Assembly (NCBI GenBank): GCA_050250895.1
Contig: JBFWNU010000002.1
Coordinates: 471,659-535,658 of the forward strand
Length of the DNA stretch: 64,000 nt
Source: Vulcanimicrobiota bacterium
Lineage (GTDB): Bacteria; Vulcanimicrobiota; Xenobia; Xenobiales; JADMJV01
Direction of reading: 5' to 3'
Position numbers and translations under genes: made by a program. Below are positions 1 to 64,000 of this stretch, piece after piece. Position 1 is the first letter of the stretch; the number at the start of each line of letters is the position of its first letter. The notes under the pieces are model-generated. The model saw nothing but the letters and a program-made list of their open reading frames with translations, was not told the DNA's origin and searched no databases.

Positions 1-690
1 TAGAAAGTAGAAGTAGTCGCTGCCCTTCTGGAAGCCCAGCAACTGGTGCCCCATCAGGTAGCTGAAGGCGTCGGAGCCGTCGACCTCAGAGACGGTAGGC
101 AAGCCGGAGTAGAAGCTCTTGAGCTTCACTCCGTCATCGCGCACCTTCTTCTTACGCAGGTTGCCGGAATCGTAGACGTTGACGGTGGTTCCATCGGGCT
201 TTTCGACGGCCGCCAGGCGGTCGAAGTCGTCCCAGAAGTAGTTGGTCGTCGCTGGCGTACCGCTCGGGTCGAGAACCCGGGCGATCATGTTGCCATCATT
301 GTCGTGGCTAAACGACTCCACCAGAGCCGGCGAGCCCATGCCGATCGTGACCGAGCGGGAAGAAAGCTGGTCGGCGTTGTCATAGGCAAAGGTATGCAGC
401 TCGGGAGTCATCAGGTCTTGCATGTCCACGCTGATGCGGTTGTCGGACTCATCGTAGCCATACAATCGCACCACCGAAGTGCTGCCAAGGTTGGCGCCTT
501 TCTCGACCTGCACCAGGCGGTCCAGCCAATCGTAGTTGTATTTCCAGGCCACCGCGTTGGCCGTGTTGGCCGGCGTATCGACCATGGTGATGCGGTTGCC
601 GCTATCGTCGTAGGTATACTCGAAGCTGTGGATCCTCGAGCCATCCAGATGGTAGAAGAGCCGCAACAAGTTGCCATTCTCGTCCCATCC
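1..690 (-). CDS. RHS/YD-repeat protein fragment (N-terminally truncated orphan; runs off the left edge)
   Basis: Manual minus-strand translation gives GWDENGNLL..YTYDDSGNRITM..YNYDWLDRL..YGYDESDNR..FAYDNADQL..YFWDDFDRL..YLMGHQLLGFQKGSDYFYFL. There is an in-frame stop near 760 and no start codon before the YD repeats. Confidence 0.85.
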
Positions 691-782
691 CGGCTCGGTG
701 GCCGCACCGGGCGGTTTCGTTAAAGATACGGTCGGCCTCGCTGGTTCGCTCGATCGTCAGCCGGCCGCTACCTCAGGAGCGA

Positions 783-1913
783 CTATCGCTCGAATTGCCG
801 GCCCTGGCGGTCCCAGAAGCTCAAGCCGTCGGGCGCCGTGCCACGGATGAAGAGAAAGCCATCGTGCACGTTGCGATGGCAGCCCGTGCACAGGAAGATG
901 AGATTGGCCGGAACGGTCAGGCCGCCCAGGGCGAAGAAGCGGATGTGGTGGGATTGAAGCCAGATATGGTTTGGGCAGTCGGGGGTCTGGCAGCAGTAGC
1001 AGTCACGAATCTTTAGGGCTTCCGTCTGGGCGGGCGTGAGCCCGCGGGCGTCAGGGTTGAACTTCAGCTTCGGCGAGACCTCCCAGTGGGGCTCGGCGCG
1101 ACAGGCCAGTTCGACGTCCGGATTGCCAGGGCACTTCTCGCCGTCGACGGCGGTGGTAGCCATGAAGAACTCGTCCCCCGGGGGACGAACGCCCAGCTCT
1201 TGAGCCAGTTCGTGGGCCTTGCGGATGGGTCCGGCCAGCTTGCGCTGCTGCGAGGCGGCCACCGCGGCGGCTTTGGCGCGAAGTTCCTCGAGGTCTTTCT
1301 CGGTCACGGGCGCGACTTGCAAGCGTTGGGCCAGCATTAGCGCCAGGGCCTCTTTGAGTTCGACCTTGCGCCCTAGCTCGAGCGAGAGAGAATGCAAGAC
1401 TAGCTTGAGTAGCTCGCTCGTCTCGGGGTCGAGGTGCAAAGTGATCTCTTCACTCTCGACCTCGGAGGGCGGCCGCTCGCCGGGCAGGCCGCCTTTAGGA
1501 GTGGCGGCCACCAGGCGCCGGATGACCGAGGTGGAATACAGCGAGGCCAATTCGAGCCACACCAGCTCGGTCTCAGGAGTGGCCTTGCTGACGATTTCAC
1601 GCAGCTTGGCCCAACCGATGTCGCCCCGCTCGGCTGACGCGGTGATTTGTGGCAGGTCTTCGAGCTGGCGGGCCACGCGACGACAGGCGTTGGCCTCTTT
1701 CTTGGTGATCCCCAGCAGGCGGATAGCATAGTGGATGGGGCCACTGCAGCCAAAGTCCTGATAGCGACCGGTGGCTTGAAGGGCCAACAGGCAGCGGCCG
1801 AGCAAGATACGGTGGATGACCAGGCCGAAGGAAGCGCGGCGGGCCATGTGGTGGAGGGCCTCGGGTTCGAGGGCGATGAGAGCTTCGCGGGTGTGTTCTT
1901 GAAGAGGTTTCAT
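783..1913 (-). CDS. DUF222-like / HNH endonuclease domain protein (full-length copy A)
   Basis: C-terminal RDCYCCQTPDC..LQSHHIRFFALGGLTVPANLIFLCTGCHRNVH HNH/Zn motif. Helical N-terminus 'ARQLEDLPQI..GDIGWAKLREI' is typical of DUF222/REP13E12-like proteins. Confidence 0.85.
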   Translation of the reverse strand: MKPLQEHTREALIALEPEALHHMARRASFGLVIHRILLGRCLLALQATGRYQDFGCSGPIHYAIRLLGITKKEANACRRVARQLEDLPQITASAERGDIGWAKLREIVSKATPETELVWLELASLYSTSVIRRLVAATPKGGLPGERPPSEVESEEITLHLDPETSELLKLVLHSLSLELGRKVELKEALALMLAQRLQVAPVTEKDLEELRAKAAAVAASQQRKLAGPIRKAHELAQELGVRPPGDEFFMATTAVDGEKCPGNPDVELACRAEPHWEVSPKLKFNPDARGLTPAQTEALKIRDCYCCQTPDCPNHIWLQSHHIRFFALGGLTVPANLIFLCTGCHRNVHDGFLFIRGTAPDGLSFWDRQGRQFER

Positions 1914-1919
1914 ACGCCT

Positions 1920-1959
1920 ATTTTACCGAGGCGAGGGCCGTTCGAGCAAAAGATCGAAC
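1920..1959 (-). promoter_or_regulatory. Leaderless promoter (-10 TAAAAT, 6 nt before ATG) with a palindromic operator over the -35 region
   Basis: GTTCGA-GCAAAAGA-TCGAAC at 1940-1959. The core TCGAGC-N4-GATCGA has 2 mismatches to the Gram-positive LexA box. Confidence 0.45.
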
Positions 1960-2160
1960 AGGCTTGAATGGCTTGGTTATAGGGTTTTTTGGCCTTCGAG
2001 AAGATGATGTCCGGGCTTTGTAAGGGGCTCGGCGACTCGAATGTCAAAATCTTGTTTTGAGCCTCGCTGAAGAGGCCTCAGGTGGATCTATGGAGCTGTT
2101 TGGGAGCGAGGTCGTCTTATCGGCCTGGTGGCCGACTTGGAAAGTTTTTTTGAAAAAAAA

Positions 2161-2347
2161 CCGGGGGACGAACGCCCAGCTCTTGAGCCAGTTCGTGGGC
2201 CTTGCGGATGGGTCCGGCCAGCTTGCGCTGCTGCGAGGCGGCCACCGCGGCGGCTTTGGCGCGAAGTTCCTCGAGGTCTTTCTCGGTCACGGGCGCGACT
2301 TGCAAGCGTTGGGCCAGCATTAGCGCCAGGGCCTCTTTGAGTTCGAC
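2161..2347 (-). repeat. 187-bp exact copy of an internal part of HNH gene A (1178-1364)
   Basis: Direct comparison shows identity from ccgggggacgaacg to tctttgagttcgac. Confidence 0.95.
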
Positions 2348-2429
2348 ACGCCCCGAGCTTCTGGGCGGGTCAGGCTTTTCCTCGCGCGCGCCGTTCGACC
2401 GAAGGGCGCGACACCGCCCCGGTGGCGTT

Positions 2430-3278
2430 TCAATTCGCGAAACGAACTACCCCGAGAGCGTAACCCTTCGCTTTGATGCTCTCGAGTAATTGCCGCACTT
2501 TCTGAGAAACCAGAACCAGTGGCGCTGGCATTAATATTCCGCTACGCCTCCCGAGCAATTCGCTGGTTGTAACGAAGTCGGAGCCATCCCAGTCCTGCCT
2601 ACGAACAAATAGTTCCGAATGGCGGTTCAGGCCAAGCACATGACCGGCTCTTCCGACCGGGCAACGATCCCGATAATCTGAATCTCCCTCAAAAAGACTA
2701 CCCCCAACAACCGTTGGGGGGGCTATCGAAACTGTACGGGCTGTATACTTTGGCTGAAACCAAGCGATTCTCTTTCCATTCTTCGCCAGGATCGGCTCAA
2801 AATCGACCCCGGTCACACCGGCAGTTTCCAAGACCTTCACCAACGCCTCCGAAAAGATTCTCTCCGAAGACATCGAACTCGTCATCACCCTCTTTTTTGG
2901 AATGGAACTAGGCCGAAGATAGAGCGGACCTATTTGGCTCCGCCCTGCTCCACAAACATCACAAGAGGTCGACTCATCATATTTTGTACCACATTCCTCG
3001 CCTGTGGGCTCAAAGGCATCCCATACGGTTAGAAGGAGGAGGGACGCTGCGCTAAGCTCCGCCTTGGTGTATCGATAGGAAATGTCCCAGCCAGAAAACA
3101 GGTGGTCCCCCCGACTGCGTAGCTCTTGCTGGAGCGATCTTATCGTTGGGAGGCGCGGGTCATCATGCGAGACCTGAATCACTCTGACTGGAATCGGGTC
3201 TAAAGACTTCCCCTCGTTGGGCAAAAATACCCGATGTGCGGGCGCTTCTTTGACTCGTAGCTCGTAGATTTGCTTCAA
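2430..3278 (-). CDS. Putative immunity protein (Imm11/double-CXXCG-like)
   Basis: Lower GC; start overlaps the stop of the upstream RHS tip (TTGA). Contains CDVCG and two Imm11-like tails, 'IFSEALVKVLETAGVTGVDFEPI' and 'LVSQKVRQLLESIKAKG'. Confidence 0.6.
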   Translation of the reverse strand: MKQIYELRVKEAPAHRVFLPNEGKSLDPIPVRVIQVSHDDPRLPTIRSLQQELRSRGDHLFSGWDISYRYTKAELSAASLLLLTVWDAFEPTGEECGTKYDESTSCDVCGAGRSQIGPLYLRPSSIPKKRVMTSSMSSERIFSEALVKVLETAGVTGVDFEPILAKNGKRIAWFQPKYTARTVSIAPPTVVGGSLFEGDSDYRDRCPVGRAGHVLGLNRHSELFVRRQDWDGSDFVTTSELLGRRSGILMPAPLVLVSQKVRQLLESIKAKGYALGVVRFAN

Positions 3279-3605
3279 TATCTTGGTCCTATCGCGTCTC
3301 TAGGATGAGTTAGGTGAGGCGCGGCTTCCATCCACACTCTGTGCTTCGCGTCGCGGCGGACAAGCGGATACCTTTCGAAGGTTTCGTCTATTGCTTCTTG
3401 AACCTCCTGCAACGTGCGCCGAGGGGGGGCGCCGCTTGCGAAACCGGGTTTCCCCTTTGATAGCTCGTGATAGGCTGATGGTATGCAGAATCCAATGGGA
3501 CGGGTTCCCCCGCGGGTTTGTCCCATCCGGGTCCACACAGGTCAACGGATTGTTTCCGCAGTAGGCATCCAGGTTCATGCCGCCGCTGTAACCGATGGGA
3601 TCGCG
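3275..3605 (-). pseudogene. RHS core end plus frameshifted or deleted C-terminal toxin remnant
   Basis: RDPIGYSGGMNLDAYCGNNPLTCVDPDG is the canonical RHS core terminus. The frame ending at 3275, which couples to the immunity gene, differs from the core frame. Confidence 0.8.
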
Positions 3606-3651
3606 CACCAGAAGCGCGGGTCTGGACCGGCGCGCCCAGCTGGGTGCGGCG

Positions 3652-4060
3652 GGAGTGGCGGCCACCAGGCGCCGGATGACCGAGGTGGAATACAGCGAGG
3701 CCAATTCGAGCCACACCAGCTCGGTCTCAGGAGTGGCCTTGCTGACGATTTCACGCAGCTTGGCCCAACCGATGTCGCCCCGCTCGGCTGCCGCGGTGAT
3801 TTGTGGCAGGTCTTCGAGCTGGCGGGCCACGCGACGACAGGTGTTGGCCTCTTTCTTGGTGATTTCCTAGCAGGCGGATGGCATAGTGGATAGGGCCACT
3901 CCAGCCAAAGTCCTGATAGCGACCGGTGGCTTGAAGGGCCAGCAGGCAGCGGCCCAGGATGACGCGATGAATGACCAGGCCGCTGCTGCCGCGACGGGTC
4001 ATGTGGTGGAGGGCCTCGGGTTCGAGGGCGATGAGAGAGGTTTCATACGCCTATTTTACC
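3652..4060 (-). pseudogene. 5' part of a second HNH gene copy (homologous to ~1498-1927), frameshifted
   Basis: Near-identical to copy A including promoter taaaataggcgtATG. Has a deletion of about 20 bp near the start at an 'agag' microhomology and a 1-bp insertion near 3865. Confidence 0.92.
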
Positions 4061-4342
4061 TCAGTGCGCGCGCCAGCCTGGCAAGCCGGCTGCACCGAGG
4101 TATGGCCGAGCGACGGAGAAGTCCCCCGGCCGTTCGCGGCTCAGAGGCTGGCCACCCCGGTTCTTGCCTAGTCGAACATCTGTCCAAGCTCCGCAAGCAA
4201 GGCATCTTACAACCAGCGAATGCGCTGGTGTGCCTACAGGCAGGAGTTCTAGAGGAGACGAGCCGCATTCCGGACACTTAAGCTCGGCCTCTAGATTCTC
4301 CTCAAGTTTTGCCAAGGTCTTCACCCACAGTTTGGTATTCAT
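4061..4342 (-). CDS. Small Zn-ribbon protein, possible immunity protein
   Basis: CPECG..CLACG motifs. Start overlaps (ATGA) the stop of a short upstream frame (..RRDLASLEAKATYTFCRNADKAFFSR*). Confidence 0.5.
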   Translation of the reverse strand: MNTKLWVKTLAKLEENLEAELKCPECGSSPLELLPVGTPAHSLVVRCLACGAWTDVRLGKNRGGQPLSRERPGDFSVARPYLGAAGLPGWRAH

Positions 4343-4466
4343 CTCGAGAAGAATGCCTTATCTGCGTTTCTGCAAAACGTGTAAGTCGCCTTCGCCTCTA
4401 ATGAAGCCAGGTCTCGCCGCAATCCGGTGGAGCTGGACCGAGCCCCGATGACCGACCCGCTGGTCG

Positions 4467-5096
4467 CTAGCTCCTCGCCCCTGTGAGTGCGGCATAGCTG
4501 TTCATCAAGTTGCGATAGTTGGGAATGTGAGCCGAAAACAGCGATCCCAGCCCTTCAATGTCGTTACGCCAATCGCGGTGGAGTTCACAGGCCATGGCAA
4601 ACCAGGTGAGCAACTGAACCCCCGCAGCCTGCATTCTGAGCCAGGCGCTTTCCCGGGTTACCTCGCTGAAGGTCCCGCTGGCGTCGGTAATGACGAAGAC
4701 CTCGTATCCGGCCTCGATGGCCGAAAGAGCCGGAAAGGCTACGCAAACCTCCGTGACTACGCCGGCGATGATGAGTTGTTTCTTGCCTGTGGCCTCGACC
4801 GCGTTCAGGAAGTCTTGATTGTCCCAAGCATTGATCTGTCCTGGTCGAGCGATGTAGGGCGCATCGGAGAACATTTCCTTCAGCTCCGGAACCAGGGGAC
4901 CGTTGGGGCCTTGCTCAAAACTCGTGGTAAGAATCGTGGGAAGCCCGAAATATTTGCCGCAGGCCGCCAGAGCCAGGACACTGTTTTTGAACTCGCTGGG
5001 CGAAAAATCTTGCACGAGCGAAATGAGACCGGTCTGGTGGTCCACCAGCAAGAGGGCAGCGTCGTCTTTGTCGAGTTTGCGATACCTGATAGTCAT
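4467..5096 (-). CDS. ycaC: YcaC-type isochorismatase-family cysteine hydrolase
   Basis: LLLVDHQTGL, TTSFEQGPNGPL, RPGQINAWDN, AGVVTEVCVAFPALSA, ELHRDWR. RBS gaggaaaggg precedes ATG 5096. Confidence 0.92.
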   Translation of the reverse strand: MTIRYRKLDKDDAALLLVDHQTGLISLVQDFSPSEFKNSVLALAACGKYFGLPTILTTSFEQGPNGPLVPELKEMFSDAPYIARPGQINAWDNQDFLNAVEATGKKQLIIAGVVTEVCVAFPALSAIEAGYEVFVITDASGTFSEVTRESAWLRMQAAGVQLLTWFAMACELHRDWRNDIEGLGSLFSAHIPNYRNLMNSYAALTGARS

Positions 5097-5168
5097 GATG
5101 GAATCCCTTTCCTCAGGAGAATACTTAGAGTCTATGCTCTCACTCACCCTTCTGGGAAGTGACCAGAA

Positions 5169-6131
5169 TCAGAATGCAGCGTTCTCTTTTTCAGAACGCC
5201 AGGGAGGGGGAAGCTCCTGCTCCCAAGGAGGATCTCGTTTCAGAGACTCCTCGACATGCTCAGCCAATAGACGTACACGAAGCAAGCGCGAGCGACGAGG
5301 AGCACAACCCAGGACGATTCGGTCCGGCCTGGGCTCATCGTTGGGAAGGACACGAACGAGGCGTCCCGCTCGCAAATCATCAGCCACAATAAACAGCGGC
5401 AGAACGGTGATCCCAAAGCCCGACACCGCCGCGTCCCTCATCATTTCCCCGTTGTTTGTAGTCAGCCGACTGCCGGCGGGCAGCAGTTGTTCGGCCCCGG
5501 ATTTCTCCACAAAACTCCAAAGGCGTTCTCCCTCCAGGTTGGCATAACCGATACCCAGATGAGCGATCAACTCCCTTCGATCTCGAGGGACCCCAAACTT
5601 CTTTACATAGGCGGGGCTGCAACATACTGCTCTGCGGCTAAACCCGATCTCGGTCCAGTTTTCCGTTTTTTGAGGCGGCTCGCTGGTGATACGCACTCCC
5701 AGGTCGTAGCCCTCGGCAGCCAGGTCCACTCTATGATCGTGAAGTTCAATCTGCATTTCGATCCTAGAGTATTTCTTCAAGAAGTCCAGCAAGACGGGAC
5801 TCAAGAAGGCGTTCGTGAAAGAGGTTGGAACGCTCACCTTAAGCGTTCCGCTGACTTTCGTGAAGTCAGCCGCCAGCGAATCCGCGGCGGCATCGAGCGC
5901 CAGCAAAGCATCAGAGATCTGAGCGTAATACTGAGCTCCACGTTCGGTCAACTCCACCCCTTTGTTGGAGCGACGCAACAGCTCCGCTCCGAGAGCGGTT
6001 TCTAGACGGACCATCCTCTGGCTCACCATAGATTTGGCGATGTCCAACTGCCTCGCCGCTTTGCTGATGCTTCCCGACTCCACGACAGTAAGAAAGGTGC
6101 GAATATCTATCAGCTCATAGTGTCCGATCAA
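5169..6131 (-). CDS. LysR family transcriptional regulator (CrgA/DmlR-like)
   Basis: N-terminal HTH 'FLTVVESGSISKAARQL..SMVSQRMVRLETALGAELLRR' and 'VDLAAEGYDLGVRI'. Confidence 0.93.
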   Translation of the reverse strand: MIGHYELIDIRTFLTVVESGSISKAARQLDIAKSMVSQRMVRLETALGAELLRRSNKGVELTERGAQYYAQISDALLALDAAADSLAADFTKVSGTLKVSVPTSFTNAFLSPVLLDFLKKYSRIEMQIELHDHRVDLAAEGYDLGVRITSEPPQKTENWTEIGFSRRAVCCSPAYVKKFGVPRDRRELIAHLGIGYANLEGERLWSFVEKSGAEQLLPAGSRLTTNNGEMMRDAAVSGFGITVLPLFIVADDLRAGRLVRVLPNDEPRPDRIVLGCAPRRSRLLRVRLLAEHVEESLKRDPPWEQELPPPWRSEKENAAF

Positions 6132-6314
6132 AGCTTCCCTCTCCCTTGCGTGGAGTTTCGGTTCTTGCCAGGGCCGTCAATACCCTCAAGTTCGGATGCT
6201 TACCTGTGGATTGGGTCCGCCGTCGAGGATTCAGTCGCGACTCGGAAAGGACCCCGGGTGCCTACCCTCTTCACCGTCACTCGTCCTTGCTCACGTCCCA
6301 GAGCGTGTTTCAGT

Positions 6315-6713
6315 CTAGTCAGCGCACTGCGAAGTGGGCGGCGCAAGCCAACCTTTCCCATGACACCGGAAACAGACGACATTCTTGTTACGAGGCGACC
6401 AGCGTGTTCCTTGGCAGATGTCGCAGTCATCTGCGGCGGGCGGGGCAGGTTCAACTAGCTGAAGCAGCTCTGGGAGTTCGAGAAAACGGGCCGCATGAAC
6501 AAGAAAAGTGCTGGCTTCGTCGGGTTCGGCATCCTCCAACGGAGAAGAATCGACAATGCCGTCCCCCTCGACGAGAACTCTTCCGTCCCGGGTCAGGTAA
6601 CTGACCAAACCAATGCCTGAGGTCAAAACGATGGCATCGCCTGCATTTTCGGCTAAAATATTCTTCTCTAGCTGCCAGAGTTTGATCTTGTCGAATAGCT
6701 CGGCCGAGATCAT
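6315..6713 (-). CDS. Hypothetical protein with C-terminal CxxCxG..CxxCxGxG Zn finger; probable immunity protein
   Basis: CDICQG..CFRCHGKG. ATGA overlap with the upstream toxin-like remnant; lower GC. Confidence 0.6.
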   Translation of the reverse strand: MISAELFDKIKLWQLEKNILAENAGDAIVLTSGIGLVSYLTRDGRVLVEGDGIVDSSPLEDAEPDEASTFLVHAARFLELPELLQLVEPAPPAADDCDICQGTRWSPRNKNVVCFRCHGKGWLAPPTSQCAD

Positions 6714-6930
6714 GGCTTCTTGGGAATGGCCCGACGACTCTTTAACCAGTTTACAATCACATCGTTCGCGTGTTCGAAAGCTTCGTTGATCCTTCCTACA
6801 AAGACCTTCCCCTCTCTATCAACCAGCAGGCCCCACCTGCTTCTGTCGGGTCGCCCCGTCTGAAATCCGTGCTGTGCTCGGTAATATACGCCCATTAATC
6901 TGGCGGCTAGCTGTTGCCGAGATGCTGCAG
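6710..6930 (-). pseudogene. Probable polymorphic toxin C-terminal remnant
   Basis: Low-GC frame coupled to 6315-6713, lying downstream of a YD fragment, with no credible start. Confidence 0.4.
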
Positions 6931-7003
6931 CTGTTTCTTCGAGCAGGCACGGGGCTGAGCCCCGTCGCGGATGACACACGAATGACAGCACCAGCCCCCG
7001 TAG

Positions 7004-7165
7004 CTAGTTCTCGACCACCGTCCTGGTGGGGAGCGAGAGTGTCTTCCTTGTCCGGTTGCCGACCTCGTCGAACTGATAGCTGGCGCTCATCACGGGAGTT
7101 AGCCCGTTTGCGCAATCGATCTGGCTCAACCGGCCACGGTCGTCGTAGGTCGCGCCATAGTCGGT
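7004..7165 (-). pseudogene. Short RHS/YD-repeat remnant
   Basis: ATYDDRGRLSQI..YQFDEVGNRTRKT followed by a stop. Confidence 0.7.
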
Positions 7166-7220
7166 GGTGGCTGGCCTACCGCTCGGATGAGAACCCGGAC
7201 GCCAGCCCCTCCGCGCACAC

Positions 7221-8264
7221 GTGGGTCGCGAATTCTGGACCCTCGAAAACTTGAGCAAGCTCCCTCACGAGCGGCTGGAAAGGGTGATCCGTCGCCTGGC
7301 CAACACCCTGGCCCTGACTCGCATCCTGCTGGGGCGATGTTTATTGGCTATCGAGCGCACCGATTTTTGCGCCGAGACCGGCTGCCATTCGGCTCTCCAC
7401 TTCGCCCGGCTGATCAAAGTCGAGAAACGCGAGGCGCTAGATTCGATGCGGATCGCCGGCCATCTCGAAGAGCTGCCGCTGTTTTCCAAAGCCTACGAAG
7501 AGAACCGAATTTGCTGGTCCAATCTGCGCGTGGTCACCCGCATCGTGACGCCCGAGACCGAAGAGGCCTGGCTTGACCTGGCGGTGCGCCTCAAGCCTCA
7601 TCGGCTGGCTCGCCTGGTGGCCGGGGCCAATCGCGGCGACACTCCGGCCGAGGCGGCCCTGAATATGGTAGAGGAGGTTGAGCTTCGTTTTCGGGTCGCT
7701 CCTGAAGTGTCCGAGCTGTGGTCGCGAGCCGTGACCGTGATCTCGAGAGACCATGGGGGCACGGTCAAACCGGCCGAGGCGTTCGAATGGATCCTGGCCG
7801 ACTTTCTGGGTGGCCAGGTAGAGCAGCTCAAGGTTGAGGCCGCCCAGGACCTGGTCGCTCCGGTCGAGGCGCTGGCGATGCAGACACACGTGTGTCCGGG
7901 CGAGTCGAAACTGCAGTTGGCCGGACGGCTGCGGTTCAGTCCGAGCAAGCGTCAGGCGACTGCCGCCCAGCGCCGGGCAGTGCTGCGGCGGGATGGCTAT
8001 CGCTGCTCTTGCCCGGGCTGCCCCAACAGACTCTGGCTCGATGTGCATCACGTAGTGTTCTACTGTCGCGGCGGACCGACCGTGCCTGAGAATCTGGTGG
8101 TGGTGTCCTCGCGCTGCCACAAGAACATCCATCGGGGCATCCTGCGCGTTAGCGGGGTGGCTCCCCAGGGGCTGGTCTGGCGTGATCGCCGGGGGCGCGA
8201 GCTGGAACGCGAGCCCGAGAGCGGGCTATTGGAATGGCTGCTGGAGTGGGCTCACGCTGGCTAG
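7221..8264 (+). CDS. DUF222-like / HNH endonuclease domain protein (diverged paralogue B)
   Basis: Shares 'RILLGRCLLA', 'TPETE..WL.LA' and 'CPN.LWL..HH..F...GG.TVP.NL' with copy A. The second CxxC reads SSRC. Confidence 0.85.
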   Translation: MGREFWTLENLSKLPHERLERVIRRLANTLALTRILLGRCLLAIERTDFCAETGCHSALHFARLIKVEKREALDSMRIAGHLEELPLFSKAYEENRICWSNLRVVTRIVTPETEEAWLDLAVRLKPHRLARLVAGANRGDTPAEAALNMVEEVELRFRVAPEVSELWSRAVTVISRDHGGTVKPAEAFEWILADFLGGQVEQLKVEAAQDLVAPVEALAMQTHVCPGESKLQLAGRLRFSPSKRQATAAQRRAVLRRDGYRCSCPGCPNRLWLDVHHVVFYCRGGPTVPENLVVVSSRCHKNIHRGILRVSGVAPQGLVWRDRRGRELEREPESGLLEWLLEWAHAG

Positions 8265-8408
8265 GTTGCGGCGACGGAGAAGTGACCCCCGCTACTAGAC
8301 CTTTTTCTCGCGGAGGGGGTCGCTGAGCGGTCGCCCCCCGGGGCGCTACCGTTCCGCGCGCAGTTCCATCAGGTTCGACGTGGTCTGAGAGCTGGGCCCG
8401 AGCGCCTT

Positions 8409-8921
8409 TCAGTCACGGTCACGCCCTTCTCCGTTGCAGTCCTTGCTCACGTCCTGCGGCGCTGGCGAGCGCCCATCTTTGGCCAAAGGGCGCGCCAGCA
8501 CCCCGGTGACGTTTCTCTCTACGATCCTTCGCCTGAAATTGTCTGCCAACCGAGTCAAGAAGGGCGAATCGTCTCCTGGCGGAGGTCCGAACTCATAAAC
8601 GTATGGATACTCAGAGTCCAACTCGGACTTTGGCCTGATAAACATTCCTGGCCTCATAAAGGGCCTAGTTGCCTCGTTGACTTCGACCCGGAAAAGCCAT
8701 CGACGCGGACGTCTCGCAAACGGCGGCGTCGATGGCCGCAGCCTAATCGGTCCCAAGACGGTATTCTCTGTGCCTATCTCGCAATGAATGAATGAAGGAT
8801 ATCGCTCTTCGGCCCGTTTGGGAATCAACTCGTAGAGATCTAATCCCAGTCCACTCTCCAAACCGCGAGAATCCACGGGCTCCCGTATTGCTACGACTTT
8901 CCATCTCCAAGTCTCGCTCAT
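8409..8921 (-). CDS. Putative immunity protein
   Basis: ATGA-coupled to an RHS tip remnant; lower GC; Imm11-like tail 'LADNFRRRIVERNVTGV'. Confidence 0.5.
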   Translation of the reverse strand: MSETWRWKVVAIREPVDSRGLESGLGLDLYELIPKRAEERYPSFIHCEIGTENTVLGPIRLRPSTPPFARRPRRWLFRVEVNEATRPFMRPGMFIRPKSELDSEYPYVYEFGPPPGDDSPFLTRLADNFRRRIVERNVTGVLARPLAKDGRSPAPQDVSKDCNGEGRDRD

Positions 8922-9380
8922 GACTTCTTGTACGCTCTTAGGGCCCAGTCATTCAACCACTGCTCGTGGGAGTTCAGTGGCTCACCGAACCCTGGCCGGT
9001 TGTGGGCTTCGTTTACTACCTTCGAGTGGATGAGCGTTTCCACCTGGAGTCCTGTCTTATTCGCATCCAATCCAGACTTATGAAGCTCACCGTGAAAGTC
9101 TCGTGGGCAGCCGTGATTCTCAGCGCGTTTTTCTTCCAAGTTCGATGCATCTCAAGGAACGACCGGAATCCGAGGGATAGCCGGGAGGACATCTTCGCGT
9201 GGACCCGTCGTGGTCGCTCCGCTCTGGTCCAACATCACGGCCGCCGCTCTAAGGGCAGTTGCCTCCAACCAACCCCGACTCCACCTCGATCAATCGCCAG
9301 GTCCGCTTGCTGGTTCAGGTACTGTTGATTGGCCACCGGACATCAAATTGGCCCAAGCGTAGCCCGGTGGGGTCAACACA
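8918..9380 (-). pseudogene. Degraded RHS C-terminal toxin (His-rich, nuclease-like)
   Basis: CVDPTGL (DPxG cleavage motif) at ~9380-9360, then stops and frameshifts. Terminal frame reads 'DFHGELHKSG..IHSKVVNEAH..HEQWLNDW'. Confidence 0.6.
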
Positions 9381-9505
9381 TCGGTAGGAAAGATCCTCCG
9401 AAGGGACAGGACTCGCCGATTCCGCTCCAACGTTTGTTACAAATTGGCAAAGCTACGCGACCCGATTCAAAGCAGAACGCCAAACCCGACCACTAGGCTC
9501 ATGGC

Positions 9506-10153
9506 ATGCGTCCCGTCTCATCGAACCCCAAAGCATGTCAGACTACCGTTCCATCCGGAGCCCGACCAGAACTGATGACAGAGACCACCTGCAATGAGTC
9601 CACCACCACCAACTTCGGCGACCGGGTGACCCTCTCCGAAGACGCCCAAAGCACCGTTGGGGGCGGGGCCAGCCCGATCAACGGCCCGGATGGCACTTTC
9701 GGGTATCGGGGGGGATATTGGGCCGAATATGCGGAGTCTCAGACGGTTAGTTTGGATGGATTGACCTACGAGCAACGCCAGACCCTGGGTGGTAGCGTCG
9801 GAGGCGCGGTCACCTATGGCCCCGACGGTAGCGAAGTCTCCCTGCCGGGATTCGCCGCCAGCATCGGCCAGGGCGCCTCGCTCCACTATCCTGACGGCAG
9901 CGGCCTCAGTTTCGACGGACGGCTGAACTTTAGCTACGGGCTGCCCAGCGCGCATTTTAGCACCAACAGCAGCTATGACGCCGAGCGCGATCTGGTGACC
10001 TTAGGTGTGGATGCCGGCGCAACCGGTGCGATCGGCGCCGACGGTCGCCTCGAGTTTACGGTTCCAGGCGATGATATGCGCGAATTCGGGCAACGGCTAA
10101 ACGAGAATCCCTACGACCCGATCGGGGCGCTAGGCGCCTTCGTCGGCTGGTGA
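9506..10153 (+). CDS. Hypothetical Gly-rich beta-strand protein
   Basis: 215-aa ORF with host-like codon usage; TAGGCT 6 nt before ATG; 'DRVTLSED' motif. Confidence 0.7.
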   Translation: MRPVSSNPKACQTTVPSGARPELMTETTCNESTTTNFGDRVTLSEDAQSTVGGGASPINGPDGTFGYRGGYWAEYAESQTVSLDGLTYEQRQTLGGSVGGAVTYGPDGSEVSLPGFAASIGQGASLHYPDGSGLSFDGRLNFSYGLPSAHFSTNSSYDAERDLVTLGVDAGATGAIGADGRLEFTVPGDDMREFGQRLNENPYDPIGALGAFVGW

Positions 10154-10543
10154 GGGAGTGGGCGTGGGCGTCTCCTCGGGCTCGTAGCCCGGAAAGGCGC
10201 CGGTGGGTGCTTCCGAGGGAAGGCGCAGGCGGTCGCGCCAGATCCAGTTGTCGCCGTCGACCGAGTATTGCGCCAGCTCGCCGTCTTGATCGCGATAGAT
10301 GATGGTGAAATCGGCCGGCCGCTGGTATTGCTTGAGTAGCTCACGGTTGATGGCCTCGAGGTCCTCGCGCCGGGCTCGGCTCTGGGCGATGGGGTGCACC
10401 TCGACCTCGATGCCGAGTTCCCAGGTTCGCTTGACTTCATAGTCGAGATAGTTGACCGTGCGGGGCGAGGGAGAGAGGCGGGCCGAGGGCGTGGTGGTGG
10501 CGCAACCGGCCAGCAAGGCCAGCAGGATAAGCCAAAAGCGCAT
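10130..10543 (-). CDS. Hypothetical lipoprotein
   Basis: MRFWLILLALLAGC lipobox; TACCCT-N6-ATG; Pro/Thr-rich tail. Confidence 0.75.
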   Translation of the reverse strand: MRFWLILLALLAGCATTTPSARLSPSPRTVNYLDYEVKRTWELGIEVEVHPIAQSRARREDLEAINRELLKQYQRPADFTIIYRDQDGELAQYSVDGDNWIWRDRLRLPSEAPTGAFPGYEPEETPTPTPSPADEGA

Positions 10544-10607
10544 GATACCAGGGTATTGGCGATCGAACACAGAATCCCTAGGTAAAGCTCTTGCCCGGAG
10601 GTTCCTC

Positions 10608-11267
10608 ATGTCTACAAGTAAGCAGCTTGACGAGATCGCACAACGCATCAGCGCTCGCTTCGAGCGCATCGACCAGGCCCGCGACCAGGGGATTCACCTG
10701 CATCGCAAAGTCATCAAGGCCTCGAGCCTTGCTATCCGTGCCATCCACCGCCGCGAGTTCGACGAGGCCGAGAAGAACTTGACCCAGGCTCAAGAATTGC
10801 TTCAACAAGCCTGCAAAGCCCTCGAAGACTATCCCAGCATCTTTCACGCCGGCTTTCTGCAAGACGCTCAGAAAGAGTATGCCGAGGCGCGCATTACCCA
10901 GGCCGTCATCTGCGGCCGACCGCTGCCCGAGCCCGAACAGCTCGAGGTCGACTTTCCGCCTTTCCTCAACGGCCTGGCCGAGGCCGTCGGCGAGTTGCGC
11001 CGGCACATTCTCGACCGCATCCGCCTGGGGCAGCTCGAAGAGGCCGAGCGCGTGCTGGCCGTGATGGACGACATCTACTACACCCTGATCACGATGGACT
11101 TCCCCGATGCCATCACCAAAGGCCTGCGTCGGTCGACCGATGTGGCTCGCGGTTGCCTTGAGCGCACCCGCGGCGATCTGACCAACCACTTCGGGCGGCG
11201 CAAGATCGACGCCGGTATCGAGTTCATCAAGGCTCGTCTCGACGAGCGGGAGATTTCCAAGGTCTGA
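10608..11267 (+). CDS. Translin/TRAX (C3PO)-family protein
   Basis: QKEYAEA and FLNGLAEAVGELRR motifs, plus LRRSTDVARGCLERTRGDL; GGAGG RBS before ATG 10608. Confidence 0.85.
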   Translation: MSTSKQLDEIAQRISARFERIDQARDQGIHLHRKVIKASSLAIRAIHRREFDEAEKNLTQAQELLQQACKALEDYPSIFHAGFLQDAQKEYAEARITQAVICGRPLPEPEQLEVDFPPFLNGLAEAVGELRRHILDRIRLGQLEEAERVLAVMDDIYYTLITMDFPDAITKGLRRSTDVARGCLERTRGDLTNHFGRRKIDAGIEFIKARLDEREISKV

Positions 11268-11323
11268 TCAACCCGGGTCGGATGGTCAGGGGAAAAGCCT
11301 GACCGGCCTGCGAATGGCCGGGC

Positions 11324-12679
11324 ATGCCCGACCAAGAAAGCTTGAGCCAACGCATGCAAGAGCGCGGGCAGCGCATTCGCGCCCGTGCTCTTGATGAAAG
11401 TCGTCATCCCTACTCCGAAAAGACTCACCTGATCCACGGGCGCTTCGATAGCGCCCGCTGGGACTACCAACATCACGTGGTGCCGCCGATGTCGTCGTCG
11501 GTGACCTATCGCCTCGACACCAGTGTGCGCGGGGCGGAGGGCTTCACCATGTTCGGTCAGGGCCACGTCGAAGACCAGGCCCCGATCTACATCTACGATC
11601 GCCTCGACGAACCCACCAGAGGCATGCTCGAGCAGAATCTGGCCTATGCCGAGAGGGGCGATATGGCGGTCTGCTTCGCTTCTGGCATGGCCGCTATCAC
11701 GGCCGCCCTGGGGGTTTCGGCCAAAGCCGGGGAGCGAGTGCTGGCCCATCATGTGCTCTACGGCTGCACCTTTAGCTTGCTCAAGAACTGGCTGCCGCGC
11801 TTCGGCATCGCGGCCAACGGCATCAATCTCAACGACCTCGAGCTGCTCGAGCGCGAGCTGACAGCCGAGACGCGGGTCGTCTATTTCGAGACTCCGGTCA
11901 ATCCCGACCTGGAATTGATCGACATCGAAGCGGTGGTCAAGGTGGTCGACGGGGTCAATCAGAAGCGGCCTCCGGAAGAGCGTATCCGGGTGGTGGTCGA
12001 CAACACTTTTGCCACCCCCTATTGCCAACGCCCCCTCGAACTGGGAGTCGATCTGGTGGTGGCCAGCCTGACCAAGAACATCGGGGGCTTTGGCACCGAC
12101 CTGGGTGGAGTGGTGGTTGGCAAACGAGAGTTCGAGCCATCGCTGCTGGGTTTTCGCAAGGATTTCGGGGCCGTGCTCAGCCCCAAGAGTGCCTGGCCGG
12201 TGCTGGTCTACGGTCTACCCACCTTGCCGGTGCGGGTGCGTCAACAGCAGCAGACAGCCGAGAGGGTGGCTCGCTTTCTCGAAGAGCACTCTTGCGTCAA
12301 GGCCGTCCGCTATCCGGGGCTCGAGAGCTTTCCGCAGTATGACCTGGCCCGGCGCCAGATGGTCGACTACGAGGGCTTGTTTGCCCCCGGAACGTTGGTC
12401 TACTTTGCCCTCGACGACCCCGACGGCAGCCGGGCTGGTCGTTTCATCGACTATGTGGCCGAGAACGCCTACTCTATCACCATGGCCGTCAGCCTGGGGC
12501 AGATCAAGACCCTCATCGAGCATCCCTTCTCGATGACTCACGCCGCCATGACCTGTCAAGAGCAGGCTTCGCACCTGGTCGATCCCGGCGGCATTCGCCT
12601 GTCGATGGGGCTCGAGAAAGGCGAAGACCTGATCTTCGATCTGGAGGAGGCCTTTCGAGCGACTGGCCTCAGTGGATAG
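11324..12679 (+). CDS. PLP-dependent Cys/Met metabolism enzyme (methionine gamma-lyase / cystathionine gamma-synthase family)
   Basis: YDRLDEPT, FASGMAAI, YFETPVNP, VVDNTFATP, SLTKNIGG (PLP Lys), AVSLG, IRLSMGLE. Confidence 0.92.
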   Translation: MPDQESLSQRMQERGQRIRARALDESRHPYSEKTHLIHGRFDSARWDYQHHVVPPMSSSVTYRLDTSVRGAEGFTMFGQGHVEDQAPIYIYDRLDEPTRGMLEQNLAYAERGDMAVCFASGMAAITAALGVSAKAGERVLAHHVLYGCTFSLLKNWLPRFGIAANGINLNDLELLERELTAETRVVYFETPVNPDLELIDIEAVVKVVDGVNQKRPPEERIRVVVDNTFATPYCQRPLELGVDLVVASLTKNIGGFGTDLGGVVVGKREFEPSLLGFRKDFGAVLSPKSAWPVLVYGLPTLPVRVRQQQQTAERVARFLEEHSCVKAVRYPGLESFPQYDLARRQMVDYEGLFAPGTLVYFALDDPDGSRAGRFIDYVAENAYSITMAVSLGQIKTLIEHPFSMTHAAMTCQEQASHLVDPGGIRLSMGLEKGEDLIFDLEEAFRATGLSG

Positions 12680-13949
12680 CCTGCTGGTTGCCCTTCGAGA
12701 CGAGGGCGTGCTGGACTCTAGCGGGAGCTTCCGCCTCGATCCTCAGCGGGCTCGCGAGAAGCTCAGGGTTTTTCAAGAAGCTCTGCCGGCCTATGCGGCC
12801 CTTCGCATCATCCAGGGCTTGCATCAGTTGCAGGCCCGGGCCGTCGCGGTCGAGGTTCACTCGAAGCGCCTGGTCATCGAGGCCAGTTTCGACCAGGCAC
12901 CCTTTGACCTCGAGCTCCTCCGTGGGGCCTTTCTGGGTCAGGCGGGACTGGGTGAGGCGGCCCTGGCCAGTCTGGCAGCCGGGCTCAACGCCAGCCTGCT
13001 GGACCAACCGATCGAGCTGACCTGCAGCCTGTCTGGTCCCAGGGGCGAGTTGGCCTGGAATCTGCTAGAAGATTCGATCGAGGTTCGCCCTCGCTCGCAG
13101 GGCGGTTGGCTTTTGCGCGTGGTGCACGCCTTTCCTTCGAGTTTTCTGGGCTTTTCTCGGCGCCGCGTTCTGCTCCATCGAGAGCTTCAGACCCGCTGTC
13201 GTTTCGCTCCGTGTGATTTCAAGCTCGACGGGCGTGAGCTCGACCACGATTGGGAGCAATTCCTCGGCTCAGAAGACGAGGCTACCACCATCGGCGCCAT
13301 GCTCGAGTATCTTGTGCCTGGCCAGGGCTTCTGGTTCACCGTCGGCGATCTCTCACCCTATCGCCTCGAAGGCGAGGCCCTGATCTGGAGCCGCACCGAG
13401 CCGATCCCCCTCGCCCAATATCGGGGCAGGTTTTTCCCGGCCCAACTCTACCTGGGCGTGGACCCCGAGCGTTCGGGCCGGCCGATGGGCTGCCGAACCG
13501 TGTTGTCTTGTTTCGAGCTTCACCGCGAGACACGGGCCAGGCCGTGCAAGGTCCACTTGATGCGCCACGGCGTCTTGGGCGAGACCTATGCGGATAGACA
13601 GGGCCTGCCCGAGAGTTATCTATTGCTCGATGTGAGTGACCTCGCGGCCGACCTTTCGGGTTTGCAGACTGTCCGGGACGAGGCCTTCGAGACCCGCTGG
13701 AACGAGGCTCGCCAGGATATGCGACGGGCCGTCGAGACGATGCTGGTCCACCTGCGGGGCACGACCCCGCTCTATCTGAGTTCGGCCGTGGCGGCCTATC
13801 TGGCCCGAAGTCCGGGGTTCACTTCTCGGCTCACACGCCAACTGGCGGCCCGTGCTCTGGGCTGGGCGGCCAACTCGAACCTGGCCCAGAAGAACCTGGC
13901 TCTGGTCGAGCAGCAGCTCGAGGCCTGGTTGACTAAGGAATCGGAGTAG
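12672..13949 (+). CDS. Hypothetical protein, divergent GHKL/Hsp90-like family (paralogue of 22898-27277)
   Basis: N-terminal DSSGSFRLDPQRAREKLRVFQ and LAAGLNASL; C-terminal LDVSDLAADLSGLQTVRDEAFE. Confidence 0.7.
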   Translation: MDSLLVALRDEGVLDSSGSFRLDPQRAREKLRVFQEALPAYAALRIIQGLHQLQARAVAVEVHSKRLVIEASFDQAPFDLELLRGAFLGQAGLGEAALASLAAGLNASLLDQPIELTCSLSGPRGELAWNLLEDSIEVRPRSQGGWLLRVVHAFPSSFLGFSRRRVLLHRELQTRCRFAPCDFKLDGRELDHDWEQFLGSEDEATTIGAMLEYLVPGQGFWFTVGDLSPYRLEGEALIWSRTEPIPLAQYRGRFFPAQLYLGVDPERSGRPMGCRTVLSCFELHRETRARPCKVHLMRHGVLGETYADRQGLPESYLLLDVSDLAADLSGLQTVRDEAFETRWNEARQDMRRAVETMLVHLRGTTPLYLSSAVAAYLARSPGFTSRLTRQLAARALGWAANSNLAQKNLALVEQQLEAWLTKESE

Positions 13950-15552
13950 CCTCGGGCGGTGGCGGGGCAGCCGGAGGAGCGCCGGGTGGCGGTCCGACTT
14001 CGATAGGCACGGCCTCGGGGATGGGCGCTGGTTCGGGCGGTTGAGAAACGGGCTCGGGAGCCAGTTCGGGCTCGAACTCGAGTTCAGGCTCGGGGGCCGG
14101 GGGAGGCGCGACTTCGTCCTCGGGAGTCAGTTCTGGCTCGGGTTCGGGCTGGGGCGGGGGATTGTGGGGAGCCGGTCGATAGACCGGATATTCCTGGGGC
14201 GGGGGAGTCCAGGCCTCACGACGGGTGCGGTCGCTGCCCACCACGATGGTCAGGTCATAGTCTGACTCCTGGTCGCTGTGCGCCTGGCGATATTTGGCCC
14301 CGCCCAAAAGCGACATCATCACGCCGCGGGCTCGGGGCAGATTGCGATGTTCGATGATTTCGGTCACCGCATAGGTGGCCCGGTCGGCCTCGCCCACATC
14401 GACGACATTGAGCCCCTCCAGGTTGAGTTCGTCGGCGAGGCGAGTGGCTGCGCCGGCATCGGGAGTGCCGTTGAGGACCTGAACGCGGAAGTCACCCTTG
14501 GCGATCCAGTTGTCATCTTTGAGCAGTCGGCGCACCGTCTTTTCGTTCTCGGGAGCGTAGGGCACGATGAACGATACTCCGTTGGCTTCGGCATCGTCGC
14601 CCACGATGGCGCCGGAGCGCATCTTGGAGAAGTCGAAGTTGCTGTAGAGGCTGGCCAGGTCGCCCATTTCGATGAGCTTGAGGTCGGTCTCGATGTTTTG
14701 CTTGACGATTTTGCCCAGTTCGGGCAGGCGGGTCAGGATGCTGGGCTCGCGCAGTTTTTGACCTAGAGCCCGAATGACTTGTTGTTGGCGGCGAATGCGC
14801 CCGCGGTCGCCTTCTTCATCCATGCGAAAGCGGGCGTAACCCACGGCCTGCTCGCCGTTGAGCACCTGAGGGCCCTTTTTCAGGTGGATATGCAGGTGGC
14901 CCCAGTTATCGTCATAGTCCATGTCCTTCTCGACGTTGATGGGCAAACCCCCGATGGCCTCGACGATGTCCTTGGCTCCACTGACTTTGACGATCACATA
15001 ATGATGGATGGGAACTCTGAGAAACTCGCTGACGGTCTCGATGGCTTGCTCGACGCCACCCAGAGCGTAGGCGCTGTTGATTTTGTCGTAGCCGAATTCT
15101 TCCGAGATCAAGACCTGGGTGTCGCGGGGGATCGAGACCACGTTGAGATAGCCGGCTTCCCGATTGAGGCTAACCACCATCATGGTGTCCGAACGGGCGC
15201 TCTTGGTATAGAGCATGCCCTTGGAGTCATAGTTGTAGTCGATGCCGAGCACCAGGATGTTGATGCGCTCTTTATCCTGGAAAACGACCCGGCCGTGTTC
15301 CTCTTGTTTGAAGATGCCAGGGCCGACACCGTCGACCCCGCTGCTGGCCAGGGGCTGAACCACCTGCTGGATATAGGCGAAGCCGCCCACCAGGGTGCCG
15401 ACCGCCATCAGAAAGACAAAAATGGAAAAGAAGACCAGGCGCCGCAGACTGGGCACACGCCGATACCATGGAATAGGGGGACCCAGCTGAACGGCTACCG
15501 TGCCACCCGGGATCACCGGCACGGTCCCGCTCGGGGCGGTCGAGCTAGTCAT
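13933..15552 (-). CDS. LCP (LytR-CpsA-Psr) family protein with LytR_C domain and Pro/Glu-rich tail
   Basis: NILVLGID, RSDTMMVV, SIPRDT, KINSAY, YARFR..GDRGRIRRQQ, VQVLNGT. Confidence 0.93.
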   Translation of the reverse strand: MTSSTAPSGTVPVIPGGTVAVQLGPPIPWYRRVPSLRRLVFFSIFVFLMAVGTLVGGFAYIQQVVQPLASSGVDGVGPGIFKQEEHGRVVFQDKERINILVLGIDYNYDSKGMLYTKSARSDTMMVVSLNREAGYLNVVSIPRDTQVLISEEFGYDKINSAYALGGVEQAIETVSEFLRVPIHHYVIVKVSGAKDIVEAIGGLPINVEKDMDYDDNWGHLHIHLKKGPQVLNGEQAVGYARFRMDEEGDRGRIRRQQQVIRALGQKLREPSILTRLPELGKIVKQNIETDLKLIEMGDLASLYSNFDFSKMRSGAIVGDDAEANGVSFIVPYAPENEKTVRRLLKDDNWIAKGDFRVQVLNGTPDAGAATRLADELNLEGLNVVDVGEADRATYAVTEIIEHRNLPRARGVMMSLLGGAKYRQAHSDQESDYDLTIVVGSDRTRREAWTPPPQEYPVYRPAPHNPPPQPEPEPELTPEDEVAPPPAPEPELEFEPELAPEPVSQPPEPAPIPEAVPIEVGPPPGAPPAAPPPPEATPIP

Positions 15553-15757
15553 TTCCTACATCCTCCAGAGGCCAATCTTCCCCAACGCCAAACTTGATTA
15601 AAATTCACTTCGAGTCGGCCATTTCCTGGTCGACCTTAAACGGCTCATCGGCCGTTTACGCCTTGGGAATACCCAGCCGCCAGCTAACCAACACCTGGAT
15701 TCCACCAGTTGGGGTAGGGGAGGGGGTGAACGGATTGTAACTTTCGAACGCGACCAG

Positions 15758-16507
15758 GTGGGAAGACGCTGGGGACAACATTTCCTTCGAGACCGCCGGG
15801 TGGTGGAGAAGATCCTGGAGGCTGCCGAGCTTGGCCCGACCGACCAGGTGGTGGAAGTGGGCCCGGGACCGGGAGCAATGACCGTTCCCATGTGCGAGCG
15901 GGCCGGCCGGGTGGTGGCCTTCGAGATCGACCCCCGATGGGCCGAGAAGTTGCCACGCCACCCCAATCTGAAGGTCGTCCAGGGAGACTTCCTCAAGACC
16001 GACCTGGCCGCTCAGCTCGAAGGGGGACGCTGGAAGGTGGTGGCCAATCTGCCTTACTACATCACCGGGCCTATCCTCGAGAAGCTGTTTTTCGAGGGTC
16101 AGGGCTTGGTCAGCGATATGTGGCTGATGATGCAGAAGGAAGTGGCCGTGCGGCTGACTTCGCCGGCCAGCCGTGAAGCCGGTTCGCTGACTTACTTCGC
16201 CGCCTATTTTTGCCGCCCCAAGCTGCTCTTCAAGGTCAAACCCGGCTCGTTTGCTCCGCCACCCGAAGTCGACTCGGCGGTGGTCCACCTTCACATGCGG
16301 GAAGAACCGCTCGAGTGCGACCGCGATCGGCTCTTTCGCCTCGTTCGCCAGGCCTTCTCGATGCGCCGCAAAACGCTTCTGCGCTCCTTGCGCGGCCTCA
16401 TCGAGGAGCCGGGAGCGGTTTTGGAGAAAGCAGGAATTTCTGGGCAGAGGCGTCCCGAGACCCTCAGCCTGGAGGAGTTTATCCGAGTGGAAAGAGCCTG
16501 GGAATGA
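15758..16507 (+). CDS. rsmA: 16S rRNA m6,2A dimethyltransferase
   Basis: GQHFL, VEVGPGPGAMT, VANLPYYIT, MQKEVA, FAPPPEVDS, RPETLSLEEF. Confidence 0.96.
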   Translation: MGRRWGQHFLRDRRVVEKILEAAELGPTDQVVEVGPGPGAMTVPMCERAGRVVAFEIDPRWAEKLPRHPNLKVVQGDFLKTDLAAQLEGGRWKVVANLPYYITGPILEKLFFEGQGLVSDMWLMMQKEVAVRLTSPASREAGSLTYFAAYFCRPKLLFKVKPGSFAPPPEVDSAVVHLHMREEPLECDRDRLFRLVRQAFSMRRKTLLRSLRGLIEEPGAVLEKAGISGQRRPETLSLEEFIRVERAWE

Positions 16508-16878
16508 GTGATTTGAGCCTGCAACTTCTAGAAGCCATGAAGCGCGAGTTTCAGTTCTTGCGCCAGGACCACGACTTCCAACTCGGCGACGACTTTCTTG
16601 ACGAGGTGCAGCTCGGGGCCACCGCTCGTAACACTTTCTTCAGCTGCAAAAAGCATGGGGCCCAGCCCCGGCTCAATCCTAATCACCGGGTCATCCTGGC
16701 TTTGATGAACTCGAAAGAACGCTCCAAGACCCATCTCTATTATCTGCTTTCGGCCGTCTATAGCATCGTCAACCGGGCGGTCGAAGAGATCGAGGATTCG
16801 CACGAGCGCGAGTTCCATGCCAAGATCCTCGAGACTCTGCTGGCGGGCCGGTCGGGGCGCTGGACCGATCTGGCCTGA
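16504..16878 (+). CDS. Small protein homologous to the C-terminal domain of the 1459-aa Hsp90-like protein
   Basis: LNPNHRVI..LYYLLSAVYSIVNR..IEDSHEREFHAKILETLL versus VNGQHRVV..LYFLLSALFSVKNR..IEDSHERDFHARILATLL; ATGA-coupled to rsmA. Confidence 0.85.
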   Translation: MSDLSLQLLEAMKREFQFLRQDHDFQLGDDFLDEVQLGATARNTFFSCKKHGAQPRLNPNHRVILALMNSKERSKTHLYYLLSAVYSIVNRAVEEIEDSHEREFHAKILETLLAGRSGRWTDLA

Positions 16879-17576
16879 TGCTCCAACTGCATCAGTTTCA
16901 TCCGGCTATGGGGCTGCTCAACGCCAGCCCCTTCTGCATGAAGGCCGAAATGTATCTCAAGATGGCCGGTCTTGAGTACAAGAACGTCTATGAAGACCGC
17001 CCCAACGGGCCCAAGGGCAAATTGCCCTTTCTGAGTGAGTCGGGCAAACTGGTGCCGGACAGTTCAGCCATCATCGACTATCTCAAGGAGACGCGGGGCG
17101 ACGCGCTCGATGGCGAGCTCGACTCCCAGCAACAGGGCCTGGGCGTGGCGGTGCAGCGGATGCTCGAAGAGCATCTTTATTTCGCCCTGCTCTACTTTCG
17201 CTGGATCGACGATGCCGGTTGGGATTTGACCCGTCAGGCCTTTTTCTCGCGCCTGCCGCCCGGTCTGAGCCTGATCATGCCGCCGCTTTTGCGCAGTCTC
17301 ACTCGCACCACCCTCAAGCGGCAGGGGATGGGCCGCCACACGGCCGCCGAAATCGAACAGCGAGGCAGAGCAGACATCGCCGCTCTGAGCCACCTGATGG
17401 GCGAGAAGCTTTATCTTTTGGGCGACCAACCCAGCAGCTTCGACGCTTGTGTCTACGCTTTTCTGGCCAATCTGCAGCCGCCCGCCGCCGACAATGTGCT
17501 CGCCCAGACGGTCAGCTCGTATTCTAACCTGGTGGCTTATTGCCACCGCATGCACGAGCGCTATCTCTTCAGCTGA
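16878..17576 (+). CDS. Glutathione S-transferase family protein (metaxin/FAX-like)
   Basis: SPFCMKAEMYL, PKGKLPF, DSSAII, YLLGDQPSSFDACVY. Confidence 0.9.
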   Translation: MLQLHQFHPAMGLLNASPFCMKAEMYLKMAGLEYKNVYEDRPNGPKGKLPFLSESGKLVPDSSAIIDYLKETRGDALDGELDSQQQGLGVAVQRMLEEHLYFALLYFRWIDDAGWDLTRQAFFSRLPPGLSLIMPPLLRSLTRTTLKRQGMGRHTAAEIEQRGRADIAALSHLMGEKLYLLGDQPSSFDACVYAFLANLQPPAADNVLAQTVSSYSNLVAYCHRMHERYLFS

Positions 17577-18199
17577 GGAATGAGCCAGTCGACGGCGGCC
17601 GAGAGGTCGCTGAAGTGCTGGTCGGGCACTGCCTGAGCGTGACCGTCTTGGCCGCCCATGCCGGTGTCGAGCAAGATGGTGGTCAGGTCCGGGGTGGCCT
17701 TTTCGCCGGCCGCGATGTCGGTGGTCATATCGCCCACCATGTAGCTGTCGGCCAGATCGATGGCGGCCCCAAAGTGGTTGGCGGCGGCATAGAACATTCC
17801 GGCCTCGGGCTTGCGGGCCGACAGTTCGCCGCTGGGAGGCAGTTCGTCTTTGCGGTTCGGGCAGTAGTAGATGGCGTCGAAGTGGCCGCCAGCCGCCTCG
17901 ACTCGTTCTTCCAGTCGCTCGAGAATGGCCTCGGCCTGGGCCGGCGTCATCTTGCCATAGCCGACTCCGCCCTGGTTGGTGACCAGCACCAATTTGGCGT
18001 CGGTTTCGCGCGAGAGTCTGGCCAGAGCCTCGACGGCCTCGGGCATCAGCTGGCGGTCGAGATCCTCGGGCGAATTGACGAAGCCATCGGTCGTGTTGAA
18101 CACGCCATCGCGGTCGAAAAAGACACAGGGCTGGCGGCCGGGAGTGTGGGTCCGGGCGGTGGCCGGAGCAGAAGATACCGAGTGGATTGCGCAACTCAT
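17561..18199 (-). CDS. HAD-IIIA phosphatase (GmhB/HisB-like)
   Basis: FFDRDGV, VTNQGG, YYCP, RKPEAGM, MVGD..DI.AG. Confidence 0.9.
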   Translation of the reverse strand: MSCAIHSVSSAPATARTHTPGRQPCVFFDRDGVFNTTDGFVNSPEDLDRQLMPEAVEALARLSRETDAKLVLVTNQGGVGYGKMTPAQAEAILERLEERVEAAGGHFDAIYYCPNRKDELPPSGELSARKPEAGMFYAAANHFGAAIDLADSYMVGDMTTDIAAGEKATPDLTTILLDTGMGGQDGHAQAVPDQHFSDLSAAVDWLIPQLKR

Positions 18200-18244
18200 G
18201 GCGCGAAGATACACCGCCTCTGCGGTCCACGAGTTGTCGTGGTG

Positions 18245-18601
18245 TTAAATTTCCTCGAGAACCTCGCGATGCAGTTCGACCAGCTGCTCGAGGGGAATCT
18301 CCATTTCGTCGGCCAGTTTGTCGATGTAGCGCAGCTCGCCCGCAGCCAGCACCCCGTCGGCATGGGCCACCCGCAGGACGCTGCGCATGGCGGCGATACG
18401 GTCAGTTTGCGAGGGCAGCAGTTCACTCAGGCGGGGAGTATTGCGCGGCACCCCCGGCTCGGGCATCTCGAAGTCTTCGGGAAAGCCGAGATTGGCGAGG
18501 ATATCGGCGATGGCCTCTTGCTCTTCGGGATCGAAGCTGCCGTCGGCCATGGCCACCTCGAACAGGGTGCGGACCAGTTCGCGGCGGATCTCTGGCTGCA
18601 T
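18245..18601 (-). CDS. TerB (tellurite resistance) family protein
   Basis: Duplicated VAMADGSFDPEE / VAHADGVLAAGE motif. Confidence 0.85.
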   Translation of the reverse strand: MQPEIRRELVRTLFEVAMADGSFDPEEQEAIADILANLGFPEDFEMPEPGVPRNTPRLSELLPSQTDRIAAMRSVLRVAHADGVLAAGELRYIDKLADEMEIPLEQLVELHREVLEEI

Positions 18602-18651
18602 CCCTGCTGAGGTTCGGGAGGACGAAACGGCTCCCTGCAAAAGGACTGGCC

Positions 18652-19638
18652 GTGAGCGCTCGCGCCTTCTGGGCGATTTCGTTGGGGATGTGGACTTTGC
18701 TGGTGGTTGTATTGGCCCTGGCCGCGCTCGTTGGTTCCGTTTCGGTGCCTGTGTCGACGCTGCTGAGCAGTCTGATTAGCCCTGGAGGACCTTCGACCAC
18801 GGCCCACCAAATTCTTTGGGATATTCGCCTGCCCCGGGTTTTGCTGGCCGCCCTGGTGGGGGCCAGTCTGGCCGCCGTGGGTGTGGCCCTGCAGGCGGTG
18901 GTGCGCAATCCTCTAGCTGATCCCTACATTCTGGGCTCGTCCTCGGGCGCATCCACGGGGGCGGCCCTGATGATGTTGCTGGGTTTGCCCGCCCTGGTCA
19001 AGCCGGCCGCCTTCGCCGGCGCCCTGTTGGCCCTCATGCTGGCCCAGGGCCTGGCCCGCCAGGGACGCCGTCTGGCCCCCGAGCGCCTGCTCCTGGCCGG
19101 GGTGGCGGTGGGCTATATGCTGGCGGCTCTCACCAGTTTGCTGACCGTGATGGGTGACCAGCGCATGACGCGAGGGGTGCTGTTCTGGCTGCTGGGCGGG
19201 TTCTCGGGAGCCACCTGGAGCGACCTGCTGTGGCCCAGCCTGGTGCTGGTGCTCGGCACCTTCTTTCTGCTCTTGCAAAGCCGTGCCCTCAACGCTCTGA
19301 GTCTGGGCGAAGAAGCCAGCCTGACGCTGGGGATCGAGCCCGACCGTTTTCGCAAGCAGTTGCTAGCGCTGTCGGCCGTGCTCACCGGGGTGTGCGTGGC
19401 GGTGAGCGGAGCCATCGGCTTTGTGGGCATGATGGTTCCTCATCTGGCCCGACGACTGGTGGGCGCCGATCATCGCAGACTGCTGCCGGTGGTGCTGGCC
19501 GGAGGCGCGGTGCTGATGGTGGTGGCCGATCTGTTAGCCCGCGTCTGGCTGGGAGGCCGAGAGCTTCCGGTGGGCATTCTGACCGCCCTGGCCGGTGGGC
19601 CCTTCTTTCTCTGGATGATGGCCGGGAGGCAGCGATGA
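18652..19638 (+). CDS. FecCD-family iron-chelate/cobalamin ABC permease
   Basis: IRLPRVL, RNPLADPYILG.SSGA, GEEAS.TLG, GAIGFVG..VPH. Confidence 0.93.
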   Translation: MSARAFWAISLGMWTLLVVVLALAALVGSVSVPVSTLLSSLISPGGPSTTAHQILWDIRLPRVLLAALVGASLAAVGVALQAVVRNPLADPYILGSSSGASTGAALMMLLGLPALVKPAAFAGALLALMLAQGLARQGRRLAPERLLLAGVAVGYMLAALTSLLTVMGDQRMTRGVLFWLLGGFSGATWSDLLWPSLVLVLGTFFLLLQSRALNALSLGEEASLTLGIEPDRFRKQLLALSAVLTGVCVAVSGAIGFVGMMVPHLARRLVGADHRRLLPVVLAGGAVLMVVADLLARVWLGGRELPVGILTALAGGPFFLWMMAGRQR

Positions 19639-20405
19639 ATCTGCGCCTCGAAGAAGTCGAGTGGGGCGTCGACGGTCGCACCATCGTCGACCGGGTAAGC
19701 CTCGCCGTCGAAGCCGGCCAGTTGGTGGGATTGCTCGGTCCCAACGGCAGCGGAAAATCTAGCCTGTTGCGCACCGTCTATCGCGTCAACCAGCCACGGG
19801 CCGGCCAGGTCTGGCTCGACGAGCATCAGGTGTGGAAGGAGTCTCCCCGTTGGTTGGCCCAGCGGGCGGCCACCGTGCTGCAAGAGAATCTGACCTCGTT
19901 TGACTATACGGTGGCCGAGATGGTGGCTATGGGCCGCATTCCGCACCAAACCCAGCTCGGGGGCGAAAGCCAGGCCGATCGCGAGGCCGTCACCCAGGCT
20001 CTGGCCGCAGTCGGTTTGCCCGACTTTGGGGAGCGCGTGCTGGGGACCCTCTCGGGGGGCGAAAAGCAGAGGGTGCTGGTGGCTCGGGCGCTAGCCCAGG
20101 AGCCTCGCTTTTTGGTTCTGGATGAGCCCACCAATCATCTCGATGTGCGCCACTGCCTGGAGTTGCTCGACCTGCTCACGCGCTTGCGGGTCGGAGTGCT
20201 GCTCACCCTTCACGACCTCAACCTGGCCGCTCAATACTGCCATCGATTGGTGATGCTCAAGGCGGGAAGAGTGGTGGCCGAGGGCACTCCCGACGAAGTG
20301 TTCAGGCCTGACCTGCTGGCCGAGGTCTATGAGGTCGAGGCCGAGGTGGCCCGCCACCCTCGCACGGGCAAGTTGCAGGTGACCTTTTTCTCGGCTCAAA
20401 CCTAG
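19635..20405 (+). CDS. FepC/BtuD-type ABC ATPase
   Basis: GPNGSGKS, LSGGEKQR, LDEPTNHLD, HDLNLA. Confidence 0.94.
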   Translation: MNLRLEEVEWGVDGRTIVDRVSLAVEAGQLVGLLGPNGSGKSSLLRTVYRVNQPRAGQVWLDEHQVWKESPRWLAQRAATVLQENLTSFDYTVAEMVAMGRIPHQTQLGGESQADREAVTQALAAVGLPDFGERVLGTLSGGEKQRVLVARALAQEPRFLVLDEPTNHLDVRHCLELLDLLTRLRVGVLLTLHDLNLAAQYCHRLVMLKAGRVVAEGTPDEVFRPDLLAEVYEVEAEVARHPRTGKLQVTFFSAQT

Positions 20406-20409
20406 GCTT

Positions 20410-21264
20410 ATGACCATCCTGTTCTGCAACCATCCGCTGGCTGCTCGAGAGGTCGACCCCGACTATCTGGAAGAGTGGGAGGCGGCCGGCCGCCACGGCT
20501 TTGAACGGGGGCTGGTTTCGTTTGAGGATCTGACCGCCGGGGCCCCCCTGCGCCGCCTGCCCGCCGAAGGGCTCTGTCTCTATCGCGGCTGGATGTTGCG
20601 GCCCGAGCAGTATGACCGGCTCTATCAGGCCCTCGACGGCCGCCTGGTCCACACCCCCGAGCAGTACCGCTTCTGCCACCTGTTTCCCCCCTCGTATCCC
20701 TATCTCGAGGGGATGACCCCCGAGTCGGTCTGGACCGACCAGCCCGACCAGTTCCACGATTTGCTAGCCCGCTTCGGCGATCAGCCAGTGGTCATCAAGG
20801 ACTACGTCAAGTCGCGCAAGCACGAGTGGCTCGAAGCCTGCTATATTCCCCGGGCCGACCAGCCAGGCCGGGTGGTCGAGACTTTCCTCGAGCGCCAGGG
20901 CGAGGATCTGGTGGGTGGACTGGTGGTGCGGCGCTTTGAAGCCTTCGAGCAGGTGGGCGTCCATCCCCTGAGCGGCTTGCCGACCTTTCGCGAGTATCGC
21001 CTGTTCTTCGCCGAGGGTCGGCTACTGCTGAGCTTTCCTTATTGGGGCGACGAACTGGAGGGACCCGGGCCGCCGAGCGAGCCGTTCGCCAGTCTGGCCG
21101 CCCGCTTGCCGGCCCGCTTTTTCACCATGGACGTGGCCCGGCGCAGCGATGGCCAATGGCGAGTGGTCGAGTTGGGTGACGGTCAGGTGGCGGGTTTGCC
21201 GGGTCGGGTCGACGAGTTCTATGCTCGCCTGGCTACTTCTTGGTCAGACGCTCTTCAAAGCTAG
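20410..21264 (+). CDS. ATP-grasp domain protein (DUF4343/R2K-like)
   Basis: LYRGWML, IKDYVKSRKHEW, EYRLFF, FFTMDVA..WRVVELGDGQVAG. Confidence 0.88.
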   Translation: MTILFCNHPLAAREVDPDYLEEWEAAGRHGFERGLVSFEDLTAGAPLRRLPAEGLCLYRGWMLRPEQYDRLYQALDGRLVHTPEQYRFCHLFPPSYPYLEGMTPESVWTDQPDQFHDLLARFGDQPVVIKDYVKSRKHEWLEACYIPRADQPGRVVETFLERQGEDLVGGLVVRRFEAFEQVGVHPLSGLPTFREYRLFFAEGRLLLSFPYWGDELEGPGPPSEPFASLAARLPARFFTMDVARRSDGQWRVVELGDGQVAGLPGRVDEFYARLATSWSDALQS

Positions 21265-22798
21265 GAATGTGGGCGTCGCGCAGGCCTTCCATCCAGGTCA
21301 GGTAAAGCTCGCGCTCATCGAGCGACTTGAGTTCTTCGAGATAGCGTCCGGTCTCGCGCGAGAGGCCGGCTCGACGGGCTACCCGGACGGCGTTTTTGAG
21401 GTCGGCCACTGCCTGTTTGCGCTGGCCCCGGTCTTTCGAGAGCAGGCCGCGCTGGTAATAGGCCTCAGCCAGCCAGGCCGAGTCGCCGTGTTCGGCCAGC
21501 GACAGAATCGATTCGTTGAGCCGGCGGGCCGCTTCTTCGTGCTCGCCCTCGAGGCGGGCGATCGAACCCGATAAACAGAGCAAGAAAGACAGTTCTTTGA
21601 ACATCTTGTGCTCGCGGAACATGTCGCGAGCTTGCGAGCAGAGCAGGGCCGCCTCGGTGGCCTGACCCCGGCGGATATAGGCCTGGCACAGGTCCATCTG
21701 AACTCGGGCCACGTTGAAGGTGTCTTCGACGTGGCCGAACAGGGCCAGGCTCTCGCGCAGGTTGCGGATGGCCTCTTCGAGGTTCTCGAGCTGCACCAGG
21801 CACTGGCCCAGGTTGCGATAGGAGTAGCCCAGCGCGTAAGGGTTACGAAAGCGGATCGACAGCTCGAGGTCCTTGCGAAAAAAGGTGGCCGCGTTGTGAT
21901 AGTCTTCGCGCAGCATATACACCTGGCCCAGCTTGCCGTAGAGCGTGGCCAGTTCGGCGTTGGCCCCCAATTGCACACACAGCGACTCGCAGCGCTTGAA
22001 GCTGAAGATGGCCTCTTCCATGCGGTTGAGGGCCAGAAAAGTGCGCCCGATGCTCTCATAAACCTTGGCCTGGCCGAAGGGGCAGCTGGCTTTCTTGTAG
22101 ATCGACAGTGCGTCGAGGTGGCTCATCAGGGCCGAGCGATGCTTGCGCCGCAGGCCGCTGATCACGCCCAGGTAGCGCAACACCTGGGCCCGGGTCAGAC
22201 AGGGCGGGTCTTCGCCCAGGCATTCTAGCCCTTTGCGCACCTGGGATTCGGCCTCTTTGATGCGGGCCAGCCGGAAGTTATAGAGACCTAGTTGAGTCCA
22301 CAGCGAGGCCTGCAGGCGACGCTTTTCGGCCGATTCGGGCAGATTCTCGGCCTCGGCCAGGGCTTGATCGATGTGCTCTTTGGCGCGCGACACGGCCCCG
22401 GTGCGCCCGGCGTGTTCGGCCATTTTAGCCAGAGCTGCCGTGGTCACGTCGCTGGTTTCGACGGTGAAGGCCAGTTCTTGGGCTTTGGCCAGATACTCGC
22501 CGGCCATGCCGGGTTCGCCCCGCATGTCATGCAGTTCGGCGATGCTGAGCAGAGCCTCGACCCGCACCTTGTCTTGCTGTTTTCGCTCGAGCACCTTCTT
22601 GAGCTGGCGCTCGGCCTGATCCCACTGCCCCAACACCAGGTAGCAGCTGGCCAGACGGGCTCTCACGCCATCGTCATCGGCCTCGGCCGGGGCCGCCTCG
22701 ACAGCCTGCTTGAAGCAACCCACGGCGTCGACAAAGCGAAGCTCGGCCACCTGTCGCTGACCTTGCTCGAGCATCTGTTGATAGACAGAGGCGGACAC
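21233..22798 (-). CDS. Tetratricopeptide repeat protein
   Basis: About ten tandem TPR-like helical repeats, e.g. YGKLGQVY..A..FFRKDL and YRNLGQCL..AIRNLRESL. Confidence 0.9.
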   Translation of the reverse strand: MSASVYQQMLEQGQRQVAELRFVDAVGCFKQAVEAAPAEADDDGVRARLASCYLVLGQWDQAERQLKKVLERKQQDKVRVEALLSIAELHDMRGEPGMAGEYLAKAQELAFTVETSDVTTAALAKMAEHAGRTGAVSRAKEHIDQALAEAENLPESAEKRRLQASLWTQLGLYNFRLARIKEAESQVRKGLECLGEDPPCLTRAQVLRYLGVISGLRRKHRSALMSHLDALSIYKKASCPFGQAKVYESIGRTFLALNRMEEAIFSFKRCESLCVQLGANAELATLYGKLGQVYMLREDYHNAATFFRKDLELSIRFRNPYALGYSYRNLGQCLVQLENLEEAIRNLRESLALFGHVEDTFNVARVQMDLCQAYIRRGQATEAALLCSQARDMFREHKMFKELSFLLCLSGSIARLEGEHEEAARRLNESILSLAEHGDSAWLAEAYYQRGLLSKDRGQRKQAVADLKNAVRVARRAGLSRETGRYLEELKSLDERELYLTWMEGLRDAHIPSFEERLTKK

Positions 22799-22897
22799 GG
22801 CCTGTAAGGTTCCTCCGCTCAGGCTCGCCTTCCTTCTAGGGCCGGGACAACCGGCCTGAGCCGGGGGATCCAGCGGGCCGAAGGCGAAGGCCCCGGC

Positions 22898-25800
22898 GTG
22901 AGTCAGGATGTCCAGTCATTTCTGGCCGCCTATCAAGAGAGCGGCCCAGAGTCGGTAGGCCACTTCACGCTCGACCCCAAGAAGGCTCGGGAGAAGATGA
23001 AGAAATTCCAGCTTACCGACCCCCATCGCTACGTGCTCATGCTGGCCGCCTCGGCCGTGGTTGGCCAAACCGAGTTCATTCGCTGCCACAACGATGCTGA
23101 TGACCTCATCCTGGAATACGACGGCCAGGCGCCCAGCCGTAGTGAATTGGAAAACCTCTTCGCCAGCCTCTTCGCAGGCGACGAAGAAAGCCGTGAACAT
23201 CTGCGTCTGCGTTTGCTGGCCATCGGCCTCAACGCCGCTCTGGGGTTGTCTCCCAGCACGGTGACGGTGGACAGTTGGGACGGGCAGGCGGGCCATCGGT
23301 TGGCCCTGACCCGCACCGGCGAGGGCGTTACGCGGCTCGCACAGTGCCCCTGGCCCGACCGCCAGCCGATGGTTAGAATCCATGTCCGCGAGCGAGTCAG
23401 TTGGCGGACCGTGGGGAAGTTTTTTAGTAAGCTGATGGGGCTGCCCCCCGAAGGCAAGACGATGCTGATGGGCTGCCGTTTCGCTCCCGTCGAGGTCACC
23501 GTGAACGGTCGCCCGGCCAACGGCCTGCCGGTGCTTCCTCCGCTGCTGACCTGGAGGGCGGTCAACCTGGAAGAGCACCGGCGTCCCCCCGGGACGGGGC
23601 AGATCATTTCCGACCAGAGTCTCAACCGAGCCCTGCTGTGGCTGCCCCTCGAGCCCCCCGAACAGTCGCGCATCGAGTTTGTCTGGAACGGTATCCGGGT
23701 GGCCGAGCAGCACCTCAGCCTGCCCTACGCCCAGGTCAACGCCATACTGGAGTGCGATGCGCTCAAGCTCAACGTGTCCCAGAGCGACATCGTCGACGAC
23801 GCTGCCTTTCGCGAATTGATGACCTGGTTTCGAGCCCATCTCAAACAGATGGTGCTCGAACTGGCCGCCCAGGTCGGCGTCGCGCCTGAACTCGAAGCCG
23901 CCCGCCGGCGGTTGCTGCTTGACGCCATCGGCCGCGCCGTGCGCTACGAGCCCAATCTTGACCGCTGGCGCGAGTTCAAGTCGACCCTGATCGACCTGCC
24001 GCTGTTCAAGAACGCCCAGGGACAGCAGGTGTGTCTGCGGCCAGCTCTGGAGCGCTTTCGAGCCACCGGCACCCTTTACACTACCCGGCGCCTATGGGAT
24101 GTGCCGCCCTGGGACCCGGCCGAGGTGGTGTTGCAGGCCGACGCTCAGACCGAGCCCGTCTTCACGGCCGTCTTTCCCGAGCTAACTGACGGTCATGCTT
24201 TGATGATGCAGGCGGTGGCGGCCTACGGTCGCCAGCGGGCTTTCGAGGCGCAACCCGTGCAAGAGCCGGTGCTTGGCGCTGGTCGTTGGCGAGCGCGCCA
24301 CCGACTGGAAGGCACCATCCGGGGCGAGCTGGGGCTGGTGGAAGACAACCTGCGGACCCTGTCCTTTATCGCTTTCCTGCGAGGGGGCAAGAGGCTCTGC
24401 GACCGCACCATCGACCCGGGCCACGGCCTCCCCACCGGGCTGGTGGCGGTGGTCGACCATCCCGACTTTCAGGTCGACGCCAACTGGGAGAAGGTGGTCG
24501 AGAACGAGGCCTATGTCGAGGCCATGAAGGCGCTGCGCCAGGGGGTCGAGCCGCTTTTCGAGCAGGCCATCGAACAGGGCAACTACGCGGCCGCCACCAC
24601 CTATATGGACTATCTCATCGAGCATAAGATCAAGTTCGCACCGCAAGCCCTGCGTCAGTTTCCATACTTTGTCACCCTGGGCGGAGAGCGCCTCTCCATG
24701 GAGCAACTGCGGGGCCGTCCCCTGGGTTATCTGGCCGGTCGGCCCGAGGCGGTCGAGATGGAGCAAATGACCGTCGTGGTTGGGGACGTGGCGATCGAGC
24801 GGTATTTGAGCCACTTCGTGGCGGTTCCGCTCGACGCCCGGCCAGCCTATCAAAAGGCGCTGGCCCGTCAGCGGTTTTTCGCCAAGCCTGAGCAGCCCGT
24901 ACGCCTGGGCAAAGAGATCGAGATTCGGGCACCGTTGTCCGGCCTCGAGGGCGAAATCGGACTGGAGCCCGGCCTGGCTCAGGTCATGCGGGTCGAAATC
25001 TTCCATCATCACCGGCGCCTGGCGGCTCGCTACGTCTCCGCCGGCCTGGGCGGGCTCTCGGCGGTGGTCAACGATGACAGGCTCGTGGCCACGGACGACT
25101 ATGGCGACCTGGTCGAAGAAGAACGCTGGGGCGAAATCCTACCACGGCTGTTGGCCGACGCCCGTCAGTTGGCCGAGCCGGCTTTCTTGCGCTGGCGAGA
25201 AGACCCCGAGCATCCCCTGGCCGGTCCTTTTCTACGCGGCTTGTTCTGCTTCGAAGCGGGCCTTCGTGGCCAGGGGTTTCGAGAGGATCTCGACGAGTTT
25301 CGGGCCGGCCTCATGACCTGGGAGTTCTTTCCCACCAACCACGGCTACGTCTCGCTCCAGGAACTGTTCAGCCGCGGCGAATCGTATTATCTCTTCAACC
25401 AACCCCCGCGCCCGGTGGCCGACAGCTATCTGGTGCTCACTCGCGAGCAATACAGTCAGATGAGCCGCATCCTGGGCGATTACAAGTTGATCGACGGCGG
25501 CCCTCGCCTCGAACGCGAGCTGAAGTTGGCTCAGCTCGAGCAACAACCGAGCCGTCAGGAGCTGACCCTTCCCGAGGGCGACTACGTGGCCCGGGTGGAA
25601 CTCGACGGTGAAACCGCGGGCCAGATCGGCCTCCTGGCTCGTTTGGGAGCCAGTCGCATCCTGGTCTATCGCAAGCACCATTTCCTCGAAGAGTTGGTCC
25701 GCGAGCAAACCGTGCCCATCATCGCCATCGTCAATGACGACAACCTCCGGGTCCACCCTGAGCGCTTCGGAGTGGCGGCCGACTCCCATCTCGAGGAACT

Positions 25801-27277
25801 TCTCGACCGGCTCGAAGCGGCGGCCGGGGCCCAAGTCGAAGACCTGGATCCCAAGCTTCAAGGCGATTATCTTCTGGCGCTCTTATGCCGACTGGTGGCA
25901 TCACGCCCGAAAGCTCCCCTCACGGCTAGCCTGATTTGCCGTCCGCTCTTCGAGGGCACCCGCGGCCAACCCTTGAATTACCGGCAGCTGCATCAGCAAC
26001 GCCAGGACGAGAACCGACTGTGCTTTCTCCCCACCTCTTCCCTGAGCCCAGAGCTGCTGGCTTACGTCGAGCCCGACCGCGACCTTGTCTGCCTCGATTC
26101 CCGGCAAGAGAAGGCTCTGCGTCCTTTGCTGACACCGCTCGACAACGTCAGCCGGAGCCTTCAGGTCGAGGCCAGGGCTCAGGCCAATCGCGCTCGCAGT
26201 AAAGTCGACGCCCTCGAGTTGGAAGCGCGCTTCCCCGACACCCAATGGTTGGCTCGAGTCTCTCGCCGCAACCGCTGGTACCGCGGCCAGCTGGGCCTGG
26301 CGCGTGAGGTCCGAGAGGGCGGTATCGAGTTGGTGATCGATGGGCATTGCCTGGCAACCCTCGATGTTTTCCCTGGCTGTGGCTTTATCGGCTGTATCCA
26401 GGGGCCGTTCAAGCCGACCGAAACCTGGGACGGGCTCCAGCCCGACAGCCTCGACGATGTGCGTGCCAAGCTGCTGGCCTGGCACCAGGAACTGCTGACC
26501 ACCCTGATCGCCGACTTTCCCACCCCGGCGGATCCGGGTTTTGCCTCGGCCCAGCGCTGTGTGCTGGCGTGGTGGAATCTGATCGGCAACCAGACGGGTC
26601 TCGAGCGCCAGCTCGAGCAACTGCACGTCATCCCGATCACCGAGGGGCGCTACCTGCGCATCGCCGACCTCGAGCGCGAGTTTCTGATTCGTGGCGAGTT
26701 GCGTTATTGTCGCCCCGGGCACGAGCCGACGGGGGAGGAGATGGTGTTGGTGCTCGAGGCTGGCTCCTGGTTGGAGGGCTTCATGCAGAGGTTGGCCGAA
26801 GAGGCCCTTCAGCCCCATCAACCTGCTCCTACGCCGCTCCGTCCGGCCACCCCTCGGCCCGATCCCCCCAGAGCCACGGCCCCGCCGCCCCCAGAGCCTA
26901 CACCCGTCCTGGCCCAAAAGCCCGCGCCCGAGCCCCCGCCTGAGCCCGAAGCGCCCACCATCGAGCGGGCCTTAGAGTCCGAATTTCGCCTGCTCGGCAC
27001 CTACGAACTCCATCCTCGCCTGGACCTGTTCAAGACCATCATCACTCGCTCGCTGGGTCGCGACGGCCCGATGTTCGAACTCGACCAGGCCAAAGTGACG
27101 GTCAATGGCCAACATCGCGTGGTGGAAAACATCATCCGCGCCGGCCTACCCCGCGAACGTCTCTACTTCTTGCTCTCGGCCCTGTTCTCGGTGAAAAATC
27201 GCGAGGACCAGGCTATCGAAGACAGCCACGAGCGAGACTTCCACGCCCGCATTCTAGCCACGCTCCTGGGCGGCTAG
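22898..27277 (+). CDS. Large Hsp90/HtpG-like multidomain protein with tandem middle-domain-like repeats
   Basis: Degenerate GHKL-like N-terminus. 'ILECDALKLNVSQSDIVDD' resembles Hsp90 'VVDSEDLPLNVSRE'. Four further G(E/Q)(L/I)GL repeats, a Pro linker and a C-terminal 'VNGQHRVV' domain follow. Confidence 0.65.
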   Translation: MSQDVQSFLAAYQESGPESVGHFTLDPKKAREKMKKFQLTDPHRYVLMLAASAVVGQTEFIRCHNDADDLILEYDGQAPSRSELENLFASLFAGDEESREHLRLRLLAIGLNAALGLSPSTVTVDSWDGQAGHRLALTRTGEGVTRLAQCPWPDRQPMVRIHVRERVSWRTVGKFFSKLMGLPPEGKTMLMGCRFAPVEVTVNGRPANGLPVLPPLLTWRAVNLEEHRRPPGTGQIISDQSLNRALLWLPLEPPEQSRIEFVWNGIRVAEQHLSLPYAQVNAILECDALKLNVSQSDIVDDAAFRELMTWFRAHLKQMVLELAAQVGVAPELEAARRRLLLDAIGRAVRYEPNLDRWREFKSTLIDLPLFKNAQGQQVCLRPALERFRATGTLYTTRRLWDVPPWDPAEVVLQADAQTEPVFTAVFPELTDGHALMMQAVAAYGRQRAFEAQPVQEPVLGAGRWRARHRLEGTIRGELGLVEDNLRTLSFIAFLRGGKRLCDRTIDPGHGLPTGLVAVVDHPDFQVDANWEKVVENEAYVEAMKALRQGVEPLFEQAIEQGNYAAATTYMDYLIEHKIKFAPQALRQFPYFVTLGGERLSMEQLRGRPLGYLAGRPEAVEMEQMTVVVGDVAIERYLSHFVAVPLDARPAYQKALARQRFFAKPEQPVRLGKEIEIRAPLSGLEGEIGLEPGLAQVMRVEIFHHHRRLAARYVSAGLGGLSAVVNDDRLVATDDYGDLVEEERWGEILPRLLADARQLAEPAFLRWREDPEHPLAGPFLRGLFCFEAGLRGQGFREDLDEFRAGLMTWEFFPTNHGYVSLQELFSRGESYYLFNQPPRPVADSYLVLTREQYSQMSRILGDYKLIDGGPRLERELKLAQLEQQPSRQELTLPEGDYVARVELDGETAGQIGLLARLGASRILVYRKHHFLEELVREQTVPIIAIVNDDNLRVHPERFGVAADSHLEELLDRLEAAAGAQVEDLDPKLQGDYLLALLCRLVASRPKAPLTASLICRPLFEGTRGQPLNYRQLHQQRQDENRLCFLPTSSLSPELLAYVEPDRDLVCLDSRQEKALRPLLTPLDNVSRSLQVEARAQANRARSKVDALELEARFPDTQWLARVSRRNRWYRGQLGLAREVREGGIELVIDGHCLATLDVFPGCGFIGCIQGPFKPTETWDGLQPDSLDDVRAKLLAWHQELLTTLIADFPTPADPGFASAQRCVLAWWNLIGNQTGLERQLEQLHVIPITEGRYLRIADLEREFLIRGELRYCRPGHEPTGEEMVLVLEAGSWLEGFMQRLAEEALQPHQPAPTPLRPATPRPDPPRATAPPPPEPTPVLAQKPAPEPPPEPEAPTIERALESEFRLLGTYELHPRLDLFKTIITRSLGRDGPMFELDQAKVTVNGQHRVVENIIRAGLPRERLYFLLSALFSVKNREDQAIEDSHERDFHARILATLLGG

Positions 27278-27380
27278 CCCTTCGGGCCGGGACAAGGAGC
27301 TCGCTCCCTGTCGACGCGCAGCGTCGAAATCTCCGCGCGAAGCAGTCGGCGCTCCCTGTCGGCGGCGAAGCCGACGCGCC
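27278..27380. repeat. REP-like intergenic hairpin cluster between convergent genes
   Basis: CGCTCCCTGTCG occurs twice (~27302, ~27350), each followed by a short hairpin; gcccTTCGgggc-type hairpin at 27277-27287. Confidence 0.5.
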
Positions 27381-28550
27381 TCAGTATGGCCAGAGGGGCT
27401 TGCGGCCGTAGTCGGCGGCGTCGAGGAAGTTGCGCCAGCCGGCCGGCATGGTCTGGTCGTTGCGGTCGCGGTCGAGGGCAAAGGTGAAGCTGTGAGCGTT
27501 CTTCTGGTGCAGGACGGTCTTCTTCATGGCCTCTTTGGCGTTGCTCACGGCCTGCTGGGTCACCTCCGAGAGGGGAGCCTGAGAGAGCTTATCGAGGAAG
27601 CTGCTCATGTCGACCCGTTCGGTGAAGAAGAAGCCGGGCGATTTCGACCGGGCCAGGGCACGGCGAATGTCGGCCCGGTGACCCGATTCCAGCTCGCGGG
27701 CGAGCAGGCCGCCGAGCTGGTCGAGGGTCGGCAGGAGTTCGCTCTGCAGAGCGCGGGTATCGATGGCGGCCAGCGAGAAGGTGCCCTTCTCGGCGGTGGC
27801 GGCCCACTGGCCCAGGTCGTCGGCGGCCAGGTTTTTCTGGCTGAAGAGTTCTTCGATGGGCAGGCCCTTGGCCGGCACCACGTGGGACGAAGCCAGCACC
27901 ACCCCGGCCCAGGGGGCCAGCCGGGTCATGACTTCGAGCTGCGAGGTCAGACAGGCGTCGAGCACGGTCACATCGACCTGGGTGTCGCTCATGGTTGCGG
28001 CCAGGTCTTTGAACTTCATGCTGGCCACCTCGTCGTGCTCGCCGTGGCCCGACAAATAGATGACGTGACGGCTGTTGGGAAAGGCCTTAGCGTTGCTAAC
28101 CACCAGGTCGTGCAGACGGTTGACGCCGCTTTTGGTCACCGGCGTGGGTTGCGAGCCCTGACCGATGGTGTAGCGGGCGCCGGCCTGCCAGTTGGGGGCG
28201 GCCGAGGCGGCAGAAATCATGCTATAGCCGCTCAGCAGCGTCACCGGAGCCAGGGCCATGCCGGCGAACATACCGAATTGGGCTCCGGCCACCGCGCCCA
28301 CCAGCGCTCCGGCGGCCAGGGGAGCGGCCATCAACAGAACTCCCATCTTCTTGGCCGAGGCGGCGTCGCGGCGCTGGCCGTCGACCACTACGGTCAACCC
28401 CGAGTCGGCCTTTTGAAAGGCGCGCTCGAACTGGTCGATTCCGCGCAAGACCTGCTTTTCGATGCCGGAGGCCTGGCCATCGATATAGGCGCTGACCACG
28501 GTGTGGCTGGGAGCAAGCCTGGGTTGGACGGTGGCGGCTGCGATTTTCAT
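27381..28550 (-). CDS. Clostripain/C11-like (caspase-fold) peptidase with a hydrophobic hairpin
   Basis: IYLSGHG and VLDACL His/Cys dyad motifs; LAAID; N-terminal Gly/Ala-rich transmembrane pair. Confidence 0.72.
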   Translation of the reverse strand: MKIAAATVQPRLAPSHTVVSAYIDGQASGIEKQVLRGIDQFERAFQKADSGLTVVVDGQRRDAASAKKMGVLLMAAPLAAGALVGAVAGAQFGMFAGMALAPVTLLSGYSMISAASAAPNWQAGARYTIGQGSQPTPVTKSGVNRLHDLVVSNAKAFPNSRHVIYLSGHGEHDEVASMKFKDLAATMSDTQVDVTVLDACLTSQLEVMTRLAPWAGVVLASSHVVPAKGLPIEELFSQKNLAADDLGQWAATAEKGTFSLAAIDTRALQSELLPTLDQLGGLLARELESGHRADIRRALARSKSPGFFFTERVDMSSFLDKLSQAPLSEVTQQAVSNAKEAMKKTVLHQKNAHSFTFALDRDRNDQTMPAGWRNFLDAADYGRKPLWPY

Positions 28551-28627
28551 GGGCTGACCATAACGTGACTTCTCGTCGGGTTTTTTGCCGGGATTTGAAC
28601 AGCACGGTGGCGAACGGATTCCCCGCT

Positions 28628-29995
28628 ATGGCCAACGACCCCATCGTTCTCTGGAACGAGTTTCTCGATAAATGCGAGTTTGTCTATCTGACCGACCATC
28701 CCCGAGGCGTTCCCCTCGACTGGTTGCAAGAATTGCAGAACTTCACTCCGGCCGACCCCTTCGAGGCCGAGTTGCTGGCTCGTTTGAGCCAGGCCGAGCC
28801 CGACCAGTTCCGGTCCATCTTCAGCAGCTTTCTAGCCCGGCGCGGACCCACCACCTTGATGCAGGCTCCCAAGGTGCCCCTGCGGTTGGTGCTGGAAGAC
28901 CCAACCAGCGAGCCGGCCGACGTGCTCATCGCTTGCGGTGACTGGGATCGGGTGGGCCAGTATGTGCTCGAACGCGCCGGCCCGACGGCGGCCGAATTTT
29001 GGGCCAGCCAACCCCAGGACGTTCCCGTCGGCGTCGACCCTGGCAAGCTGCCCTGCCTGAAGCTGATTCTGTTGCCTCGTATCGAATCGGCCTCGCCCCG
29101 CGACCTGCGCAATCTGTGCAAGAAGGCGCTGGCCATGGCCGGCCAGGTCGAGGCCCGTCGGGTGGTGATGACCCACGTGCCCTCGACCCACCCCGAGCTC
29201 TCCGACGAGTTCGCTGCTGCCGAGGTGGTCAGTGCCGCTCGCGACTTTTTGCTCGGTCACAAAGAGGCATCGCTGAGGCTGGCCGTCTTTCATCGCCGCA
29301 CCTATCCCCACTATTTGCGTTGGCTCAAGACACTGGGAGCGACCCAGCCCCTCGAGGCCGACGATGCGCCACCGGTCGACAGCCCTTCGGCTCCGGCCTT
29401 CGAGCGGATCCTGGCCGGAGGGCGCGAGCTGGTGGGCACGGTCGGCGAGCGTCTGCAGGGGGCGCTCGGGGCCGGTCGCCGCATGCTCGAAGGCGGCTGG
29501 CTGCCCACCTACGAGACTCGCCAGGCCCAGATGCGGCTTGAATTAGGCGACCACGATGGGGCTCTCGAGCTGTTGGGTCGGTTTGGCGATACCGGTCGGG
29601 CTCTGCCCGAATTCGTCAAGTCGCTCATCTGCTACGATCGCTATCTGCGCCAGGGCGAAGAGGCCGACTTGATTCTGGCTCGGGCCGGGCTCGAGCGGCT
29701 GCTGGTCGAGTCGGCTCCCACCGTCGAAGCCCGGCTGCAGCTCAATCTCGCCCTGGCCATGTGCTATCAATTGGACGGACGAGGCAAGCTGGCCATCGAT
29801 CTGCTTCATCAGGTCGGTCAAGGATTACGCAGCCTCGAGCGTCTCGACCAGGCCGAGCAGATCGACCAGCTCGCCTTGGCTTTTGCCGAGTCTCCCAGGG
29901 CCAAGCCCTTCCTGCGCGGCACGGCCCCTCTCGAGGGAGACTCCATCGAGGTGGCCATGCCCTTTCATCAAGGCACCCTGGCCGGAGGAGGGTAA
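28628..29995 (+). CDS. Degenerate macrodomain plus TPR-like protein
   Basis: LVLEDPT..ADVLI, PGKLPCLKLIL, LRNLCKKALAMA..ARRVVM..ST, AAEVVSAARDF follow the macro fold order. Confidence 0.6.
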   Translation: MANDPIVLWNEFLDKCEFVYLTDHPRGVPLDWLQELQNFTPADPFEAELLARLSQAEPDQFRSIFSSFLARRGPTTLMQAPKVPLRLVLEDPTSEPADVLIACGDWDRVGQYVLERAGPTAAEFWASQPQDVPVGVDPGKLPCLKLILLPRIESASPRDLRNLCKKALAMAGQVEARRVVMTHVPSTHPELSDEFAAAEVVSAARDFLLGHKEASLRLAVFHRRTYPHYLRWLKTLGATQPLEADDAPPVDSPSAPAFERILAGGRELVGTVGERLQGALGAGRRMLEGGWLPTYETRQAQMRLELGDHDGALELLGRFGDTGRALPEFVKSLICYDRYLRQGEEADLILARAGLERLLVESAPTVEARLQLNLALAMCYQLDGRGKLAIDLLHQVGQGLRSLERLDQAEQIDQLALAFAESPRAKPFLRGTAPLEGDSIEVAMPFHQGTLAGGG

Positions 29996-30063
29996 TCCCC
30001 CACTTCAGGTCCGCCGGACCGGGTCGAAAAAGTTAGGGCAAACTGAAAGGAACTCTAACTCGA

Positions 30064-30276
30064 ATGAACCTCTTGCTGAACGGACTCGTAACCTTGTCGC
30101 TGCTGGGCGGCCCCGTCTACACCGACGTCAATCCCGAGGCTATCCAACTGTCGCCCGCCAAGAATCCCGTGGCCATCGTGGCCATGGCCAATCCCGATGA
30201 GCATCACGATAAGAAAGACAAGGACAAACACGACCAGGACAAGCACGACGACCATCACGACAAAGGTCACCACTAA
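30064..30276 (+). CDS. Small secreted His/Asp-rich protein
   Basis: Hydrophobic N-terminus; tail DEHHDKKDKDKHDQDKHDDHHDKGHH; aaagga RBS; followed by a terminator. Confidence 0.7.
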   Translation: MNLLLNGLVTLSLLGGPVYTDVNPEAIQLSPAKNPVAIVAMANPDEHHDKKDKDKHDQDKHDDHHDKGHH

Positions 30277-30301
30277 CCACAAATCTTGTGAGCCCCCGGT
30301 T

Positions 30302-30331
30302 GCCCTGGCTTCGGCCAGGGCTCTTTTTGTT
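30302..30331 (+). terminator. Rho-independent terminator
   Basis: GCCCTGGC-TTCG-GCCAGGGC followed by tctttttgtt. Confidence 0.85.
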
Positions 30332-30368
30332 GCCAGGGAAACCTCGGGTGGGCCACAAAGGTGCGGTT

Positions 30369-32483
30369 ATGACAGCCCCACCGCCCCCCGGGGAAGAGCG
30401 CGTCGGACCCGCAGTCGCTCTGCTCGCGCTCGGGCTGAGCCTGCCGGTGGTGTTCTCGTTGGTCTACCTGGTGGCTCCCGAGCAACCCGCGGGTTTGTTG
30501 GGGTATCTACTCTTCGAGTCCGACGCCGGAGGGCTGTTGGGGGCGGGCGCGCCGTTAGGTCGGATTCTCTGCTTTGGTGCTGGCGCTCTCTGGCTGATGC
30601 AGGGGCCCCGCGTGCCCCAGGCGCTCAGAGGGGTAAGTCTGGCTCTGGCCGGGCTCATCGGCTGGAGCCTGATTTCAGCCCTGGCCTCGCCCTTTCGCCA
30701 TGATGCCCTGGTGGTCTGGATGGACCTGCTGGTGGCCGGATTGGTGTTCGTGATGGGGGCCGACTATGGTAGTCGCTGGGCTCCCGAGCGCTGGGTCGTG
30801 CCCGTGGTGGCGGCGGCGGTGCTGGTGTTGCCGGCGAATTTTCTCAGTCTCACCCAGCCATCTCCGTTTTATCCCTATATGATCGGTGCCTTCCAGGCGC
30901 CTAACCCGCTGGCCGGATTCTCGTTGCTCTTTTTACCCCTGGCCTTGGCTCTGACCTGGTGGCAAGACCCACCCGTAGCCGGCCGCCGACTGCTCATCTG
31001 GCTGCTGGGAGCGGTGCTGGCGGCCCTGTTGATCGTATGCGTCCTGATGGCCTTCTCTCGCACCGCCATGGCCGTAATGCTGTTGCTGATCGTAGCCGGA
31101 TTGGGACTGGCCCGCCCGCCCCTCGGGCAGGGGTTGGGAATGTTGGCTCTGGTCGCGATGCTGGTGCTCGGCTTCACCCGCGCCCTCGACCCCCAGGGCG
31201 AGCGAACCCAGTTTGCCCAGCACCGGGCCGAGCGGCTGGTGAAAGGAGACTCTTCTACCTCGGCTCGCTTCAAGCTGTGGTCGGCGGGCCTGGCCATCGC
31301 CCGGGACTATCCCGTCTTGGGCGTGGGCCCGGGAGGTTTTCGGCGAGTCTACCCCCGAGTCCAGAACGACGTGCGATTTTTTTCCAGTTCTCCCCACAGC
31401 TGGCTGCTCACGCTGGCTTGCGAAGAGGGCTTTCCGGCACTGCTGCTGGCCCTCTGCGCGCTGGGTCTGGGGCTGCGGGCAGCCTGGCCGTTCTGGAACC
31501 GCCACCCGTTGGCTCGCGCCCTGCTGCTGGGCGCGGGGGGATTTCTGCTCTATGATTCGGTCGATGTCCAATTGCGCTACCCCGCCGTGGTGTGGTTGAT
31601 GACCGCCGCGGCCGGACTGAGCCTGGCTCAATCCCCCAGCCTGTCACTTGGAAAGAACTGGCGTTGGGGCGGGCCGGGGCTGGCGCTACTGGCGGTGCTG
31701 CAATGGCCCCTCATCCTGGTCGACTATCATCTTCATCGGGGCGATCAGACCCTGGCTGCCCGCCAGTTCGAGGTCGCTTATTCCGAGTACACCCGTGCCC
31801 TATCCATCGACCCCTTCGAGGACCGCGCCTGGCACCAGCGTGGGTTAGTGCTGCTCAACAGCCTGGGCCAACCGGCCGCGGCGCTCGCGTCGGCCCGCCG
31901 AGCGGTCGAGCTGGCTCCTGACAAGGCGAGCCACTGGCATCTGCTGGGTCTGGCTCTGGAGAAGGTGGGTCAACCCGGCAGCCTCGAGGCCTTCCACCAG
32001 GCTCTGGAGCGCGACGCCTACAACTATCCTATTTTCTACTACGACATTTCCAACCATTACCAGCATCAGGGCAAGCGGGACGAGGCCTTCGAATGGCTCC
32101 AAAAGGCGGTCGAGCGTTTTCCCCTCGAGGCCCTCGAGGCAGTTCACCAGGCGCGCCGCCCCACCGTCGAATACCAGCTCTCGCGCGTCTACTCTTCGCT
32201 GGGCGAGATGCACGGCCCCACCCTTGCCCCGGTAGAAGCCGAGCGAGCTTTTCGCACCTCGCTCTCGCTGCAAGAATCAGACACCGCGACCCTGGGGTTG
32301 GCCTTTAGCCTCTACTCGCAGCAGCGCTATCAAGAGGCGTTGTCCCGGCTGCGCCACCTCGAACAGAAAAGGCCCGACTTCGAACCGGCCCTGCAGTTGC
32401 AACTGGCCTGCCATCAGGCCCTGGGCGACGCCGCTCAGGTGGCCCGCCTGCGCCGGCGCCTGGCCGGGCTGCGCCCTAAGTGA
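30369..32483 (+). CDS. O-antigen ligase (Wzy_C/PglL-like) family protein with C-terminal TPRs
   Basis: Multiple transmembrane segments; GAFQAPNPLAG, FSRTA, R..LW..GL.IARDYPVLGVGPGGF, PHSWLL..ACEEG; TPR tail. Confidence 0.87.
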   Translation: MTAPPPPGEERVGPAVALLALGLSLPVVFSLVYLVAPEQPAGLLGYLLFESDAGGLLGAGAPLGRILCFGAGALWLMQGPRVPQALRGVSLALAGLIGWSLISALASPFRHDALVVWMDLLVAGLVFVMGADYGSRWAPERWVVPVVAAAVLVLPANFLSLTQPSPFYPYMIGAFQAPNPLAGFSLLFLPLALALTWWQDPPVAGRRLLIWLLGAVLAALLIVCVLMAFSRTAMAVMLLLIVAGLGLARPPLGQGLGMLALVAMLVLGFTRALDPQGERTQFAQHRAERLVKGDSSTSARFKLWSAGLAIARDYPVLGVGPGGFRRVYPRVQNDVRFFSSSPHSWLLTLACEEGFPALLLALCALGLGLRAAWPFWNRHPLARALLLGAGGFLLYDSVDVQLRYPAVVWLMTAAAGLSLAQSPSLSLGKNWRWGGPGLALLAVLQWPLILVDYHLHRGDQTLAARQFEVAYSEYTRALSIDPFEDRAWHQRGLVLLNSLGQPAAALASARRAVELAPDKASHWHLLGLALEKVGQPGSLEAFHQALERDAYNYPIFYYDISNHYQHQGKRDEAFEWLQKAVERFPLEALEAVHQARRPTVEYQLSRVYSSLGEMHGPTLAPVEAERAFRTSLSLQESDTATLGLAFSLYSQQRYQEALSRLRHLEQKRPDFEPALQLQLACHQALGDAAQVARLRRRLAGLRPK

Positions 32484-32495
32484 GTCGTGAACGGC

Positions 32496-32687
32496 TTAGC
32501 GAAACCCGTGTTCGCGGAAATGGCGCATCAGTTGCTTGCCCAGCTGCACCTCGTCGGCGTGGTCGGGGCTGTGCTGGGCTAGCGCCAGCCGCCCTTCGGG
32601 TTTTTTCAGCCAGTCTGAAAAGGACTTCAGAAACTGGATGGTGTCGCGTGGAGAGATGTCTCTGTTGTCTCGTTCAGGATGAGTCAT
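32496..32687 (-). CDS. Small hypothetical protein
   Basis: 63-aa ORF filling an intergenic gap; TAAATT-N6-ATG leaderless signature. Confidence 0.6.
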   Translation of the reverse strand: MTHPERDNRDISPRDTIQFLKSFSDWLKKPEGRLALAQHSPDHADEVQLGKQLMRHFREHGFR

Positions 32688-32725
32688 GGTCCGAATTTAG
32701 GCCACCACTCTGAAAAAGTCCTGAT

Positions 32726-32752
32726 AAAAAGAGGGGTCGCAGCGCGACCCCT
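32726..32752 (-). terminator. Terminator after sdpI
   Basis: AGGGGTCGC-AGC-GCGACCCCT hairpin preceded by AAAAA on the + strand (U-tract on -). Confidence 0.75.
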
Positions 32753-32757
32753 GGTGG

Positions 32758-33423
32758 CTACTTGCCTGGCTCGATCTTGTCGGGATCTTCTTTCCAGATC
32801 TTGTAACCATAGTAGAAGGTGAAGCCGAGGCTGAAGAACAGCCCAACCACGAAGTAGCCGGTGGCCAGGCCATAAAGGCCCAGCAGCCCGAAAAGCGATG
32901 TGCCCAGACCCAGGGCTACGAACATCCGGCCCCCCAGCCGATGGCTCAGCGCCCAGGCTCGCTCGCTGGAGAGCGTCCAGGGGGTGCGAAAGCCAGCGAA
33001 GAAGTTACTGCGGGTTTTGCCCAGCACGTTGCCCAAGCCGGCAAAGAGCAGCCCCATGGCTACCAGCACCACCTGGCTGATGTCGACGGGGTGTCCGGTG
33101 GCCGCCCACAGCACCGCCCAGTGGATGACCAGCATGAACAGCACCAGGATGACCATGATGGCATCGATGGCTTTGCGAGACTGCTCGACGTGTTCCTTGC
33201 GCGGATCAAAGCGGGCGGCCAGCATGATGGTGGCCAGCACGAACAGGGTCATTCCGGGTCCGCCCCACAAGACCTGATCGCGAGATCCCCATCCGTTGGG
33301 GTTGCCGTGCAGATCCCAATGCATGGGCACGTGGGCGCCGGCCGGGATGATGGTCCAGGCCCAAAGGCTGAGAGCCACCATGGCCAGCCATACGACGACG
33401 ACGACGATACGATTGTTATTCAT
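32758..33423 (-). CDS. sdpI: SdpI family immunity membrane protein (DUF1648 + SdpI)
   Basis: VPMHW..G.PNGW, GNVLGK..NFFAGFRTPWTLSSE.AW..SHRLGG. Confidence 0.9.
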   Translation of the reverse strand: MNNNRIVVVVVWLAMVALSLWAWTIIPAGAHVPMHWDLHGNPNGWGSRDQVLWGGPGMTLFVLATIMLAARFDPRKEHVEQSRKAIDAIMVILVLFMLVIHWAVLWAATGHPVDISQVVLVAMGLLFAGLGNVLGKTRSNFFAGFRTPWTLSSERAWALSHRLGGRMFVALGLGTSLFGLLGLYGLATGYFVVGLFFSLGFTFYYGYKIWKEDPDKIEPGK

Positions 33424-33703
33424 GGGTTCCTCCGCCACCGTTGCTCGAGATGCCGAGCCGGTTCATCAATCCCAGAAGGGCATCTTCCAGGACACTCACG
33501 TTGAGACTGTAGACGATAGTCGTGCCCTTGCGGTCGCGCCAGACCAGATCCGCCTGGCTAAGCACGTTGAAGTGCTTAGACAGCGTGGGCTTGGAGAGGT
33601 CGAAGTGTTCAGCCAATTCGCCAGCCGACATGTCGCCCTCTTTCAACAGTTCGAGGATCTTGCGACGGGTCGGATCGGAGAGGGCTTTGAAGACATCATT
33701 CAT
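33416..33703 (-). CDS. sdpR: ArsR-family autorepressor (SdpR-like)
   Basis: FKALSDPTRRKILELL..DMSAGELAEHF.LSKPTLS.HF..L..ADLV; coupled to sdpI. Confidence 0.9.
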   Translation of the reverse strand: MNDVFKALSDPTRRKILELLKEGDMSAGELAEHFDLSKPTLSKHFNVLSQADLVWRDRKGTTIVYSLNVSVLEDALLGLMNRLGISSNGGGGTHE

Positions 33704-33713
33704 GTTAATTCGC

Positions 33714-33735
33714 TATTTAGCTAAACGGCAAAATA
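33714..33735. promoter_or_regulatory. Probable SdpR operator
   Basis: TATTTAGC-N6-GCAAAATA imperfect inverted repeat (7/8) 10 bp upstream of sdpR. Confidence 0.65.
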
Positions 33736-33761
33736 AGCATAGCATGTCCGGTGTCGGCTGT

Positions 33762-34469
33762 CTAGAGGGTGAGTGGCGGACCGCGGCCTTCCAATACGAT
33801 GCTCGTGATCTTGCGGCGATGGGTGTCCAGGCTCAGGGTGCCGAGCGTCGTATCATGCACGGTCTGTCCGGGTTCATTGGGAAAGAGGATGTCGATCCTC
33901 GCTTTGGGTTCGCCCAGGCGTAAGACGACCACCCCAGAAGGCTTTAGCAACTGGCTGCCAGCCAGGCCGTCGACCGTGTCGTTGCGGTAGCGGACCTTCA
34001 CCCACTCATCACCGCGACGATACTCGCACAGGCCTTCTTCTTCACTTACCGGTGGTCCCCAGGTCCTCTCGACGCTGGTGCGCATCATTCCGGTGCGCAG
34101 GCCGTTGACCACATAGGTCCACCTGGGAAACTCGACCTGGCCAGGGGGGCTCACCAGGCCGGTGACCAGCAGCGTGCCGGTGAGAATGCTGATGGGCATC
34201 CAGGGGGCTCGCGGGCTGTCGTAAAAGGCCGAACCTCGCAAGCTCGTCAGCTTGTAGACCACGAACATGGTGATGAGGGTGGGCCACCACAGGCTGACCT
34301 CGGGGATGTCGCGCACGGCCAGATAGGCGCCTGTGGTCCACAGGGCAAGGGTGGCGAGCAAGACCGGGACCTGCAGCCTGGTGTAGTCTCGCTGGTGGCG
34401 GAATTCGTGGCCGCACTCACAGCGACGTGCCTGGTCTGATAGCAAGCTCTGGCAAGAGGGGCATCTCAT
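33762..34469 (-). CDS. Hypothetical membrane protein with N-terminal Zn ribbon
   Basis: MRCPSC..CECG, three transmembrane segments, BamE/BLIP-like 'GM.R..VE..WG.P'. Confidence 0.7.
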   Translation of the reverse strand: MRCPSCQSLLSDQARRCECGHEFRHQRDYTRLQVPVLLATLALWTTGAYLAVRDIPEVSLWWPTLITMFVVYKLTSLRGSAFYDSPRAPWMPISILTGTLLVTGLVSPPGQVEFPRWTYVVNGLRTGMMRTSVERTWGPPVSEEEGLCEYRRGDEWVKVRYRNDTVDGLAGSQLLKPSGVVVLRLGEPKARIDILFPNEPGQTVHDTTLGTLSLDTHRRKITSIVLEGRGPPLTL

Positions 34470-34858
34470 GGGCGTTTTTGCACTCCTCGTTGGCTGCCGG
34501 CGCGGGGAAAGCCGTCGTCCAGCAGAGGGTGGTTAGAGCCCGAGCAAAAGACCGTGTAGCGGTCGGGAGCGATGGTGGTTTGATACTCATAAGTGACCTG
34601 TCCACTGGCGGGACAGGTGGGCAGCGCTTTGAGGTAAGGTCCGACCAGCCTTTGCAGGTTGGGTGGATAGAGGCCATCGTTGTCGCCGGCATACATCTCG
34701 GCCGCGATGGCGAAGTTCTTGGCATTACCGGTGCAGGCCCTGGCCTGTCCCTCGATTCGCGCGCGGAGAAAATTGGGCACCAGTGTGGCCGCAAGGATGG
34801 CGAAAATCGCGATCACGATCATGAACTCGATATTGGCGAAGGCTCGCTTTATCCCCAT
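34466..34858 (-). CDS. Type IV pilin / pseudopilin-like protein (variant cleavage site)
   Basis: KRA|FANIEFMIVIAIFAILAATLVPNFLRAR with E at +5; 'EMY..DN.G.YP'. Confidence 0.8.
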   Translation of the reverse strand: MGIKRAFANIEFMIVIAIFAILAATLVPNFLRARIEGQARACTGNAKNFAIAAEMYAGDNDGLYPPNLQRLVGPYLKALPTCPASGQVTYEYQTTIAPDRYTVFCSGSNHPLLDDGFPRAGSQRGVQKRP

Positions 34859-36027
34859 AAGACCTCAGCCTCCTGGCGCAGGCGCTCGCGCAGGCTGGCT
34901 CGCCAGAGATTCGAGGCGGCGATCTGGTCGAGCAGGTCTTGCAGATGGGATTTGATGGTAGCGGCCATCTCGTGTCCAATCGAGGTACACCACTCGATGG
35001 CCCGTTCGAAAGCCTCGTCGCGCACCAATCGATAGCCCCAAACATCGCGCTTGAGGCCGGGCCAGACTACTCGGCCCGCCAGGCCTGGCGGGCCCTCGAG
35101 GGGAGAGGACTCGCTGAAGTAATCCCCGGGAGAAAGCGCCACTTCGGCAGGCCGGCGGGTCATCGCCACCCAAAAGACCGCGCGACAGCGGCGTTGTCCG
35201 AAGGGCTGGCCATCGAATTGCTGTAGCCAGGCGGGTCTTCCGTAGTCAGGGCGCCAACGCAAAAAGAAGAACTGGCGTTCTGGTTTGGGATGGAGGGAAT
35301 ATAGTCCAGGTCGCAGAGCCTGATAGGTGTCGCCCTGGATATTCACCGCCAGGCCCTCGCCCTCAAAGAAAGTCTGCAACAGGTTGCAGGGGCGAGCCCC
35401 CACCGCCAGGCTGCTGCTCGCGGCTCCCGGCGGCCGCAGCGATTCTCCCGGCCACAGACTCACTGGTTCGTGGCAGAGCCATTCGGCGTTGGTCACCAGC
35501 CGGGAGAGGGGAGCGTAGTCGGGTAGAGGATGGGGGGAGAGTTCGATGCGGACCTCGTCGGCCTGGTTAGGCAGGGGACAGGTCTTGGACGGGGCGTCTC
35601 CGCCCAGAGCCAGCAAGCTGAACTCGCCCCGGCCTTCAGGGCCACGAAACTCGTAGCGCAGGTTGCCTCCCAACCCCACTGCCCAGAAGGCAAAGCGGGT
35701 GAACTGGTTGAGGGCGGGTTCGGGACGGCTGAACGGCGCCTCGAGGGCTCGATAGACCACCGACGGCTGATTGAGCAAAGCCGGCCCACCCGAAAGAGCC
35801 AGGCGGACCCCGATCAAGCGGCCCTGTTCGGCCTGGGTGATCATGACATGGCCTGGCTCGAAACCGGCCTGGCGAAGGGCATCCCGAAGTAGGACCAGAT
35901 AACCACCGGCGGGGGTTGGCGGAGCAGAGTCGAGCAGCTTGCGACGGGCCTCTCCTCCAGTGACCGTGAATTCACCTCCCGACTCGGCGCGCCCGCCCCG
36001 ACGGGCTTCTTTCAGGAAGCTGTCCAC
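34849..36027 (-). CDS. Hypothetical protein, third member of the divergent GHKL/Hsp90-like family
   Basis: VDSFL..GRAESGGEFTVTGGEARRKL at the N-terminus; GLKRDVWGYRLVRDEAFE at the C-terminus. Confidence 0.65.
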   Translation of the reverse strand: MDSFLKEARRGGRAESGGEFTVTGGEARRKLLDSAPPTPAGGYLVLLRDALRQAGFEPGHVMITQAEQGRLIGVRLALSGGPALLNQPSVVYRALEAPFSRPEPALNQFTRFAFWAVGLGGNLRYEFRGPEGRGEFSLLALGGDAPSKTCPLPNQADEVRIELSPHPLPDYAPLSRLVTNAEWLCHEPVSLWPGESLRPPGAASSSLAVGARPCNLLQTFFEGEGLAVNIQGDTYQALRPGLYSLHPKPERQFFFLRWRPDYGRPAWLQQFDGQPFGQRRCRAVFWVAMTRRPAEVALSPGDYFSESSPLEGPPGLAGRVVWPGLKRDVWGYRLVRDEAFERAIEWCTSIGHEMAATIKSHLQDLLDQIAASNLWRASLRERLRQEAEVLWG

Positions 36028-36099
36028 CGAGATTTCTTCGGGGGGGAGGAACTCTTTCCTGGGAGTCAAACGGGCGCCAGCAATAGTTTCGAGGAGTGC

Positions 36100-37281
36100 A
36101 TGATGAGGAATTCGACGATCGGTCTGGCTTTGGTGACTACCTTGCTGATGGGATGTGGTCAGCCGCCGGCGACTACGGAAACGCCCGTCGCCCAGGCCAC
36201 CAGTCTGGCCGAGACGCCGGCCGAGGTGGGCACCCCCGAGGCGGCCCCCGCCGCCGACGAGGCCACCGTCAAGCTGGCCGAGCAATTGGGTCAGAAGATC
36301 GCCGACGGCAAGCTGGAGTATAAGGAAAAAAACGAGAAGAGCAACGGACCCGGCTTTCTTTACCTGGCCTCGACGTCGGAGGATCCCAAGGTCCTGGCCG
36401 AAGCCCTCGACGGCATGAGCAAGACCTATTCGAGTTACACTCGCTCCGATAAGCGCAATCCCGTCGATGAGGCCTACGTCGCCACGGTCTCGAAGCACCT
36501 GGCCAGTGAGGATAAAGCGGTGAGATACTGGGCGCTGCAGGCCGCCGGCCAGGCCCTGATCGAGAATCCCGACTCGGGCCCGATCGCCTCCCTCAATAAG
36601 ATCGCTAGCGACGACAAAGAGTTGGGTGCTCGCTATGAGGCTCTCGAGTCGCTGGCCAAGAACCGTGATTGGGACAAGAGTGACGAGACGGTCCAGGTCT
36701 TTCTGAAGGCGTTAGAGGACGAGCCGGCCGTGATCAGTATCGCCCTCTTTCGGCTCGAGGGTAAGGTCCGCTCCATCAGCTCCAAGGAGGAGTTCGCCAG
36801 CCGCACGCGAGCCTTGCTCAAGCACCAGGACCCGGGCGTGCGCGGACGAGCCACCAAGATTTCCACCCAGGTGGTAGCCGATGACGGCCAGGCTGAACTG
36901 GCAAGCGAACTCGAGGGGATGCTCAAGGATGAGAACGCCTTTGTTCGCTCCGAGGCGGCCGAAGCGCTCGCCCACCTGCGCCATCTTTCCTCCACCGAGA
37001 AGATCGTGGCTCTGCTCGATGATCATGAAAAGAACACCTACGATATCAAGTTCGACAACCTGCTGGGACGCAAAGACACGGTGCACCACGACGGAAGCGC
37101 CTGGTCTCGGGTCGATGACTCGGCCCTGCACGCTCTCGAGACCATGAGCGTTCGCCTGGGTGACAAGAAGTTCACCTACGCCAAGATCGACTACAAGAAG
37201 GTGGATGAGGACATCGCCCGCGAGGTGAAGCGAGCCAAAGATTGGTTCAAGGCCAACCAGGCTGAGCTGGCCAAAGGCTAA
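36100..37281 (+). CDS. HEAT-repeat lipoprotein
   Basis: LLMGC lipobox; repeats D..VR..A..A (DKAVRYWA, DPGVRGRA, NAFVRSEAAEAL). Confidence 0.85.
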   Translation: MMRNSTIGLALVTTLLMGCGQPPATTETPVAQATSLAETPAEVGTPEAAPAADEATVKLAEQLGQKIADGKLEYKEKNEKSNGPGFLYLASTSEDPKVLAEALDGMSKTYSSYTRSDKRNPVDEAYVATVSKHLASEDKAVRYWALQAAGQALIENPDSGPIASLNKIASDDKELGARYEALESLAKNRDWDKSDETVQVFLKALEDEPAVISIALFRLEGKVRSISSKEEFASRTRALLKHQDPGVRGRATKISTQVVADDGQAELASELEGMLKDENAFVRSEAAEALAHLRHLSSTEKIVALLDDHEKNTYDIKFDNLLGRKDTVHHDGSAWSRVDDSALHALETMSVRLGDKKFTYAKIDYKKVDEDIAREVKRAKDWFKANQAELAKG

Positions 37282-38549
37282 CCCGCGTCGAGAAAAGTCG
37301 CCTCGTCGGCCATCTGTTGGCGGCGCGATTGCCAAATGGCCCCCGCCCCAACCAGCACGTACAGCAAAAACGCTCCGCCGCAGGTGATGACTCCGATCAG
37401 GGTCAGCAGCAGCAAAGCCATGAAGGCCACCGGAATCAGCTTGACCAGCGAATAGGGCACGTTCGAGCCCACCTGGCCAGTTTCGCCGTTGACCACCACC
37501 TGCATCGGGCCCCACACCGTTCTGGTCGAGAAAATATAGAGCGGCAGGGCCACGCTCTTGCCCAACGGCTCTTCGAACTCGACCGCGCCGGCCACCCGGA
37601 GGTCGCCGTCGTGTTCAATCCGCTCGCGGGCTTTGATGTCGTCGCGGCAACAAACATATTCGTTGCGGCGGATGCCGGCCTGAGCCAGGGGCCAGGCCTG
37701 GCGAGGGCCCAGGGTGCCCAGTTCGAGGGCGCCGTCGACCGGACCCTCGTGGGCCGCCTGGGTGTGGAAGGGCTCGAGTTGGCGCACCACCTGTTCGGGC
37801 ACACCCTGCGATGCGCACACCAGCCAGTCGTCGTAGCGATGGCTGCGCTGACCACTCATGCCTTGCTGGCGCCAGACCTTTTCTTGACCCCAGAGTCGTT
37901 GCCACCAGTTTCGTTCGACTTCGACCAGGGCGTTGGCATTCCAATCGGTGGTGACCTTGACATCGTAGGCCCAGAAGGGCACGTGCACCTGGCGGACAGC
38001 CCGCTGACCAATCTGGATGGTGGGCCTGAGCCAGAGAGTCTTGAGGTGCTCGCGCATGGCTTTGAGAGCAGCCTCGGGGGGGACGCTGAAGTCGATAACC
38101 CACTGGTCGACCCAGGCCTTGGATGGTTCGTGCTGACTTTGAGCCCGGCGCCCGCAGAAAAGACAGTCGGCCGCGTGCTCGTCAGAAGCGACCTCGACCT
38201 GGGCGCCGCAGCCTTTACACGACTGCGTGAAAACCTGGCGGGTTTGTTTGGTCTGGCAGCGCCGCTCGAGTTCGGCCAGGCTTACCTCGGGCCCGCGCGG
38301 CCCGACCGGCTTGGGCCCGCTGCACTTTGGGCAGCGGTAGCTTCCTCGGTCGGCGTCGAACTCGGCCGGGCCCGAACATTTCGGGCAGGTCATGGAAGGA
38401 TCGTCTTGGGCTCGGACCACGGTCGGTCCCGGCTTGGGCGTGGTCTTCTTGCCATAGCAATTGGGGCAGCGGTAACAGCCACGGTTGATGTCATACTCGG
38501 CAACGCCTGAACATTTGGGGCAAGTCAAGGTTGGAGTCAGCCTGGCCAT
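37278..38549 (-). CDS. Multi-Zn-ribbon membrane-anchored protein
   Basis: Duplicated TCPKCSG.AE.D..RG.YRCP.C, CKGCGA..CLFCG, VPFW.YD, VVNGETGQV, two C-terminal transmembrane segments. Confidence 0.8.
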   Translation of the reverse strand: MARLTPTLTCPKCSGVAEYDINRGCYRCPNCYGKKTTPKPGPTVVRAQDDPSMTCPKCSGPAEFDADRGSYRCPKCSGPKPVGPRGPEVSLAELERRCQTKQTRQVFTQSCKGCGAQVEVASDEHAADCLFCGRRAQSQHEPSKAWVDQWVIDFSVPPEAALKAMREHLKTLWLRPTIQIGQRAVRQVHVPFWAYDVKVTTDWNANALVEVERNWWQRLWGQEKVWRQQGMSGQRSHRYDDWLVCASQGVPEQVVRQLEPFHTQAAHEGPVDGALELGTLGPRQAWPLAQAGIRRNEYVCCRDDIKARERIEHDGDLRVAGAVEFEEPLGKSVALPLYIFSTRTVWGPMQVVVNGETGQVGSNVPYSLVKLIPVAFMALLLLTLIGVITCGGAFLLYVLVGAGAIWQSRRQQMADEATFLDAG

Positions 38550-38646
38550 CCTCTGAACTTCTCTAGGAAAAAGGCTGCCCCTGCATTTTTTCCGATCGAG
38601 ACAGCTTTCGGAAGGTGTTTTGGCGACCGTTTGCAATTCACCAGGG

Positions 38647-39471
38647 ATGAACTTGCGTATCCTGGTGCCGGTCGATGGCTCCGCCCTCAGCGAGGTCTCG
38701 CTGGAATATGCGGCCTACGTGGCCGAGTTGCGCCAGGGCCAGTTGCTGCTTTTGCGTAGCGGCCCCGAGGCTGGCTATCGAGAGTATCTAGAAAACCATG
38801 CCGAGAAGCTTCGCCAGCGGGGCTTGCAGGTCAGCGTCAGCGAGGACCAGCAGCGGGCGGAAGAAGCTATCCTGGCGCTTTCAGACCAGGTCGACCTGGT
38901 GGTAATGTCGAGCCACGGTGAGGGGGGGCTGGGTCGCTGGCTCATGGGCAGCACCACCACCCGGGTGGTGCAGGCTTGTTCCAAGCCGGTGCTGGTGGTG
39001 GGTGGTCAAGCCCTCGAGAGGGTCGAGTTCAGACCGTTCCGCCGCTTGATGGTCCCGCTCGACGGCTCGGAGATCTGTATGGCGGCCGTAGCTCCGGCCG
39101 TCGCTATGGCCCGAGCGGCCCGGGCCGAACTGCTTCTCTTTCGCTCTCTGGTCACCTCGGATCTAGATCACGCATTGCCGAGCGTGGCCGCGGCCCACGC
39201 CGCCGAAGAGGCCATGGCGAGCGAATACCTCGAGGGAGTGAGAACCGGCATCGAGGGGGTCGAGACGCGCCTTTTGATGCACGCCGCTACTCCCACCCGC
39301 GGCATCGTGGCGGTAGCCGAATCCGAAGAGATTGACCTCATCGTCATGACGACCCACGGCCGGAGTGGCTTTGTTCGCTGGATCTGCGGCAGCGTCACTG
39401 AAGCCGTTCTCTATCAGGCCCCCTGTCCGGTGTTGGTGGTGAACCCCCGCTATGCCCCCAAAGTTACCTGA
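38647..39471 (+). CDS. Tandem universal stress protein
   Basis: ILVPVDGS..DLVVMSSHG..GS.. pattern occurs twice. Confidence 0.93.
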   Translation: MNLRILVPVDGSALSEVSLEYAAYVAELRQGQLLLLRSGPEAGYREYLENHAEKLRQRGLQVSVSEDQQRAEEAILALSDQVDLVVMSSHGEGGLGRWLMGSTTTRVVQACSKPVLVVGGQALERVEFRPFRRLMVPLDGSEICMAAVAPAVAMARAARAELLLFRSLVTSDLDHALPSVAAAHAAEEAMASEYLEGVRTGIEGVETRLLMHAATPTRGIVAVAESEEIDLIVMTTHGRSGFVRWICGSVTEAVLYQAPCPVLVVNPRYAPKVT

Positions 39472-42190
39472 GCATCCGCACAGCCTGGCCGTCGAGGACC
39501 TGATCGGTCAACTCGAGGTCACGGCCGAGCACGGTTTGAGCGCCGCCGAAGTGGACCGGCGCCTGGACCACTTTGGGCCGAACCGATTCGCCGAAGAGAG
39601 CAAGATATCACCATTTTCCATTCTGTTAGGCCAGTTTAAGGACACCATGGTGCTGATCTTGCTGGCCGCCACCGTGGTGGCCTTCGGCGCGTGGTATACC
39701 GAAGGGGCTCACGGGGTCCCCTACGACGCCCTGATCATTCTGGCCATCGTGGTGGCCAACGCCTTGCTCGGCTTTACCCAGGAATACCAGGCCGAGCGCA
39801 CTCTAGAGGCCCTGCAGCAGGCCACCGAGGTCAAGACCCGGGTCTTGCGAGAGGGGGCTCAACAGGCCGTGACCCACGAGCAACTGGTACCCGGCGACAT
39901 CTTGTATCTGAGCGAAGGGGATCGCATTCCTGCCGACGGAGTCTTGCTCAAAGCCTCTCACTTTCAGTCCGATGAAAGCCCGCTGACGGGCGAGAGTCTG
40001 CCGGTCAGCAAGAGGGTGGGCCTGGTCGAGCCGGATACCCCGGTAGCCGATCGCACCAACTCGGTCTTCGCCGGTTCGGTGGTCACGGCTGGTGAAGCCA
40101 CGGCTGTGGTCGTATCGACCGGTAAAGAAACCCAACTTGGCCGCATCGCCGAGCGATTGTCGACTACCGAAGCCGTGAAGACTCCGCTGCAGAATCGTCT
40201 CGACGGGCTGGGCAAACAGATCGGTTGGGGCGTGGCGGTGTTGACCGTCATTATCGGAGCCACCGTGCTGCTGGTCGAAGGCAAGACCGATACCGACACG
40301 CTCCTGAGAGTAGCCATGTTCAGCGTGGCCCTGGCCGTAGCCGCGGTGCCCGAGGGACTGCCGGCCGTGCTCACCGTATCGCTCTCGGCCGGGGCCCGCC
40401 GGTTGGCCCAGCGCAATGCCGTGGCCCGCAAGATGGCCGCGGTCGAGACGCTGGGGTCGGTGACCGTCATCATGACCGACAAAACAGGGACTCTGACTCA
40501 CAACCAGATGACGGTCAAGTCCATCGCGCTGGCGGCCGGTGTGCTCGGCGTCAGTGGCGACGGTTACGGTCGCGAAGGGGTGATCGATGAGGTCGGCCCG
40601 GCGGTGGTGCAGTTGGCCCGCTGCGGACTGTTGGCCAGTGGCTCGGAATTGGCCGAGGAGAACGGCCAGCGCACGGCGGTCGGCGATCCGATGGATGCAG
40701 CCTTACTGGTCCTGGCCGAAAAGGCCGGCCTCGATTGGCGAGCCGAGCGCCAGCAGCGCGAGAAGGTCGACGAAGCTCCCTTCTCGTCAGACCGGGCCAT
40801 GGTCAGCTACCTCTGGCGCCAGGGGGAAGAGCTGACCCTGCATTGCAAAGGCAGCCTCGAGAAAATTCTGTCGCTGGCCACCCATTTCGACCACGGCGAG
40901 GGCCCGCAGCCGCTCGATGAAGACCTGATCAAGAAGCTGCGCGACAGCGAGAGCGAGTTTGGCCGGCGGGCCTGGCGCACCCTGGCCATCGCCTACCGGA
41001 AGGTTGCGGCCGTGGCCGAGGTCCACGAACTCGAGAACGAGCTGGTGTTAGTGGGTTTGGCGGCCTTCGCCGACCCCCCACGCGAGACGGTCGCGCCGGC
41101 TATCGAACGCTGTCGGGCGGCCGGCATCCGGGTGGTCATGCTGACCGGAGATCATCCCGCCACGGCCACCGCGATCGCCCACGAGGTGGGTATCGGCGAG
41201 GGTCAGCCGGCCATCTCGGGTCGCGAACTGGCAGCCATGAGTGACTCCGAGTTCGAAGAGTCGGTCAAGACCCACGACATCTTTGCCAGGGTCACTCCCG
41301 ACCAGAAGCTTCATCTGGCCGAGTGCCTGTTGCGCCAGGGTGAGGTGGTGGCCATGACCGGCGACGGTGTCAACGACGCACCTGCCCTCAAGAAGGTCCA
41401 CGTTGGGGTGGCCATGGGTCGGTCCGGCACGGCTGTGGCCGTCGAGGCGTCGGACCTGGTCTTGATGCAAGACGATTTCTCGACTATCGTCGAGGCCGTG
41501 GCCGAAGGCCGCTCGATCTATGCCAATGTCCAGCGGTTTATCGCCTTCCTCTTCTCGGGTAATTTCGGCGTGGTGGTGGCCATGTTCGTGGGCACTCTGA
41601 TTGCCGGCCTGATGGGGCTGCGTTATGACGGCGAGCTACTGCTACCGCTGACGGCCGCTCAGATTCTCTGGATGAACCTGGTGACCGATGGAGCGCCGGC
41701 CGTCGCCTTCGCCCTGGGCGCGGGCGACGAGAGCTTCATGAAGAGCCCGCCCCGCGACCCGCGCTCGCCCATTTTAACACGCCGGCTTTTCATGATGATT
41801 GCGGTAACGGGCACTACGCTGGCCGCGTTCTTCCTGCTCGTGCTCGACCTGCTCTATGTCGACGGTCTGTTCACCGCCCCCACGCATCTGCACGATCACG
41901 TCTATGCCCGCACCGCCGCCTTCTATACCCTGGTGACGGCCCGTCTCGTCAACGCCCTCAACTTCTTGCATTTAGACTTCGGGGTAACCTCAGCCGTGAG
42001 CTGGAACAACAAAGCCGTCCCGGCGGCCTGTCTCTTCTCGTGGTTGCTGACGGTGGGGCTGCTCTTTTTCGCCCCGGCTGCCAAGGCTTTCAATCTGGCC
42101 ACCATCGACCCCGCCACCCTGGCCGTGCTCACGATGGTGGCCGTTCCCCTGGTGCTGATTCCGGCCGAGATCTTCAAGCGATTGCGCTAA
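39452..42190 (+). CDS. P-type (IIA-like) cation-transporting ATPase
   Basis: [35 protein letters not shown]. Confidence 0.95.
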
Positions 42191-42992
42191 AGCATTCGGC
42201 CACCTGGCTCAAGCCGTCGACGGCATCGGTCCTGAGCCATAGCCCGCCGCAAGCCTCGGCCATGCGGGCGAAAGGATTGGCTTCGGGGTTGATATCGATC
42301 ATCACGCCCCCACGTCCACTCACCATCACGGCCATCTGCATGGGCAGGTTGGTAGCTCCTGAGCTGCCCGCGACCACCAGGGCTCCGCAGGTGAGAGTCG
42401 CCTCGAGCGAGGAGTGAAAGCGAAAGTGCGCCTCGTCGTAGCACTCGTCAAACCAGAGCACGTGAGGCCGGGCCAGCCCTCCGCACTTCGGGCAAACCAG
42501 CAGGCGGCGGTCGTGGTCGTCGAGGCTCTCCCCTCGTTGCTTGAACGGAACCCCTTCAGGAATGGGTACAAACCCGGGCGTGCAGTCGTTCCAACACCGC
42601 ATGAAGTCGATGTTGCCATGCACCTGGTAGGTGCGCTCCAGGCTGTTGCCGGCCCGCAGGTGCAGGCCGTCAACGTTCTGGGTCACTAACAGAAATCGGT
42701 CCCCCAGGGCTTGCTCGAGAGCGACGCAAGCCAGGTGGGCCGAGTTGGGCTCGGCTTGCCGGCAGACGCCGCGCCGATACAGATACCACGACCAGACATC
42801 ATCTGGCATCTGGCTGAAAGCCTGGTTGGTGGCCAACTCGGTCGGGTGATAGTGCTGAGAACCAACCGTCCAATAGCCCTCTTCGCCTCGAAAGGTGGGA
42901 ACACCGCTGGCGGCTGACACGCCGGCCCCGGTCAAGACCACGATGCGCTCGCCGCCGGCGCGAGCAAGCAAGTCTTTGAGTGCCTGGTGCAT
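42174..42992 (-). CDS. cobB: Sir2-family NAD-dependent deacylase
   Basis: TGAGVSAASGVPTFRG, TQNVDGLH, HGN, CPKCGG.ARPHVLWFDE, INP. Confidence 0.9.
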   Translation of the reverse strand: MHQALKDLLARAGGERIVVLTGAGVSAASGVPTFRGEEGYWTVGSQHYHPTELATNQAFSQMPDDVWSWYLYRRGVCRQAEPNSAHLACVALEQALGDRFLLVTQNVDGLHLRAGNSLERTYQVHGNIDFMRCWNDCTPGFVPIPEGVPFKQRGESLDDHDRRLLVCPKCGGLARPHVLWFDECYDEAHFRFHSSLEATLTCGALVVAGSSGATNLPMQMAVMVSGRGGVMIDINPEANPFARMAEACGGLWLRTDAVDGLSQVAECFSAIA

Positions 42993-43085
42993 GGGCTTGA
43001 ATTTCCTTTCGAGATCTATCACTCCTCTAACAGATCTCAAGTCATCGGCATCGGACCATCCGCTATCATGGGCCTGGAGGCGGCT

Positions 43086-43526
43086 ATGAGAAGCGGACGT
43101 TACAGAATATTGCTAGTAGAAGAGAACGCGGGTGCTCTGGTTCCGGTGCGGGCACCCCGCCGGCAACGCAATCGCCGGCTCTACGAGCGCACCTTTCAAC
43201 CACCAGATGTCTTTGAGGCTCTACTCCACTCCCTGAGTCGGCTACAGCGCCGCGGGGTGGGACCGTCAGCCTGGGCATCGACCTTCGAAAACGACCCCCT
43301 GGCCTTTCTGCTCGACTCGATGAGCGATGCCTTTCTAATCCGGACCCTCGCAGGCGACGTGCTGTTCGAGAACCGATTCGCCAGAGAGCTAGAACTGGCC
43401 CGCCGGGCCTTTACCGACTATGAAAAATTCGACAATGATGGTGTTCCCTACGAGCGCCGCGGGCTGACCTTCGTTACCCCTCGCGGACGCGTCACGATCA
43501 CCATCGCCAAAAGCCTAAGGAGATAG
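43086..43526 (+). CDS. Hypothetical protein with a PAS-like C-terminal segment
   Basis: [27 protein letters not shown]; GGAGG RBS; stop lies 2 nt before clpB. Confidence 0.55.
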
Positions 43527-43528
43527 CA

Positions 43529-46129
43529 ATGGATCTCAGCAAATTGACAGTCAAAGCTCGCGAAGCGCTCACCTCGGCCGAGACCGTGGCGCGCCGCAGC
43601 CAGCACCAGGAGGTGGGAAGTTTGCACCTTCTGGCCGCCTTGCTCTACCAGGAAGGCGGCATCATTCCCCCGTTGCTCGAAAAGGCCGGCGTGCCCGTGC
43701 GCGAGTTGCATCTACGGTTGCAGCAGAAGCTCGGCTCGGGGCCAAAGGTCGACGGGGCCGACAACTACATCGGTCGCGAGCTCAAGAAGGTGCTCGACGC
43801 ATCTTTTGACGAGAAAGACCGCATGGGTGACGACTATGTTTCGACCGAGCACCTTCTATTGGGGCTGCTCAGGGCCAAGTCTGAAGCCGGCAAGTTGCTT
43901 GGCGAATTTGGACTTAAACCGGACAAGCTTGAAGAGGCTCTACAAGCCATTCGCGGGGGGCAGAAGGTCACCGATACCGAGCCTGAAGGTAAGTATCAGG
44001 CCCTCGAGCGTTATACTACCGACCTGACCGCGCTGGCCCGCGAAGGCAAGCTCGACCCGGTCATCGGTCGCGACGAAGAGATTCGCCGGGCCATGCAAGT
44101 GTTGTCTCGTCGCACCAAGAACAACCCGGTGCTCATCGGTGAGCCCGGCGTGGGTAAGACGGCTATTGTGGAAGGCATTGCCGGCCGTATCGTGGCCGAA
44201 GACGTGCCCGAGAGCCTGCGCCGCAAACGCGTGCTGGCGCTGGATCTGGGAGCGTTGGTGGCCGGAGCCAAATACCGCGGTGAGTTCGAAGAGCGCCTGA
44301 AGGCCGTGCTGCAAGAAGTGACCAAAGCCGAAGGCTCGGTCATCCTCTTCATCGACGAACTTCACACCCTGGTGGGAGCTGGCGCCGCCGAAGGGGCCCA
44401 GGACGCGGCCAACATGCTCAAGCCGGCCTTGGCCCGCGGCCAGCTGCGCTGCATTGGGGCTACTACCCTCGACGAGTATCGCAAACACGTTGAGAAGGAC
44501 AAGGCTTTGGAGCGGCGATTCCAGCCCGTCTATGTGGGCGAACCGAGCCTTGACGATACTATCGCCATCCTGCGTGGCCTAAAAGAGAAGTATGAAGTCC
44601 ACCACGGCCTGCGCATCGAGGATGCGGCCACCGTGGCGGCGGCCAAGCTTTCTCATCGCTATATCGCCGACCGCTTTTTGCCTGACAAGGCCATCGACCT
44701 GATCGACGAAGCGGCCAGTCAGATCAAGATGGAGATCGAGAGCGTACCGGCCGTCATCGACCGAGCCCAGCGAGAGATCACCCGTCTTCAGATCGAAGAG
44801 CAAGCCCTGCAGCTCGAGGACGAAAAGGTAGCCGGCGACCGCCTCAAGGTGCTACGCGGCGAGATTGCCGAGAAGCAAGAGGAGCTTGGAGGGATGAGGG
44901 CTCGCTGGCAGCAGCAGCGCGATCTCGTCCACCAGGCTCGCGACCTCAAAGAGCAGCTCGACCGCCTCAAGACCGAAGCCGAGCAGGCCCAACAGCGCAA
45001 CGAGCTGCAACGCGCGGCCGAGATTATGTATGGCGAAATCCCTCGCCTGCAGAAAGAACTCGACGCCGCCCAGCAGCGTCTGGATGAGGCCCGCGAACAG
45101 GGCAGTTTCTTGCGTGAAGCGGTGACCCCGCAGGACATCGCTGGCATCGTGAGTCGCTGGACGGGTATCCCCGTCGACAAGATGCTCGAGGCCGAAAGCG
45201 AGCGTTTGCTCAAGATGGAGGACCGCCTGCGCCTGCGCGTGGTGGGTCAGGACGAAGCGGTGGTGCGGGTGGCCAAGGCCATTCGCCTGGCCCGGGCGGG
45301 TTTGCAAGACCCCAACCGGCCCATCGGCTCGTTCCTCTTCCTGGGTCCGACCGGCGTAGGTAAGACCGAGCTGGCCAAAGCCCTGGCCGAGTTCCTCTTC
45401 GACGACGAGCGCAATATGGTGCGCATCGATATGTCCGAGTATATGGAAAAGCACGCCGTCTCGCGCTTGATCGGTGCGCCTCCCGGTTACATCGGCTATG
45501 ACGAGGGCGGTCAGTTGACCGAAGCGGTGCGCCGTCGACCCTACTCGGTGGTGCTGCTCGACGAGGTCGAGAAAGCGCACCAGGACGTCTTCAACGTGCT
45601 GTTGCAGGTGATGGACGATGGGCGCCTGACCGATGGTCAGGGGCGCACGGTGGACTTCCGCAACACCATCCTCATCATGACCTCCAACATTGGCTCCACC
45701 CACCTGCTCAACGAGCCCGACGAAGAGCGGGCCACCAGGTTCGTGGAGGCGGCGCTGCGCGAGCACTTCCGGCCCGAGTTCCTCAACCGGATCGACGCCC
45801 GCATCCTGTTCCATCGCCTCGACCAGAAGGTCATCCGCGACATCGTGGACATCCAGGTGCGCAGTATCGAGCACCTGCTGGCCAACCGCGGTCTGACCAT
45901 CGAACTCGACGACGCGGCCCGCGACTACCTGGCCGAAGTCGGCTACGACCCCGCTTTCGGGGCGCGTCCGCTCAAGCGAGCCGTGCGCGAGCACATCCTC
46001 GAGCCTCTCTCCGAGAAGCTCATCGGTGGCGAGATTCGCCCGGATTCGCTGGTGCGCGTGCGCAAGATCGGCGACGGCCTGGAGTTGACCGGAGTGATTC
46101 CCGACGTGGCTGGTGTGAGCCGGAACTAG
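43529..46129 (+). CDS. clpB: ATP-dependent chaperone ClpB
   Basis: Clp_N repeats, GEPGVGKT, coiled-coil M domain, [19 protein letters not shown]. Confidence 0.97.
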
Positions 46130-46210
46130 GAGACGGTAGTCATCCGACGGTAGACGGTAGCATCGAGAGGGTGGCGCCTGGGCGTCACCCTCTTCCTTTC
46201 TCGGACGAAC

Positions 46211-46906
46211 TCAGCATCGACAGCAAGCGTACAGGGTCGAGAAGCTGGTGGCGATGCGGGCGGCGTCGCAGTCCTTCTCGATTGCTCCGAAGTCGGGCAC
46301 GGAACCGCAAGTGCGGCTGTCGAAGAAGTCGGTCGAACCAGCGTGGCAGATGCTGGGGCCCGTGGCAGTATTGCATGGAATAGGATTGATTCCGTCATCG
46401 CTACACCGATAGGCGGCCACGCAAACGCACTTGCCGCAGTCGGCGGGGCAAGCGCAAGTGGGGCTATTGTCGCAACAGTCAACGCAGCCGGTCGGAGCCC
46501 CGGGTGGGCCGGCCGGCTGCGACGAGGTTGCACAACCCGAAAAGCCGCTCATCAAGCAACTACCGCTGGCGGCAAGGGTTGGCTCGGGAGCCAGCACGCT
46601 GGACACCACTGGCAAAAGAGCTACTCGGGTCAGAAAGCGACGGCGGTCAAGCGTGGTCGAGCCCTCGGCCTCGATCAGGCCCTCAGTGGCCAGTCTATCG
46701 AGAGCGGCCTGCAGCAAGTCCCGACCCTCTTTCCCTAACGAGAGTGCCACCTGGGACTGCAACGTCGCTCCGTCGCAAGCCCGATAGACCTGGGCGGCGG
46801 TGGGGCTAAGGCTGTAGGCTCGGCGAGTTTGGGGGTGATAGAGGATGAGTTCGTCGCCGATCGCCTGCTCGATGGCAACGAATTTCTGCTTCGGCATGTG
46901 CATCAT
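46211..46906 (-). CDS. PqqD/RRE-like domain fused to a twin-arginine segment and a Cys-rich region
   Basis: IGDELILYH..AYSLSPTAAQVYRACDG..AL..L..EGLI (PqqD fold); DRRRFL..LPVVSSVLAP..AAS; then 18 Cys. Confidence 0.75.
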   Translation of the reverse strand: MMHMPKQKFVAIEQAIGDELILYHPQTRRAYSLSPTAAQVYRACDGATLQSQVALSLGKEGRDLLQAALDRLATEGLIEAEGSTTLDRRRFLTRVALLPVVSSVLAPEPTLAASGSCLMSGFSGCATSSQPAGPPGAPTGCVDCCDNSPTCACPADCGKCVCVAAYRCSDDGINPIPCNTATGPSICHAGSTDFFDSRTCGSVPDFGAIEKDCDAARIATSFSTLYACCRC

Positions 46907-47254
46907 CGTCGGATATTATCTGGACGAAGAGCTGATCCTTCTGAAGGTGTAGAATCTTTTTGAGACGATTTTTGGGCTGGGACAACATTTGGAGTTAGCG
47001 AAAGGTGGCTAGAGATATTTCTTGGGGTCGGTGTGGATTGCTGGAGAGAACTCTCACCTTGGGTCGAACTGGAGCGCGCAAGGTTCAGGGCGTTCGAGGC
47101 CGCTACCAGAAAGCACCAAAGGCCGGAGCCTAGGACTTTGGGCCGTTGGCGCCGGCCATCCTTTCGGGTTTTGTTTAGCCACCTACGATAATCTAAGTGC
47201 AGGTCCACAGACCCGGTCCACCGGGCGCCAAACACACGCAGGAGAATCTCACTA

Positions 47255-48529
47255 ATGTCGTCTATTTGTATTCCTCAGTTCGTCAATGCCCCCGCGGCCA
47301 AGCCTTTGGCCAGCCGACCCGCTGCCCCCGCCAAAGTCGAACAACAGCTCACCCTTCCTTTTGACCAGGTCCAAACAAGTTCTCCGGCCGCCCCCACCCT
47401 GGCCACCTCTTCGGCCCTCAAGACGGCCACTCTGACGGCCTTGCAGACAGCCTCGGCAGCTGCTCCCGGAACCTGGATGCTCTATCCGGCCGAGGATGCC
47501 TATCGCGGTCGGCTGGACCAGGACCTGGCCTTTAAAGACTTGCGCCCCTACGCCCAGCAGAAACTGGGAGAGCTTCCCGAGAACCTTACCCTGGGCCAGG
47601 TGCTGGCCTATACCGGCGCCAGTTCGCTGACCGACGTGACACGTAACCTGGGCAAGTATCGCCAGAGCCTCGACGAATTGGCCGCCCTGGGCCAGAACTT
47701 CCAGGGAAGCCTGGTGGTCAACGCCGACAATCGCCACGGTTCTTTGGTGGTGCTGGCCGAGCAGCCCACCGTCGAGTCGACTCGCGTCGGCACCCTCGAA
47801 GGCGTCTGGCGCAACGAGCGGGCCCGCGCCGGTTTACTCAATCTGCTTGATAATCCCCAGTGGCAGTCGCAGCTTGAGGGGTCGAGGCTGGCCGGTCTGC
47901 GGCCGCAGCTTGAAGACCCTTCGGTCGAGGTCAAGTCGGTCTTGACTCAGGCCCTGGGCGAACTCGAAGGTGGCTACACCGCCGCCCACATGCAGCGGGC
48001 CATCGACCAGATCGGTATTCCGCTGGCCGAGGCTCTGGCCGACGGCAAGCTGGCTGCCGAAGATCGAGCAGCTCTCAAAGAGGCTGGCGGGCTATTCGAC
48101 ATCGGAAAGCTGGCTATCGATGAGAAGATCCTCGACTTCCCCGGCAAATGGCCCGACGATAAGGCCGGCGACTGGTTTGCTAAGATTTCCAACCATGTCC
48201 ACCCGGACATCGTCGGACCGCTACTCGAGGCCTTCAACCCCTCAGAGAAGGCCCGCCAGGCTGTGCTCTTGCATCACGAGCGGCCCAACGGCTGGGCTTA
48301 CTGCAAGACCGCCAGCGCTCCCGGCTGGGATAACGTTCCCAGTCTGGCGCGGGTGGTCGGCATCGCCGACACCATCGACGCGATGCAGTGGAAGAAGGCC
48401 AACCTCAACCGTCCCGTCGAGGCCAAGCTCGACCTGCCCACCATCGCGAAATTTCTGGTCGGCGACGCCGAGAAGGGCAAGGTCGACGGCGAGTTGGTCA
48501 AGCTGGCTTTCGACAAAGTGCTGGCCTGA
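47255..48529 (+). CDS. Degenerate HD-GYP domain protein with a low-complexity N-terminus
   Basis: YTAAHMQR, LFDIGK (HD replaced by FD), HHERPNGWAY (GYP altered), RVVGIADTIDAM. Confidence 0.75.
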   Translation: MSSICIPQFVNAPAAKPLASRPAAPAKVEQQLTLPFDQVQTSSPAAPTLATSSALKTATLTALQTASAAAPGTWMLYPAEDAYRGRLDQDLAFKDLRPYAQQKLGELPENLTLGQVLAYTGASSLTDVTRNLGKYRQSLDELAALGQNFQGSLVVNADNRHGSLVVLAEQPTVESTRVGTLEGVWRNERARAGLLNLLDNPQWQSQLEGSRLAGLRPQLEDPSVEVKSVLTQALGELEGGYTAAHMQRAIDQIGIPLAEALADGKLAAEDRAALKEAGGLFDIGKLAIDEKILDFPGKWPDDKAGDWFAKISNHVHPDIVGPLLEAFNPSEKARQAVLLHHERPNGWAYCKTASAPGWDNVPSLARVVGIADTIDAMQWKKANLNRPVEAKLDLPTIAKFLVGDAEKGKVDGELVKLAFDKVLA

Positions 48530-48552
48530 ACCGCAGGTGGACTATTGACTTA

Positions 48553-48710
48553 GGGCCTGTCAGGAAATAACTCGTGCATTCGGGGCGCCGATCCATCCCC
48601 TGTGGCTGCGTTGCGCTTCCCTTACATATTGCCGATATGCGCGGTCAGACGCGCCTTGCCACAGGGGCGCCTCAGCGCCCGGAATGCTACTCTTAATCCC
48701 TGACAGGCCC
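48553..48710. mobile_element. 158-bp palindromic MITE with TTA target-site duplication
   Basis: Terminal inverted repeats GGGCCTGTCAGG / CCTGACAGGCCC; TTA at 48550-48552 and 48711-48713; internal stems gcattcggggcgc/gcgcccggaatgc and cccctgtggc/gccacagggg. Confidence 0.85.
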
Positions 48711-48738
48711 TTAGGCCAGGTCGTGCTATGATCACCGC

Positions 48739-48897
48739 GTGAAGACCTTCAATGTGCATGAGGCTAAGACTCACTTCTCGGCGATTTTGGCGCTGGTGAC
48801 CGCTGGTGAGGAGGTGACCATCGCAAAGGCCGGTCGCCCTGTGGCCATCATTTCACCTTTTCGTCCGCCGGTAGAGCTCCGGAAAGACTGGCTTTAG
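48739..48897 (+). CDS. Phd/YefM-family antitoxin (orphan, possibly truncated)
   Basis: Manual translation VKTFNVHEAKTHFSAILALVTAGEEVTIAKAGRPVAIISP; TATGAT-N6-GTG; below the ORF-track length cutoff. Confidence 0.88.
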   Translation: MKTFNVHEAKTHFSAILALVTAGEEVTIAKAGRPVAIISPFRPPVELRKDWL

Positions 48898-49136
48898 GGC
48901 CAGGGTTCGTATCTCCAGGCCCTCAAGATTGGAGGTCCCGCCGCAGCACAGACCTGGCCAACGAGTCAGCCAGGGCAACGTCCCCGCGGTCAAGGGCGAT
49001 CTGGGCCTGTCGCAAGACTCCGCGGCCCATCTAGAATAACAAGAGCAGGGCGGCAGAGCCCATCACCAGCGTCAGCCAGTAAGGCCAACCGGTCGAGTCT
49101 AGCTCTTTGAGCAACCAGAAGACCAGCAACGACAGC
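48896..49136 (-). pseudogene. Diverged partial duplicate of the 54910-55567 gene pair (matches ~55145-55387)
   Basis: Colinear similarity including the exact block caccagcgtcagccagtaaggccaaccggtcgagtc; both gene fragments are truncated. Confidence 0.88.
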
Positions 49137-49231
49137 CCGGGTTAGCCGCGGGGTCAAGCGAGTTTTGGCCGACCCACTCCAGGACGGCTCCTGGTGCGGG
49201 CGAAGTCTCCCTTTTTCGAAGGGGGATTGGG

Positions 49232-51685
49232 ATGGTTTCCAGGGGATTGCCCCGTCGGGCCTTTTTGCAGTTGCTCGGCGGCACGGGAGCTGGTTTGTTT
49301 CTGGGGGGATGTGACGGCCAATCGGTCGAGGATTTCTTTGCTGGTGGGGGAGGAGGGCAGAACGGGGGGGCGCCGGCCGCCGGGCTTACCACCGGTCGCG
49401 TCGACCTGAGCCAGATCGGTGGCACGGGCCTGCGCGTGCTGTCGGCCTTTCTGGCTCCGGCCAACGTCGACGGCACGGGCCAGTTCGCGACCTCTGTGCT
49501 AAACACCAGGGCCCAGGCCCTGCTTGTTCTCGATGATGCCGGCAAAGTGCGGGCCCTGGGTTTGTCGCTGCCCGGTGCGAACCTCTTGTTCGACGCGGCC
49601 AGCACCGCTCTCACCTGGGTCTTTCTTTCACCTGGTCTGGTGGTGACCGAGCCCAACGCGGCAGCGACCCTGGTGCAACGAATTCGGGCTTTGCCCGAGT
49701 TCCAGCCGGTCGTCGACTATCTGGCCGCCAGACTTCAACAGCTGACGCTATCCGAGCTGGTCGCTGACCCCGGCTTGAACTCGTTGATGCTGGCCCTGGT
49801 CAGAGCCTTGCTGGCCGCTCCAGTTCAGCGAACTCAGGCCGAAGAGGACGCCTTCAACCGGGACGGTCGGGTGGCGGTGGCTCGTAAAGAGCCCAACCCG
49901 GGCAGTCCTAACACTCCTTTTGAGCTCAGCAACGAAGGCTGGCGCTTCGTCAACGTCATTCGGCAGGAGATTTTGCCTAACGGCCAGGAGAACATCACGC
50001 CGTTGACGCCGATTCGCCCTGAACTGGTCGGAGCCGTTCAGGTCGAGCGTAATCTATTGCCCGGAGTGAGCGGTTTCAGTCTGGGCAATCTGTTTACCGC
50101 CCAGACGCTATCACCGGGCACAGCCATCGATTTCGCCAATATCGACACGCCCGCTCTCGGACGCCTGGTATACTGGATCTACGGCCCGGGTTCTGGGCTG
50201 CGATCGTCCGATCCGCTCCCGCCTACCATCGCCCTTGGCGACTTTGGTGGTGCTTCGCTGGGCATGACCGGCCTGTTCTACATGCTTTTTCCCATCGTCG
50301 AAAGCTTCATGGCGGGCTTGGGCAGGCTCAAAGAGGCGCCCACTACGACCGGGGACCTCCAGGCCGGCATCAAGCTCGCCGAGAAGCTTTGGGCCGGAGC
50401 TACTCAGTCTGTCAATCTGACCGGCCTGCAACTGGCCCTGAGCACCGGTCAGGAGGCCAACATCCTGGCCGCCTGGATCGACCTGGTCTCGGCCCTGGCT
50501 CAGCTGGTGGTAGGCGGTCTGGCCGTGGCTCTCGAGGGGACGGTGGCCGGAACCGTCGCCATCGTGCTGGAGTTGCTGTTGGCGGCCATAGGCACCTTCT
50601 TCGCCGGTTGGAACGCTTTGGTGGCCACAGCTCACTTTCTAGGTCTTCCGCAGGTGGCGGCGGTGCAGGTTCCCATCGCCCGGCGCAGCCTGAACCTGGT
50701 GGGTACCAGTCCCTTCACCACGCAAGACCTGGATGCGAACGGACGGGTGCTGTTCTTTACGCCTTCGCCGGCCCGGGTCCAGGTGAAGGACCTGGAAGCC
50801 AATCCCGTCGATCTGACTCCGATCCTCAACGCGACCTTCAACGGCGTCATGGATAATCACGGCCTGGTGGTTGCCAATCGGGGGCCGAACGGGGTCTCCT
50901 TGCTCCAGGTGGATGTCGCGCAGGTCTTTCCGGTGATTCCCCCGGCTCAGGCCGTTGCGGGCAGTCCCGCGGCTCGCCTCATTTCTGATAGCGGCTGGAT
51001 CTATGGGGACTTTAGAATCAGCGATCCACCCAACGTCGACCGGGTCGAAATCTGGGGCAGCGACGGGGGAGTCGACATGGATGGAAACATCCCCAGCCAG
51101 TCGCTGGGTATCATCGCGCAGATCGAGGCCGAGAGTGGCCGCATGGTCTCGCGAGGCACCGGGATTCAGCTCACCGGGGTCAATTCTCTGGGAGAATTTG
51201 TCGGTTTCGCCAGTCTGGTGGGCCCGCCGGCGGGAGTGGTCAACTTCCGCTACAGTCCCAACGTGGGATTGACCAGCTTCGAGGTGACCGATGTGCCGGC
51301 CGGTCTGGTGGGCCCACGCTATCTGGGCATCAATTTGGCCGGGCATATCCTGGTCCAGGAGGATGCCCCGGGCGGGGTCCAGCGCGGCCGCATTATCGGT
51401 GGGCCGACGCTAAGCACGGTGGGCAACCACACCGTCATGGGACTCAACGATGACGATGTGGTGGTCGGATTGATGGAATTTCCCGACGTGCGACCGGTGG
51501 TCTGGCGCAACGGCGGGTTTGAAGAGATCAATCAATTGATCCCACCAGGGCAACGTGACCCTCAATCACCCTTTTACTTCGAGCCAGGACTCTCGGCTGG
51601 AAGGGCCCTATTCAAAGGCAATTTCGTCGTGTTACGTCGGACTCTCCTGGACCGAGACGAGATCTTCGTGCTAGGCCTGGGTTAG
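49232..51685 (+). CDS. Large Tat-exported lipoprotein of unknown function
   Basis: PRRAFLQLLGG..FLGGC; internal hydrophobic helices; C-terminal beta-repeats (GVNSLG, GINLAG, GLNDDD). Confidence 0.8.
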   Translation: MVSRGLPRRAFLQLLGGTGAGLFLGGCDGQSVEDFFAGGGGGQNGGAPAAGLTTGRVDLSQIGGTGLRVLSAFLAPANVDGTGQFATSVLNTRAQALLVLDDAGKVRALGLSLPGANLLFDAASTALTWVFLSPGLVVTEPNAAATLVQRIRALPEFQPVVDYLAARLQQLTLSELVADPGLNSLMLALVRALLAAPVQRTQAEEDAFNRDGRVAVARKEPNPGSPNTPFELSNEGWRFVNVIRQEILPNGQENITPLTPIRPELVGAVQVERNLLPGVSGFSLGNLFTAQTLSPGTAIDFANIDTPALGRLVYWIYGPGSGLRSSDPLPPTIALGDFGGASLGMTGLFYMLFPIVESFMAGLGRLKEAPTTTGDLQAGIKLAEKLWAGATQSVNLTGLQLALSTGQEANILAAWIDLVSALAQLVVGGLAVALEGTVAGTVAIVLELLLAAIGTFFAGWNALVATAHFLGLPQVAAVQVPIARRSLNLVGTSPFTTQDLDANGRVLFFTPSPARVQVKDLEANPVDLTPILNATFNGVMDNHGLVVANRGPNGVSLLQVDVAQVFPVIPPAQAVAGSPAARLISDSGWIYGDFRISDPPNVDRVEIWGSDGGVDMDGNIPSQSLGIIAQIEAESGRMVSRGTGIQLTGVNSLGEFVGFASLVGPPAGVVNFRYSPNVGLTSFEVTDVPAGLVGPRYLGINLAGHILVQEDAPGGVQRGRIIGGPTLSTVGNHTVMGLNDDDVVVGLMEFPDVRPVVWRNGGFEEINQLIPPGQRDPQSPFYFEPGLSAGRALFKGNFVVLRRTLLDRDEIFVLGLG

Positions 51686-51827
51686 TCGTTTGGCTAGCCC
51701 AGGCTTGGCCGGGCGGCCACCCGTCTTTGGCCTGACCTCGCCAGGGGAGTGCACCCGCGACGGGAACTCTTCCAGCCGATTTGGGGCCTCCAGCCAGGAG
51801 GTATCGACTTACAAGGGGGATTGGGTA

Positions 51828-54104
51828 ATGGGCGTTAGCAAGGCGGCCAGCCTGGTGCTGGCCACGCTGATGGTGCTATTTCTCGGGGGGTGCAACGAAG
51901 ACGGTAGCGTCAACGAGTCTCGTATTTCCGAGGGCCAGGTGGTTCTAACACCGCTGGAGAGCGCGGCCATCTTGCAGCGGTCATTGCTGTTAACGCGCGC
52001 CGTTAACGGCCTTTTCATGCTGAACTCGTTCGTGGTCAACGACCCGCAGCCGCAGCCGCAGCGCAGCTCGGTGGACCCCTTCGATGAAGACATTCGCATT
52101 CCGGGAACCAACTTCATCACCGAGCAACATCTGTTGACCACCACCGAGGCCCAGGATAAAGACCTGCCCGAAGGAACCATCCGCATCCGCGTGAGAGAGG
52201 TCGGCAAAGCCTATGACAGCAATCACGTGCTCTATTGCCTGCCGGCTGTGTTCGCCAACAATCAATTCACTCAAGAGATTCGTCTGGGCAGCAACACCGA
52301 GAGCTTCTTCGGTTGCTTTGGAAGGGCCACGGAAGTATTCGACGCCGGGTTCAACCTGTTGAGCTTGGGATTCACCCAACTCATCCCCTTTAGTGAGCGA
52401 ACCACCGTTTTTGGCGGGCAGGGTCTATTCACTCTTCAGAGCAATGGTCGGTTTATCGGGGATCTCACGGTTCCTCACAAGCTGTATCCGGGGGCCCTTC
52501 AGTCCATTAGCGGAGAAGCTCTGCAAACCAACCGCTCGATGGGTTTCGCCAACGCTGACACCCAGGGCCTGTTCAACTTCCTGGGCGTGCAGGGCCAGGT
52601 GACTCTCAACAACCTCGGCGGCGGTGGACAGATCGCCACCCCCACCAACGGCACCCAGGCCGGTACCGTGACTCCAGGCGGCATTCTCCAGGTCGCCCTC
52701 CCCGACAATTCGCAACTCGCCGACGGCAACATCGATGACGGGGGCGAGTTGTCCGACAACCTGCCGGTGCCGGCCAACGGCTCCCTCACGTTGACTTTCG
52801 ACAACAATGCCATCGAGGTCGGCCAGACGGCGTTCGTCTTCGTCAATGCTTTTGACGGAAACGGCAACCTGGTCCCCTTCACCACCCGGTCCGGTCGTTT
52901 GACGAGCGACGGAACCCATGTGCGCGTGGTGACTTCTCACTCGGTCGTGGGACAGAGCCTCGGGGTCGACACCTTGACCTATCGCGATGATGACACGGGC
53001 AAGGAGGCCACCGGTATGGTCACCGTCTTCCAGGGGACCACGCCACCCACGCCTCCCGCCCCGGGTCCGGTGGGCGGTTACCTCTATGTCTCCGACAGCG
53101 GCAACGATCAGATCGATGTCTTCCCGTTCAATATCACGACCGGAGCCCTCGGCAACTCGAGCCAGGTGGCCAGCACCGGCGCCAATCCCTCGGACCTGCT
53201 GGTGCTGCGCAACGAGCAGTTGTTGCTGGTAGCCGTCGACGGTGGCCTGGATGTGTACTCCATCAGTCAGCAGAACGGCCAGCTCAGCTTGTTGCGCTCC
53301 AACACGCTGGGCTTCACTCCCGCCGATCTCTCTGAAAGTGGTAAGATGGTCACCGCCGGAGCCAATATTCGGCTCTTTGCCACCAAGTCCGGGTCGCCCC
53401 TGTCCGTGCTCGAGCTCAACCCGACCAACGGACAGGTTCAGCAGTTGGCCGAGATTCCGTTCGCCGGTTTCCCTTTCGACTTGACCAACCTGGCGGTTGG
53501 CAGCGACGAGTTTCTCTTTGTCACCAACAACAGTAACGGGGTGGTGGTTTTCCAGGTCCCTGACGCCTTCGGTGGAGCGGTTCCCAACCAGCAGTTCGAC
53601 TTCCCGGTGGCCAGCCAACTGTCCGAGGTTGCCGTCAGCTTCGCCAGCGGACCGGTGCTCGAGATTCTCGACCTCAACGGCTCGGCCTTGCTGAGCGCCA
53701 GCATCAATACAGCCAACGGGTTGTCGAGCATCCTCGACATCGCCAATTCGACCCGCATCGACACGGTGGGGCGTCCGAGGGGCCTGGCCGTAGACGACCT
53801 CTCAGACGTTGCCTACTTTGGCAGCGAGTTCGTGAGCAATAGCCTCGATGGCTTTGGCCTGACCGGGCCGCCCACCGCTCCTGTGCACCTGACGAATGCT
53901 CCCTACGCCGCCTCGGGCAACGCCATCGCGGTGAAGATCACCGGCAGTTCAGCTCAGCTGATCTATGCCTTGACCTCGCCTCAGAACACGTTGGAACTCT
54001 TCTTACAGAATGCAAACCTCTCTTTGATGTCGAATTCTCAAGTGACCCTGCCAGGTGCTAATGCCCAGGCCCAGGACCTGGAAGCGGTCATTCTCAACGA
54101 CTAG
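51828..54104 (+). CDS. Large lipoprotein with Ig-like and lactonase-type beta-propeller regions
   Basis: LFLGGC lipobox; YLYVSDSGNDQIDVF..TGAL and VYSISQQNGQL propeller blades. Confidence 0.78.
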   Translation: MGVSKAASLVLATLMVLFLGGCNEDGSVNESRISEGQVVLTPLESAAILQRSLLLTRAVNGLFMLNSFVVNDPQPQPQRSSVDPFDEDIRIPGTNFITEQHLLTTTEAQDKDLPEGTIRIRVREVGKAYDSNHVLYCLPAVFANNQFTQEIRLGSNTESFFGCFGRATEVFDAGFNLLSLGFTQLIPFSERTTVFGGQGLFTLQSNGRFIGDLTVPHKLYPGALQSISGEALQTNRSMGFANADTQGLFNFLGVQGQVTLNNLGGGGQIATPTNGTQAGTVTPGGILQVALPDNSQLADGNIDDGGELSDNLPVPANGSLTLTFDNNAIEVGQTAFVFVNAFDGNGNLVPFTTRSGRLTSDGTHVRVVTSHSVVGQSLGVDTLTYRDDDTGKEATGMVTVFQGTTPPTPPAPGPVGGYLYVSDSGNDQIDVFPFNITTGALGNSSQVASTGANPSDLLVLRNEQLLLVAVDGGLDVYSISQQNGQLSLLRSNTLGFTPADLSESGKMVTAGANIRLFATKSGSPLSVLELNPTNGQVQQLAEIPFAGFPFDLTNLAVGSDEFLFVTNNSNGVVVFQVPDAFGGAVPNQQFDFPVASQLSEVAVSFASGPVLEILDLNGSALLSASINTANGLSSILDIANSTRIDTVGRPRGLAVDDLSDVAYFGSEFVSNSLDGFGLTGPPTAPVHLTNAPYAASGNAIAVKITGSSAQLIYALTSPQNTLELFLQNANLSLMSNSQVTLPGANAQAQDLEAVILND

Positions 54105-54111
54105 GAAGAGC

Positions 54112-54738
54112 ATGCGTATCACGTTGGTTGACGGCCTGGTCCTGGCACGCCAGGGCCTGCGCCTGCTACTGGAGTCCGAGCCGGGCTTAGAAGTGGTCTA
54201 TGAGTGCAGTCCGAGTGAAGTTTGCTCGGAGGAGTTCGCCCGTTCCGGTTCAGCTCTGGTCTTGCTGGACTTGTTGGACGGTTCTGAACTAGGTTGTCTC
54301 GACTCGTTTTTCGGGGTGCCGCTGCTGGCGGTGGCTTCCCATAACGATGTCGAGTTGGCCGTGCGGGCGTTTCGAGCCGGCGCCAGCGGCTTTGTGGTCA
54401 AATCGGCTCAGCCGGATGAATTGCTGTTGGCCATGCAGATCGTGGCCCAGGGAGGCTGTTACATTCATCCCCGGGTGGCTCAGGCGGTCCTGGCCCAGCT
54501 CCGCGGCGGGGCGTGCAGAGCGAGCGGCTGGGACGGCCTGGGAGGGCGAGAGTTTGCGCTGGTAAGTTTAGTAGCCGAAGGGCTGGCCAATATCCAGATC
54601 GCTCAGCGACTCAATGTCTCGCTGGGCACAGTCAAGAACGACTTGCGCGGCCTCTTTGTCAAACTGGGCGTACGGGATCGCACTCAACTCGCCATCGAAG
54701 CCACCCGCCGCGGTCTCAACGGCGTCTCGCACGCCTGA
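54112..54738 (+). CDS. NarL/LuxR-family response regulator
   Basis: LVD..LARQGLRLLL, VLLD, GASGFVVK, HTH 'GLANIQIAQRLNVSLGTVK'. Confidence 0.9.
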   Translation: MRITLVDGLVLARQGLRLLLESEPGLEVVYECSPSEVCSEEFARSGSALVLLDLLDGSELGCLDSFFGVPLLAVASHNDVELAVRAFRAGASGFVVKSAQPDELLLAMQIVAQGGCYIHPRVAQAVLAQLRGGACRASGWDGLGGREFALVSLVAEGLANIQIAQRLNVSLGTVKNDLRGLFVKLGVRDRTQLAIEATRRGLNGVSHA

Positions 54739-54909
54739 ACCGGCGGGCGGCCGGCGGCGTAGAGCGATCGAAGCCCGGCTGCGTCCCTGGCTAGGGCCGG
54801 GCCATTGGTGTGGAGACAGCGAGCGGCTCGAGTGGAGCTATGGGGACCTCACCGTGACTCGGGGATGCTGCGGTTGGGTGTCCAAGCTAGAGCCCCGGAA
54901 AGGCTGGGT

Positions 54910-55281
54910 TTAGTGATTCCCATCCCCCAAGCAACTTGCTCGAGCTTCGGCTGCTCGGGCTTTGTCGGGCAGGGCCGCCTCTCGATAGAGCCCGGCGGCC
55001 TCGCGCAGGCTCCAAGCAGCGGAGTCAAGCTGGTCGAGTCTGATCTGAAACTCTGCGGCTTGCTCGTAGTAGGCTCCATCACCCGAGACCACTCCGGCCT
55101 GGGAGCTGGTAATCGCGGCGTAGCTGAGCTTGCCAAGCGCCTCGAGGGCGAGGGTTCGTATCTTCAACCCTTCAAGATTGGACAGGTCCCACCTGAGCAC
55201 AGACATGGCCAACGAGTCGGCCAGAGCGAAATTCCCGCTATCGAGGGCGATGCGCGCCTGCCGCAAAACGCCACGACTCAT
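54910..55281 (-). CDS. Hypothetical TPR-like helical protein
   Basis: 123-aa Ala-rich helical ORF coupled to the upstream gene; partially conserved in the 48.9-kb duplicate. Confidence 0.6.
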   Translation of the reverse strand: MSRGVLRQARIALDSGNFALADSLAMSVLRWDLSNLEGLKIRTLALEALGKLSYAAITSSQAGVVSGDGAYYEQAAEFQIRLDQLDSAAWSLREAAGLYREAALPDKARAAEARASCLGDGNH

Positions 55282-55282
55282 C

Positions 55283-55567
55283 TTAAAACAAGACGAGCAG
55301 GGCGGCGGAGCCCACCACCAGCGTCAGCCAGTAAGGCCAACCGGTCGAGTCGAGTTCTTTAAGCAGCCAGAAGACCAGCAAGGACAGTCCGGTGGCCCCC
55401 ACCAGAATGACCAGCACCCGGCTCCACTCGCCGGTGAAGGCCACATCGAAGATCAGGCCGTTGGTGAATAAACAAGCCCCGTAGAGGGCGGCGCAAACCT
55501 TGGGCTGGCCGGTCTGGATCAACACCTTGATCAACATTGGGATGAGGAAGAGCTTCAGCAGCAGCAC
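55283..55567 (-). CDS. Small membrane protein
   Basis: Three to four transmembrane segments; TAAGGT-N6-GTG; duplicate fragment at 49.0-49.1 kb. Confidence 0.75.
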   Translation of the reverse strand: MLLLKLFLIPMLIKVLIQTGQPKVCAALYGACLFTNGLIFDVAFTGEWSRVLVILVGATGLSLLVFWLLKELDSTGWPYWLTLVVGSAALLVLF

Positions 55568-55791
55568 CCTGCTACCTTAGCACACCCCGCCAGGCCCGTC
55601 GAGCAGTCTCTAGGCGCGGTCGGCGGCGACTTCCAGGGTCACACCTGGGCGGGACCGACTTCCCCGCGGAAGTCACCCGGTTTCTCCCCGAAGACCGGAT
55701 GTTAACAAAGTGTGCCTTCGAAGGCGCAGGGCAGTCGGGTAGTTTTAGAAAGTCCCGCACTAGGGTAGCTGTTAACGAAGAGAGGTCGTAA

Positions 55792-56919
55792 GTGCTCGTC
55801 TATCCCAACACCCAACGCTCTCCTCTGGCGGCGCCAAGACGGCGCACTTCGCAGGAGGCTATCGGGATTATCGGGGGGGGAAATTCGGCCCGCGCTCTGG
55901 CCGGTTATCTCTCTCGCCGTGGTCACGAGGTGCGCCTGTTGGTGCGCAGCCCCGAGAAGGTTGCGGGGCTCGATTACCATCGCGCCGTGCGCGTCATTGG
56001 TCATCTTGAGGGATATTATCCGGTCAAGCAGGTCACCACCGAACCGGACCGGTTCTTTGGCGACTGCCGGACGCTGTTTGTCGCCACCACCACCGACGCC
56101 TATCCCGAGCTGTGCCGTCGCTACGGTCCTTACCTCGAGGCCGGTCACCAGGTCATCCTGTTCTCGTCGAAGTTCGGCGGCAGCGCACTGTTCGAACATG
56201 GATTGGCCCAGCAGCGCCGCACCGGCGTACGGGTGATCGAGACCGATGCGCTTTTTGCCTGCCGGGCTCAGGGCGACGACGCCATCTGGATTCGCGGCAT
56301 CAAACGCTGGACCTACTATTCTTGCCCGAGGCAGTCGCAGACCCGCCAGGCGGCCGCTCTGATGGCCAACTTCTTCCCCGGCCTCGAGCCGGCCGAGAAT
56401 CTGGTGCAGCGCGGCCTGACCGACTTTGGAGCCCTGGCCCACGCCCTGACCGTGCTGGTCAATATGAACAGCATCGATCGCGGCAAGCCGTTTCTGTTCT
56501 ATTACGAGGGGTTCACGGAAAACACGGTGGTCTTGCTCGAGTCGATGGAGCGCGAGTTCCAGCGCGTGGCTCAGGCTTACGGCACCAGCCTCATTCCCGC
56601 CGCCGAACTGCTCAACCGTTATTACGGCGGTGGCACCGGCAGCCTGCTCGAGGCTATTCGACAGGTGCCCAACTACCGCCACAGCGTGGCTCCCGACACC
56701 CTGCGCCATCGTTACCTGACCGAGGATGTGCCCTGTACGCTGGTGCCGGTCCAGCAACTGGCCCGCCTGGCTGGCGTAGCCACCCCGATGATCGATTCGG
56801 TCATTAACCTGTCCTCCGTCCTGAGCGGCCGGGACTTTGCTAGCACCGGTCGTAGCCTGTCTCAGTTTGGCTGGTCGGGGCTCAAGCCCCGCCAGATCGT
56901 CGACTGGATGGCCCGATGA
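55792..56919 (+). CDS. NAD(P)-dependent opine (octopine/nopaline) dehydrogenase family protein
   Basis: IIGGGNSA Rossmann motif, IETDALFACR, FYYEG, HRYLTEDVP..LVP, AGVATPMIDSVI. Confidence 0.88.
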   Translation: MLVYPNTQRSPLAAPRRRTSQEAIGIIGGGNSARALAGYLSRRGHEVRLLVRSPEKVAGLDYHRAVRVIGHLEGYYPVKQVTTEPDRFFGDCRTLFVATTTDAYPELCRRYGPYLEAGHQVILFSSKFGGSALFEHGLAQQRRTGVRVIETDALFACRAQGDDAIWIRGIKRWTYYSCPRQSQTRQAAALMANFFPGLEPAENLVQRGLTDFGALAHALTVLVNMNSIDRGKPFLFYYEGFTENTVVLLESMEREFQRVAQAYGTSLIPAAELLNRYYGGGTGSLLEAIRQVPNYRHSVAPDTLRHRYLTEDVPCTLVPVQQLARLAGVATPMIDSVINLSSVLSGRDFASTGRSLSQFGWSGLKPRQIVDWMAR

Positions 56920-57761
56920 GCAAGTGGACCTCCAGCTGGGTGCTGGTCGCCCTGTTGGCGGCCGCTATCGAACCGATTCTGGCCAAGCTGGGCTATCGGG
57001 GCGCGGCCACTCCGCTGCAGCTGTTGGTCATGAAGAACGTGGTGGCAGCCTGTATGATCCTGCCACTCACTCGCGCCTGGAACTGGGTGGGTTGGTCCGG
57101 CGTGCGCAAGATGGCCTCGGTCAGCCTGCTGTTGTTGTTTACCAACTTCTGCTCGCTGGTGGCCGTCAAGTTCCTGCCGGCCGTCACCGTGATCACTCTG
57201 GTTACCACCACTCCGGCTTTCGTGGCCTTGACCAACCAGCGCAAAGGCCGCGACGTCTTGGGGCGCAAGTATTGGTTCGGCTTCGGGCTGTGCTTTTTGG
57301 GCGTGGCTCTGTCGATCGACGCCCTGCGTAACGGATCGATGGTGTTTCACCCGGTGGGGCTGCTGGCCGTACTGGGCTCGATCGCCAGCTCCACCATTTA
57401 CCGCACGCGTCTTGAGGATGTGACGGCCGAGTTCAAACCGGCCCTGGTCTCGACCTATATCTTCTTGATCAATGCGGTGGTCAGTCTGGTGTTCGTGGCT
57501 CCTTTCATCGACCCCATCCCGATGGCGATGGTTCCGGTCGGACTGTGGATCGGACTGGCGGCCGCCGTGGCCAACGTGGCCTTCCTGTCGGCCGTGCACC
57601 TGGTGGGGGCCACCAACATGTCGATCTTCAACCTGCTGCAGCGGCCTATGGTGCTCATCGCCGCCAGCCTGGTGCTGCACGAGCATCTGGGCTGGATGCA
57701 GTGGGTAGGTATCGCCATGATCTTAGCCGGAGTTCGCATCGCGAAAGTCGTTCGTAAGTGA
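56916..57761 (+). CDS. EamA/DMT family transporter
   Basis: About ten transmembrane segments in two repeats; ..LQRP..L..E.L...QWVG; ATGA coupling. Confidence 0.88.
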   Translation: MSKWTSSWVLVALLAAAIEPILAKLGYRGAATPLQLLVMKNVVAACMILPLTRAWNWVGWSGVRKMASVSLLLLFTNFCSLVAVKFLPAVTVITLVTTTPAFVALTNQRKGRDVLGRKYWFGFGLCFLGVALSIDALRNGSMVFHPVGLLAVLGSIASSTIYRTRLEDVTAEFKPALVSTYIFLINAVVSLVFVAPFIDPIPMAMVPVGLWIGLAAAVANVAFLSAVHLVGATNMSIFNLLQRPMVLIAASLVLHEHLGWMQWVGIAMILAGVRIAKVVRK

Positions 57762-59185
57762 GTTTCGACCAGCTGATGGGCTGGGTGGAACAAGAACACG
57801 GTTTTCCCGCCCAGCTCGAAGACTTCCATAACCGCCGTTGCGCCTGGCTCTTCGAGCAAGGTCTAGGCCGCGACTTGACCATGCCGGTGACGGTGGTGGC
57901 CGGGTCCTGCGGCAAGGCTTCGACGGCCCGCTTTCTGGCCTTCATCGTCAGGGCCTTGCTGGATGCCACCGGCGAGACGCGACCGCTGGGACTGGGCACC
58001 AAGCCGCCTCTGCAAGAGACCCTGCAAGGCAATCGCGAGCGCTACCAGTTGTTCGAGGCCGGCCAGCCGGTCCCACGCTGGATCGCTCCCCAGGAGTTTA
58101 CTCGACTGGCTGCTCAGCTCCAGGCCCTGGTCGAAGGGCTGCCCGCCGAGCTGGGGCCTTTGGCCGCTTATGATCTGCGCTACTGGTTGTTGGGGCGATT
58201 TTTCGTCGAACAGCAGGTGGCCTTTGGCATCGTCGAGGCCAACATCGGGTTGCGGCTCGATCCCGCTTCGGTCTTTCCCGAGCCCGCCCTGGCTCTGTTG
58301 ACTCCCATTGGCAACGACCACGGAGCCCAACTCAAACCAGACGGAGCGCCCGATTGGCTGGCCCTGCTGGGAGACCGGGCCGGGCCGACCTGGCACAAGG
58401 CCGGCGGTTTGCCGCCCGGGGCGCCGGTAGTGGTCGGCCGTCAGACGATCGCCGTCGAGCAGGCCATCGCCCGCCTTCACCCCCGCAACCTCACCCTGTG
58501 GGAAAGAGACTACGAGGCGACCGAGGTGGTAGCGGGCACGCGGGGCACCACCATGCGACTGCGACTGGGTGAAGAGAGCTTCGAGGTGAGGTTGTCGGTG
58601 GTGGGTCGCTTTCAGGCCGACAATGCCGCCCAGGCGGCTGCCGGCGCCTGGGTGCTGTGGAAAGAGGGCAAGTTGCCGGGCACTTTCGCCCAATTGCGCC
58701 AGGCCGTGGTGACCGGGTTGGAGCGAGCCGATACTCCCGGCCGCCTGCAACTGTATGCCCAGGAGCCGACCACCTACGTTGCCCTGGCCACCGGGTTCAT
58801 CAAGGTCGACACTTTGATGAAAAGCCTCGAAGAATTGCTCGACAGTCATCATCCCGAATCGCGGCTGGTGGTGTGCCTGACCTTTCTGGATCGCATCTTC
58901 GAAGTGCGGCGCTCGTTCGAGCGGATTCTCGAGAGCCCGCGCCTGGAAGCCGCGGTGGTGACCTCGTTCTTTGACGATGACGAGAACCGCGATCTCGCTC
59001 CCGAGGTGTTGGCCGGCTGGGCCGCAGGCAGCGAGGTGCGCGTTTGCCCCGACCCTGGCCAGGCGGTCGAAACGGCGCGCCGTCTGGCCCACCCCGAACG
59101 CGACCTGGTGCTGTTGTTGGGCAACGGACTGTGCCATAGCCTCGACCTTTCGCCCGAGCCGAAACTTCGCGGTAACAAGCTGTAA
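57758..59185 (+). CDS. Divergent FolC/Mur-ligase-superfamily ATP-dependent ligase
   Basis: VAGSCGKAST, VEANIGLRLDP, TPIGNDH, HKAG, GRFQADNA, PGRLQ; lacks DxAHN. Confidence 0.8.
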   Translation: MSFDQLMGWVEQEHGFPAQLEDFHNRRCAWLFEQGLGRDLTMPVTVVAGSCGKASTARFLAFIVRALLDATGETRPLGLGTKPPLQETLQGNRERYQLFEAGQPVPRWIAPQEFTRLAAQLQALVEGLPAELGPLAAYDLRYWLLGRFFVEQQVAFGIVEANIGLRLDPASVFPEPALALLTPIGNDHGAQLKPDGAPDWLALLGDRAGPTWHKAGGLPPGAPVVVGRQTIAVEQAIARLHPRNLTLWERDYEATEVVAGTRGTTMRLRLGEESFEVRLSVVGRFQADNAAQAAAGAWVLWKEGKLPGTFAQLRQAVVTGLERADTPGRLQLYAQEPTTYVALATGFIKVDTLMKSLEELLDSHHPESRLVVCLTFLDRIFEVRRSFERILESPRLEAAVVTSFFDDDENRDLAPEVLAGWAAGSEVRVCPDPGQAVETARRLAHPERDLVLLLGNGLCHSLDLSPEPKLRGNKL

Positions 59186-59210
59186 TACCACCAGCTTATA
59201 GTCTGGGGCT

Positions 59211-60122
59211 GTGCAGATCACCAGCCTGACCCGCAGCTACTCCAGGCCCCAACCACCGATGGCTCGAGCCGAGGTGGCCCCGGCGCGCCTGGATGCTAGC
59301 CTGCTTCGGCCCAAGAACGACCCGGTGGCCGCAGCCGTCAACCGCATGCTCGATGACCCGCTCGAGCCCGCTCTGCGTACCCTGCTGGTCGACGGCCTGC
59401 GTCCTTATGGAGCCGATATCCTCAATCGTCTGGCCGACCACGGGCTCAAGCTCAAGACACCCGCGGAAGGCTATGCCCACTACTCGACCACCGAGCGCAC
59501 CATTACCTATCCTTTGCCCGATCTGCGTCGCGATCAGGAGATTCCGTTTCGTGACTACATGATTTTGCACGAGATGGCCCATGCCATGGACTTTCTGCTC
59601 GAGCCCGCGGGGCCACAGCTCTCCAAACGCGAGGACCTGGGCATCTCGGCTCACCGCGATCGGCTGCGTGGTCTGTACCGGCCGGCTCTGGCCGCCTTCC
59701 AGGCGACCGAAGAACGTCTACGCCGGCAGGGAAAGTGGGGACCGCGCCCGGGAATGCCGCTGGCCCGGGTCTATGGTGAGGACTTCATCACCGTGGTCGA
59801 AAAGGTCACCGGTCGCCAGCTCAGTGAGCGCCCCGGCCGTGGGCATCTGACCATTCTCGATGCCGACACCAATCCCACCGAGTATTTCGCCGACGCGGTC
59901 TACTGCTATCTTCATCACGAGCGGGTCGCCACCCACCGCTATCGTCTGCCCGACGGGCAGATGATTGCCCACCAGTATCCGCCGGATCGCAACCTGCTGG
60001 CCCAACGCGACCCCCGCATGTACGAGGCCCTGGACCGCTTCTTTTCCAGGACCACTCCACACGCCCAGGACCTGGCTATTGGCCAGTCCTCATCGGTCGC
60101 TGGAGCGGATCTTGGCCAGTAG
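59211..60122 (+). CDS. Zincin metallopeptidase (anthrax lethal factor / M34-like)
   Basis: ILHEMAHAMD (HExxH), NPTEYFADAV, L..RDPRMY. Confidence 0.72.
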   Translation: MQITSLTRSYSRPQPPMARAEVAPARLDASLLRPKNDPVAAAVNRMLDDPLEPALRTLLVDGLRPYGADILNRLADHGLKLKTPAEGYAHYSTTERTITYPLPDLRRDQEIPFRDYMILHEMAHAMDFLLEPAGPQLSKREDLGISAHRDRLRGLYRPALAAFQATEERLRRQGKWGPRPGMPLARVYGEDFITVVEKVTGRQLSERPGRGHLTILDADTNPTEYFADAVYCYLHHERVATHRYRLPDGQMIAHQYPPDRNLLAQRDPRMYEALDRFFSRTTPHAQDLAIGQSSSVAGADLGQ

Positions 60123-60842
60123 CCGCAGGATTTCTAGATAGAGCCAGATCAGGGTGACTACCAGGCCGAAGGCCGCGTACCACTCCATGTACTTGGGTGC
60201 GCCATGTTCGACGCCTTGCTCGATAAAGTCGAAATCGAGCACCAGGTTCAGAGCTGCGATGACGACCACGAACAGGCTAAAACCGATCCCTGCCGCCCCC
60301 GCGTCGTGAATGAAAGGCACGTCGGTGCCAAAGAATCGCAGGCCGATACTGACCAGATAGACCAGCGCGATGCCGCCGGTCGCAGCCACCACTCCTAACT
60401 TGAAGTTCTCGGTGGGTTTGATCAATCCGGAACGATAAGCCAGCAGCAGGCAAAAGAGGGTGCCGAAGGTCAGGCCCACGGCCTGCAGCACGATACCGGG
60501 ATAGGCTCGCTCGAAGATCGACGAGAGGGTGCCCAGCACCAGGCCCTCGGCCCCGGCATAAAAGGGCGAGGTATAGGGGGACCACTCTTTCTTGAAGATG
60601 GTGACCAGAGCCAGCACGAAGCCGGTGAGTGAACCCCCGATGCAGACGGGGAAGAGCAGGTCGGGATTGCTGTCGATCAACCCCCACACCGAGCCGGCGG
60701 CGGCTACCACCAGGCACAAAAGGAAGAAGGTGCGATGGACTGTCCCGTCCAGGGACATGCGCTGGGGGACCTCCTGGATGGTGGTTTGCCACTGGGCAAA
60801 GGTGCGTTCACTGAGAGTGGGATTTCCGGTTCTTAACGCCAT
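60090..60842 (-). CDS. Bax inhibitor-1/YccA family membrane protein
   Basis: YAGAEG..LG..S, YPGIVLQAV, NLVLDFD.IE, EWY.AFGL.VTLIWLYLEILRLL. Confidence 0.92.
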   Translation of the reverse strand: MALRTGNPTLSERTFAQWQTTIQEVPQRMSLDGTVHRTFFLLCLVVAAAGSVWGLIDSNPDLLFPVCIGGSLTGFVLALVTIFKKEWSPYTSPFYAGAEGLVLGTLSSIFERAYPGIVLQAVGLTFGTLFCLLLAYRSGLIKPTENFKLGVVAATGGIALVYLVSIGLRFFGTDVPFIHDAGAAGIGFSLFVVVIAALNLVLDFDFIEQGVEHGAPKYMEWYAAFGLVVTLIWLYLEILRLLAKIRSSDR

Positions 60843-60877
60843 AGGGCCAGTATAGCACAGCGCCGAACCCGCTCACG

Positions 60878-61756
60878 ATGAAGATCGCGGCCCGAGTGCT
60901 CATGGGTTGTTTGGTGGCAGCCGTGTTGCTGAGCTACGTTCCCGTCTGGCCGTTGGCCCTGGGCGGCCACTTTCGCGTCCAACAGCTGTTCCTGCTGTTG
61001 GTGCTCACCGGTCTGGTGGCAGCGGCCAAGGAATGGGCCTCGGTGGCGGCCGGCTTGCTGACCAGCCTGCTGGTCTCGGCCAGCTTCCTGCCCTTCTATT
61101 TCGGAGGCCCTCCGGTAGAGGGGCCCACCCGTCGCCTGGTGCTGGTCAACTTTCTTTCAAGTAATCGCAACTACGACATCCTCAAGCAGTTCATCGAGGC
61201 CGAGAATCCAGACTACCTGGCTGTGCTCGAAGTGCGCGAACACCTGGTGCCCACCCTGGAGGGGATGGGATTTCCCTACGGCAAGATTCTGGCCCGCCCC
61301 GATAACTTTGGCATCGCCCTGTTTTCGCGCCACCAGCCGGTCAGCTTCGAGGCCCCAGATTATGGGGCCGGGGTGCCCAGCCTGCTGGCCGACTTCGGTG
61401 ATTTTCGGCTGCTGGCCACCCACCCGCCACCGCCCATCAACTCCACTTATCAGCAGATGGGAGACCGGCACCTGACGGCCCTGGCCGAATGGGTCGAGGG
61501 CACTCCGCTGATTCTGGCTGGAGATCTCAACGCTACCAGCTGGTCGCCCCCTCTGCGTCGCCTCGAGCAAGCCGGTCTGGTCAATTCGCGACGGGGCTTT
61601 GGCGTGCTCACCACCTGGCCCAGCCATCCCCTGTTCTTGCGCATTCCCATTGACCAGGTGCTGGTCAGCCCGACCATCGGCATTGCCGACTGCCGGGTCG
61701 GCCCGGACCTGGGTTCAGACCACCTGCCGCTGGTGGTGGACTTGCGTCTGCCGTAA
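60878..61756 (+). CDS. Endonuclease/exonuclease/phosphatase family membrane protein
   Basis: Three transmembrane segments, N..S.N, LEV, THP.PP, AGDLNA, TWP, IDQVL, GSDHLP. Confidence 0.9.
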   Translation: MKIAARVLMGCLVAAVLLSYVPVWPLALGGHFRVQQLFLLLVLTGLVAAAKEWASVAAGLLTSLLVSASFLPFYFGGPPVEGPTRRLVLVNFLSSNRNYDILKQFIEAENPDYLAVLEVREHLVPTLEGMGFPYGKILARPDNFGIALFSRHQPVSFEAPDYGAGVPSLLADFGDFRLLATHPPPPINSTYQQMGDRHLTALAEWVEGTPLILAGDLNATSWSPPLRRLEQAGLVNSRRGFGVLTTWPSHPLFLRIPIDQVLVSPTIGIADCRVGPDLGSDHLPLVVDLRLP

Positions 61757-61833
61757 CCGCAACACTCTGTTCATCCTCGAGCCCTTGGGCCGCGACTAAG
61801 CTAACCTGGCACGCGGAAGACTTGGAGTCTTTC

Positions 61834-62460
61834 ATGTTAGCCTTGAACACCGGGCGCCAGGCCGTCGAACGCGCCCTTTCCCATTTAGCCGAAGCGCGCC
61901 AGTTTAACGACCGCACCACGGAAGAATCGGATCAAGCCAGCCGGGCTGTGGATGGCTATCGTCCGGCTCTCAGGGCCATCGAGTTCGACCGTAACGACCG
62001 CGATGTCTCAGAACACGGAAGGACCATCCGGCGCATCGCTGGCCAGGCGGCCGACCGGGGTGAGGTCGCCGCCGCCGCCCAGGCCCGCTCCGAGAGCTTG
62101 TTAGCCCAGCTCGACGAGGCCCTGGAGGAGGCCCTGGCCGCTACTCAGGGCAACACGCGGGTGCAATCGAGGCTGCTCTCGGCCCGCCACGATATCCTTT
62201 TTGCCATCGATAGCTGCCACACCATCGAAGTTTGTCTTCATCACGGCACGTCTGCCCTCGGCGACCGGCTCGACCCCTATCTAAACGAGGTCGAAGAAGA
62301 CATGCCCGGGCGCGATGTCGGTCGCTTCGCCGAATCGATCGAAGAGCTGTTGCTCGACGGTCGGCAACGTCTGGGCAGCGGCAAGCTCTTCGGCCAGTCG
62401 GTGGCTCGTTCGCTGCTGAGCGCCGAGCAGTACCTGGTGGCCGCCCGCGACGCCCTCTAG
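61834..62460 (+). CDS. Hypothetical helical protein with a two-fold internal repeat
   Basis: IEFDRNDRDVSEHGRTI versus VEEDMPGRDVGRFAESI. Confidence 0.65.
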   Translation: MLALNTGRQAVERALSHLAEARQFNDRTTEESDQASRAVDGYRPALRAIEFDRNDRDVSEHGRTIRRIAGQAADRGEVAAAAQARSESLLAQLDEALEEALAATQGNTRVQSRLLSARHDILFAIDSCHTIEVCLHHGTSALGDRLDPYLNEVEEDMPGRDVGRFAESIEELLLDGRQRLGSGKLFGQSVARSLLSAEQYLVAARDAL

Positions 62461-62499
62461 AGCCAGAGATTTTTCAGGGTGCTGAGTTAGTCTGGTGGG

Positions 62500-64000
62500 G
62501 TGCAGATTCGTCCCTATGGTCAGGTCGGACCACGCCTAACCCGACGCCTGGCTCAGCCGGCCCGGGCTGCCATCGGTTCCAGCGACACCGTCAGCTTGGC
62601 TGTTGGACGGTCAGGCCATGCACCGGTGCCGGTGGCAACGGCCGCGGCGGCGGCCGTGGGGGGACCGGTGGGTCCAACCCTGGCCGAGCGCCTCAAGGAG
62701 CTGCCGGTCGAATACCACCTGAAGAAATGGTTGCGCCTTCCGTTCTGCTCGCCCACCGAGCGGATCACGCCACACCACGCGGCCCAGGCGCTCCAGAACG
62801 TGCCCCACCGTCTGCTGGTCAAAGAGGGTGAGGGCGACCCGGTTCCCCTCAGTAGCCTCGACGACGTGAAGGAACTCGAGGTGTTTTATGGCCTGCGCGA
62901 GCCTTTCGACAAATTGAGCGAGGTTCTTTGCGACACCAGGCTCGAGCCCTATGCCTGGCAAACGCAGGTGACGGCCTACCAGGCCTACAATCTGGCCCAG
63001 AACGGGTGGCCTGAGGCTAAAGTCGAGCCCCAACGCATCACTCTGTTGCGCCAGGGCTTGCCGGTGGCCAACCTCGAGGCCGGTAACCTGGTGCGCGAAC
63101 TGGCCACCGTGCCCTCCAAGAGCCAGGAAATCGACGCCGTTCAGACTCCCGAGCAGCGCCTGACCTATGTGGCCGGCTACAGCAATGACGAGACCATCGC
63201 CGGTCGACTGGGGCAAGCCGGAATGGGTCAGTGGGCTGAGACCATCCAGGAGTTGGCGCGAGACAGCGATCTCGAGACCGCGGCCCGCCTGATGACTACC
63301 ATCGGATTGAGTGACCCTGAGTTTAGCAGCAAGCTCAAGGTAGCCAGTCCGTTCCTCAAAGATCTCGTCTCGGCTCAGAAGTTGCTCGACCTTTATACCA
63401 AAGCACGCCAGGGCGGCGCTTCGGCCGAGCGAGCCAGCCAAACCCTGGCCAGATTTAGCGCCCTGGCAGTTGGCCGCAATTCGGCGGCCCTGGGCTACGC
63501 CGAGGACCTGACCTCGGACCTCGGGTCGTTGGCGGTCTTCAACGACTGTCTCGAGCGACTCTCTGGGGAAGAGGCGGCTCGACTACACCGAGTGCTCGGC
63601 AACAGCAAACTCCAGCCCGGCGACCACTTTCGCCTGCTCGAGCGGACTCCCGCCTTTGGCAAGGAGTATGGCCAGCCGCTGTATACCCGCCCCGAAGCCG
63701 CCTCGGTTTTCGCCCGAGGCCTTACCGGAGTGCTCGAGGCCGGTCGCTCGGCCGATGAAGCGGTGGAGGTTGCCCAGCGTCTTTGGGCCGGAGTGTCGCA
63801 GCTCGACCGCGCTGGTGACTATCTCGAGCCGGCCTGGAACGAGGCAGCCAAACTGGCCGCTGATCCCAAGTCACTCGAACTGTATGCGTCTTTGGTCGAG
63901 GCCAAGTTTCACCCCGAAGCGGCCGCTCACTTGCAAGGGGTGATGAGGGCCACCGGAGCCACCTCGGCCGACTTGAAGTCCATGCAGGCCCTCGATCTGA
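62500..64000 (+). CDS. Large hypothetical protein (runs off the right edge)
   Basis: GTG start (MQIRPYG..SDTVSL) with TAGTCT-N6; the same frame is still open at the window end (..KSMQALDL). Confidence 0.75.
   Translation, partial: MQIRPYGQVGPRLTRRLAQPARAAIGSSDTVSLAVGRSGHAPVPVATAAAAAVGGPVGPTLAERLKELPVEYHLKKWLRLPFCSPTERITPHHAAQALQNVPHRLLVKEGEGDPVPLSSLDDVKELEVFYGLREPFDKLSEVLCDTRLEPYAWQTQVTAYQAYNLAQNGWPEAKVEPQRITLLRQGLPVANLEAGNLVRELATVPSKSQEIDAVQTPEQRLTYVAGYSNDETIAGRLGQAGMGQWAETIQELARDSDLETAARLMTTIGLSDPEFSSKLKVASPFLKDLVSAQKLLDLYTKARQGGASAERASQTLARFSALAVGRNSAALGYAEDLTSDLGSLAVFNDCLERLSGEEAARLHRVLGNSKLQPGDHFRLLERTPAFGKEYGQPLYTRPEAASVFARGLTGVLEAGRSADEAVEVAQRLWAGVSQLDRAGDYLEPAWNEAAKLAADPKSLELYASLVEAKFHPEAAAHLQGVMRATGATSADLKSMQALDL

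Follow-up and report, generated by a model that had tools for sequence, protein, structure and literature searches.

What does a run of three genes in a Vulcanimicrobiota bacterium make, when the first codes for an opine dehydrogenase (ODH), the second for an EamA-family transporter and the third for a ligase resembling folylpolyglutamate synthase (FolC/FPGS)? The genes lie in the 64-kb stretch of DNA analysed here, which we call the window (Table 1). The reading that we prefer, with a probability of roughly 0.55, is that an amide-extended opine is made and exported without nicotianamine synthase, and that this product is probably an iron metallophore. The genes had been proposed to be translationally coupled, and the sequence bears this out: the ODH and EamA genes overlap by 4 nt (cgATGAgc, 56916-56919), and so do the EamA and ligase genes (aaGTGAgt, 57758-57761). 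All three ORFs have a coding-type GC3 of 0.78-0.84. The GC content of the triad (0.62-0.65) is like that of its flanks, and composition gives no indication of a recent horizontal transfer.

Table 1. Features of the three-gene locus, in positions of the window
Feature	Position	Strand	Remarks
Intergenic region 5' of ODH gene	55568-55791		Probable promoter/operator, inferred from sequence
ODH gene	55792-56919	+	GTG start, 375 aa
EamA transporter gene	56916-57761	+	281 aa
FolC-fold ligase gene	57758-59185	+	GTG start, 475 aa

The dehydrogenase is the most readily placed by homology. It matches Pfam Octopine_DH with 131 bits (cut-off 30), Rossmann-type families match its residues 24-123, and the dinucleotide motif GIIGGGNSA is present. 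The closest solved structure is 1BG6 (E = 5.8e-38 over residues 23-366), the N-(1-D-carboxyethyl)-L-norvaline dehydrogenase (CENDH) of Arthrobacter sp. 1C, an opine dehydrogenase. In the phmmer alignment to 1BG6, H, R and D occupy the columns of CENDH His202, Arg292 and Asp297; His202 and Asp297 are presumably the catalytic pair and Arg292 presumably contacts the substrate carboxylate. The staphylopine-dehydrogenase model PF10100 gives 22.3 bits, below its cut-off of 25, and the CntM-type model NF033600 gives 15.1 bits against a cut-off of 675. The assignment to the classical octopine type, made earlier from the letters of the sequence, thus holds: the enzyme is an octopine/CENDH-type opine dehydrogenase, predicted to be NAD(P)H-dependent, and it is the only Octopine_DH gene product in the whole genome. 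Although it shares with 1BG6 full-length homology, the two-domain layout and the aligned His/Arg/Asp, it falls into an orthologous group of its own, whose members are tied to an EamA gene and, in many cases, to the ligase as well. The transporter itself matches Pfam EamA (PF00892) with 63.6 bits in two stretches (cut-off 28.2), in keeping with the two repeats and the length of about 280-300 aa that mark the EamA/drug-metabolite transporter family, and EamA orthologues of 50-60% identity adjoin the ODH gene in most related loci. In two loci (L012 and L025), a MatE efflux protein takes the place of EamA between ODH and ligase. This replacement argues for export, and we read the EamA/DMT protein as the predicted exporter of the module.

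The ligase matches Pfam Mur_ligase_C with 30.6 bits (cut-off 28.4) and Mur_ligase_M with 18.1 bits, below the cut-off of 24; the central domain is nonetheless present in the structure model (AF2, pLDDT 92.7) and aligns to FolC and MurE/F structures. The best folds are FolC/FPGS (TM 0.70-0.85 at 17-22% identity), the top 16 Foldseek matches are all FolC/FPGS, and the ESM Atlas matches are FolC look-alikes only. A peptidoglycan Mur ligase was considered and rejected, because FolC outranks MurC-F by a wide margin, by sequence as well as by fold. However, the protein is far from canonical FolC in the profile searches, with 61.9 bits for the NCBIfam folC model TIGR01499 (cut-off 162.65) and 14.9-33.8 bits for the other FolC equivalog models (cut-offs 360-700).

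The ligase motifs are the P-loop AGSCGKAST (residues 47-55), GTKPPL (80-85), EANIGLRLD (160-168), TPIGNDH (182-188) and ALATG (342-346). The sequence-only reading had listed the P-loop, RLD and DH motifs as retained, and all three are present, but the pattern E..G.RLD that it gave has the wrong spacing, three residues standing between E and G. The changes that it reported, from TSPHL to TKPPL and from DxAHN to ALATG, are found both in the translation and in the profile alignment to Lactobacillus casei FPGS, where TSPF faces TKPPL plus a four-residue insert and IDGAHNP faces VALATGF. The replacements TKPP and VALATGF are invariant or conserved across the ligase subfamily. Subfamily-invariant residues include G49, G52, K53, S55, K82-P83-P84-L85, E94-R95-Y96-Q97, E160, N162, D168, H188, H213-K214, N289, G328-R329 and K349; the P-loop, E160, D187-H188, H213-K214, N289 and G328-R329 are invariant or nearly so. 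H213-K214 aligns to the HKAG lysine of L. casei FPGS, a type of lysine that we take to be carbamoylated in FolC/FPGS, and the PGR motif (R329) is aligned as well. These observations support a ligase that is predicted to be catalytically intact, with the ATP, Mg and catalytic motifs kept and the substrate sites changed. The subfamily comprises about 23 clusters among 1.84 billion representatives and ends at about 262 bits; tandem double ligases follow at 170-224 bits, and single-domain FolC-like proteins begin at about 171 bits. It is a small and sharply separated, unnamed FolC-fold subfamily of predicted ATP-dependent amide ligases. Annotation pipelines label its members folylpolyglutamate synthase.

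A co-occurrence search, proposed earlier as a check on the locus, finds the triad conserved outside the window. Of 21 related ligase loci on genome contigs of Vulcanimicrobiota/Xenobia and Myxococcota, 14 have the genes colinear in the order ODH-EamA-ligase (L014-L017, L019-L022, L024, L026, L027, L029, L031 and L032) and two more show the MatE exchange; L050 and L051 likewise have the three genes colinear. Within the window's phylum, the ligase was found in 17 of 401 genomes; 16 of these 17 also have the ODH, and 11 of them carry both on a single contig, within about 3.5 kb of each other. Of the 29 ODH-bearing genomes of the phylum, 13 have the ODH-EamA pair but no ligase, and in two loci (L023 and L028) the ligase lies apart from the ODH. 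The triad is a conserved but not an obligate unit. Ligase-linked and ligase-less rows are interspersed in the ODH tree, which forces at least three changes, six being most parsimonious. Because 13 genomes keep ODH-EamA without the ligase, the ligase looks like an add-on tailoring step and the pair like the older, ancestral core. Beyond the triad, no neighbours are conserved across lineages in the related loci, be it a dedicated importer (ABC or TonB), an amidase or a peptidase. The carriers besides the window's bacterium are other uncultured soil and sludge bacteria and myxobacteria, and the module is common to uncultured Xenobia and predatory Myxococcota.

In the route that we propose, the ODH would use NAD(P)H to condense a common amino acid and a 2-oxo acid reductively, and its product would be an opine, that is, an N-(carboxyalkyl)amino acid and a small aminopolycarboxylate. 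The ligase may use ATP to convert a carboxylate into an acyl phosphate, as its retained Mur-ligase/FolC catalytic residues suggest, and would then couple it by an amide bond to an amine, probably one other than glutamate. The activated carboxylate would most likely be on the opine, and the ligase could use a precursor instead. The EamA protein would carry the product out of the cell. The link between ligase and opine is drawn entirely from gene order and adjacency; the 13 genomes with ODH-EamA alone, the two loci where the ligase is away from the ODH, and the interspersed rows of the ODH tree speak against it. We are confident that the three genes form a self-contained module dedicated to a secreted small molecule. 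We give about even chances to a metal chelator as product, most likely one for iron acquisition, and hence to an opine-type metallophore made without nicotianamine synthase. A search with the nicotianamine synthase model PF03059 gave no match in the whole 9.5-Mb genome, which extends to the genome an absence that had been noted for the locus.

The link to metal was sought among the neighbours of the module in its relatives. A metal-related gene is the first gene beside the module, or lies inside it, in 6 of 26 dereplicated loci. It codes for EfeU/FTR1 fused to cytochrome c in L022, FeoB in L024, PepSY_TM in L025, a TonB-dependent receptor in L026 and a Fur-family regulator in L045 and L049. 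To these may be added a seventh locus, L029, where PepSY_TM is encoded one gene further out. These neighbours were called by a crude ORF and GC3 filter, and the Pfam scan covered 118 of 215 candidate ORFs plus seven more from L042, L045, L039 and L040, leaving out the near-duplicates L043, L048 and L016 and most ORFs shorter than about 100 aa. Fur genes are rare, the window's genome having two in 9.5 Mb. A 7-1-7 inverted repeat, TGA[TG]A-N5-T[AC]TCA, occurs at 7 independent sites among 55 loci and the window, all of them in L020, L045 and L049, in the intergenic or 5' DNA next to ODH, EamA, Fur and ligase genes. The observed count was reached by none of 300 shuffles in each of the three loci, a statistic that is partly circular because the pattern was written after two of its sites had been seen. 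L020, L045 and L049 are low-GC loci, and their repeats are Fur-box-like. The metal link, including a control that is probably by iron, is carried over to the window from the neighbours and promoter motifs of its relatives.

The window and its flanks hold no metal-uptake gene, no Fur gene and no 7-1-7 repeat, and the classical symmetrised 7-1-7 box has no match in the window with up to three mismatches allowed; these absences count against the metallophore reading. So does the lack of a conserved dedicated importer, since FeoB and FTR1 take up free iron and not chelates. The same lack would suit a module that makes and exports an opine-amide with a non-metal role, namely a signal, a compatible solute or an antimetabolite such as an N-carboxyalkyl dipeptide inhibiting zinc metalloproteases. 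This alternative shares all the synthesis and export evidence, and it is consistent with the 20 of 26 dereplicated loci where a metal gene is absent beside the module. In L039 and L040, moreover, the gene just before the ODH gene, and translationally coupled to it, codes for a protein with a zincin-type motif (HExxH...HESFGD), and in L039 an S8 protease follows downstream; this protease link is confined to one genus. Against a non-metal role, iron-related families (five different ones) and a Fur-family regulator recur beside the module in separate lineages, and Fur-box-like repeats stand at module promoters in three loci. We regard it as unlikely, though as the strongest of the alternatives. 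Of the metallophore, osmolyte or signal that the sequence-only reading had offered side by side, the metallophore is favoured by the iron neighbours and promoter motifs of the relatives, whereas comparable support for an osmolyte or signal is absent.

A second alternative takes the ligase for a divergent folylpolyglutamate synthase and the triad for a folate-salvage unit (uptake, trapping, and the ODH as a C=N reductase). Confirmation of a canonical folC elsewhere in the genome had been proposed as a check, and a sole functional FolC had been named as grounds against a new pathway. No canonical folC was found: the ligase is the only FolC-like gene in the window's genome (9.5 Mb, 99.64% complete), which also has DHFR and a MetH-like protein, while FolP was not found in it. 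These facts, and the FolC/FPGS structures as best matches of the ligase, are what the salvage reading can claim. The sole-FolC finding does not overturn the proposed pathway, because the lack of FolC characterises the entire lineage: a search of 31 related genomes gave no FolC above cut-off, 22 of the 31 lack this ligase as well, and 19 of those 22 have DHFR, so that the lineage manages folate without either enzyme. In genus g3 the ligase is present in 5 of 8 genomes and DHFR was found in none of the 8. Where a canonical DHFR is present, an ODH-type reductase is unnecessary for folate. The folate-loop and glutamate-site motifs are replaced by other subfamily-invariant residues, EamA can be exchanged for a MatE efflux pump, and a distribution of only 17 in 401 genomes, always in or near an ODH/exporter context, is patchy rather than housekeeping. 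These results suggest that the ligase is probably not the housekeeping FolC and make folate salvage very unlikely.

Least probable of all is a catabolic module, with EamA as importer of an environmental opine or opine-peptide that the ODH would oxidise to amino acid and oxo acid. In its favour, the Arthrobacter opine dehydrogenase (1BG6), the nearest characterised enzyme, is reversible, and DMT transporters can run in either direction. Against it, breakdown offers no obvious role for a ligase that consumes ATP, MatE efflux stands in place of EamA in two loci, amidases and peptidases are not conserved around the module, and Fur-type control suits synthesis better.

An exported opine-amide that serves as a metallophore invites comparison with the Cnt systems (staphylopine, pseudopaline and yersinopine). 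Known opine zincophore (Cnt) clusters are described as using MFS, EamA or MatE efflux (PMC7438024). The module resembles them in that a reductive opine-forming dehydrogenase adjoins an efflux protein, here EamA, and in the metal-related neighbours of some of its relatives. It differs in that its genome lacks CntL (nicotianamine synthase), its dehydrogenase is of the octopine/CENDH type and not CntM, a FolC-fold ligase, predicted to be ATP-dependent, is present instead, and a conserved ABC or TonB importer is missing. With FolC, the ligase shares the fold, the P-loop, the Mg/ATP residues, the HK lysine and the PGR motif, but it scores far below the folC HMM cut-off and has its TSPHL- and DGAHN-type motifs replaced. 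By analogy, the job proposed for it, an ATP-dependent amide bond between a polycarboxylate and an amine followed by export, would be that of the NIS (IucA/IucC) synthetases, to which it is unrelated in fold and family; no IucA/IucC domain was found by Pfam scan in the three proteins. NIS synthetases work through an acyl adenylate, whereas the ligase would pass through an acyl phosphate.

In the open-access literature searched, no report was found of an opine dehydrogenase with a Mur ligase or FPGS, or of a Mur ligase in metallophore synthesis. In the same literature, a FolC-like enzyme in a biosynthetic gene cluster was found only in unrelated Limosilactobacillus work and an opine dehydrogenase with EamA only in Cnt systems, and none of the Xenobia/Eremiobacterota papers was about the module by title or abstract. 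It is tentatively suggested, as somewhat less probable than the metal chelator itself, that the unnamed FolC-fold ligase and the octopine-type ODH build a new siderophore-like class of aminopolycarboxylates, the opine-amides, starting from primary metabolites and taking two enzymatic steps, with no need of nicotianamine synthase, NRPS or NIS enzymes. If true, the module would include the first Mur-ligase-fold enzyme in metallophore synthesis, make the first opine metallophore independent of nicotianamine synthase, provide the first function for a distinct FolC-like ligase subfamily, and add a third enzymatic way of making small carboxylate metallophores to those by NIS synthetases and by nicotianamine synthase/CntM. 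Because it has three genes and seemingly needs only common metabolites, its expression and testing should be straightforward, and the product might find use as a biodegradable chelator.

Some minor observations concern folate and the surroundings of the locus. The genome G000 has a true CofE beside CofC (L010; TIGR01916, 253 bits, cut-off 180.65) and a second protein, of 426 aa, that carries part of an F420_ligase domain (L011). Considered as CofE-type replacements for FolC, both fall short of the folate gamma-glutamate ligase model TIGR04132 (L010, 58.3 bits against 350; L011 unlisted). A separate puzzle is that in a whole order with DHFR and MetH no FolC or FolP can be recognised, and automatic annotation would wrongly call the ligase FolC. 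The window's upstream response regulator was compared with a neighbour in L047 and is not orthologous to it (28% identity), nor is its downstream phosphatase-family gene orthologous to a neighbour in L023 (E = 0.061). No sigma-70-like promoter was found in 55568-55791, and in a promoter and terminator scan of 55200-60200 nothing exceeds the shuffle background. TGTTAAC has only three sites in the 64-kb window, two of them in the region 5' of the ODH gene, a weak signal because 9 of 100 shuffles match or exceed the observed count. The same upstream region carries an 11-nt direct repeat, TGTTAACAAAG at 55700-55710 and TGTTAACGAAG at 55770-55780.

The three genes are forward-strand ORFs joined by start-stop overlaps: the stop codon of the opine dehydrogenase gene (ODH) overlaps the ATG start of the EamA transporter gene (cgATGAgc), the EamA stop codon overlaps the GTG start of the ligase gene (aaGTGAgt), and a 224-nt intergenic region lies upstream of ODH. 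Their GC content (0.62-0.65) shows no difference from the flanks, and their third-position GC (0.78-0.84) is similar in other genes of the window. Pfam assigns the first protein to Octopine_DH (131 bits) and the second to EamA (63.6 bits, two repeats); Mur_ligase_C is the sole family above cut-off in the third (30.6 versus 28.4). Each motif quoted in the sequence-only reading was found in the translation, the pattern 'E..G.RLD' containing a small miscount. A search of sequencing runs turned up no RNA run containing this DNA. The nearest solved relative of ODH is the Arthrobacter opine dehydrogenase CENDH (1BG6; residues 23-366, E = 5.8e-38), with weak matches to Pecten octopine dehydrogenase and staphylopine dehydrogenase. 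In the alignment to 1BG6, an H, an R and a D of ODH occupy the columns of His202, Arg292 and Asp297, which we take to be the catalytic residues. ODH is the sole Octopine_DH gene in the genome, and a whole-genome search found no nicotianamine synthase, in keeping with the sequence-only reading.

The ligase reaches 61.9 bits with the NCBIfam folC model, whose cut-off is 162.65. Among 5.8 billion proteins searched there were 68 relatives, mostly of 35-49% identity, which are called FolC where the source gives a name. In profile comparison with solved structures FolC/FPGS is closest (113 and 111 bits), followed by MurE/MurF; Foldseek with the confident AlphaFold model (pLDDT 92.7) returned FolC/FPGS for all of the top 16 (TM 0.70-0.85, 17-22% identity), and an ESM Atlas search gave FolC look-alikes and nothing beyond. 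Compared with L. casei FPGS, the P-loop, Mg-binding glutamate, DH histidine, HKAG lysine, adenine-site asparagine and PGR arginine are kept, whereas TSPF is replaced by TKPP, with a 4-residue insert ahead of ERYQ, and IDGAHNP by VALATGF. Residues kept at the ATP, Mg, HKAG and PGR positions, together with these replacements, indicate that the predicted ATP-dependent acyl-phosphate machinery is intact and that both substrate sites are rebuilt. Across the 33 rows of the family alignment AGSCGKAST, GTKPPLxETxDGNRERYQ, EANIGLRxDP and TPIGxDH are invariant, as are AGPxWHKAG, GxFQxENA, PGRxE and an isolated K349. When 1.84 billion representatives are searched exhaustively with the profile, family members score at least 262 bits and make up about 23 clusters, fragments counted; next come tandem double Mur ligases of 796-956 aa (170-224 bits), and the FolC continuum runs from about 171 bits downward. 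Judged by this profile, the ligase subfamily is small and sharply bounded. The tandem proteins P0201-P0205 and P0210 each carry two FolC-like Mur-ligase units and score between the subfamily and ordinary FolC.

The sequence-only reading would have fallen had the triad been confined to this locus, and it is not: ODH, EamA and ligase occur in the same order and on the same strand in 14 of 21 family loci (L012-L032) found when prokaryotes were scanned at one genome per species, four Chloroflexota loci with more distant FolC-like genes being excluded. In two loci (L012 and L025) a 445-aa gene for a MatE efflux protein stands between ODH and ligase, in two the ligase has no adjoining ODH (L023, with EamA on the opposite strand, and L028), and in three (L013, L018 and L030) the upstream contig is too short to judge. 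Record titles name Vulcanimicrobiota/Candidatus Xenobia, Myxococcota and a few unrelated labels. The titles of L013, L020, L022 and L028 give Burkholderiales, Synergistia or Selenomonadaceae; L020 and L022 group with Vulcanimicrobiota rows in the ODH tree, so submitter labels look unreliable. Among 401 genomes of the window's phylum, most of them metagenome bins in which an absence means 'not found', the ligase was detected in 17 and an ODH match with an E value of at most 1e-30 in 32, 29 of these with at least 42% identity. ODH is present in 16 of the 17 ligase genomes, the exception (G030) having its ligase at a contig start, and both genes lie on one contig within about 3.5 kb in 11. Neither gene was found in the 297 genomes of the phylum's largest family, and no further neighbour is conserved across lineages around the module in the related loci compared.

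Thirteen genomes carry an ODH orthologue without the ligase. An EamA orthologue adjoins ODH in 10 of the 11 ligase-less ODH loci fetched; the exception, L047, holds the ODH of a genome that has ligase and EamA elsewhere. On an ODH tree of 28 rows (rows under 300 aligned residues and duplicate loci removed) ligase-linked and ligase-less rows are interspersed, with at least three changes forced by well-supported branches and six most parsimonious. This indicates that the ligase was repeatedly gained or lost on one ODH-EamA background, which fits an optional tailoring step, with ODH and EamA as the core of the module. Myxococcota rows cluster inside Xenobia diversity with weak support (80/65).

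We propose that ODH would form an aminopolycarboxylate opine by condensing a 2-oxo acid with a common amino acid, that the ligase would activate a carboxylate with ATP and join it to an amine, and that EamA would export the product; such a route would work like the NIS siderophore pathway with an unrelated enzyme. The conserved basic residues K82, R95 and R141 of the rebuilt N-terminal site would suit a polycarboxylate acceptor, and K349, R379 and D412 of the C-terminal domain an amino-acid-like nucleophile. MatE in place of EamA argues for export, and these are exactly the efflux families that known opine zincophore clusters employ (PMC7438024). It is likely that the module is dedicated to a secreted small molecule.

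Metal-related genes point to what this molecule may do. Among 26 dereplicated lineages, six loci have such a gene either within the module or as its immediate neighbour, and L029 has one as the second gene out; neighbours were called by our own ORF and GC3 filter, least reliable in loci of at least 70% GC, and the family scan covered 118 of 215 candidate ORFs, plus further sets. The metal-related genes are EfeU/FTR1 fused to cytochrome c (L022) and FeoB (L024) beside the module, PepSY_TM (L025) and a TonB-dependent receptor (L026) beside or inside it, and a Fur-family regulator between EamA and ODH (L045 and L049), with PepSY_TM (second gene) and a YHS protein in L029. L022 and L024 are close relatives that share downstream genes and differ in their upstream iron transporters. 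Fur genes are rare, the 9.5-Mb genome of the window having two, neither near it. Low-GC loci contain an inverted repeat with the 7-1-7 layout of a Fur box, TGA[TG]A-N5-T[AC]TCA. Its seven independent sites among 55 loci and the window all fall in L020 (a full triad locus), L045 and L049, in intergenic or 5' regions flanking ODH, EamA, Fur or ligase genes; the observed count was reached by 0 of 300 shuffles of each locus. Because the pattern was defined after two sites had been seen, this is supporting evidence, not proof. The sites lie at promoters of the module and of adjoining Fur-family genes. One L020 site also lies ahead of a downstream gene set (for three methyltransferases, one MarR regulator, CMD and CCG proteins) that may share the module's regulon.

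The remaining 20 of the 26 loci have unrelated neighbours, and the window has no metal-related neighbour, no Fur gene near and no 7-1-7 repeat. A secreted opine-amide with a non-metal role is to be weighed against the metal-related genes and repeats of the other lineages, and we consider it unlikely. We favour a secreted small-molecule module whose product is a metal chelator, probably for iron, at a probability of about 0.55 for the combined statement; taken alone, the chelator assignment stands at even odds. The module would be an opine-type metallophore or secreted-opine cluster whose distinguishing enzyme appears to be a new Mur-ligase superfamily member. The ODH/EamA/FolC-like ligase combination is not described in the open-access literature searched. 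Upstream of ODH in the window, an 11-nt direct repeat (TGTTAAC[A/G]AAG, copies 70 nt apart) is a possible, statistically weak operator candidate; TGTTAAC occurs at just three places in the 64-kb window, and GTTAAC-rich stretches precede ODH in L050 and L047 as well.

Positions of the module, candidate operators and accompanying genes
Feature	Sequence	Position	Strand
ODH, EamA and ligase ORFs (375, 281, 475 aa)	window	55792-59185	+
11-nt direct repeat, TGTTAACAAAG	window	55700-55710	
11-nt direct repeat, TGTTAACGAAG	window	55770-55780	
7-1-7 repeat	L020	2338, 2819, 7602	
7-1-7 repeat	L045	5354, 5900	
7-1-7 repeat	L049	1833, 1965	
ThiF-family gene	L022	11101-12012	-
ThiF-family gene	L024	11072-12310	-
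ThiF-family gene	L050	8989-9882	-
DUF6686 gene	L020	4062-4442	+
DUF6686 gene	L016	253-753	+
Zincin-motif gene	L039	4503-5912	+
Zincin-motif gene	L040	4614-6035	+
Second CofE-like ORF (426 aa)	L011 (contig 7 of the window's genome)	1138-2418	-
Large ORF, 817 aa	window	49232-51685	+
Large ORF, 804 aa	window	51690-54104	+
NarL/LuxR-type response regulator	window	54055-54738	

A folate role deserves attention because the sequence-only reading would fall if the ligase were the sole functional FolC of its genome, and it is the only FolC-like gene there: the folC HMM matches it and one MurE-like ORF, nothing else, and it is the sole tblastn match to four FolC-like representatives. The canonical folC anticipated elsewhere was not found, and a survey of 31 genomes of the order, including 20 high-quality ones, gave no FolC above cut-off. 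That the ligase is therefore the functional FolC does not follow. Twenty-two of the 31 genomes are without this ligase too, 19 of which have canonical DHFR (23 of all 31), and in the related genus g3 the ligase is present in five of eight genomes and DHFR in none. These results suggest that FolC absence is a lineage trait unrelated to the ligase, so that folate glutamylation (and supply) in this order is a separate question, and we regard a folate role as improbable. The window's genome carries DHFR and a 1237-aa MetH-like ORF, which holds its sole pterin-binding domain and thus implies no FolP. A true CofE adjoins CofC on contig 6, and a second CofE-like ORF has a partial F420_ligase domain at residues 210-306; neither matched the folate-type model. 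Catabolism, set against the exchange of EamA for MatE, is the least credible reading and very improbable.

Several other genes accompany the module. ThiF-family (E1-like adenylyltransferase) genes lie near it in two separate lineages, that of L050 directly upstream of ODH on the same strand. One low-GC lineage has a small DUF6686 gene between ODH and EamA, with a DUF2023 gene ahead of ODH in L020. In a single genus without ligase, a ~470-aa protein with a zincin-type HExxH...HESFGD motif is encoded by a gene translationally coupled upstream of ODH-EamA; its two representatives share 36% identity, and one shows a weak Peptidase_M36 match. In the window, two adjacent large ORFs have no family match save a short lactonase-propeller match, and a NarL/LuxR-type response regulator follows the pair.
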